Source of the DNA: Heterodontus francisci
Lineage: Eukaryota
NCBI RefSeq assembly: GCF_036365525.1
Contig: NC_090404.1
Span: 27,736,149 to 27,800,148, forward strand
DNA length: 64,000 bases
Reading direction: 5' to 3'
Shown: positions 1 through 64,000 of the stretch, piece by piece
Layout of the letters: each line of letters begins with the position of its first letter
Numbering within the stretch: position 1 is the stretch's first letter
Made by a program: the position numbers and the translations under genes
The notes under the pieces: generated by a model
The model's database searches: none
What the model was told of the DNA's origin: nothing
Seen by the model: the letters and a program-made list of their open reading frames with translations, nothing else

Positions 1-13000: not shown

Positions 13001-14174
13001 CTCTCTGCCTCTCAACCTCTCTTTCTGCCTCTCTCTCTCGCACGCTCTTTGCCTCTCTTTCTCCCTTTGCTTCTCTCTATCTTTCTGTAACTCTGTCTCT
13101 GTCGTTCTCACTCTCTCTGCCTCACTCTCTCTCTCTCTGCTTGCCNNNNNNNNNNNNNNNNNNNNNNNNNNNNNNNNNNNNNNNNNNNNNNNNNNNNNNN
13201 NNNNNNNNNNNNNNNNNNNNNNNNNNNNNNNNNNNNNNNNNNNNNNNNNNNNNNNNNNNNNNNNNNNNNNNNNNNNNNNNNNNNNNNNNNNNNNNNNNNN
13301 NNCTCACTGCCTGGGTCTCTATCTCTCTCTCTGTCTCTCTCTATCTGCCACTTTGACTGCCTCTCTCTATCTGTCTCTCTCTCTCTGCCTGGCTCTCTCA
13401 CTCTCTTCCTGCCTCTCTCACTCTCTCTGCCTTCCCCTCTCTCTCTGCCTGCCACTCTCTCTCACAGCCGGTCCATCTCTCTATCTCTCTCTGCCTATCT
13501 CTCTCTCTCTCTCTGCTCCTGTCTCTCTCGCTCTCTCTCTCTGCCTCCCACTCTCTATCTCTCTCTGCCTGCCTCTTTCTGTCTCTCTTTCTNNNNNNNN
13601 NNNNNNNNNNNNNNNNNNNNNNNNNNNNNNNNNNNNNNNNNNNNNNNNNNNNNNNNNNNNNNNNNNNNNNNNNNNNNNNNNNNNNNNNNNNNNNNNNNNN
13701 NNNNNNNNNNNNNNNNNNNNNTCACTCTGTCTGCTTCTCTCCATCTGTCTCTGTCTTTTTCTCTCTGTCTCTCTCTCTCTGCTTGCCTATCTCTCTCTCT
13801 CTCTGCTACCTCTCTCTCTCTCTCTGCCTGCCTCTGGCTGTTTCTCTCTCTTGGCCTCTCTCTCTGTCCGTCTCTTTCTCTCTGCTTGTCTCCCTGACTG
13901 TCACTCTCTGCTTCTCTCTTTGTCTGCCTGTCTCTCTGCCTGCCTCTCCTTCTCTCTCTCTTCCTGCCTCTCTTTCTCTCCCTCTTCCTGCCTCTCTCTC
14001 TCTCTCTCTGCCTGCCTCTCTCTCTCTCTCTGCCCCTGCCTTCCTCTCTCTCTCAGCCGGTCTATCTCTCTCTGCCTATCTATCTCTTTCTCTGCCTCTC
14101 TAGCTCTCGCTCTCTCTCTCTGCCTCCCGCTCTCTATCTCTCTCTGTCTGCCTCTCTTCATCTCTCTGCCCACC

Positions 14175-14209
<35 letters not shown>

Positions 14210-16636
14210 ACCTCTATTTCTCTCTCTCTGCTTACCTCTCTCCCTCTATCTGTCTCTCTCTCTCTGCCTACCTCTCTCTCTGCCTGCTTCTCTCTCTCTC
14301 TCAGCCTGTGTCTGTCTCTCTCTCTCTCTGCCTCTGTTTATCTCTCTCTCTCGGCCTCCCTCTCTGTCTGCCACTGTCTCTGTTTGTCTCCCTGACTTTC
14401 ACTCTCTGCTTCTCTCTCTCTGTGTTTCTCTCTCTCTGCCTGCCTCTCTCTCCCTCTCAGCCTGTGTCTGTCTCTCTCTCCCTCTGCCTCTGTTTATCTC
14501 TGTCTCTCTCTCTCTCTCTGCCTCCCTCTCTGTCTGCCACTGTCTCTGTTTGTCTCCCTGACTTTCACTCTCTGCTTCTCTCTCTCTCTTTGTCTCTGTC
14601 TCTCTCTCTCTCTGCCTGCCTGCCTTCCTTTCTCTCCCTCTTCCTGCCTCTCTCTCTCTGCCTGTCTATCTCTCTCTCTCACTCTGCCCCTGTCTCTCTC
14701 GCTCGCTCTTTCTCTCTCTCTGCCCAAGTCTTTCTCTCTGCCTGTCTCTCTCTCTCTCTCTCTGCCCCTGAGCCTCTCTCTTTCTCTGCCTCCCGCTCTC
14801 TTTATCTCTCTGTCTGTCTTTCTATATCTCTCTGCCTGCCACTTTCTCTCCCTGCCTACCTCTCTCTCTCTGCCGACATCTCTCTCTCTCTGCCTGCCTC
14901 TCTTTCTCTCTCTCTCTGCATACCTCTCTCTCTCTCTTTGCCTGCCTCTCTCTCTCTCTGCCTGCCTCTCTGCCCCTGTCTCTCTGGCTCTCTCTCTCCC
15001 TGCCCCTCGCTCTCTGCCGCTGAGTCTCATTCTCTCTGTCTGCCAGAGTCTCACTCTGTCTCTCTCTCTGCCTCCCGCTCTCTTTATCTCTCTGCCTGTC
15101 TTTCTATATCTCTCTGCCTACCACTCTCTCTCCCTGCCTACCTCTCTCTCCCTGCCTACCTCTCTCTCTTTCTCTCTGACTGCCCTCTCACGCTCACTCT
15201 CTCTCTCTTACTCTCTGCCTGTCTCTCTCTCTCTCTCAGCACCTCTTCCAGTCTGTCATTATCTCTCTGTTTGTCTCCCTGACTGTCACTCTCTGCTTCT
15301 CTCTCTCTGCCTGTCTCTCTCTGCCCGATTCTCTCTCTCTCCCTCTCTCTGCCTCCCGCTCTCTTTATCTCTCTGCCTGTCTTTCTATATCTCTCTGCCT
15401 GCCACTTTCCCTCCCTGCCGACTTCTCTCTTTTTCTCTGCATGCCCTCTCACTCTCTCTCTCTCTCTCACTCCTTCCCTCTCTACCCGCCTCTCTCACTC
15501 TCTCTGTCTGCCTCTCTATCTCTCTGCTTGCCTCTCTCTCTCTCCCTGTCTCTGTCTGTCTCTCTTTCTCGGCCTCTCTGTCTGTCACTATCTCTCTGTT
15601 TGTCTCCCTGACTGTCACTCTCTGCTTCTCTCTCTCTCTCTGCCCCTGTCTCTCTAGCTTTCTCTGCCTGCGCCTCTCTCTCTCTTTCTCTGCCCCGTCT
15701 CTCTAGCTCTCTCTGCTCCTCTCTCTCTCTCTCTGCTCCTGCCTCTCTCTCTCTCTTTCTGCCTGCCTCTCTCTCTGCCCCTGTCTCTCTAGCGCTCTCT
15801 GCCTGCCTCTCTCTCTCTTTCTCTGCCCCTCTCTCTAGCTCTCTCTGCTCGTCTCTCTCTCTCTGTCTGTCTCTCTGTCTGTCACTCCCTGCCTACCTCT
15901 CTCTCTCTGCCCCTGTCTCTCTAGCTCTCTCTGCCTGCCTCTCTCTCTCTCTGCCCCTGCCTCTCTCTCTCTGCCTTGCTCTCTCTCTATCTCTCTGCCT
16001 GCCCTTCACTGTCTCTCTTTCTCTCTCTCTCTGCCGACATCTCTCTCTTTCTCTGCCTGCCTCTGTCACTCTCTCTGCCTGCCTCACTCTCTCTCTCTCT
16101 CTTCTTCTCTGTCTCTCTCTCTCGACCTCTCTCTCTGTCTGTCTCTGTCTCTCTGTTTGTCTCCCTGACTGTCACTCTCTACTTCTCTCCCTCTCAGCCT
16201 GCCTCTCTCTCCCTCTCTACCTGTGTCTTTCTCTCTGCCCGTCTCTTTCTCTCTGCCTGCCTCTCTCTCTGTCTGCCTCACTCTTTCTCTCTGTCTGCCT
16301 CTCTCTTTCTCTGCCCTCTCTCTCTGTCACTCTCTCTGTCTCTTGCTCTCTCTGCCTCTCAACCTCTCTTTCTGCCTCTCTCTCTCGCATGCTCTTTGCC
16401 TCTCTTTCTCCCTTTGCTTCTCTCTATCTTTCTGTAACTCTGTCTCTGTCGTTCTCACTCTCTCTGCCTCACTCTCTCTCTCTGCTTGCCTCTCTTACTC
16501 CCTCTGTCTGCCTCACTCTCTCTTTGTCTGCCTCACTCTCTCTTTCTCCCTCTCTCTGCCTGCCTGCCTCTCTCTCTCCCTGCCTGCCTCTCTCTCTCTC
16601 TCTGCCTGCCTCTCTCTCTCTCTCTCTCTCTGCCTG

Positions 16637-16671
<35 letters not shown>

Positions 16672-16910
16672 GCCCCCCTCCCTCTCTCTCACTGCCTGGG
16701 TCTCTATCTCTCTCTCTGTCTCTCTCTATCTGCCACTTTGACTGCCTCTCTCTATCTGGCTCTCTCTCTCTGCCTGGTTCTCTCACTCTCTTCCTGCCTC
16801 TCTCTCTCTCTCACTCTCTCTGCCTTCCTCTATCTGTCATTGCCTTCCCCTCTCTCTCTGACTGCCACTCTCTCTCTCAGCCGGTCCATCTCTCTATCTC
16901 TCTCTGCCTA

Positions 16911-16941
<31 letters not shown>

Positions 16942-19900
16942 GCTCCTGTCTCTCTCGCTCTGTCTCTCTGCCTCCCACTCTCTATCTCTCTCTGCCTGCC
17001 TCTTTCTGTCTCTCTTTCTCTGCCCCTGTCTCCCTCTCTCTGTCTCTCACTCTCTCTCTGCCTCTCTCTCTCTACCTCTCTCTCTCTCCCTCTCTCTGCC
17101 TCTTTCCCCCTCTCTGTCTGCCTCTGTCTCTTTCTCTCTGTCTGCCTCTCTCTCTCTCTTTCTCTGCCCCCTCTCTCTGTCACTCCCTCTGTCTCTTGCT
17201 CTCTCTGCCTCTCAACCTCTCTTTCTGCCTCTCTCTCTCGCACGCTCTTTGCCTCTCTTTCTCCCTTTGCTTCTCTCTATCTTTCTGTAACTCTGTCTCT
17301 GTCGTTCTCACTCTCTCTGCCTCACTCTCTCTCTCTCTGCTTGCCTCACTTACTCCCTCTACCTGCCTCTCTCTCTCTCTGTCTGCCTCACTCTCTCTNN
17401 NNNNNNNNNNNNNNNNNNNNNNNNNNNNNNNNNNNNNNNNNNNNNNNNNNNNNNNNNNNNNNNNNNNNNNNNNNNNNNNNNNNNNNNNNNNNNNNNNNNN
17501 NNNNNNNNNNNNNNNNNNNNNNNNNNNNNNNNNNNNNNNNNNNNNNNNNNNNNNNNNNCTCACTGCCTGGGTCTCTATCTCTCTCTCTGTCTCTCTCTAT
17601 CTGCCACTTTGACTGCCTCTCTCTATCTGTCTCTCTCTCTCTGCCTGGCTCTCTCACTCTCTTCCTGCCTCTCTCACTCTCTCTGCCTTCCCCTCTCTCT
17701 CTGCCTGCCACTCTCTCTCACAGCCGGTCCATCTCTCTATCTCTCTCTGCCTATCTCTCTCTCTCTCTCTCTCTCTCTGCTCCTGTCTCTCTCGCTCTCT
17801 CTCTCTGCCTCCCACTCTCTATCTCTCTCTGCCTGCCTCTTTCTGTCTCTCTTTCTNNNNNNNNNNNNNNNNNNNNNNNNNNNNNNNNNNNNNNNNNNNN
17901 NNNNNNNNNNNNNNNNNNNNNNNNNNNNNNNNNNNNNNNNNNNNNNNNNNNNNNNNNNNNNNNNNNNNNNNNNNNNNNNNNNNNNTCACTCTGTCTGCTT
18001 CTCTCCATCTGTCTCTGTCTTTTTCTCTCTGTCTCTCTCTCTCTGCTTGCCTATCTCTCTCTCTCTCTGCTACCTCTCTCTCTCTCTCTGCCTGCCTCTG
18101 GCTGTTTCTCTCTCTTGGCCTCTCTCTCTGTCCGTCTCTTTCTCTCTGCTTGTCTCCCTGACTGTCACTCTCTGCTTCTCTCTTTGTCTGCCTGTCTCTC
18201 TGCCTGCCTCTCCTTCTCTCTCTCTTCCTGCCTCTCTTTCTCTCCCTCTTCCTGCCTCTCTCTCTCTCTCTCTGCCTGCCTCTCTCTCTCTCTCTGCCCC
18301 TGCCTTCCTCTCTCTCTCAGCCGGTCTATCTCTCTCTGCCTATCTATCTCTTTCTCTGCCTCTCTAGCTCTCGCTCTCTCTCTCTGCCTCCCGCTCTCTA
18401 TCTCTCTCTGTCTGCCTCTCTTCATCTCTCTGCCCACCTCTGTCTGTCTCTCTCTCTCTCTCTCTACCTCTATTTCTCTCTCTCTGCTTACCTCTCTCCC
18501 TCTATCTGTCTCTCTCTCTCTGCCTACCTCTCTCTCTGCCTGCTTCTCTCTCTCTCTCAGCCTGTGTCTGTCTCTCTCTCTCTCTGCCTCTGTTTATCTC
18601 TCTCTCTCGGCCTCCCTCTCTGTCTGCCACTGTCTCTGTTTGTCTCCCTGACTTTCACTCTCTGCTTCTCTCTCTCTGTGTTTCTCTCTCTCTGCCTGCC
18701 TCTCTCTCCCTCTCAGCCTGTGTCTGTCTCTCTCTCCCTCTGCCTCTGTTTATCTCTGTCTCTCTCTCTCTCTCTGCCTCCCTCTCTGTCTGCCACTGTC
18801 TCTGTTTGTCTCCCTGACTTTCACTCTCTGCTTCTCTCTCTCTCTTTGTCTCTGTCTCTCTCTCTCTCTCTGCTTGCCTATCTCTCTCTCTCTGCTACCT
18901 CTCTCTCTCTCTCTGCCTGCCTCTGGCTGTTTCTCTCTCTTGGCCTCTCTCTCTGTCCGTCTCTTTCTCTCTGCTTGTCTCCCTGACTGTCACTCTCTGC
19001 TTCTCTCTTTGTCTGCCTGTCTCTCTGCCTGCCTCTCCTTCTCTCTCTCTTCCTGCCTCTCTTTCTCTCCCTCTTCCTGCCTCTCTCTCTCTCTCTGCCT
19101 GCCTCTCTCTCTCTCTCTGCCCCTGCCTTCCTCTCTCTCTCAGCCGGTCTATCTCTCTCTGCCTATCTATCTCTTTCTCTGCCTCTCTAGCTCTCGCTCT
19201 CTCTCTCTGCCTCCCGCTCTCTATCTCTCTCTGTCTGCCTCTCTTCATCTCTCTGCCCACCTCTGTCTCTCTCTCTCTCTCTACCTCTATTTGTCTCTCT
19301 CTGCTTACCTCTCTCCCTCTATCTGTCTCTCTCTCTCTGCCTACCTCTCTCTCTGCCTGCTTCTCTCTCTCTCTCAGCCTGTGTCTGTCTCTCTCTCTCT
19401 CTGCCTCTGTTTATCTCTCTCTCTCGGCTTCCCTCTCTGTCTGCCACTATCTCTGTTTGTCTCCCTGACTTTCACTCTCTGCTTCTCTCTCTCTCTTTGT
19501 CTCTGTCCCTCTCTCTCTCTCTCTCTCTCTGCCTGCCTGCCTTCCTTTCTCTCCCTCTTCCTGCCTCTCTCTCTCTGCCTATCTATCTCTCTCTCTCACT
19601 CTGCCCCTGTCTCTCTCGCTCGCTCTCTCTCTCTCTCTGCCTGTCTCTCTCTCTCTCTCTGCCCCTGAGCCTCTCTCTTTCTCTGCCTCCCGCTCTCTTT
19701 ATCTCTCTGTCTTTCTATATCTCTCTGCCTGCCACTTTCTCTCCCTGCCTACCTCTCTCTCTGCCGACATCTCTCTCTCTGCCTGCCTCTCTTTCTCTCT
19801 CTCTCTGCATACCTCTCTCTCTCTTTGCCTGCCTCTCTCTCTCTCTGCCTGCCTCTCTGCCCCTGTCTCTCTGGCTCTCTCTCTCCCTGCCCCTCGCTCT

Positions 19901-21217
19901 CTGCCGCTGAGTCTCATTCTCTCTGTCTGCCAGAGTCTCTCTCTGTCTCTCTCTCTCTGCCTCCCGCTCTCTTTATCTCTCTGCCTGTCTTTCTATATCT
20001 CTCTGCGTACCACTCTCTCTCCCTGCCTACCTCTCTCTCTTTCTCTCTGACTGCCCTCTCACGCTCACTCTCTCTCTCTCTCTCTGCCTGCCTCTCTCTC
20101 TCTCTGCCTGTCTCTCTCTCTCTCTCAGCACCTCTTCCAGTCTGTCATTATCTCTCTGTTTGTCTCCCTGACTGTCACTCTCTGCTTCTCTCTCTCTGCC
20201 TGTCTCTCTCTCTCTCTGCCCGATTCTCTCTCTCTCCCTCTCTCTGCCTCCCGCTCTCTTTATCTCTCTGCCTGTCTTTCTATATCTCTCTGCCTGCCAC
20301 TTTCCCTCCCTGCCGACTTCTCTCTTTTTCTCTGCATGCCCTCTCACTCTCTCTCTCTCTCTCTCACTCCTTCCCTCACTCTCTCTGTCTGCCTCTCTAT
20401 CTCTCTGCTTGCCTCTCTCTCTCTCCCTGTCTCTGCCTGTCTCTCTTTCTCGGCCTCTCTGTCTGTCACTATCTCTCTGTTTGTCTCCCTGACTGTCACT
20501 CTCTGCTTCTCTCTCTCCGACTGCCTCTCTCTCTCGCTCTCTCTCTGCCCCTGTCTCTCTAGCTTTCTCTGCCTGCGCCTCTCTCTCTCTTTCTCTGCCC
20601 CATCTCTCTAGCTCTCTCTGCTCGTCTCTCTCTCTCTCTGCTCAAGTCTTTCTCTCTCTCTCTCTCTCTGCCTCTCTTTCTATATCTCTCTGCCAGCCAC
20701 TTTCTGTCCCTGCCTATCTCTCTCTCTTTCTCTCTGCCTGCCCTCTCACTCTCTCTCACTCCCTCCCTCTCTACCCGCCTCTCTCTCTCTCTGTGCCTGC
20801 CTTTCTCACTCTCTCTCTATCTCTCTGCTTGCTTCTCCCTCACTCTCTGCCTGTCTCTATCTCTCTCTCTCTCTCGGCCTCTTGCTCAGTCTCTATCTGT
20901 CTGTTTCTCTGCCTGCCTTTCTCTCTCACTGCCTGCTTCTCTTTCTCTCTCTACCTCGATTTCTCTCCCTCTCTGCCTGCCTTTCTCTCTGCGTGCCTTA
21001 CTCACTTTTTCTGCCTGGATTTCTCCCTCTTTCTCTCTCTCTCGCTATCTATTTCTCTCTCTCTGCCTGCCCCTCTCTGTCTCTGCCTTCCTATCTCTCT
21101 CTCTCTCTCTGTCTGCCTCTCTCTGTCATTCTGTCTGCCTCTATCTGTCTCTGTCTCTCCCTCTCCCTTTCTTTCTCTCTCTCTGTCTGCCTGCCTCTCT
21201 CACTCTGACTCTGCCTG

Positions 21218-21261
<44 letters not shown>

Positions 21262-22917
21262 CCTGCCCCTCTCTCTCCTTCTGTCTGCCTCTCTCTCTCT
21301 CTTGCGGTCTGCCTCTCTCTCTTGCTGTCTGCCTCTGTCTCTCTCTCTCTCTGCCTGCCTCGGTCTCTCTCTCTGCCTGTCTCTCTCACTCTCTCTCTCT
21401 CCCTGCCCCTACCTTTCTCTCTCTGCCTTCCTCTCTCTCTATCTCTCTGCCTGCCTCTTTCTATCTCTCTCCCTCTCTCTGCCTGCCTCACACTCTCTCT
21501 CCCTCCCTCACACTCTCTCTCCCTCTCTGTCTCTATTTCTCTCTCACTCTGCCTCTGTCTCTCTCTCTCGACCACTCTATCTGTCTGTATCTATCTGTCT
21601 CTCTCTTTGTCTCCCTGACTGTCACTCCCTACTTCTCTCCCTCTCAGCCTGCCTCTCTCTCCCTCTCTACCTGTGTGTGTCTCTCTCTACCTGTGTGTGT
21701 CTCTCTCTGCCTGTGTCTTTCTCTCTGCCTCTGCCTCTGCCTCTGTCTCTCTCTCTGTTTCTCTCTCTGTTTCTCTCTCTGTTTCTCTCTCCCTCGGACT
21801 CTCTCTCGGACTCTCTCTCGGACTCTCTGTTTGTCTCCCTGANNNNNNNNNNNNNNNNNNNNNNNNNNNNNNNNNNNNNNNNNNNNNNNNNNNNNNNNNN
21901 NNNNNNNNNNNNNNNNNNNNNNNNNNNNNNNNNNNNNNNNNNNNNNNNNNNNNNNNNNNNNNNNNNNNNNNNNNNCCTGTCTCTCTAGCGCACTCTGCCT
22001 GCCTCTCTCTCTCTCTTTCTCTGCCACTCTCTCTAGCTCTCTCTGCTCGTCTCTCTTTCTCTGTCTGTCTCTCTGTCTGTCACTCCCTGCTTCTCTCTCT
22101 TTCTGCCCCTGTCTCTCTAGCTCTCTCTGCCTGCCTCTCTCTCTCTCTCTGCCCCTGCCTCTCTCTCTCTGCCTTGCTCTCTCTCTATCTCTCTGCCTGC
22201 CCTTCACTGTCTCTCTTTCTCTCTCTCCCGACATCTCTCTCTTTCTCTGCGTGCCTCTGTCACTCTCTCTGCCTGCCTCACTCTCTCTCTCTCTCTCTTC
22301 TTCTCTGCCTCTCTCTCTCTGCCTGNNNNNNNNNNNNNNNNNNNNNNNNNNNNNNNNNNNNNNNNNNNNNNNNNNNNNNNNNNNNNNNNNNNNNNNNNNN
22401 NNNNNNNNNNNNNNNNNNNNNNNNNNNNNNNNNNNNNNNNNNNNNNNNNNNNNNNNNNNNCTCTCTGCCTGCCTCTCACTCTCTCTGCCTGCCTCTCACT
22501 CCCTCTCTCTCTGCCTGCCTCCCTCTCTCTGTGCTTGCTTCTCCCTCACTCTCTGCCTGTCTCTATCTCTCTCTCTCTCGGCCTCTTGCTCAGTCTCTAT
22601 CTGTCTGTTTCTCTGCCTGCCTTTCTCTCTCACTGACTGCTTCTCTTTCTCTCTCTACCTCGATTTCTCTCCCTCTCTGCCTGCCTTTCTCTCTCTCTCT
22701 CTGCCTGCCTCTCTCTCTGCGTGCCTTACTCACTTTTTCTGCCTGGATTTCTCCCTCTTTCTCTCTCTCTCGCTATCTATTTCTCTCTCTCTGCCTGCCC
22801 CTCTCTGTCTCTGCCTTCCTATCTCTCTCTCTCTGTCTGCCTCTCTCTGTCATTCTGTCTGCCTCTATCTGTCTCTGTCTCTCCCTCTCCCTTTCTTTCT
22901 CTCTCTCTGTCTGCCTG

Positions 22918-22951
<34 letters not shown>

Positions 22952-23180
22952 CCTGCCCCTCTCTCTCCTTCTGTCTGCCTCTCTCTCTNNNNNNNNNNNN
23001 NNNNNNNNNNNNNNNNNNNNNNNNNNNNNNNNNNNNNNNNNNNNNNNNNNNNNNNNNNNNNNNNNNNNNNNNNNNNNNNNNNNNNNNNNNNNNNNNNNNN
23101 NNNNNNNNNNNNNNNNNNNNNNNNNNNNNNNNNNNNNNNNNNNNNNNNNNNNNNNNNNNNNNNNNNNNNNNNNCTCGGCC

Positions 23181-23217
<37 letters not shown>

Positions 23218-26200
23218 GCCTCGGTCTCTCTCTCTCTCTGCCTGTCTCTCTCACTCTCTCTCTCTCTCTCCCTGCCCCTACCTTTCTCTCTCTGCCTTCC
23301 TCTCTTTCTATCTCTCTGCCGACATCTCTCTCTCTCTCTGCCTGCCTCTTTCTATCTCTCTCCCTCTCTCTGCCTGCCTCACACTCTCTCTCCCTCCCTC
23401 ACACTCTCTCTCCCTCTCTGTCTCTATTTCTCTCTCACTCTGCCTCTGTCTCTCTCTCTCGACCTCTCTATCTGTCTGTATCTGTCTGTCTCTCTCTTTG
23501 TCTCCCTGACTGTCACTCCCTACTTCTCTCCCTCTCAGCCTGCCTCTCTCTCCCTCTCTACCTGTGTGTGTCTCTCTCTCTGCCTGTGTCTTTCTCTCTG
23601 CCTCTGTCTCTGTTTCTGTCTCTTTCTCTCTCTTTCTCTCGGCCTCTCTCTCTGTCTGTCACTATCTCTCTGTTTGTCTCCCTGACTGTCACTCTCTGCT
23701 TCTCTCTCTTTCTGCCTGCCTCTCTCTCTCTCTCTCTCTTTCTCTGCCTCTCTCTCTAGCTCTCTCTGCTCGTCTCTCTCTCTCTGTCTCTCTCTTGACC
23801 TCTCTATCTGTCTGTATCTGTCTGTCTCTCTGTTTGTCTCCCTGACTGTCACTCTCTACTTCTCTCTCTTTCTGCCTGCCTCTCTCTCTCTCTCTCTCTT
23901 TCTCTGCCTCTCTCTCTAGCTCTCTCTGCTCGTCTCTCTCTCTCTGTCTCTCTCTTGACCTCTCTATCTGTCTGTATCTGTCTGTCTCTCTGTTTGTCTC
24001 CCTGACTGTCACTCTCTACTTCTCTCCCTCTTTACCTGTGTCTCTCTCTCTCTGCCTGTCTCTCTCTCTCTGCCTCTGTCTCTGTTTCTCTCTCTTTCTC
24101 TCGGCCTCTCTCTCTGTCTGTCTCTCTGTCTGTCACTCCCTGCTTCTCTCTCTCTCTGCCCCTGTCCCTCTAGCTCTCTCTGCCTGCCTCTCTCTCTCTC
24201 TGCCCCTGCCTCTCTCTCTCTGCATTGCTCTCTCTCTATCTCTCTGCCTGCCCTTCACTGTCTCTCTTTCTCTCTCTCTCACTCTCTGCCGACATCTCTC
24301 TCTCTCTCTGCCTCTCTATCTCTCTCTTTCTCTGCCTGCCTCTGTCACTCTCTCTGCCTGCATCACTCTCTCTCTCTCTCTCCCTCTCTGTCTCTCTCTT
24401 TCTCTCTCTCGACCTCTCTCTCTGTCTGTCTCTCTCTCTGTCTCTCTGTTTGTCTCCCTGACTGTCACTCTCTACTTCTCTCCCTCTCAGCCTGCCTCTC
24501 TCTCCCTCTCTACCTGCGTCTCTCTCTCTCTGCCTGTCTTTCTCTCTGCCTCTGTCTCTGTCTCTCTCTCTCTTTCTCTCGGCGTCTCTCTCTGTCTGTC
24601 TCTCTGTCTGCCGCTCTGCCTGCCTCTCTTTCTCTCCCTCGTCCTGCCTCTCTCTCTCACACTGCCTGCCTCTCTCTCTCTGCCTCTCTATCTGCCCCTC
24701 TCTCTCTCGCTCTCTCTCTCTCTGCTGCTGAGTCTCATTATCTTTCTCTCTGCCTGTCTCTCTCTCTCTCCCTCTGCCTCCCGCTCTCTTTATCTCTCTG
24801 CCTGTCTTTCTATATCTCTCTGCCAGCCACTTTCTCTCCCTGCCTATCTCTCTCTCTCTGCCTGCCCTCTCACTCTCTCACTCCCTCCCTCTCTACCCGA
24901 CTCTCTCACTCTCTCTGCCTGCCTCTCTCACTCTTTCTATCTATCTATCTCTCTGCTTGTCGCTCTCTCTCTCTCTCTGTCTGTCTCTCTCTCTCTCTCT
25001 GCCTGCCTCCCCTTCTCTCTCTCTCTGCCCGAGCTTCTCACACTCTCTTTGCCTGTCTCTCTCTCTCTCTCTCTCTCTTCCTGCCCCCCTCTCTCTTTCT
25101 CTGCCCCTGAGTCTCCCTCTCTCTCTGCCTCCCACTCTCTCTCTCTCGGCCTCTCGCTCTATCTCTATCTGTCTGTCTCTCTGTTTGTCTCCCTGACTGT
25201 CACTCTCTGCTTCTCTCTCTGCCTCTCTTTCTCTCTCTGTGCCTGCCTCTCTCTCTGTGCCTGCCTCTCTCTCTCTCTCTCTGCCTGCCTCTCTCTCTCT
25301 CTCTCTCTCTCTGCCTGCCTCTCACTCTCTCACTCTCTGCCTGCCTCCCTCTCTCTCTGCCTGCCTCTCTCTCTCTCTCTGCTTGCTTCTCCCTCACTCT
25401 CTGCCTGTCTCTATCTCTCTCTCTCTCGGCCTCTTGCTCAGTCTTTATCTGTCTGTTTCTCTGCCTGCCTTTCTCTCTCACTGCCTGCTTCTCTTTCTCT
25501 CTCTACCTCGATTTCTCTCCCTCTCTGCCTGCCTTTCTCTCTCTCTCTCTGTCTGCCTCTCTCTGTCATTCTGTCTGCCTCTATCTGTCTCTGTCTCTCC
25601 CTCTCCCTTTCTTTCTCTCTCTCTGTCTGCCTGCCTCTCTCACTCTGACTCTGCCTGCCTCGCTCTCTCTCTCTCTCTCTCTCTCTCGGCCTGCCCCTCT
25701 CTCTCCTTCTGTCTGCCTCTCTCTCTCTCTTGCTGTCTGCCTCTCTCTCTTGCTGTCTGCCTCTCTCTCTCTCTCTCTCCCTCCTTCTGTCTGCCCCTCT
25801 CCCTCCTTCTGTCNNNNNNNNNNNNNNNNNNNNNNNNNNNNNNNNNNNNNNNNNNNNNNNNNNNNNNNNNNNNNNNNNNNNNNNNNNNNNNNNNNNNNNN
25901 NNNNNNNNNNNNNNNNNNNNNNNNNNNNNNNNNNNNNNNNNNNNNNNNNNNNNNNNNNNNNNNNNNNNNNNNNNNNCTCGGCCTGCCACTCTCTCTCTCT
26001 CTCTCTCTGCCTGCCTCGGTCTCTCTCTCTCTCTGCCTGTCTCTCTCACTCTCTCTCTCTCCCTGCCCCTACCTTTCTCTCTCTGCCTTCCTCTCTATCT
26101 CTCTGCCGACATCTCTCTCTCTCTCTGCCTGCCTCTTTCTATCTCTCTCCCTCTCTCTGCCTGCCTCACACTCTCTCTCCCTCCCTCACACTCTGTCTCC

Positions 26201-28282
26201 CTCTCTGTCTCTATTCCTCTCTCACTCTGCCTCTGTCTCTCTCTCTCGACCTCTCTATCTGTCTGTATCTGTCTGTCTCTCTGTTTGTCTCCCTGACTGT
26301 CACTCCCTACTTCTCTCCCTCTCAGCCTGCCTCTCTCTCCCTCTCTACCTGTGTCTCTCCCTATCTACCTGTGTCTCTCCCTCTCTACCTGTGTCTCTCT
26401 CTCTCTGCCTGTGTCTTTCTCTCTGCCTCTGTCTCTGTTTCTCTCGGCCTCTCTCTCTGTCTGTCACTATCTTTCTGTTTGTCTCCCTGATTGTCACTCT
26501 CTGCTTCTCTCTCTCTCTGCCTGTCTCTCTCTCTGCCCCTGTCTCTCTAGCTCTCTCTGCTTGTCTCTCTCTCTCTCTCTCTCTCTTGACCTCTCTATCT
26601 GTCTGTCTCTCTGTTTGTCTCCCTGACTGTCACTCTCTACTTCTCTCCCTCTTTACCTGCGTCTCTCTCTCTCTCTGCCTGTCTCTTTCTCTCTGCCTCT
26701 GTCTCTGTTTCTCTCTGTTTCTCTCTCTTTCTCTCGGCCTCTCTCTCTGTCTGTCACTCCCTGCTTCTCTCTCTCTCTGCCCCTGTCTCTCTAGCTCTCT
26801 GTGCCTGCCTCTCTCTCTCTCTGCCCCTGCCTCTCTCTCTCTGCCTTGCTCTCTATCTCTCTGTCTGCCCTTCACTGTCTCTCTTTCTCTCTCTCTCTCT
26901 GCCGACCTCTCTCTCTCTCTCTCTCTGCCGACCTCTCTCTCTCTCTCTCTGCCGACCTCTCTCTCTCTCTCTCTCTGCCGACCTCTCTCTCTCTCTGCCG
27001 ACATCTCTCTCTCTCTCTGCCTCTCTATCTCTCTCTTTCTCTGCCTGCCTCTGTCACTCTCTCTGCCTGCCTCACTCTCTCTCTCTCTCTCCTTCTCTGT
27101 CTCTCTCTCTTGACCTCTCTCTCTGTCTGTCTCTGTCTCTCTGTTTGTCTCCCTGACTGTCACTCTCTACTTCTCTCCCTCTCAGCCTGCCTCTCTCTCC
27201 CTCTCGACCTGCGTCTTTCTCTCTGCCTGTCTCTTTCTCTCTGCCTCTGTCTCTTTCTCTCTGCCTCTGTCTCTGTCTCTTTCTCTCGGCGTCTCTCTCT
27301 GCCTGCCTCCCTTTTTCTCTCTCTGCCTGCCTCTCTTTCTCTCCCTCTTCCTGCCTCTCTCTCACACACTGCCTGCCATCTCTCTCTCTATCTGCCCCTC
27401 TCTCTCTAGCTCTCTCTCTCTCTGCCTGCCTGCCTGCCCTCTCTCTCTCTGCCGCTGAGTCTCATTATCTTTCTCTCTGCCTGCCTCTCTCTCTCTCTCT
27501 CTCTCTCTCTGCCTGTCTATCTCCCTCTCTCTCTCTCTGCCTGTCTATCTCTCTCTCTCTGCTTCCCCCCCTTTCTCTCTCTCCCCGTCTCTCTCTCTGC
27601 CTCCCGCTCTCTTTCTCTCTCTGCCAGACTTTCTATATCTCTCTGCCTGCCTCTTTCTCTCTCTGCCTATCTGTCTCTCCCTGCCTGCCTCTCTCTCTCT
27701 CTCTCTGCCTGCTTCTGTCACTCTCTCTGCCTGCCTCACTCTCTCTCTCTCTCTCTCTCTCCCTCTCCCTCTCTGTCTCTCTCTTCCTCTCTCTCTCTCT
27801 GTCTCTCTGTTTGTCTCCCTGACTGTCACTCTCTACTTCTCTCCCTCTCAGCCTGCCTCTCTCTCCCTCTCTACCTGCGTCTCTCTCTCCCTGCCTGTCT
27901 CTTTCTCTCTGCCTCTGTCTCTGTCTCTGTCTCTCTCTCTTTCTCTCGGCGTCTCTCTCTGTCTGCCGCTCTGTCTGCCGCTCTGCCTGCCTCTCTTTCT
28001 CTCCCTCGTCCTGCCTCTCTCTCTCACACTGCCTGCCTCTCTCTCTCTGCCTCTCTATCTGCCCCTCTCTCTAGCTCTCTCTCTCTGCTGCTGAGTCTCA
28101 TTATCTTTCTCTCTGCCTGTCTCTCTCTCTCTCCATCTGCCTCCCGCTCTCTTTATATCTCTGCCTGTCTTTCTATATCTCTCTGCCAGCCACTTTCTCT
28201 CCCTGCCTATCTCTCTCTCTGCCTGCCCTCTCACTCTTTCTATCTATCTATCTCTCTGCTTGTCACTCTCTCTCTCTCTCTG

Positions 28283-28317
<35 letters not shown>

Positions 28318-28583
28318 GCCTCCCCTTCTCTCTCTCTGCCCGAGTTTCTCACACTCTCTTTGCCTGTCTCTCTCTCTCTCCCTCTGCCTCCTGCTCTCTT
28401 TATATCTCTGCCTGTCTTTCTATATCTCTCTGCCAGCCACTTTCTCTCCCTGCCTATCTCTCTCTCTGCCTGCCCTCTCACTCTTTCTATCTATCTATCT
28501 CTCTGCCTGTCTCTCTCTCTCTCTCTCTCTCTCTGCCTGCCTCCCCTTCTCTCTCTCTGCCTGAGTTTCTCACACTCTCTTTG

Positions 28584-28627
<44 letters not shown>

Positions 28628-29271
28628 TGCCCCCCTCTCTCTTTCTCTGCCCCTGAGTCTCTCTCTCTCTCTGCCTCCCACTCTCTCTCTCTCTGCCTGC
28701 CTCCCTCTCTCTCTGCCTGCCTCTCTCTCTCTGCCTGCCTCTCTCTCTCTGCCTGTCTATCTCTCTCTCTCTCTGCCTGTCTATCTCTCTCTCTCTCTGC
28801 TTCCCCCCTTTCTCTCTCTCCCCGAGTCTCTCTCTCTGCCTCCCGCTCTCTTTCTCTCTCTGCCAGACTTTCTATATCTCTCTGCCTGCCTCTTTCTCTC
28901 TCTGCCTATCTGTCTCTCCCTGCCTGCCTCTCTCTCTCTCTCTCTCTCTCTGCCTGCCTCTCTCTCTCTCTCTCTCTTTCTGCTTCTGTCTCTGTCTCTC
29001 TCGGCCTCTCGCTCTGTCTCTATCTCTCTGCCTCTGTCTCTCTGTTTGTCTCCCTGACTGTCACTCTCTGCCTCTCTCTCTCTCTGTCTATCTGTCTCTC
29101 TCCCTTTGCCTAACTCTCTCTCTCTCTGTATGCCTCGATTTTTCTCTCTATCCATCTGTGTGTGTCTCTCTCTCTGCCTACCTCCCTCTCTCTCTGCCTA
29201 CCTCCCTCTCTCTCTCTCTATAATCTATCACTCTCTCTCTGTCTCGGTCTTCCTCTCTTTCTCTCTGCCTG

Positions 29272-29302
<31 letters not shown>

Positions 29303-30358
29303 CTCTTTCTATCTGCCTCTCTCTGCCTGCCTCTCTCTCTCTGCCTGTCTCTCTCTCTCTCTCTCTGCCTCTCTCTTTCTATCTGCCTCTATCTGTCTCT
29401 CTCTCTGCCTGCCTCCCCCTCTCACTCTGACTCTGCCTGCCTCTCTCTCTCTGCCTGCCTCTCTCTCTCTGCCTGTCTCTCTCTCTCTCTGCCTGTCTCT
29501 CTCCCTCTCTGCCTGTCTCTCTCCCTCTCTGCCTGCCTCCCTCTCTCACTCTGACTCTGCCTGCCTCTCTCTCTCTCTCCCTCTCTGTCTGCCTCTCTCA
29601 CTCTCTCTCTCTGTGCCTGCCTCTGTCTCGTCCTCTATTACTCTCTCTCTCTCTCCCTCTCTCTGTGCCTGCCTCTCCCACTCTCTCTGTGCCTCCCTCT
29701 CTCTCTCTCTCTGCCTCTCTCTCTCTCTCTCTGTGCCACTCTCTCTCACTCTCTCTGTGCCTGCCTCTCTCACTCTCTCTGTGCCTGCCTCTCTCACTCT
29801 CTCTGTGCCTGCCTCTCTCTCTCTCTCTGTGCCTGCCTCTCTCTCTCTCTCTGTGCCTGCCTCTCTCTCTCTCTCTGCCTGCCTCTCTCTCTCTCTCTGC
29901 CTGCCTCTCTCTCTCTCTCTGCCTGCCTCTCTCTCTCTGCCTGCCTCTCTTTCTCTGTGCCTGCCTCTCTTTCTCTGTGCCTGCCTCTCTTTCTCTGTGC
30001 CTGCCTCTCTCTCTCTGTGCCTGCCTGCCTCGCTCTCTGTCTCTGTCTCTGCCTCTCTCACTCTCTCTGTGCCTGCCTCTGTCTCTGCCTCTATTTCTCT
30101 CTCTCTCTCTTCCTGCCTCTGTCTCTCTCTCGGCCTCTCTCTCTGTCTCTTTCTGTCTGTCTCTCTCTCGGCTTCTGTCTCTCTCTCGGCCTCTGTCTCT
30201 CTCTTTGTCTCCCTGACTGTCACTCTCTGCTTCTCTGTCTGTCTCTCTCTCTCTGCCTCTATTTCTCTCTCTCTCTGTGTCTGTCTCTCTCTCTCTCTCT
30301 CTGCCTGCCCCTTTCTCTCTCTCTTTCTTTGCCTGCCTCTCTCTCTCTCTCTGTCTGC
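8566..30358. repeat. CT-rich degenerate satellite with ~4.2 kb and 1.7-3.4 kb higher-order duplications
   Basis: Identical ORF translations at 10988/15156 and 11217/15385 (offset 4168) and at 13901/18165 (offset 4264). Marker CGGCCTCTTGCTCAGTCT at ~20876, ~22579 and ~25427. Confidence 0.97.
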
Positions 30359-30360
30359 CC

Positions 30361-30760
30361 CAGTCGCAGGCCCCAGTTACCATGGCACCTTGCTCCTGGG
30401 CCTGGGACCTGCCGCCTCCTGCGCGGGGATGGTGGCGGAGATTCAGAGCCCGAGGCTTAGAGCGAGTCTGTACGCAGGCAAAGCCAGTGCTTGGCCTGGG
30501 TCCTGAGCACAAGGCCAGGAAGGCCACACTGGATATGGAGTTTGGGCAGGAAGCGCCGACAGGCAGGCAGCTCAGCCCAGGCACCGCCATCTAACTAACG
30601 GAGCCAAAATGACAGATTGTCCGCCAACTTGGAAAGGAGGACATGCACACGGAGGCTCCGCCATGTTAGTAAAGGAGCTGCAACTGTTATGAGTCACTGA
30701 ACCATTTGGCGGGTCAGCTGAAAACCATTGGCAGGCTGGATTCTGGCCCATGGGCCGGGT
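30361..30760. promoter_or_regulatory. GC/CpG-rich putative promoter upstream of the zinc-finger gene
   Basis: Abrupt GC-rich unique segment with YY1-like CCGCCATCT (~30584) and CCGCCATGTT (~30658), TGAGTCA (~30690) and ATTGG (~30727); lies 1.7 kb upstream of the ZNF exon. Confidence 0.4.
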
Positions 30761-30764
30761 GTTC

Positions 30765-31053
30765 TGGAGTCTAGACTAGCGGGCATAGTGTTAAACTTAG
30801 AGCCAGAACTTTTCAGCAGTGAAGTTAGGAAACATTTCTACACACAAAGGGTGGTAGAAGTTTGGAACTCTCTTCCACAAACAGCAGTTGATGTGAGATC
30901 AATGTTAATGTTAAATCTGACATTGATAGATCTTTGTTAACCAAAGGTATTAATGGATATGGGACAAAGGCAGGTTTATAGAGTTAGATCACAGATCAGC
31001 CATGATCTCATGCCTGGTGGAACAGGCTCGAGGGGCTAAATGGCCAACTCCTA
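30765..31053 (+). mobile_element. CR1-type LINE 3' end
   Basis: ORF2 C-terminal motif EVRKHFYTQRVVEVWNSLP followed by the tail GGCTCGAGGGGCTAAATGGCC. Confidence 0.9.
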
Positions 31054-31270
31054 GAATCAGAGAAACTTACAGCACAGAAGGAGGCCATTCGACCCTTTGT
31101 GCTTGTGCTGGCCCTTTGAAAGAACAGTCGTGCTTCACACCCACTTGTTGTTTGTAAGCCTGTAAGTTCCTCATTCTCAAATACCTGTCAACTCCCTTTT
31201 AAAATGACTGATCGAATCAGGTTCCACCACATTTTCAGTTGGAGCGATCCAGATCCCGACAACTCTCTGT
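31054..31270 (-). mobile_element. CR1-type LINE 3' end
   Basis: ACAGCACAGAAGGAGGCCATTCG tail; minus-strand QRVVGIW...FKREL motif. Confidence 0.75.
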
Positions 31271-31273
31271 TGG

Positions 31274-31595
31274 TGCAGAAACTGCTGAATCCAATGTTGA
31301 GTCTGGAAGGTTGTAAAGTGTCCAATTGAAAGATGAGCTGCTGTTCCTCGAGCTCCCATTGAGATTCATTGGAACAGTGCAGGAGGCCGAGGACAGAGAG
31401 GTCAGAGTGGGAGTGGGACGGAGAATTAAAATGGGAAGTGACCGGAAACTCAGGGTCAAGCTTGCAGACTGAACGGAGATGTTCCACAAAGTGATCACCC
31501 AATCTGCGTTTGGTCTCCTCAATATAGAATAGACCAGATGGTGAGCAGTAAATATAATCTAGTAAATTGCAAGAAGTACAAGTAAATCACTGTTT
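31274..31595 (-). mobile_element. Penelope-like element fragment (GIY-YIG endonuclease region)
   Basis: Minus-strand GDHFVEHLRSV...PVTSHFNSPSHS...EEQQLIFQLDTLQPSRLN matches the recalled Penelope endonuclease C-terminus. Confidence 0.85.
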
Positions 31596-31624
31596 GCTTT
31601 CATCCCACAAAACCCTGAGAATAA

Positions 31625-31885
31625 TCTAAAGTGTGTGACTTTATTTGAAGACAAACGGTTACAATGTAAAGCAAACCACTTGCTGGAATATTAAAGAACA
31701 CCCCAGCTATCAAGACTATTAACACAGCAGATATAAACCCCCCTGTCAGAATGAACATGGTTCAGTCCTGGATGTGATTAACAGCAGCATCCAACCCCTG
31801 CAGTCACTTGTGAACTCACTAGTGTCTCAACGTTTTGGATGATCGATTAAACCCCTTCCCACAGTCAGAGCAGGTGAACAGCCAC
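31625..31885 (-). pseudogene. Inverted remnant of a C2H2 ZNF gene: last finger plus 3'UTR
   Basis: Reverse complement reads [20 protein letters not shown], then the same 3'UTR motif as 33744-33790, and AATAAA (TTTATT at ~31640). Confidence 0.85.
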
Positions 31886-32595
31886 TACTTATATTATAAT
31901 ATTATCTTTAATATTATCTAATATGATATTCTCTTTTACAGTTCAGTGGGATGTAAACAGTAACCCCAGCACCTTCAGGAGAGATGGTGCTAAAGCCCAT
32001 GTGTGCAGAGCGACAATAAAATCAATGACTGTAAATCCTCTCCTAATACTCTGTAAAAGGAGTTTACAAAAGTTATTTGCTGTTACAGGATAGAAATTCA
32101 GAACAGACAATTCTAGATCCTATGGAACATTTTATTCCTCTCTTGTTCCCCCAAAGCTGTAAATCCCCGTCCCACACACTCTTCCTCCTCCCTGTGCTGA
32201 AATCCAAACCCATGTCACCATCTGCACCATTTCTTTCCTCCACTCCCAGTTTTCTCCCTCCCTCTATTCTAGCTGGGTTCAGTTCTCCAGCCCCTGTGTG
32301 CAGAGTGAGAATCAAATCAATGAGTCAATGATTTTCTGTCCTGGTCACTGGGACCCTGAAGCTCCGCCCACTCTCTGTTCTGGTCTCACAAATTACCAGA
32401 TTCATTCAGCTCAATTTCACAACCTGTCTTTGTGTTTTTGTGGGATCTCTTTCACTCCCTTTTTTTCCTGTTGTAACGTCATTACAGGGTAGTGAAGGGG
32501 AGCATTTGCAGACAGGAAACTCAAACAAAACATCACAGCACGATCTGACAGAGTCACTCGATTCATCAGGATCTGAATGTCATCGGCCTTTGACC

Positions 32596-33717
32596 ATGGA
32601 AGCAAAAAGCCTCGTTCACAGTGGGGAGAAACTGTACACGTGTTCTGTGTGTGGACGAGGCTTCAGCCAATCATCTGGCCTGTTGAAACACAAGCGCAGT
32701 CACACTGGGGAAAAGCCGGGGAAATGCGGGGACCGTGAGAAGGAATTAAATTACCCGTCTGAGCTGGAAGCTGCTCAACACAGTCACACTGGAGAGAGGC
32801 TGTTCACCTGCTCCGTGTGTGGGAAGGGATTCACTCAGTCATCAAACCTGCTGACACATCAGCGAATTCACACTGGGGAGAGGCCGTTCACCTGCACTGA
32901 ATGTGGGAAGGGATTCACTCAGTCATCAAACCTGCTGACACACCAGCGAATTCACACTGGGGAGCGGCCGTTCACCTGCACTGAGTGTGGGAAGAGATTC
33001 ACTCATTCATCCACCCTGCTGACACACCAGCGAGTTCACACTGGGGAGAGGCCATTCACCTGCTCTGAGTGTGGGAAGAGATTCACTCATTCGTCCACCC
33101 TACTGACACACCAGCGAGTTCACACTGGGGAGAGGCCATTCACCTGCACAGAGTGTGGGAAGGGATTCATTCATTCATCCGGCCTGCTGACACACCAGCG
33201 AGTTCACACTGGGGAGAGGCCGTTCACCTGCTCTGAGTGTGGGAAGGGATTCTCTCAGTCATCGAACCTGCTGACACACCAACGAATTCACACTGGGGAG
33301 AGGCCGTTCACCTGCTCTGATTGTGGGAAGGGATTCTCTCATTCATCCACCCTGCTGATACACCAGCGAGTTCACACTGGGGAGAGGCCGTTCACCTGCT
33401 GTGAGTGTGGGAAGGGATTCTCTCAGTCATCCAAGCTGCTGGGACACCAGCGAATTCACACTGGGGAGAGGCCATTCATCTGCTCTGTGTGTGGGAAGGG
33501 ATTTGCTAATTCATCCGCCCGGCTGAGGCACAAGCGAGTTCACACTGGGGAGAGGCCATTCACCTGCTCCGTGTGTGGGAAGAGATTCACTCAGTCGTCC
33601 AACCTGCTGACACACCAGTGCATTCACACTGGGGAGAGACCATTCACCTGCTCCGTGTGTGGGAAGGGATTCACTCAGTCATGCAAGTTACTGAGACACC
33701 AGCGAGTTCACAGATGA
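32596..33717 (+). CDS. Tandem C2H2 (Kruppel-type) zinc-finger protein, 373 aa, 12 intact fingers plus 1 degenerate finger
   Basis: Open frame of CxxC-x12-HxxxH fingers with TGERP linkers. ATG lies in ACCATGG Kozak context, a splice acceptor TTACAG ends at 32487, and AATAAA occurs at ~33913 and ~33940. The frame is open back to the acceptor, so an upstream coding exon is possible. Confidence 0.93.
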
Positions 33718-34467
33718 TTACCAGGGTTGAATTCTGCTGTTATTGCTGCTGTTAATCACATCCAGGACTGAACCATGTTCATTCTGACAGTTGGGGTTTA
33801 TTTCTGATGTCAGTTGCCCCTCTTGGACTAAGCATCTGCCCCACAGCATCTCTCATTCATGTGTGAATAGACCATCATGTCTTCAAACCTCATTTTCCAT
33901 TTAAATCCATTCAATAAATGTATTGAACAAAAGATGAACAATAAACAGATCACAGGCCAATCCTGCAGCTCTATATTGACAGGAGAAAGTCTGTTCTTTA
34001 GCTCAAGAACGAGGCTGTTTAAGCTCTGAATGTTTGTAAGCACCAGCAGACTTGAGCTGTTTGATAGACAGGCTGTTCACAGCTGTTAACATGTCAGATA
34101 TTGAAGGAATTACTCTTAAAATAAACTCACCAATTTATAACCTCAGACTCCGGTCCCTGCTATAATTAATACTCAGCATCATTAGTGCTGATTTACAGTC
34201 AATCACTGAATAACCAGGTTAACCTTTGTTACTTGTTTTGTGAAATACTCTCCCTATTAGTGCTCAACTGCTGGATAACTCTGATTACATTTCTATGTGT
34301 TTATACATGTTTATAAAGTGTCTGTGTGTCCAGATTTAACTAAGTTGTGATTTGTAACCAATAAATGATGTTTTGGCCATGACTAGTCATCTGGTATCTT
34401 GGTGATTTGTCAAGAAAGATTTAGTTCACTCACCCAGCAGCTTGAGAGGAACCAGACTGAGGTTTAA

Positions 34468-37345
34468 TGAACATAAGAAATAGGAGCTGGAGGAGGCCAT
34501 TTGGCCCTTCGAATGTGCTCAGCCATTAGGGATCGGCAATAACTGCTGGCCTTTTCAGCAACACCCACATTCTGTGAATAAGTAGAACAATCGCCTCATC
34601 CCAGGACCCAGACTAGTGAACCGTCATTGCATTCCCTCAAAGGCAAGTGTGTCTTTCCTTAGATAAGAAGACCAAAACTACACACTATTCCAGGTGGGGC
34701 CTCACCAATGTCCTGTATGATTGTAGTAAGACTTTATTCTTACACCCCAATCCCTTTGTAACAAAAGCTAACATATCATTTGCCTTCCTAATTGCTTGCT
34801 GTACCTGCATGTTAACTTTCTGTGATTCATGTACAAGAACACTGTAACAAATGCTTTGATTTAAAAAAAGAAAAAACTTGGAGTTCTGTGGTTTGAAAGA
34901 CTGAGAACATTAAATGCTGAACTGGTGGGGCACAGATTGCAAGGCAACTTGTTTCCAAGCAACAACATCAAGGAAAATGACAGGTCACATGACTTATTGT
35001 TAAGCGTTCAGTTTCACTTTTGCTTTGTGAAAGACCAGTGCTGGGCAGGCAGGAGGCAGAACAAACTGTCTGGGACCTGTGTTTTTTGGCAGACCAGAAA
35101 TAGACCTCTCCCTGAAAATAAGGCCTCTCTTGTAGAAAGAAATTCCACATTTGAGTTGTGGCTGTGTTCTGCCTGGAGAGGAAAAGACCCAGAGAAAGAG
35201 GAGTTGCTGCTCTCTGTGGAGAAAGACTCCTTTGTTGAGAGGAAGACCTGTGTTGTTAAAGGTAGCAAATTCCTATTGCCTCCAGTCTCTGAAAAATCTC
35301 TGCCTCAAGGGTGATTCCTGTTACTCCTGTGTTTTTTCTGAGATCCTGAAATCTCAAGTAAGCTTCTATTGATGGACTGTTACTTTAAACTGTAAGTACA
35401 CCTGTTGCTGCACCGTTTGCTGAAAGATCTGTGTGATGCCTGCTGCAGACGAATTGCCTTGAACGTCTACCCATCACAGACTGTTCATCAAACTCGCCCG
35501 GATAGTCTTTGAGCGGCATCCAACTAATCAACTCTGGGGCACCTCACCAATCTGGAAATACCCTACCAGACCGTGACCACCAACTATTTTATTATTCCTA
35601 AGAAATAGTTGAACACCAAAAAGCCTTTTTCCCCAGTCAACCAGTTTTTTGAATGTGTGTGTGCATGACGGTTAGGAAGAATAAGCAGTAATAAAATCTT
35701 TATATATATATATAGAGAGAGAGAGATTTATCCCATTATTGTTTAAGATTTAGTTTATTAATAAACAGTTAATTTTGTTGTTGTTTGAAGAAATCTGGTT
35801 TGGTGTGCTTTATTCTAGGGGATAAATAAAGTGTTTAATTTGGCTAATTTCCAATAGGTGGAAAACTTTACTAATACGCTGTGACCTGTGAAGCAGTGGG
35901 ACTGAATTAACAGTGCATTACTCCCACCTTGGTTGTAACGACATCCAGATATCTCTGAATGCAAACATTTCTCAGTTTCTCAACATTCATAAAAAAAATT
36001 GTTTTTTTTTAATTTTTCTTATCAAAGTGGATAACTTCACACTTCACCATATTGTATTCCACCTGCCATGTTCTTGCCCACTCACCCACCCAACCTGTCT
36101 GTATGCCTCTGAAGCCTCTTTCTGTCTTCCTCATTTCTTGCTTTCCCACCTAACTTTGTACCATCAGCAAACCTGCATACATTACACTCAATACCCTCAT
36201 CTGAGTCATTTCGATAGATCGTAAATAGCTGAGACCCAAGCACTGATCCTTGCAGTACCCTGCTAGTTACAGCCTGCCAACCTGAAAATGGCCCAATTAT
36301 TCCTACTCTCTGTTTTCTGTCCATTAACCAATCCTCAATCCATGCTAATATATTACCTCAATCCCATGAGTCTTAGTTTTGTGTAATAACCTCTGGTGTG
36401 GCACCTTACCAAATGTTTCTTGCTTCTTGAAAATCCAAATACACAACTGGTTCCCCCTTAACCACCTTACTAGTTACATCCTCAAGAATCTCTAACAGAT
36501 TTTTTAAACATGATTTCTCTTTCACAAGTCCATGTTTGCTCTGCTTAAATCATATTATGATTTTCTAAGTGCCCTGTTACCATGTCCCGAATAATACATT
36601 CTAGCATTTTGCCTACTACTGATGTGAGGCTATTTGGCTGATAGTTCCCATTTTCTCTCTTTCTGCTTTCTTGAATAGTGAGGTTATGTTTGCTACCTTT
36701 CAATCCTTGGGAACCGCTCTAGAATCTATGGAATTCTGGAAGATCAAAACCAATACGTCTGCAGCTACCTCTTTTAAAACCTGATGATGAAGGTTGTCAG
36801 GTCCAGGGGATTTGTTGCCACTTAGTCCCTTTAATTTTTCCATTCCTATTTCTTTACTTATACTGATTTCTTTCAGTTTCTCATTCTCACTAGACACTTG
36901 GTTTCCTATTTCTGGAATGTTTTTGTGTCTTCTATCATGAGGACAGATACAATCATTTATTTAATGTCTCTGCCATTTCCCTATTCCCCATTATAATTTC
37001 AACTGTCGCTCTCTCTAATGGGCCCACGTTTCCTTTCTCTAATATCTTCCTATTGACAAACCTATAGAAACATTTACAATCTGTTTTTATATCTCTTGTT
37101 AATCTGCATTCATATTCTTTCCTGATCAATTTTTGGTCCTCTGCTGAATTCTAAATTCAATCCAATCCTCAGGCATACCACTCATTTTGGTAACATTATA
37201 AATCTCTTCCTTCAATCTAATACTACCTTTAACTCCTCTTGTTAGCCATGGTTGGACCACTTTTTCTGTAAGATTTTTATGTCGTAAAGGAATGTACATT
37301 TGTTACAAATTATGTATTAATTCTTAAAATGCAAGCCATTGCTTG
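34468..37345 (-). mobile_element. Decayed CR1-type LINE (ORF2), internally deleted and interrupted by an LTR
   Basis: Minus-strand RT motifs VLQGSVLGSQLFTIY, CRFADGTKLGG and KSPGPDNLH; 3' tail at 34470-34525. Confidence 0.9.
34843..35940. mobile_element. Solo LTR (Gypsy-like, 4-bp TSD) inserted into CR1
   Basis: Starts TGTAAC and ends GTAACG, with flanks ACAC/ACAT. CR1 resumes after it, and the paralogous empty site is present at ~39440-39450. Confidence 0.75.
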
Positions 37346-37364
37346 TCAACTGTTATATCTTTTA

Positions 37365-37466
37365 AAATAAAAATAAGAAATGCTGGAAATACTCAACAGG
37401 TCTGGCAGCATCTGTGGAGAGAGAAGCAGAGTTAATGTTTCAGGTCAGTGACCCTTCATCAGAACT
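37365..37466 (+). repeat. Short dispersed repeat, probably a Penelope terminal fragment
   Basis: AGAAATGCTGGAAATACTCA.CAGGTCTGGCAGCATCTGTGGAGAGAGAAGCA recurs at 50231-50320 (+) and 58675-58787 (-). Confidence 0.7.
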
Positions 37467-37514
37467 CAGGCTGAATAGCCTCCTTCTGTGCCTTAAATGA
37501 CTCTATGACTCTAA

Positions 37515-38100
37515 TGTTAATTACACTTCCCCACATTGAACCCCTGCCACTGTTTTGTCCGCTCACTAACTCTATCAATATCCCTTTGCAATTGTTTGCT
37601 TCCTTCTAGAATATTCAACGTGCCTCCTAACTCAGTATCAACAAGAAACGTGGATATACAGTTCTCTATTGCTGCACTGAAGTCGTTGATACCTATCATG
37701 GAAAGCTAAGGCCCCAGAACAGATCCTACCAGTCACATCCTGCCAAGTGGAGTACATACTCAAAACCTTACTCTCTCTCTCTCCTACCTCCTGACCAATT
37801 CCCTATCCAAGCAATAATTCTAAGAATAATTCGAGTAATAATTCTAATTCAAATTCCACGCACTTTCATTGTGCATTGTGTGAATGTTGATTGTGTGGAA
37901 CCTTATTGAATGCCTTCTGGAAGTTACATCACAGACATTCCCTTATCTACCATGTTAGTGACCTCCTCAAAAATACAACATGTTTAGTTCGACATGACTT
38001 CTCTTTCTTCTCTCTTTGGCCTCCTTGTCTCGAGACATGATTTAACCTTTTACAAATCCACGCTGGCTCTCTCCGATCAGGTCATATTTGTTCAATTGAT
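37515..38100 (-). mobile_element. Old CR1-type LINE fragment containing a ~36-bp RTE 3' stub (37998-38033)
   Basis: Minus-strand DTELGG...LQRDIDR...FNVGKC. The stub TTTGGCCTCCTTGTCTCGA is flanked by a GACATGA direct repeat. Confidence 0.7.
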
Positions 38101-38298
38101 AATAGGGTGAATGAGACTGCACAGACCCCTGAACCTCTCATGACTAGAGATTTATCCCATTTATAAAGCAATATTTGGCACTGAACCACATAAGGAGATA
38201 TTAGGGCATCTGACCAAAGGCGTGATCAGAGAGGTGGGTTTTAATCAGTGTCTGAATCACGAAGGGTGAGGTAGAGAGGCGGAGAGGATTAGGGAGGG

Positions 38299-39686
38299 AT
38301 AAGAAATAGGAGCTGGAGGAGGCCATTTGGCCCTTCGAGCCTGTTCTGCCATTCACCCAGATCATGGCCGATCTTCTACCTCAACTCCACCTTCCCGCAC
38401 TATCCCCATATCCCTTAATTCCCTCAGTACCCAAAAATCTATCAATCTCTGTCTTAAATATACTCAACGACTGAGCATCCACAGCTCCCTGGGGTAGACA
38501 ATTCCAAAGATTCACAACCCTTTCAGTGAAGAAATTTCTCCTCATTTCAGTCCTAAATGGCCGATCCCTTATCCTGAGACTGTGACCCAGTGTTCTAGAT
38601 TCCCCAGACAGGGGAGACATTTTCTCAGCATCTACCCTGTCAAGTCCCTTAAGAATTTATTATGTTTCAGTCAGATCACCTCTCATTCTTCTAAACTCCA
38701 GGGAATATAGACCTAGTCTACTCAATCTCTCCTCATAGGAGGAGATGGAGCACAGTGGGGGTGCTGTAGCATAGTGGGTATGTTACTGAACTAGTAATCC
38801 AGAGGCCTGGACTAATGATGCAGAGCCAAGAGTTCAAATCCCACTATGGCAGTTTAGGGATTTAAGCACAATTAATTAATTAATTAAATCTGGAATTTTA
38901 AAAAAATTAGTAGTAGTGATCATGAAACTACCAGGCTGTCGTAAAAATGTACTTAGTTCACTAATTTCCTTGAGGGAAGGAAATCTTCTGTCTTTACCCG
39001 ATCTGGTGTATATGTGAGTCCAGACCCACAGAAATGTGGTTGACTCTGAACTGCCCTATGAAATGGCCTAGCAAATCACTCAGTTATATTCAAGGAGACG
39101 GCTCACCACCACCTTCCCAAGGGCAATTCAAAACAGGCAATAAATGCTGGAATTTCCAGCAATGCCCACATTTTGTGAGTAAATAGAACAATTGCCTCAT
39201 CCCAGGACCCAGATTAGTGAACCTTCATTGCATTCCCTCAAGGGCAAGTGTGTCCCTCCTTCAGTAAGGTGACCAAAACTGTACGCTTCTCCAGGTGGGG
39301 CCTCACCAATGTTCTGTATAATTGTAGTGAGACTTCTTTACTCTTATTCTCCAATCCCTTTGTAGCAAAAGCTAACATACCATTTGCCTTCCTAATTGCT
39401 TGCTGTACCTGCATGTTAACTTTCTGTGATTCATGTACAAGGACACCAGGTCCCTCTGAATGCAAACATTTCTCAGTCTCTCACCATTGATAAATCTGCT
39501 TTTTTATTTTTCCCATCAAAGTGGATGACTTTCTGCTTCACCACATTGTATTCCATCTGCCATGTTCTTGCCCACTCACCCAACCTGTCTATATCCCTCT
39601 GCAGCCTGTTTGTGCCCCCCTCACTGCTTACTTTCCCACCTAACTCTGTATCATCAGTAAACCTGGATACATTACACTCAGTCCCC
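38299..39686 (-). mobile_element. CR1-type LINE 3' part interrupted by a SINE
   Basis: Minus-strand FRTEMRRNFFTERVVNLWN and QVQQAIRKANGMLAF...LYRTLVRPHLE. Confidence 0.9.
38757..39185 (+). mobile_element. tRNA-derived SINE (MER131-like core) with LINE-derived tail
   Basis: A-box-like TAGCATAGTGG and B-box GAGTTCAAATCC. The 3' tail GCTCACCACCACCTTC.CAAGGGCAATT...GGCAATAAATGCTGG matches the LINE end at 57277-57350. Confidence 0.75.
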
Positions 39687-40532
39687 TGTTACAGACAGGT
39701 AGGAAATGGGGTGACTGGCTTCCACTTTTCACCTCCCGACTGACCACAGATAGTGTTTTTGTTAAACTCGTGTTTCAGCCTCTGAGTGTTTTAAGGGTCA
39801 AATAAACAGACCAGCGACAGGTTTTCTCATACATTCACACACATAAACACACATAAAGATAGATAGATAGAAAGGAAAAGGTAAGATACATTTAAAGTCC
39901 CAAGTTATCTAAGAGTTTGATGGTTTGCAAAAACCCATTCCATCATCTTGGGAGGAAAGTCTTTTCAAAGGTGCAGGCCTGAATATTTGGAGTCTTGAAC
40001 TTGCTGAAGTGTTGCAGATTTCTGGTTTGTTTCCACTGGTGGGGAATTCAAAGTCACCTTGCAATTTCTCTCTGCCCCAGTTGTTCAAAGATGGTTTGAA
40101 ACTGTTTTTCCAGACAGGGCACCTTTGCTCAACTGGTCAACCTCACAGCTTCTCTGGCTGGAAATATGGCCTTCAGTCTCTATCTATCTCTCTCTCTCTT
40201 TAAGACAAAAGTGTTATCAGCTTGGTTTTGATCATGTGACCAAAGAATGCTCTCCCCTGCAGGGTTTATACAATGTCTTTGAACGTGCACCATTGTTAAA
40301 AATGGGGTTTGAAGATGGCTCATCGTGATACAGTGGTGTTAGGTCACACCTATTATTTTGATTTTGAATCCACAGTCTCCCTCTCTGCCAGGGTCTTTGA
40401 TAACACAATTGTTGAAGATAGGAGCTGCTTCGCTTTGAATTGCCTGTTTCCCATTTTAATGTCTTCCCAGGGCTGGACCAGATGTGATGATGGGTTTTGG
40501 TCTCCAACAGCCCAGATGTATTTTGTATTACA
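39687..40532. mobile_element. LTR-like element
   Basis: Begins TGTTACAG, truncates the CR1, and its first ~150 bp resemble the element at 41457. The end at TATTACA is tentative; no TSD seen. Confidence 0.55.
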
Positions 40533-41180
40533 GGAGGGGAGTCACCTGACCTCTACCCAATCTTGTCTGCAGCAATGTGTCCATGTTTTGGAATTTAGTT
40601 ATCAGGAGAGATTAGAGAAACTGGGGCTCTTTTCATTAGAGCAAAGGGTCATTGGGAGATCTGAGGGAGGGGTTCAAAATTTCATCAGGTAAATGAGGAA
40701 AATCTATTTCTACTAGTCAGTAGGTCAGTAACTAGAGGACATCAAATTCAAATCATCACCAAAAGACTCAGACTCGGGATGAAATAACAAACAGAATGTA
40801 CAAAAATATCCGGAACACTCACTGTCCCTCTGGAAGTGTGTCCAGGAGGAAAACTGATGGATTTCCCTTATCATTATGTTCAATGTTGTTCTTATCAAAG
40901 TAATGGATGTCAGTCCCTGGAAATGAGTCATTCAGAGCACTGTGTGTCTGCTCGAAGCATTCTCCAGTGAGATACAGTATGGGATAGATACATAGTAAAG
41001 CTCCCTCTATACTGTCCCATCAAACACTCCAGGGACAGATACATGTGTATGTTACCGATACCTTCCTTGGATACCAAGACTAGGAGAGGCAGTCTGCAAT
41101 ATACAGGGAGCTGGGACCTGGCCATGAGAATAACCGAAGGTCTGAGAACTGAAATAATAAAGAGTAATGATGAGGTGTTA

Positions 41181-41456
41181 GTCGTGGCTCAGTGTTTACA
41201 TTCTCATCTCTGAGTCAGTAGGTTGTGGGTTCAAATCCACATCCAGAGACTTGAGCACAAAATCTCAGCTGATATTCCAATGCAGCACTGAGGGAGCACT
41301 GCACTGCCAGAGGTCCCGTCTTTCACATGACACCTTCAACCAATACCCCATCTGTCCTCTCAGATGGACACAAATGATCCCATAAAGTTATTTTGAAGAG
41401 CAGAGGTGTTCTCCCCAGTGTGCTGTTAATATTTATCCTTCAAACCACATCACTAA
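41181..41456 (+). mobile_element. tRNA-derived Deu-domain SINE (SacSINE1-like)
   Basis: A box TGGCTCAGTG, B box GGTTCAAATCC, and a central region GATCCCAT...GAAGAGCAGAGGTGTTCTCCCCAGTGT resembling the recalled Deu domain. Confidence 0.7.
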
Positions 41457-42088
41457 TGTTACAGCCACGTGGTGAGATTTGGTTGGTTCCCACTGTTCAA
41501 CTCCCACCTGACCACAGCAAGTGTGTTTTGTAATAAGGGTTTAGCCCCTTGGTGTTTTATTTGTCAAATAAACAGACAGTGACAGGCTTTCTTGTAGGTT
41601 TTAAAACAGAAAATCAATTGTTTATTGATCAATACGCCTTATCCTGAAATTGTCATAACCACATCCACTCACACAAGAGACAGATAGAGAGGGAAAAGGA
41701 CAAAACAATTTAGAAGTGGGCAGGGGGGTAGATTTCGGGGAGGTCATGGTAAACCTGTTGAATTCTCTTGGAAATCCAGTTCTCATTGGTTGCAGGCCTG
41801 AGGTGTTTTTAGATTTCTCTCTTGGCTGAAAGTCAGTGGATCACTTCTAGTTCACTGCTGTATAGAGTAGATACAGAATTCTGCAGCAGGGCATCTACTT
41901 TCTGGTTTGATGGAAACAAGCTTCTGGATTCTGTCTTCTATTATCTCGGGTGTCCCTCTCTCTCGGCTGCTTTTTAAGATAAAGCTGCATTACTTCTCAC
42001 CTCCAGTGGTGACTTTGGTCAGGTGGGTGGGGAGGCTTCAGAACCATAGGCCTCAACACCTGCAGAAGCTACTGGTCCTGCATTTACA
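41457..42088. mobile_element. LTR-like element
   Basis: TGTTAC...TTTACA termini with flanks CTAA/CCAA; related to the element at 39687. Confidence 0.55.
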
Positions 42089-42104
42089 CCAAGCATGTGG
42101 TGAC

Positions 42105-42224
42105 TCGATTCATCAGGACCTGAATATCATCGGCTTTGAATGTGGAAGGAAAAAAGGTTTGTCTGTTCTGTCTGTGGGAAAAGATTCCAGGTATCAGTGT
42201 GACTGGAAAAGCACTGAGATACAC
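42105..42224 (+). pseudogene. 5' fragment of a C2H2 ZNF exon (one broken finger)
   Basis: ACTCGATTCATCAGGACCTGAATATCATCGG matches 32557-32587, followed by [18 protein letters not shown]. Confidence 0.7.
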
Positions 42225-43262
42225 AAAGCCCTGATTGGACCACTCCTGGAATATTGTGTTCAGTTCTGGGCACCACACCTTAGGAAGGATATATTGGTCT
42301 TGGGGGGAGTGCAGGGTAGATTTACCTGAATGATACCTGGACTCCAAGGGTTAAATTATGAGGAGAAATTACACCAATGAGTCATAGATTTATTGCAACA
42401 CAGAAGGAGGACATTGAGCTTTTTGATTCCATCCCAGCTCTCTGTAGAACAATCCAGTCAGTCCCATTCCCCCACTCTATCCCTGTAGTCCTGCAGGTTT
42501 ATTTCCCTCAAGTGCCCATCCAATTTCCTTTTAAAATCATTGATCATCTTTGCTTCCACCACCATCATAGGCAGCGAGTTCCAGGTCATTACCACACACT
42601 GCCTAAAAAATAAAACTTCTTCCTTAAATCCCTCCTGTATCTCTTGCCCAAAACCTTAATCTGTTTCCCCTGGTCCTTGTAACTTCAGATAATGGGAACA
42701 GCTTTTCTTTGTCTACCTTATCTAAACTTGTCATAATTCTGAGCATCTCTATCAGATCTCCCCTCAATCCCCTTTGCTCCAAGGAGAACAACCCCAGCTT
42801 CTCCAACCTGCAGCCTCTCGAACGCCTTCATATCCTTCCGAAGATGTGGTGGCCAGAACTTGATGCAATACTCTAGTTGTGGCCTAACCAGAGCTTTATA
42901 AAGTTTCAGCGTAACTTGCCTGTTTTTGAATACATATCTCTATTTATAAGGCCCAAAATCCCAAATGCTAACTATTCTCTCAATACTTCCTGCCACATCT
43001 AATGATCTGTGCACATGAACCCCCAGGCCCCTCTGTCCCTGCACACTCTATAGAATGGTACCATTAAGTATAAATTGCCTCTCCCTATCCCTTCTGCCAA
43101 ACAGCATCACCTCACAATGAGGGTTGTATTCCCTGGAATTTAGAAGATTAAGAGTTTTGAAGATATAAATTGGAACTAATAGGGTAGATGGAGAGAAGAT
43201 AATTCTGCTGGTTGGAAAGCCAGAACTGGGGACATAGTCTAAAACTTAGAGCCAGAACTTTC
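42225..43262. mobile_element. + strand CR1 fragment with a nested - strand CR1 (42382-43114)
   Basis: [16 protein letters not shown] on +, LEKLGLFSLEQRGLRGDLIE on -, and a CAATGAG direct repeat at 42375-42381 and 43115-43121. Confidence 0.85.
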
Positions 43263-43316
43263 ATTCAACCACAACAGGCCCTGTAAACCCACGTGTTAAT
43301 CCACCCCTGGGCCCTG

Positions 43317-43690
43317 TTTAGTTTAGTTTAGAGATACAGCACTGAAACAGGCCCTTCGGCCCACCGAGTCTGTGCCGACCATCAACCACCCATTTTATAC
43401 TAATCCTACACTAATTCCACATTACTACCACATCCCCACCTGTCTCTATATTTCCCTACCACCTACCTATACTAGGGACAATTTATAAAGGCCAATTAAC
43501 CTATCAACCAGCAAGTCTTTGGCATGTGGGAGGAAACCGGAGCACCCGGAGAAAACCCACGCAGACACAGGGAGAACTTGCAAACTCCACACAGGCAGTC
43601 CCCAGAATTGAACCCGGGTCGCTGGAGCTGTGAGGCTGCGGTGCTAACCACTGCGCCACTGTGCCGCCCTACTGCGCCACTGTGCCGCCC
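43317..43690 (-). mobile_element. HE1-type (V-SINE) tRNA-derived SINE
   Basis: Minus-strand tRNA-like head, V-domain-like GGGAGGAAACCGGAGCACCCGGAGAAAACCCAC, and a (TTTAG)n tail; four copies in the window. Confidence 0.9.
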
Positions 43691-43699
43691 TTCTCATCC

Positions 43700-44545
43700 A
43701 CATGAGCCTCCTCCCAATCTAATTACCTCTTCCCACTCTGCCCCCATATCCCTCTATTCCCTTCTCCCTCATAAATGTATTGAGCCTCCCCTTAAACACA
43801 TCATTACTATCTGCTTCAACCACTCCACATGGCAGTGAGTTCCACATTCTCACCACTCTCTGAGTAGAGAAATTCCTCCTAAGTTCTCTATTTGACCTGT
43901 TAATGTCTGTCCTATATTGCTGCCCCCTTGTTCTGACTGACTGATAATTTTAAAGAGCTCGATCAGATCTCCTCCTAGTCTTCTCTTTTCCAGAGAAAGG
44001 AGCCCCAGCCTGCTCAATCTTGCTGGATAGTAGCATCCACTCTCGTGACTTCTTTGTAAATCTATTCTGCACTTTCTTCAGTGCTTCAATATCCTTTTTT
44101 AATCTGGAGACCAGAACTGCTCACAGTCCTTCTAAGTGAGGTTCTCTATAAATTTAACATTCCCTCCCTGCTGTTACATTGTATTCCTCTAGAAAAGAAC
44201 ATCAGCTCTTTCTTTGCTCTCTTATCGACTTGTGTTGCTCCTTTCAGTGATTTATGTGACTCTGTTCCCAGATCTCTTTGCTCCTCTGTTCCATTTAATT
44301 TCTTACATTCTGACCAATAACTGGCCTCCTTATTCCTCCTCCCAAAATGAACCAGCTCACATTTCACTATGTTGAATTTCATTTCCCATTTATCTGTCCA
44401 GTCTGCCAGCCTGTTTATGTCTTCCTGGATTTCAGTGCACTCCTCCATATTATTAGCTCTGCCACCCAATTTCGTGTCATCTGTGCATTGTGAAAACATC
44501 CCTCTAATTCCTGAGTCCAAATGTAGGTAATGAACAGAAGTCCCA
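43700..44545 (-). mobile_element. Old CR1-type LINE fragment
   Basis: Minus-strand DDTKLGG...IQEDINRLADWTDKWEMKFNIVKC. Confidence 0.85.
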
Positions 44546-44689
44546 TTGTACCTCACACCATAGTTGATGGCCTGGGCACTCGGGTTTCTGTATCATTTAT
44601 TTAATGATTTTGTTCTTTGAGTCTCCGGCTCCAAACTCCATGGGATGACACAAAAAAATCAGCCATTTAACAATTGGAGTTTTCAATGG

Positions 44690-45100
44690 CGGATTAATTA
44701 CTCAAGATGCTCCATTGGTCAGAAAGTCCCCTAGCAATGACTCCAGGAGCCCAGTGCGCTGGCGTGGGTTCTGATTGTGCTTTGTCCATGCGCAGTACGG
44801 TTGACGGACAGAGGCGGATCTGGAGGCGGGAGGAGTTTGTGGGTGCAGGGGAGGAATTGGAACTGTGGGTGGGCTGGGAATCTTCATAAACACCCGAATA
44901 AGAGGACACAGGCCCCGTGTTTACCCCGCAGTGACCGGGGGGTGGGGGGGGAGAGCACTGGCCGCCATCTTAGACAGGTCAGGGTGCATGTGCGGCCAAC
45001 TTGGTGAGGGCACAGCGAGTGGGCGGGGCTTCAGAGTGTCTGTTCCCAGCCGGGTCCAAGTGCCCAGGAGATGGAGCATCCTGAACAACAGGGTTTTCAG
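44690..45100. promoter_or_regulatory. CpG-rich putative promoter
   Basis: ATTGG at ~44714, CATGCGCA (NRF1-like) at ~44788, GGCGGG, YY1 motif GCCGCCATCTT at 44961-44971, and GC box GGGCGGGGC at ~45021. Confidence 0.55.
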
Positions 45101-45194
45101 CAGCTTCACCCACTCCCAGGCTGCATGTGATGTTTGCAGCTTAGAGGAGTCCATGGGCCATGTATGTATTCAGTGTGAGAGGTTACTGTCCCCA

Positions 45195-45525
45195 GTGGCG
45201 CAGTGGTTAGCCTCACAGCTCCAGTGACCCGGGTTCAATTCTGGGTACTGCCTGTGTGGAGTTTGCAAGTTCTTCCTGTGTCTGCGTGGGTTTTCTCTGG
45301 GTGCTCCGGTTTCCTCCCAAAAGACTTGCAGGTTGGTAGGTAAATTGGCCATTATAAATTGCCCCTAGTATAGGTAGGTGGTAGGGACAGGTGGGGATGT
45401 GGTAGGAATATGGGATTAATATGGGATTAGTGTGGGATTAGTGTAGGATTAGTATAAATGGGTGGTTGATGGTCAGCACAGACTCCGTGGGCCGAACGGC
45501 CTGTTTCAGTGCTGTATCACTAAAC
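45195..45525 (+). mobile_element. HE1-type SINE
   Basis: Head GTGGCGCAGTGGTTAG...GGGTTCAATTC; reverse complement of the 43317 copy. Confidence 0.9.
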
Positions 45526-45558
45526 TGTATAGTTACCTGAAGGAGCTGCTCCTCAACT

Positions 45559-46017
45559 TAGAATCATGGAAATTTACAGCATGGAAGGAGGCCATTCGGC
45601 CCATTGTGTCCGTGCCGGCTGATAAATCTAATCCAGCCTAATCCCACTTTCCAGCTCTTGGTCCGTAGCCTTGTAGGTTTGGGCTCTTCAAATGCATATC
45701 CAAGTGCTTTTTAATTGTTATGAGGGTTTCTGTCTCTACCAGCCTTCGAAGCAGTGGGTTCCAGATCCCCACCACCCTCTGAGTGAAAACATTTCCCCCC
45801 AAATCTTTTACAGGTTTATACCTCTTAACTAAATCTATGCTCCCTGGTTACGGACCTCTCAACTAAGGGAAATTGGTCCTTACTATCCATCTATCTAGAC
45901 CCCTCATAATTGTTTACACTTTAATGATGTCTCCCCTCAGCCTCCTCCGTTCCAAAGAAAACATGCCTCACCTACCAAATCTTTCCACATAACTAAAATT
46001 CTCCAGTCTAGGCAACA
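45559..46017 (-). mobile_element. CR1-type LINE 3' end
   Basis: AGAATCATGGAAATTTACAGCATGGAAGGAGGCCATTCGGCCC tail and degenerate ORF2 terminus. Confidence 0.75.
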
Positions 46018-46902
46018 CTGGGGCACAAGGAATACTGGAAGAGCGATAGTGATGAGAGATTCAATGGTCAGGGGAACAGATGGCCGTTTCTGTGGCCGCA
46101 GACGTGAATCCCAGGATGGTGTGTTGCCTCCCTAGTGCCAGGGTCAAGGATGTCACTGAACGGCTGCAAAGCATCCTTGGGAGGTGGCAGGGGAGGGTGA
46201 ACAGCCAGTAGTCATGGTCCACAGTGGTAACAATGACAGAGGGGTAGGAAGAGGGATGTGGTTCTACAGAAAGAGTTTATTGAACTAGGTAAGAAATTAG
46301 CAAGCAGGACCTCAAAAGTAGTAATCTCCAGATTACTCCCAGTGCCACGCCCAAGTGAGTATAGAAACTGGAGGATAGTGCAGATGAATGCTTGGTTGGA
46401 AAGATGGTGCGGGAGGGAGGGCTTTAGATTCCTGGGACACTGGGACCAGTTCTGGAGAAGGTGGGACCTGTACAGGCACAATGGGTTGTACCTAAACATA
46501 GCTGAGACAAATTTCCTTGTGGGAATGAGGTGATTTGCTAGTTCTATAGGGCAGGGATGTGGGAACAAGGAGTTAATATCAGAGAGGAATACCAAGGTGC
46601 ACAGAATACTGTGGGAGATGGATAGCATTAGTGTCGGGAATAGTAAGTTATTAGTTGGGTCCGAGTCAGGGAGAAAGTAATAAAGTCTGAATCAGGGTTA
46701 ATGTGCATGTATGTGAATGCATGGAGTGTGGTTAATAAGACTGGTGAGTTACAGGTGCAGGTTGACATGGAAATATGATGTTGTGGCTAGAACAGAGATC
46801 TGGCTCAAAAGAAGGGCAGGACTGGATGTTAAATATTCCTAGATACAAGGTGTTCAGGAAAGATAGGAAAAGAAGAAAAGGGGGAGGGTGGTGTTATTGA
46901 TT

Positions 46903-47412
46903 CTTTTCTTTTTGGGCCTCCTTATCTCGAGAGACAATGGATACGCGCCTGGAGGTGGTCAGTGGTTTGTGAAGCAGCGCCTGGAGTGGCTATAAAGGCC
47001 AATTCTGGAGTGACAGGCTCTTCCACAGGTGCTGCAGAGAAATTTGTTTGTTGGGGCTGTTGCACAGTTGGCTCTCCCCTTGCGCCTCTGTCTTTTTTCC
47101 TGCCAACTACTAAGTCTCTTCGACTCGCCACAATTTAGCCCTGTCTTTATGGCTGCCCGCCAGCTCTGGCGAATGCTGGCAACTGACTCCCACGACTTGT
47201 GATCAATGTCACACGATTTCATGTCGCGTTTGCAGACGTCTTTATAACGGAGACATGGACGGCCGGTGGGTCTGATACCAGTGGCGAGCTCGCTGTACAA
47301 TGTGTCTTTGGGGATCCTGCCATCTTCCATGCGGCTCACATGGCCAAGCCATCTCAAGCGCCGCTGACTCAGTAGTGTGTATAAGCTGGGGGTGTTGGCC
47401 GCTTCAAGGACT
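46903..47412 (-). mobile_element. RTE-clade LINE, 5'-truncated
   Basis: RWLGHVSRMEDGRIPKDTLYSEL...CSTCGRACHSRIGLYSHSRRC; TSD GTTATTGATT at 46893-46902 and 47441-47450. Confidence 0.9.
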
Positions 47413-47649
47413 TGATTAAGGACTTGATAACTTGATTCAAGTTATTGATTAAGGACAGCATTACAGTGCTGGAGAGAAAGGATATCCCAGAGTGGCCATG
47501 GGCAGAATCAATTTGGCTGGAGCCAGGGAACAAAAAAGCAGCAATTACATTGCTCGGTGTCTACAGACTACAAACTAGTGGAAAGGATGAAGAGGAACAA
47601 ATTTACAATGAAATTACAGAGAGATATAAGAATTATAAAGTAGTCAGAG

Positions 47650-47976
47650 AGAGATACAGCACTGAAACAGGCCCTTCGGCCCACCGAGTCTGTGCTGACC
47701 AACAGCCACCCATTTATACTAATCCTACATTAATCCCATATTCCCTACCACATCCCCACCATTCTCCTACCACCTACCTACACTAGGGGCAATTTACCTA
47801 TCAACCTGTAAGTCTTTGGTTGTAGGAGGAAACCGGAGCACCTGGCAGAAACCCATGCGGTCACAAGGAGAACTTGCAAACTCCGCACAGGCAATACCCA
47901 GAACCGAACCCGGGTCACTGGAGCTGTGAGGCTGCGGTGCTAACCACCGTGCCACCCCCTGTGCCACTATGCCACC
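47650..47976 (-). mobile_element. HE1-type SINE
   Basis: Similar to the 43317 copy. Confidence 0.88.
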
Positions 47977-49257
47977 CCACAGTTCTAACAGGGAACTTTA
48001 ATTGTCCAAATATAGACTGGGATTGTAGTAGTGGAAAGGGCAGAGGGGGGCAAGAGTTCCGAGAGTGTGTCCAGGAATATTTTCTATGGTATGTTTCCAG
48101 TCCAATGGGAGAGGAGGCACTGCTGGACCTGGTCTTTGGGAATGAGGTGAGGCAAGTGGATCAAATATCAGTAGGAGAACACTTAGAGGACAGTGATCAT
48201 TGTACCGTAAGGTTTAGGTTAGTTATGGAAAAGGGCAAAGAACAATCTAGAGTAAGAATAACAAACTGGAGGAAAGCCAACTTCAATGGGTAAGAATGGA
48301 TCTGGGCCGAATAAATTGGAATCAAAGGTTGGCAGGAAAATAAACAGCAGCTGAACAATGGGCTACTTTCAAAGTTGATAGTTGGGGCACAGGCAAGGTA
48401 TTCCCACGAAGGGGAAAGGTAAGGAAAATAAATCCGGAACTCCCTGGATGAGAAAAGGGATAGAAATGAAGATGAAGAAGAAAAAGTGTGCTTCTGACAG
48501 ATGTCAGGTGGATAATACAATGGAGAAATAGGCTGAATATAGAAGGTTCAGAGGGGAAGTGAAAAAGCAAATAAGAGAAGCAAAGAGAGAGTATGAAAAG
48601 AGACTGGTAGCTAACATAAAAGGAAATCCCAAAGTGTTCCATTCACATATATATAGTAAAAGGGTGGTAAAAGGAGGAGTAGGGCCAAATAGGGACACAA
48701 AAGGGGATTTACGCATGGAGGCGGGGGAATAGCTGAGGTATTAAATGAATACTTTGCATCTGTCTTTACTAAGGAAAAAGTTGCAACTCAGGCCACAGTG
48801 AAAGAGGAGGTAATTAATACACTAGAAGGATTTAAAATTGATAAGGAGGAGGTATTAGATGGGCTGTCTAGTTGATAAAACACCAGGGCTGGATGAGATG
48901 CATCCAAGGATACTGAGGGAAGTGAGAATGGAAATTGCAAAGGCATTGGCCATAATTTTTCAGACCTCCTTAGACTGAGGGGTTGTACTCCAGAGGACTG
49001 GAGAATTGCAAACGTTACACTCCTGTTCAAAAAAGAGTGCAAAGATAAGCCCAGCAACTACCAGCCAGTCAGTTTAATTTCGGTGGTGGGAAAACTTCTA
49101 GAAAAAATAATTCGGGACCAAATTAATAGTCATATGGACAAATGTGCGTTAATTAAGGAAAGCCAGCACGGATTAGTTATGGGAAAATCATGTTTAACTA
49201 GAGTTTTCTGAAGAGGTAACAGAGACGGTTGTTGAGGGCGATGCTGTTGATGTCGTG

Positions 49258-50005
49258 ATGAAAACCCCACATGCCAAATGGAAATATTCATTTCGTCGTG
49301 TGGAACTTTGCCTGAGACTCATCACTGAGACGGTTACAAATAACTTTAAAAAACAGAACAGCGAGCAGCCAAGATGGCCACGCATAATTTGCACATGAAA
49401 ATAAAAAGCAGGCTGGAGACAGAGGTGATTGCCCAGCCTAACCAGAAGAATGGGATGCTCTCTGATTCACTTATCTGGGATAACCTTGTCAATGGGCATC
49501 ATCAAAAGCCATCAACACCCATTGACTTTGAAAGAGCCAAACTACACCCCACCCCCCACCCCCTGTGCTTCAACAGCTTGAGGAGAGCCTTGAATTTCAA
49601 AAACATTTCCAGAAGCTCCTGGTTCAAACACAGAGGTGGTCACATCACATGACCACTTGAACCACTCTGGAGATTTGTGAATGGTGACTCAGAAGATAGT
49701 CAGTAACTGAGACCCAGCAAGAGAGAATCACCACTCTCGCTCTCACTCTGTCCAGTAAGTTCCCAGAGAAGACTTCAGCTGCAGCTACCAAGTGTGTGTG
49801 TGTGTGTGTCATAGATGCCTAGTGTATTTTAGTAAATTTTAATTGGTTTACAGTGTTAAGGTTAATAAACCTACATCTTGTTCAAACTCAAGAAAACCTG
49901 TCTGATTGGTTCATTTGCAATTATGTATTAGAGGAACAGGAGCAAGTACTCATTGAGGTGGGAAGTTAATTCACTGGGTTAAAAAGATAAACCATGTTGC
50001 CGTCC
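49258..50005. mobile_element. LTR-like or unclassified repeat truncating the CR1
   Basis: Starts abruptly after the CR1 AVDVV codons; non-coding, with an internal (TG)n and AATAAA. Termini uncertain. Confidence 0.4.
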
Positions 50006-50409
50006 ACTAAAAACAGCCTCCAGTCACACAAACACCATCAACCATTACCCTTAACTTCCAAACTTGCCACTTTGCCTTGGATCCCATGAGCATTTATTTT
50101 TGTGACCAGTCAGCCATGTGAGACCTTATCAAAAGCATTGGTTACACTTTAGCCTCACTCTCCTAATCTTCGGTCACTCGGTGTGGAGGGGGATGGCTAA
50201 GTCAGAGGAGCTACTCCTGGAATAAGAACCAGAAATGCTGGAAATACTCAGCAGGTCTGGCAGCATCTGTGGAGAGAGAAGCAAAGTTAACGTTTCAGGT
50301 CAGTGACCCTTCTTCAGAACTAGCAGATATTAGAAATATAAAAGGCTTTAAGCAAGTAAAGTGGGGATGGGGCAAGAGATAACAAAGGAGAAGGTGTAGA
50401 TAGGACATG

Positions 50410-51472
50410 ATTTGAATATCTCTATCAAATCACCTCTCATCCTTCTCTTCCCCAAGGAAAACAGTCCCAACTTCTCCAACCTATCTTCTTAAGTGAAATT
50501 CCTCATCCCTGGAACCAACATTCATGAATCGTTTTTGTACTCTCTCCAATGCTTTCTCATCTTCCCTAAAGTGGGCCAGCCAGAACTGGATGCAATACTC
50601 CAGTTGAGGCTGATTGTGTCTTATACAAGTTCAACATAACCTCCTTGCTCTTGTATACTCTGGCCGTATTAATAAAGCTTAACATACTGTATGCTTTATT
50701 AACTGTTCTAACAACATGTCCTGCCAGCTTCAATGACTGATGCACATATACCCCCAGGTCCCTCTGCTTCTGTATTCCCTTTAGAACTGTCCCCTTTATT
50801 TTATATTGTCTCTCCATGTTCTTCCTACCAAAATGAATCACCTCACATTTCTCCACGTTGACCTTCATCTGCCACTTGTCCACCTATTCCACCAACTTGT
50901 CTGTCCTTTTGAAGTTCTACGCTATCCTCCTCACAGTTCACAATGCTTCCAAGTTTAGTATCACCCACAAATTTTGAAATTGTGCCCTGTACACCAAGAT
51001 CAAGGTCATTAATATATAGCAGGAAGAGCAAGGGTCCAGACACTGACCCCTGGGGAACTCCACTACAAAACTTTCTCCAGTCTGAAGAGCATCCATTAAC
51101 CACTACTCTCTGTTTCCTGTCAGTCAGCCAATTTCATATCCCTGTTGCTACTGTCCCTTTTATTCCAGTGTCGCTCTGTATCAAATGCCTTTTGGTATTC
51201 CATGTACAGCACATCAACTGCATTGCCCTCATCAACCCTCTCTGTTAGGTCTTCAAAAAACACCAGCAAGTTAGTCGAGCATGATTTTTCCAGAATGAAT
51301 CAGTGCTGGCTTGCCTCAATCAGAACACATTTGTCCATGTGGCTATTAATTTGATCCCAAATTATTATTTCTAGAAATTTTCCCACCACTGATGTTAAAC
51401 TAAGAGACCTGTAGTTGCTGGTTTTATCATTACATCCTTTTTTGAGCAAAGGTGTAACATTTGCAATTCTCC
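50410..51472 (-). mobile_element. CR1-type LINE RT fragment
   Basis: SGVPQGSVSGPLLFLLYINDL...KFVGDTKLG. Confidence 0.9.
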
Positions 51473-51611
51473 ATCAGTGAATCAATGGGAACATTGGTCC
51501 AATTCAGTTGCGTATGAGTTCACAGACCTGGGCTCATCTCAGGTGTTGTGTTGATCTTGGAGTAGCAGCTACTCTTTCTGACTTGGAGAATCAATGTCAG
51601 CATAATAAACA

Positions 51612-51856
51612 ATGAGACTGAGCTAGAGAGAGAGAAAGACAGACAGAGGGTGAGAGACAGACAGTGAATGAAAGTGTGATAAAGTGAGAGACGGGGAGGA
51701 AGAGTGAGAGACAGATCGAGAAATACATACAGGGAGAGACAGAAATTGAGACAAAGTGAAAGACAGAAGGACAGGGAGAAAGAAGGGTACAGAGACAAAG
51801 AGAGAAGGGGAGAAAGACAGGCGTACAGAGAAGGGAAAATGGGGAGAGAAAGAGAT
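51612..51856. repeat. GA-rich low-complexity tract (opposite polarity to the 1-30 kb tract)
   Basis: Degenerate GAGA/GACA repeats on the + strand. Confidence 0.85.
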
Positions 51857-51904
51857 TAACTCTACTTTTTACACTTGCCATAAATAGGACGATAGTTTCA
51901 TCAC

Positions 51905-53530
51905 AGAATGATAGAATAATAGAAAGTTTAAGGCACAGAAAGAGGCCACTTGGCCCATCGTATCGGCGCCGACTGAAAAACGAGCCACCTATTCTAATCC
52001 CACCTTCCAGCATTTGGTCCATAGCCCTGCAGTTTACAGCACTTGAGGTGCATATCCAGACTCCTTTTGAATGAGTTGAGGTTCTCTGCCTCAATTATCC
52101 TTTCAGGCAGCGAGTTCCAGACCATCACCACCCTCTGGGTGAAAAGGCTTTTCCTCATCTCCCCTCAAATGTTTCTACCAATCACTTTAAATCTATGCCC
52201 CCTCATCACTGCCCTCTCTGCTAAGGTGAATAGACCCTTCACCTCCACTCTATCCAGGACCCTCAAGATTTTGTATATTTCAATCAGATCTCCCCTCAGC
52301 CTTCTCTGTTCCAAGGAAAACAACCCCAGCCTATCCAATCTTTCCTCATAGCTGAATTTTTCTAGTCCTGGCAACATCCTCATAAATCTCCTCGTACCCT
52401 CTCTAGTGCAATTACGTCCTTTCTGTAATGAGGTGACCAGAACTGCACACAGTATTCAAGTTGTGGTCTAACAGTTCCAGCATAATGTCCTTGTTCTTGT
52501 ATTCTATACCTCGGCTAATAAAGGAAAGGATTCCTTATGCCTTCTTAACCACCTTATCGACCTGTCCTGCTACCTTCAGGGATCTGTGGACATTCACTCC
52601 AAGGTCCCTCACTTCCTCTACACTTCTCAGTATTTTCCTATGAATCGTGTATTCCTTTGCCTTGTTTGACCTCCCCAGATGCATCACCTCTCACTTCTCC
52701 AGGTTGAATTCCACTTGCCACTTTTCTGCAAATCTGAGCAGACCAACAATACCTTCCTGCAGCCTACAGCTATCCTCCTCTCTATCTACCACACGGCCAA
52801 TCTTTGCGTCGTCTGCAAACTTCTTCATCATGTCCCCTACAGTTACATCCAAATCGTCAATATACAGCACAAAAAGCAGGGGACCCAGTGTTGAGCCCTG
52901 CAGAACGCCACTGGAAACAGCCCTCCAGTCGCTAAAACAGCTGTCAACAATTACCAGTATTTCTTGGTTTTATGTCAACATTTACCCTTTGTTTCTGCCA
53001 CTGAGCCAATTTTGTATCCACCTTGCTGCATTTCCCTGGATCCCATGGGATTTTATTTTTTTAACCATCTGCCATGTGGGACCTTGTCAGAAGCCTTGCT
53101 AAAATCCATGTAGACCACATCAACTGCATTACCCTCATCTATCTTCCTTGTTACTTCTTCAAAAAATTCGATCAAGTTCATCAAAGAAGATCTTCCCTTA
53201 ACAAGTCCATGCTGACTATCCTTGATTAACCTGTGCCTTTCTAAGTGACAGTTTATCCTGTCTCTCAGAATAGATTCCAATAATTTGCCCACTACTGAGG
53301 TTAGACTGCCTGGCCTGTAATTATTCAGTCTATTCTTCACTCCCTTTTTAAACAGAGGTACAAATTGAGCAATTCTCCAATCCTCCTGCAATGAGGTCTG
53401 GAAAATGATGGTCAGACCCTCTGCTATTTCCTCTCTTGCTTCTTTTAACAGCCTAGGATAAATTTCATTTGGGCCTGGTGATTTATCAACTTTCACAGAT
53501 GCTAATCCCACTAATACTTCCTCTCTCCCT
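51905..53530 (-). mobile_element. CR1-type LINE (3' half of ORF2 and tail)
   Basis: KSPGPNEIYPRLLKE...VDVVYMDFSKA and YEERLDRLGLFSLEQRRLRGDLIE. Confidence 0.92.
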
Positions 53531-53739
53531 AGGCTCCCTTACGTAAGCTCGGACTAGATGGTGTGTTCCCTTCACTGAAGGACATCAGTTGGGTGTTTAC
53601 AATAGTTCAGCAGCTTTCATGGTCACTTTTTCCTAGTGCCTGACCCACAAATTACCAGATTCATTCTGCTCCATTTCACAACCTGCTTTAAAGTTTCTCT
53701 CACACTCCCTTTTTTTTCTGTTTTAAATCAATTTCACAG

Positions 53740-54126
53740 GGTATCAGAAGTGGAGGATTTACAGTCAGAAACTCAAACCAACATCACATCAGGATCTGAC
53801 AGTCGTCCAATTTATCATAACCTGAATATCAGAGAATTTTGAACATGGAAGGAGAAAGCAGCGATCACAGTGGGGAGAAACAGTGCACGTGTTCTGTGTG
53901 TGGACGAGGTTTCAGCTGATCATCTGGCCTGTCAAAACACAAGTGCCATCACACGAGGGAGAAGCCATGGAAATGTGGGGACTGTGGAAAGGGATTCAAT
54001 TACCCATCCCAGCTAGAAAGTCATTGGCGCACTCACACTGGGGAGAGGCCGTTCACCTGCTCAGAGTGTGGGGAGGGATTCACTACGTCATCCTACCTTC
54101 TGACACACCAGTGAGTACACAAGTAA
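53740..54126 (+). pseudogene. C2H2 ZNF pseudogene (3 fingers), paralog of the 32596 gene
   Basis: Acceptor TTTCACAG ends at 53739; ATG at 53845 (MEGESSDHSGEK); in-frame TGA at 53917-53919; frameshift in finger 3; conserved 3'UTR motif and AATAAA at ~54251. Confidence 0.88.
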
Positions 54127-54324
54127 CTACAGTGGTTAGATTCTGCTATTAACCACATCCAGGACTGAACGATATTCGTTGGGAACTGTTTCTGCTGATG
54201 TTAAAGAACTGCAGCCCAGTTATAGGGGTGAAAGTTTGGGATAAAAGTCAAATAAATCAGTTTTGTATTAAATACACAGTGTGTTGAGTCTTTTTAATAT
54301 CTTTAACACAAGTTCATTCCTTTT

Positions 54325-54785
54325 GAAGTGCTCTCCCTCTCCCCTGTCTCCTCCATCCTCACCTCCAAAAAGTGCGAAGAGCTCATGGTCTTCTTTGTCA
54401 CTCAGATTGAGACCATCCAATCAGCTGCCTCTGCTGCTTCGCTCCCTCCCACTAGCCCCCCCAGGTCAAACTGTCTCGAAAGATCCTCCTGCCCGAGCCC
54501 TGAACCCACATCTTTCCCTAGTTTCTCTCCTATCTCCCTCATGTCCTCTCTGAGCTCATCTTGTCCATGAGACCCACCTCCTGCTCCCTCGACCCTATTC
54601 CCACTAAACTGCTGACCAGCCAACTTCCCCATGTTAACTGATATTGTTAATGGTTCTCTCTCTTCAGGTACTGTCTATCTCTCCTTTAAATCCACCATCA
54701 TCACCCCTTCCTCAAAAAACAAGCTTGACCCCACTGTCCTTGCAAACAACCACCATCTGAAACCTTCCTTTCTTCTCCAAAAATC
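54325..54785 (+). mobile_element. L2-type LINE fragment
   Basis: CEELMVFFVTQIETI, SCSLDPIPTKLL and DIVNGSLSSG...LDPTVLAN motifs. Confidence 0.8.
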
Positions 54786-54789
54786 CTTG

Positions 54790-57370
54790 ATAGACCCAGC
54801 AGAGGAGGCAGCAGACTGGTATACAGTGGGGTGGGAGTTACCTTGGGAGTCCTCAGCATCGACTTCAGACCTCATGAAATCTCATGGCATCAGGTCAAAC
54901 ATGACCAAGGAAACCTCCTGCTGATTACCACCTACTGCCCTCCCCACCCCCGTCAGCTGATGAATCAGTACTCCTCCAAGTTGAACACTACTTGGAGGAA
55001 GCACCGAGGGTGGCAAGGACGCAGAATGTACTCTGGTGAGGGACTTCAATATCCATCACCAAGAGTGGCCAGGCAGCACCACTATTCACCGAGCTGGCTG
55101 AGTGCTAAAGGACATAGCTGCTAGAATGGGTCTGCAGCAGGTGATGAGGGAACCAACAAGAGGTAAAAATATATTTGACCTCATCGTCACCAATTTGCCT
55201 GCCACAGATGCATCTGTCCACGATAGTATTGGTAGGAGTGACCACAGCATAATCCTTGTGGAGGCGAAGTCCCGTCTTCACATTGAGGATACCCTCCATC
55301 GTGTTGTGTGGCACTACCACCGTGCTAAATGGGATAGATTTTAAACAGATCTAACAATGCAAAACTGGGCATCCATGAGGTGCTGTGGACCATCAGCAGC
55401 GGCAGAACTGTATTCAACCACAGTCTGTAACCTCATGGCCCGGCATATCCCCCACTCTACCATTACCATCAAGCCAGGAGACCAACCTTGGTTCAATGAA
55501 GAGTGCAAGAGGGCATGCCAAGAGCAGCACCAGACACACCTCAAAATGACGTGTCAACCTGGTGAAGCGACATGCCAGGACTACTTGCATGCCGAACAGC
55601 ATAAGCAGCATGCAATAGACAGATCAGATACATGCTCTGCAGTCCTGCCACATCCAGTCGTGAATGGTGGTGGACCATTAAACAATTAACAGGAGGAGGT
55701 TGCTCCAAAAATATCCCCCATCCTCAACGACGGGGGAGCCCAGCACATCAGTGCAAAAGATAAGGCTGAAGCATTTGCAACAATCTTCAGGCCGAAGTGC
55801 CAAGTGGATGATCCATCTCAGTCTTCTCCTGATGTCCCCAGCATCACAGATGCCAATATTCAGCCAATTCGATTAACTCCACGTGATATCAAGGAATGAC
55901 TGAAGGCACGAGATCCTGCAAAGGCTATGGTCCCTGATAACACTGGCATCTATCCTGCAATGTGGAAAATTGCCCAGGTATGTCCTGCAAACACAAAGCA
56001 GGACAAGTCCAACCCGACCAATTACCGCCCTATCAGTCTACTCTCGATCTTCAGTAAAGTGATGGAAGGTGTCATCGACAGTGCTATCAGGTAGCACTTG
56101 CTTAGCAATAACCTGCTCACTGACGCTCAGTTTAGGTTATCCCAGGGCCAATCATTTCCTGACCTCAATACAGCCTTGGTTCAAACATGGACAAAAGAGC
56201 TGAACTCAAGAGATGAGGTGAGAGTGACTGCCCTTAACATCAAGGCAGCATTTGACCGAGTATGGCATCAAGTAGCCCTAGCAAAACTGGAGTCAATGGG
56301 AAACAGGGGAAAACTCTCTGCTGGTGGGAATTGTACCTAGCACAAAGGAAGATTGTTGTGGTTATTGGAGGTCAATCATCTGAGCTCCAGGACATCACTG
56401 CAGGAGTTCCTTAGGGTAGTGTCCTCGGCCCAACCATCTTCAGCTGCTTCACCTTCCTTCAATCATAAGGTCAGAAGTGGGGATGTTTGCTGATGATTGC
56501 ACAATGTTCAGCACCATTCGCGACTCCTCAGATACTGAAGCAGTCCGTGTAGAAATGCAGCAAGACCTGGACAATATCCAGGCTTCAACTGATAAGTGGC
56601 AGGTAACATTCGCGCCACACAAGTGCCAGGCAATTACCATCTCCAACAAGAGAGAATCTAACCATTTCCCCTTGACATTTAACAGCATTACCATCGCTTA
56701 ATACCCCACTATCAACATCCTAGGGGCTATCATTGACCAGAAACTGAACTGGAGTAGCCATATAAATACCGTGGCTACAAGAGCAGGTCAGAGGCTAGGA
56801 ATCCTGCGGTGAGTAACTCACCCTCCTGACTCCCCAAAGCCTGTCCACCATCTACAAGGCACAAGTCAGGAGTGTGATGGAATACTCTCTATTTGCCTGG
56901 ATGGGTGCAGCTCCAACAACACTCAAGAAGCTCGACACCATCCAGGACAAAGCAGCCCACTTGATTGTTTGTAGATGGGGTGCCATTCACTCCCTCCACC
57001 ACCGACGCACAGTGGCAGCAGTGTGTACCATCTACAAGATGCAATGCAGTAACGTACCAAGGCTCCTTAAACAGCACCTTCCAAACCCGTGACCTCTACC
57101 AACTAGAAGGACAAGGGCAGCAAATGCATGGGAACACCACCATCTGCAAGCTCCCCTCCAAGTCACACACCATCCTGACTTGAAACTATATTGCTCGATC
57201 AAAATCTTGGAACACCCTTCCTAACAGCACTGTGGGTGTACCTACCACACATGGACTGCAGCGGATCAAGAAAGCAGCTCACCACCACCTTCTCAAGGGC
57301 AATTAGGGATGGGCAATAAATGCTGGCCTGGCCAGAAATGCCCACATCCCATAAAACGAATAAAAATAAA
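54790..57370 (+). mobile_element. Decayed non-LTR retrotransposon (CR1-group; APE endonuclease, RT and 3' end)
   Basis: EPTRGKNIFDL...GRSDH, NYRPISLL, AFDRVWH, MFADD and WQVTFAPHKCQ with stops and frameshifts; A-rich end. Confidence 0.9.
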
Positions 57371-57374
57371 TGGA

Positions 57375-58665
57375 ATAAAACATCCCAAGGCACTTCACAG
57401 GAGTGTTGCAAAACAAAATATGACACCGAACTACATAAGGAGATACTAGAACAGATGACCAAATGCTTGGTCAAAGAGATAGCTTTTGAGGAGTATCTTG
57501 AAGGAGGGAAGTGAGATAGAGAGGCAGTGAGGTTGAGGGAGGGAATTCCAGAGCTTGGGTCCCAGGCAGCTGAAGGCAGGGCCGCCAATGAGGGAGAGAT
57601 TACAATTAGGGATGATCAAGAGGACAGAATCAGATGAGCATCTCAGAGGGTTGTAGGGCTGGAGGTCATTACCGAGATAGTGAGGGGCAAGGCCATGGAG
57701 GGATTTAAAAACAAGGATGACAATTTTTAAAATCAAGACTTATCTTGACCAGAATCCAACGTGTGTCAGTGAGCACAGGTGTAGTAGGTGAACAGGATTT
57801 GGTGCAAGTTAAGACATGGGCAGCAGAGTTTTGTATGACCTCAAGGTTACAGGGGGTAGAATGTGGGAGACTAGCCAGGAGTCTGTTGGGATAATCAAGC
57901 ATGGAGGTAACAAAGGCACAAATGAGGGTTTCACCAGCAGATGAACTGAGACAGGGGCGAAGTCGAGCGGTTACCGAGGTGGAAATAGGTGGTCTTAGTG
58001 ATGGCACGAACATGCAGTCTGAAGGTCATCTCAGGGTCAAATGTGATACCGAGGTTGTAAAAAACTGGTACAATTTCAGACTGCTGCCAGAGAAAGGGAT
58101 GGAGCCAGTAGCTAGGGAACAGAGATTGGAGTAGCGACCAAAATAAATTTACTTCAGTCTTCCCAATATTTAATTGAACGAAATTTCTGCTCATCCAGCA
58201 CTAGATCTCGAAGAAGCAGTCTGATAATTCAGAGAGAGCGGAGAGGTTGAGAGAGGTGGTGGTGAAGTAGAGCTGGACATTGTCAGCCAAAACTGACACC
58301 AGCGTTAACAGTGTGGGAGCAGGAAGAGAAGCCGTTGCAAGTGATTCTGTGTCTACAGTTAGCTAAGAATGGAACCAGGTGACAGCAGTCCTACCAGGCT
58401 GGATGACAATGGAGAAATGTTGGAGGGTGAAGGTGTGGTCAACAATGTCAAAGACTGCAGAGAGGTTAAAAAGGATAAGGAGGGAAAGTTGGTCCTAGTC
58501 ACATATGATGCCATTCCTGACTTCGATTTGAGCCGTTTCTGCACTGTGGCAGGGGTGGAAAACTGGTTGGAGGGATTCAAATATGGAGTTCCAGGAAAGA
58601 TGGGAATGGATTTGGGAAGCAATAACACATTCAATGACAGTGGAGAGGAAAGGGAGGTTGGAGTA
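57375..58665 (-). mobile_element. L2-type LINE 3' part
   Basis: MSRNFVQLNIGKTE, LICAFVTSMLDYPN and ILVFKSLHGLAPHYL. Confidence 0.85.
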
Positions 58666-58843
58666 AAAACAACTGATGATGGTTCACTGACCTGAAACGT
58701 TAACTCTGCTTCTCTCTCCACAGATGGGTATTTCCAGCACTTTTTCTTTTTATTTCAGATTTCCAGCATCTGCAGTATTTTGCTTTTATATAAGGGAGGT
58801 TGGAGATTGCCCTGTTTCTGAAGCTCTGGTTTCTCACTGATAG

Positions 58844-59146
58844 AAATCACAGTATTTCTCAGAGATCCCTCAATTGAAGACATCTGGATCAATAAGACTG
58901 CCTCCCTGGTGTGTGAAGTGGTCTCTACAATTCCCACTGAGATTGCGATCTCTTGGACAGTTGATGGTAAGATGAGGACTAAAGGAGTTCAAATCGAAGC
59001 AGCTACAAAGGATGGAAACCAGTACCTGACAATCAGCCGCTTGACAAGTAGCATGGAAGAGTGGGATAGCGGGGTTGAATACTCATGCTCAGCACATGGG
59101 GACCAATCATCAAATCCGGTAACAAAACAAACAAGAAAGACAAAAG
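58844..59146 (+). CDS. Immunoglobulin heavy-chain constant exon (C1-set; IgNAR C2-like or homologous IgW domain)
   Basis: AG at 58842-58843, GT at 59147, phase 1-1. Encodes EITVFLRDPSIEDIWINKTASLVCEVV...ISWTVDG...NQYLTISRLTSSMEEWDSGVEYSCSA...TRKTK with conserved C-W-C; closely resembles the recalled shark IgNAR C2. Confidence 0.9.
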
Positions 59147-59221
59147 GTGGGTAAAAATATATCACCCTGTTTTTAAATGACAGTGGAAGGAAGACTAACC
59201 CTGGTTGAACTTCTGTTACAG

Positions 59222-59539
59222 TCGAGCCAATGCAGCCAAAGGTCCGCCTCCTGCCTCCAACACCAAAGGAGATTCAAAATACCAGCACCGCCATTCTCAC
59301 ATGCTTGATAAGAGGATTCTATCCTGATAAAATAACCGTTTCCTGGGAGAAGGACGGAGTTGCTTTAAACTCGAACGTCACCAGTTTCCCCACTGCTCTT
59401 GAACAGGACCAGAGCTTCAGCACAAGCAGCCTTCTCATTTTACCTGCAGCTGAATGGAAAAAGGGAGAAACATACACCTGTTCTGCCTCACATCCACCTT
59501 CAGACTCTACCGTGAAGAGGGCCATCAGCAACCCAGAAG
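59222..59539 (+). CDS. Immunoglobulin heavy-chain constant exon (IgNAR C3-like or homologous IgW domain)
   Basis: Follows a 75-bp GT-AG intron with ACTAAC branch point. Encodes VEPMQPKVRLLPP...LTCLIRGFYPDKITVSW...FPTALEQD...EWKKGETYTCSASHPPS; donor G|GTAAGG at 59540. Confidence 0.92.
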
Positions 59540-60949
59540 GTAAGGGCAGTTACACAATATATACTCACACAATCAGTGCTTTGTACTTAATCTAAAGGCA
59601 ACATCAAACAACGGGGGCACTGGTGATCAGATTCCTCTAGTTGTAGGAACAGCAAAATGTGTGGATAACAATTAATGCAGCCTTAACTCACAGGCCACAC
59701 GGAGACAATAAAATGATCAGCACTCAGTGTGTGCGCCGCTATATACATGTGAGGACCCAATGGTAAGAATGAAGTAGGAGAAGGATTTCTCCAACTTCAC
59801 TGTACGGTTCACTGGTGATTGTGGGCTATCTTTAAACAGCAATAAACAGTAGCTGAAGATGCATAGAGTTCCATAATGTGGGAAGAAGACTTTGGGTGCT
59901 GTTTACTTCGTTCTGTACTGCAGGATTTAAGTCCGACACAACAATGAGTGCCAGCAGTCAGTTAAAAGCCAAAAACAGCCAGTTATCAGGCGGCTCAGCC
60001 AATTGATGCGAGTAGATTTTTACATTTTAATTCTTCATATCTTCTGCACCACCAGGGTTAGAGGTCATAGGAGTCTAATAACATCATCATGAACAGAATC
60101 CAATGCTGTGACCTTTTGTTTTGATGAGTGTAAACTAAACTGTTTTCATTTCTGATTATTTGTAATTTGATTGGAATAAAAATAATGAGGTATATTGGAA
60201 CCCACTACGTTCTGGCTACGGGGCTGCAACTGACCTCCAGCACCAGTCAGTCTGATGCGTAAACGTCTGCAGCATGAGAACGGGAACAATTTGTCCCAAT
60301 TAAATTCCAGTCAGAGTTATTCCTGATCTGTGGAATAAATGATTGGAAATATTATTTGCACAATAATAGCCCCACCACCTCCGTGTGAAGGATGAAGAAG
60401 CAATAAACTTCCCTGGATCTGGGGTTGGATACCCGTTTCTTGCTGAGTTCGTTGATTTCACCTGATGGTGTTCGGGGCCTGAAATTGGTCTTAGTGTCCC
60501 TCGATTCACGAAACAGCAATAGTGCGTGGTTCCACTCCTGATCTATGGTAAATGCGTGTGTGCTATTTCTGGGAACAAGAAGAGAGGACTTGGCTGCAAT
60601 GTCCTCACGGTACAACACCCTGCTGATATTTACTGTGTTTCGGGTCTCATGAACAATAGACCATTGGGTCAGGTACTGGAGGGCAGCCAATAGATCTCGT
60701 ACAGCAGTGAGTACAGGAGAGGATAGAATCAGGTAAATACTGCTATCGGGCACAATCATAAATTCTAACAACCGAGCTGAAGCATTGGCGAGGACCCCTA
60801 CACTGTAACAGTTAACTATGCACACCAGAAACCTCCAGTACTTTACCACCAGACTCCGCTGAGTTGACGAATCTCAACTGCTGGCTTTTTGGAAGGTGCA
60901 ATGGCCCAGGTACATCCGGGTTACTGAGGCGTAACCCATTGTTTCCTCT

Positions 60950-62460
60950 TACATAGGGTTACATAGACTATACAGCACAGAAATAGGCCATTCAGCCCAA
61001 TAAGTCCATGCAAGCGTTTATGCTTGGCTCAAGTCTCCTCCCGTATCGCCCCATCTAACTCTTTGAGCATAACGCTCTATTGAAATCTCCTTTATATTCT
61101 TGTCTCCTTCTTTGGCCTCCTTATCTCGAGAGACAGTGGATAAGCGCCTGGAGGTGGTCAGTGGCTTGTGAAGCAGCGCCTGGAGTGGCTATAAAGGCCA
61201 ATTCTAGAGTGACAAGCTCTTCCACAGGTGCTGCAGAGAAATTTGTTTGTCGGGGCTGTTACACAGTTGGCTCTCCCCTTGCGCTTCTGTCTTTTTTCCT
61301 GCCAACTACTAAGTCTCTTCGACTCGCCACACTTTAGCCCTGTCTTTATGGCTGCCCGCCAGCTCTGGCGAACGCTGGCAACTGACTCCCACAACTTGTG
61401 ATCAATGTCACAGGATTTCATGTCGCGTTTGCAGACGTCTTTAAAGCGGAGACATGGACGGCCGGTGGGTCTGATACCAGTGGCGAGCTCACTGTACAAT
61501 GTGTCTTTGGGGATCCTGCTATCTTCCATGCGGCTCACATGGCCAAGCCATCTCAAGCGCCGCTGACTCAGTAGTGTGTATAAGCTGGGGATGTTGGCCG
61601 CCTCGAGGACTTCTGTGTTGGAGATACGGTCCTGCCACCTGATGCCAAGTATTCTCCGGAGGCAGCGAAGATGGAATGAATTGAGAGGTCGCTCTTGGCT
61701 GACATACGTTGTTCAGGCCTTGCTGCCATAGAGCAAGGTACTGAGGAGACAGGCCTGATACACTCGGACTTTTGTGTTCTGGACTCCATTTAAGTACATT
61801 GTTCGCTTCAACCACTCCTTGTGGTAGAGAGTTCCCCATTTTCACCTTTCTCTAGACAAAGAAGCTTGTTCTGAATGCCCTATTGAATTTCTTGGTGACT
61901 ACCTTATGTTAATGGTCACGAGCTTTGCTCTTTCCCAAGTGGAAACATTCACTGTGTCTACTCTACCAAAACCTTTCATAATAAAAAAAAACTATTCGGT
62001 CACCCCTCAGCCTCCTCTTTTCAGGAGAAAAGAGACCTAGCCTGTTCATTCTCTCCTGAAAGGTATACCCCCGTATTCATGGTGTCATCCTTGTAAATAA
62101 TGTCTGCATCCTCTCCAATGCCTCTGTATCATTTTTCTTTTTATATATGACAAGCAGATTGTGTGCACTACTCCAGATGTGATCAAATCAAGGTTTGACG
62201 GCGGTTTAGCATAACTTCTTTACCTTTCAATTCTAGTTTGTTAATCTGCGTTTCTACTTTTAACGATTTATGCATTTGTACTCCCAGATCCATTTGCTCC
62301 TCTTCCACATTTATATTTTTATTTTCTAAGTAATACGTCACCTCTTTAACTTTCTTGGCAAAATGTGATACTTCACATTTATCTACGTTAAATTCATTGG
62401 ACAATTTTATTCCCATACTGCAAGTTTCTTCATATCTTCTTGTAATTCTACAACGGACTA
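60950..62460 (-). mobile_element. CR1-type LINE 3' part interrupted by RTE
   Basis: Tail ATACAGCACAGAAATAGGCCATTCAGCCC; motifs NSLPQGVVEAN and FNVDKCEVSHF. Confidence 0.8.
61098..61786 (-). mobile_element. RTE-clade LINE, 5'-truncated
   Basis: Nearly identical to 46903-47412, with the same C-terminal CSTCGRACHSRIGLYSH motif. Confidence 0.9.
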
Positions 62461-63097
62461 CTTCAATATCTGAGGAGTCACGAATGGTGCTGATTTTTAG
62501 ATTTAGATTTAGAGATACAGCACTGAAACAGGCCCTTCGGCCCACTGAGTCTGTGCCGACAATTAACCACCCATTTATACTAATCCTACACTAATCCCAT
62601 ATTCCTACCACATCCCCACCTGTCCCTATATTTCCCTACCACCTACCTATACTAGGGGCAATTTATAATGGCCAATTTACCTATCAACCTGCAAGTCTTT
62701 TTGGCTGTGGGAGGAAACCGGAGCACCCGGAGAAAACCCACGCAGACACAGGGAGAATTTGCAAACTCCACACAGGCAGTACCCAGAATTGAACCCGAGT
62801 CGCTGGAGCTGTGAGGCTGCGGTGCTAACCACTGTGCCGCCCTGAACATTGTGCAATCATCAGCGAACATCCCCACTTCTGACCTTATGATTGAAGGAAG
62901 GTCATTGATGAAGCAGCTGAAGATGGTTGGGCCGAGGACACTACCCTGAGGAACTCCTGCACTGATGTCCTGGAGCTCAGATGATTGACCTCCAACAACC
63001 ACAACCATCTTCCTTTACGCTAGGTATGACTCCAAGTAGCAGACAGTTTTCCCCCCGATTCCCATTGACTTCAGTTTTGCTAGGGCTCCTTGAGGCC
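62461..63097 (-). mobile_element. Fragment of the same LINE family as 54790-57370, split by HE1
   Basis: AGVPQGSVLGPTIFSCFINDL...MFADDCTMF; reverse complement of ~56262-56540. Confidence 0.85.
62493..62841 (-). mobile_element. HE1-type SINE
   Basis: Highly similar to the 43317 copy; host LINE sequence resumes on both sides. Confidence 0.9.
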
Positions 63098-63660
63098 AGA
63101 TTTAAAGGAGAGAGGGACAACACCTGAAGAGAGAACTGTTAACAAGATCCGCTAACATGGGGAAGTTGGCTGGTCAGCAGTTTAGTGGGAATAGGGTCGA
63201 AGGAGCAGGAGATGGGTCTCATGGACAAGATGAGCTCAGAGACAGCATGAGGGAGATAGGAGAGAAACTAGAGAAAGATGTGGGTTCAGGTGACGGGAAG
63301 GGGAGGGGAGGGGAGGGGAGGGGGGGAGCATTAGAGTAAGTTTGGCCCAGTGGGTGAGTGGAAGGAAGGGTTGCAGCAGAGGCCGCTGATTGGATGACCT
63401 CAATCTTAGTGGACAAAGAAATCCATGAGCTCCTCGCACAAGTTGCTGGAGTTGTGGGTGGAAGAGACGGGGCAGAGAGAGGAGGATAAGAACATGGTTT
63501 GCAGCAGAGACGAGAAGCCGAGGGTTATCTTTGCATTCCGGGATGATCTTAGAATAGTGAACAGTTTTAGCAGATGAGAGCAGGACCCAATAGTGTTTTC
63601 AGTGGTCCAGACAACTCTGGCGGTGGATGGATAAACCAGTTGTCGGCCATATCCTTTCAA
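63098..63660 (-). mobile_element. L2-type LINE fragment
   Basis: Reverse complement similar to 54330-54690 (CEELMDFFV). Confidence 0.8.
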
Positions 63661-63859
63661 ATCTGACTTCAGGGAGCAGAGACGGGGGCCGTATCAGATA
63701 AATCATTGTCAGTGTTTGTTTTATCGCACAAAATCTTGAGAATAGCCTGAAGATACTTTATTTGAAGAGTAAAAGTTACAAAACAAAGCAAACTGATTGC
63801 TAAAACATTAAACTCCAGCCCAGTTAGAGGGATTATTGATATCAGCAGAAATAAAACCC

Positions 63860-64000
63860 ATTCCTCTGGATTGGGAAGGGATTTCCTCATTCAGCCACCC
63901 TGCTGAAACAGCGAGTTCACATGTGACGGCAGGGATTGGATTGTGCTGTTAATCACATCCAGAACAGAATCATGTTCATTCTGGCAGTTGGGGTTTGTAT
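63860..64000 (+). pseudogene. Remnant of a ZNF last finger plus conserved 3'UTR
   Basis: GGGAAGGGATTTCCTCATTCAGCCACCCTGCTG...CAGCGAGTTCAC, followed by TGCTGTTAATCACATCCAG...CATGTTCATTCTG. Confidence 0.75.

What the first reader, a model, noticed from the sequence alone, without database searches (positions are those of the whole stretch)
58844..59539. Two intact, apparently orphan IgNAR/IgW-type constant exons inside a zinc-finger gene cluster
Seen: two stop-free C1-set exons with canonical phase-1 splice sites, a branch point and intact Cys/Trp residues. They are co-oriented with ZNF copies at 32.6, 42.1, 53.8 and 63.9 kb, and retroelement DNA runs to ~55 bp before the first acceptor. I found no V, D, J, RSS, leader or C1 exon in 58 kb upstream and no intact C4/C5 downstream. 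Known: shark IgH genes are compact V-D-J-C clusters, and IgNAR has C1-C5. Inference: this is either a recently truncated or translocated cluster fragment, or a retained module spliced from another promoter (e.g. 44.7-45.1 kb) as a sterile or chimeric transcript. Its intactness contrasts with the decayed ZNF neighbours.
Basis: partly seen in the sequence, partly recalled or inferred. Interest (0 to 1): 0.7.

Follow-up and report, generated by a model that had tools for sequence, protein, structure and literature searches.

The report
Stray shark antibody gene fragment
This is a two-exon piece of a shark IgNAR antibody gene sitting inside an old repeat, 6 million bases from the nearest complete copy; it is likely a dead fragment whose exons look intact because the working genes likely overwrote them by gene conversion.

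Summary
Observation confirmed. The exons are IgNAR C2 and C3 (92% and 97% identical to horn-shark IgNAR; not IgW). They are true orphans: no leader, V, RSS, C1, C4 or C5 in 214 kb around them, and genome-wide searches place those exons only in six complete clusters and one broken cluster 6-18 Mb away on the same contig. The piece (window 58806 to about 62465) interrupts one copy of a common repeat; a paralogous empty site exists, so it is an insertion, not a cluster decayed in place. It is a mosaic: its last 1 kb of homology is about 15% diverged and an old branch, while the exons and the next 1.2 kb are 0-5% from complete clusters (one 281-base intron tract is identical to two of them). Gene conversion therefore best explains the intactness; selection is not needed. 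Zinc-finger genes also lie between the complete IgNAR clusters, so the setting is ordinary. dN/dS did not discriminate. No orphan-specific spliced transcript was displayed, but that test was weak. Verdict: likely non-functional, conversion-refreshed IgNAR fragment; modest interest.

The parts
58844..59146 (+). IgNAR C2 exon, open, phase 1
   Evidence: best PDB hit 4q9b (novel antigen receptor) E 4.5e-40; 92% to P0028 residues 236-335; 11/303 nt differences from cluster at 34.6 Mb
59222..59539 (+). IgNAR C3 exon, open, phase 1
   Evidence: best single-domain PDB hit 4q9c E 2.1e-46; 97% to P0028 residues 337-441; 5/318 nt differences
58806..60745 (+). Young-looking (inferred converted) zone of the fragment: last 38 bases of the C1-C2 intron, C2, C3, start of C3-C4 intron
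   Evidence: 2-5% from complete clusters; 59540-59820 is 0/281 from clusters A/B; old-looking patches at 59991-60051 (10/60) and 60158-60179 (10/22)
60746..62447 (+). Old tail of the fragment, collinear with the C3-C4 intron of complete clusters
   Evidence: 14-17% from all complete clusters, yet they are its best genome hits (84-86%); 53 of 957 sites shared with the broken cluster against both functional ones
61106..61779 (-). Young LINE piece inserted in the tail, absent from complete clusters
   Evidence: gap in alignments; 95-96% to other copies; 88% to a reverse-transcriptase-like ORF nearby
57400..58805 (.). Left half of the interrupted host repeat, with a short element inserted at about 58664-58791 between 14-base direct repeats; ATTG shared at the junction
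   Evidence: family label (L2/CR1-like LINE, SINE) is recalled, not tested
62466..63090 (.). Other repeat pieces between the IgNAR homology and the host repeat's right half
   Evidence: weak RT-like match 62865-63092, E 5e-5
63091..63480 (.). Right half of the interrupted host repeat
   Evidence: follows the left half after 55-81 bases in 8 of 14 other copies; empty-site paralog at G000:C34:26.045 Mb, 87% over 1161 bases

Best explanation
This is an IgNAR C2-C3 fragment that interrupts one copy of an old repeat in a zinc-finger region, and it is likely a non-functional insertion whose exons were likely refreshed by gene conversion from complete IgNAR clusters on the same chromosome. Shown: identity, absence of the other exons, the interrupted repeat, the empty site, the mosaic divergence. 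Inferred: (1) about 3 kb of an ancestral IgNAR cluster was copied into a break in the repeat, with 4 bases of microhomology on the left and about 60 bases of target lost, roughly when clusters were ~15% diverged from today's; (2) the left 1.9 kb was later overwritten several times by ectopic conversion, most recently from the 33.8/34.6 Mb pair; (3) with no leader, V, C1, secretory or membrane exon it makes no antibody chain and drifts between conversions.
For: Six complete, stop-free clusters hold L-V-C1-C5; the window holds only C2-C3. Host repeat halves are contiguous (55-81 bases apart) in 8 of 14 other copies; a paralog at 26.045 Mb has the same short element end, the ATTG and the unbroken repeat. 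Left zone 57/1795 vs tail 149/1025 differences from cluster A (Fisher p 1e-27); a 281-base intron tract is identical to A/B (p 1.5e-5 against the rest of the left intron), which protein selection cannot explain. Tail: functional lineage gained ~8.5% since the split, 53/957 shared old alleles, against 0/370 in 60269-60640 (p 1.6e-4 after scaling for the slower rate there). Exons carry 5-8 synonymous differences where ~21 are expected at tail age (p 4e-5 to 7e-4). With 11-16 substitutions the chance of keeping frame, splice sites and Cys/Trp under neutrality is 0.25-0.39 (indels not modelled). Orphan-only changes 3 synonymous/8 replacement, ratio 0.78. ZNF paralogs interleave with the complete clusters.
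Against: dN/dS is not discriminating: complete clusters give 0.51-0.95 among themselves, and 11 changes only exclude ratios near 0.2 (p 0.03). The converted zone covers both exons and ends before the repeat-rich tail, which selection for conversion would also produce. The mosaic could have formed in a donor cluster now lost, before a later insertion. One contig of depth ~11 carries the orphan letter at 58930 in run X2. No displayed contig bridged the left junction.
Confidence: 0.8

Rival explanations
1. The C2-C3 module is expressed from a ZNF promoter (for example the element at 44.6-45.2 kb) as a chimeric or V-less transcript and is kept by selection, with conversion repairing it.
For: Splice sites and frames intact; the 44.6-45.2 kb element has a 78% copy about 1.7 kb upstream of a ZNF exon in the same orientation; converted zone centred on the exons; shallow contigs with orphan letters exist. 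V-less IgW and C3-ending IgNAR forms are described (PMC4279169 passages; PMC8692893 section 26).
Against: No leader, secretory or membrane exon nearby; spliced contig ends displayed at C2 and C3 lead to C1 and C4, i.e. complete clusters; orphan-letter contigs displayed are unspliced and equally cover flanking repeats; no 100% match to C3 among 33 longer proteins; orphan branch ratio 0.78.
Confidence: 0.06
2. A recent insertion from a mosaic donor cluster that has since been lost or is missing from the assembly.
For: Sharp left junction with microhomology; conversion is easier to picture inside a whole cluster; the insertion itself cannot be dated directly.
Against: No donor found: the tail's best hits are 84-86% and the broken cluster at 45.69 Mb is 20% away. 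The tail branch (~8%) is close to half the 13% distance between filled and empty sites, which fits an old insertion.
Confidence: 0.1
3. Assembly chimera joining part of a real IgNAR cluster to ZNF-region DNA.
For: Repeat-rich region with near-identical cluster pairs (99.6% over 40 kb); no displayed contig spans the left junction.
Against: The fragment has its own alleles; independent contigs match them (59816-60088 with 0 differences where paralogs have 22-28; 60619-60790, across the mosaic switch, with 2 where paralogs have 22 or more); flanks are in register with an empty-site paralog.
Confidence: 0.03

Closest known systems
IgNAR heavy-chain clusters of sharks (V-D-D-D-J-C1-C5-Sec-Tm); horn-shark IgNAR protein P0028
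   Same: C2 92%, C3 97% amino-acid identity; same exon lengths, phases and intron; same contig as six complete clusters.
   Different: Only C2-C3 and ~2.2 kb of intron; no L, V, D, J, RSS, C1, C4, C5, tails; inserted in a repeat.
Incomplete IgNAR clusters of white-spotted bamboo shark (3 of 7; PMC8692893, section 26 read)
   Same: V-less, incomplete IgNAR loci on the same chromosome as complete ones.
   Different: That section does not describe insertion into a repeat or conversion tracts; its figure with the exon content was not visible to me.
Gene conversion among shark Ig-family C exons (UrIg2 C2-C9; PMC12227049, passages read)
   Same: Homogenisation of C exons by conversion in the elasmobranch antigen-receptor complex.
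   Different: There tandem exons of one expressed gene; here an isolated fragment 6-16 Mb from inferred donors, with tracts that include intron.
Immunoglobulin orphons / dispersed pseudogene fragments (recalled, no call)
   Same: Ig gene piece outside a working locus.
   Different: Best-known cases are V segments on other chromosomes; this is a C-exon pair within the same gene-family region.

Membership tests
IgNAR constant exons C2/C3 | Closest to IgNAR C2 and C3 rather than other Ig C domains | tested here: met
   4q9b and 4q9c best single-domain PDB hits; 92/97% to P0028 at positions of C2, C3
IgNAR constant exons C2/C3 | C1-set fold residues, open frames, phase-1 splice sites | tested here: met
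Functional IgNAR cluster | Leader and V exon upstream | tested here: not met
Functional IgNAR cluster | D and J segments with RSS | tested here: not met
   0 RSS in 29-84 kb vs 3 in control; no blastn match to the V-J region
Functional IgNAR cluster | C1, C4, C5 and secretory tail | tested here: not met
Functional IgNAR cluster | Transmembrane exons downstream | tested here: inconclusive
   TM exon was not identified as such; blastn of 50 kb of cluster A against 214 kb showed no long high-identity match outside the fragment except repeats
Functional IgNAR cluster | Spliced transcript | tested here: inconclusive
   contigs only, one sample, RNA status a guess, tables cut
IgW constant exons | Higher identity to IgW-type long heavy chains than to IgNAR | tested here: not met
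   46-52% to 4 long non-NAR heavy chains (P0023, P0026, P0030, P0032; IgW label is my inference) vs 61-97% to IgNAR proteins
Processed (retro) pseudogene | Introns removed, poly-A tail | tested here: not met
   C2-C3 intron and flanking introns retained
Gene-converted pseudogene fragment | Tracts of near-identity to different paralogs beside old sequence | tested here: met

The most novel reading that the evidence does not exclude
The C2-C3 pair is a selected, expressed module: spliced from a zinc-finger promoter into a V-less Ig-constant or chimeric transcript, and repeatedly restored by long-range conversion from working IgNAR genes 6-16 Mb away.
Probability: 0.06. Interest if true: 0.7.

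Novelty: new member of a known kind. Interest (0 to 1): 0.25.

Why it matters
As it most likely stands, it is a small, clear record of how shark Ig clusters turn over: pieces are copied into repeats and are later overwritten by working genes megabases away, so an intact Ig exon is no proof of function and exon-based dating or IgNAR gene counts can mislead. It gives a testable trace of concerted evolution among IgNAR clusters. If it were expressed from a ZNF promoter, it would be a new V-less Ig-constant product.

Tried and rejected
1) Missing exons nearby: none in 214 kb or within 6 Mb by DNA search for V, C1, C4-C5. 2) Cut-and-paste from the broken seventh cluster at 45.69 Mb, which lacks C2-C3: rejected, its deletion ends do not match the fragment and it is 20% from the tail. 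3) Tail as an unrelated repeat copy: rejected, best hits are the IgNAR clusters. 4) Tail as recent copy plus hypermutation: rejected, shared old alleles and an ordinary transition-rich spectrum. 5) Orphan as donor to clusters E/F: the two shared replacement alleles in C2 (R, D) are also in 4q9b, so likely ancestral. 6) dN/dS: uninformative. 7) Sequencing runs: no RNA holder listed on record; 4 of 9 runs laid as contigs over 52500-62600; at 59049 and 59053 all displayed depth, and at 58930 all but ~11 of 57136 in X2, carried the complete-cluster letter, but contigs drop rare variants and 581 joints and 4984 loose ends were not shown, so absence of an orphan transcript is not shown; the 44.7-45.1 kb element was outside the laid stretch. 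8) Earlier scan findings: none. 9) Four paper searches listed no description of this locus; subscription journals and supplements were not seen.

Full report
Observation. The window has two open exons, 58844-59146 and 59222-59539, with AG/GT phase-1 boundaries. Both are C1-set Ig domains. Their best single-domain solved relatives are the novel-antigen-receptor entries 4q9b and 4q9c. They are 92% and 97% identical to residues 236-335 and 337-441 of P0028, named by its source as Heterodontus francisci IgNAR heavy chain, and only 46-52% identical to four long non-NAR shark heavy chains. P0028 is 100% identical in C1-C4 to two clusters in this genome, so the genome is horn shark or a very close relative (inference). 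The exons are IgNAR C2 and C3.

Are they orphans? The window is G000:C34:27.736-27.800 Mb. A DNA search found 7 copies of C2-C3, all on C34. The other 6 (33.8, 34.6, 37.2, 40.1, 41.7, 43.5 Mb) each have leader, V, C1-C5 and secretory tail without stops (D and J were checked only in the 34.6 Mb cluster). In 50 kb upstream + window + 100 kb downstream only C2-C3 match. Genome searches for C1, C4-C5 and L-V gave the six clusters plus a broken seventh at 45.68-45.69 Mb and nothing near the window. No RSS in 29-84 kb, 3 in the control. The orphan state is real.

How it got there. Homology to complete clusters begins sharply at 58806, 38 bases before the C2 acceptor, and ends near 62447-62465. The repeat DNA on the left (to 58805) and on the right (from 63091) are two halves of one element: in 8 of 14 other copies fetched they lie 55-81 bases apart (one more had a 413-base gap, the rest lacked the left half). 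One of those rest, at C34:26.045 Mb, is 87% identical over 1161 bases to the right flank, shares the end of the short element just left of the junction and the ATTG, and continues unbroken: an empty site. ATTG is also the first four bases of the IgNAR homology. So the piece is an insertion with microhomology and about 60 bases of target lost, not a cluster decayed in place. It keeps introns, so it is no retrocopy. The repeat family names (L2/CR1-like, SINE) are recalled, not tested.

Why the exons look fresh. The fragment is a mosaic. 58806-60745 differs from cluster A (34.6 Mb) at 57 of 1795 sites, 60746-62447 at 149 of 1025 (p 1e-27). The tail still finds the IgNAR clusters as best genome hits (84-86%, others 80% or less over comparable length). 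With the broken cluster as third point, the tail is an old branch: about 8% on its own branch, 8.5% on the functional branch, 53 of 957 sites shared with the broken cluster against both functional clusters tested; in 60269-60640 there are 0 of 370 such sites. Intron 59540-59820 is identical to clusters A/B (0/281) and 3-5% from the others, while short patches 10/60 and 10/22 diverged sit in between; segment trees place the fragment next to different clusters in different tracts. The exons have 5-8 synonymous differences where about 21 would be expected at tail age. The simplest reading is repeated ectopic gene conversion from working clusters (inference). Half of the filled/empty-site distance (13%) is near the tail branch length, which fits an old insertion converted in place, but a mosaic donor now lost is not excluded.

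Function. Orphan-only exon changes are 3 synonymous and 8 replacement (ratio 0.78). This does not discriminate, because complete clusters give 0.51-0.95 among themselves. With so few changes, staying intact by chance has probability 0.25-0.39 (substitutions only). There is no leader, V or tail to make an antibody chain; read-through of the C3 donor stops after 18 codons. No run was on record as RNA. Four runs of one sample, kept as contigs and guessed to be RNA, were laid on 52500-62600: displayed spliced ends lead to C1 and C4 sequence, so to complete clusters; contigs with the orphan's own letters are shallow, unspliced and also cover flanking repeats, so they may be DNA or read-through. They do support the assembly: 0 differences over 59816-60088 and 2 over 60619-60790, where paralogs differ at 22 or more positions. 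Tables were cut and contigs drop rare variants, so an orphan transcript is neither shown nor excluded. The element at 44.6-45.2 kb has a 78% copy upstream of another ZNF exon, so it may be a ZNF promoter; nothing links it to C2.

Setting. Paralogs of the window's ZNF gene occur along C34 from 18 to 43 Mb, including between complete IgNAR clusters (34.2, 34.4, 35.0, 40.5, 41.1, 41.6, 42.6, 43.0 Mb, best 40 of 1910 candidates scored). None were seen within about 20 kb of the complete clusters. An IgNAR piece among ZNF genes is thus local traffic within one gene-family region.

Literature. PMC8692893 (passages and section 26 read): bamboo shark has 7 IgNAR clusters, 3 incomplete, and a C3-ending membrane form. 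[quoted passage not shown] PMC4279169 (passages): 2-20 IgNAR clusters, a V-less IgW form, some evidence of conversion in V regions. Other papers were seen only as search listings; none listed describes this locus; supplements and subscription papers were not seen. No earlier scan findings.

Verdict. Real feature, correctly seen; a likely non-functional IgNAR C2-C3 insertion refreshed by conversion (0.8). New member of a known kind; interest 0.25.

Noticed in passing
G000:C34:45678800-45699500 (L058-L060): A seventh, broken IgNAR cluster: 54 bases of V, frameshifted C1, C2-C3 deleted, C4 cut, no C5; introns ~80-84% to complete clusters.
   Followed up: partly
G000:C34:33.79-33.83 Mb and 34.63-34.67 Mb; also 40.07 and 43.55 Mb: Complete clusters come in near-identical pairs (99.6% over 40 kb for the first pair; 0.2% over the fragment for the second): recent duplications or uncollapsed haplotypes.
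   Followed up: no
window 60180-60640: This part of the C3-C4 intron is also unusually close (4-7%) between the broken cluster and complete ones, against ~20% elsewhere, and 60187-60359 has a second 82% copy in the same intron: a conserved element or conversion hotspot.
   Followed up: partly
G000:C34:1.48-2.00 Mb: Three 72% matches to the IgNAR last exon and secretory tail, probably IgW clusters.
   Followed up: no
window 1-30000 and L018-L022: At least 80 kb of CT-rich low-complexity satellite directly before the ZNF region.
   Followed up: no
window 32332-33714: Open C2H2 zinc-finger exon (460 codons, 12 fingers by motif scan) of a family with many copies on C34.
   Followed up: partly
window 44601-45192: Promoter-like element with 75-78% copies 25 kb downstream (opposite strand) and at C34:26.047 Mb; holds a YY1-like motif (motif recalled).
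   Followed up: partly
L008, about 6900-8400 (window-equivalent 70.9-72.4 kb): Tandem repeat with open frames on both strands.
   Followed up: no
complete clusters, C2-C3 exons: Replacement/synonymous ratios between working IgNAR clusters are high (0.51-0.95, few changes), suggesting weak constraint or diversification of these C domains.
   Followed up: no
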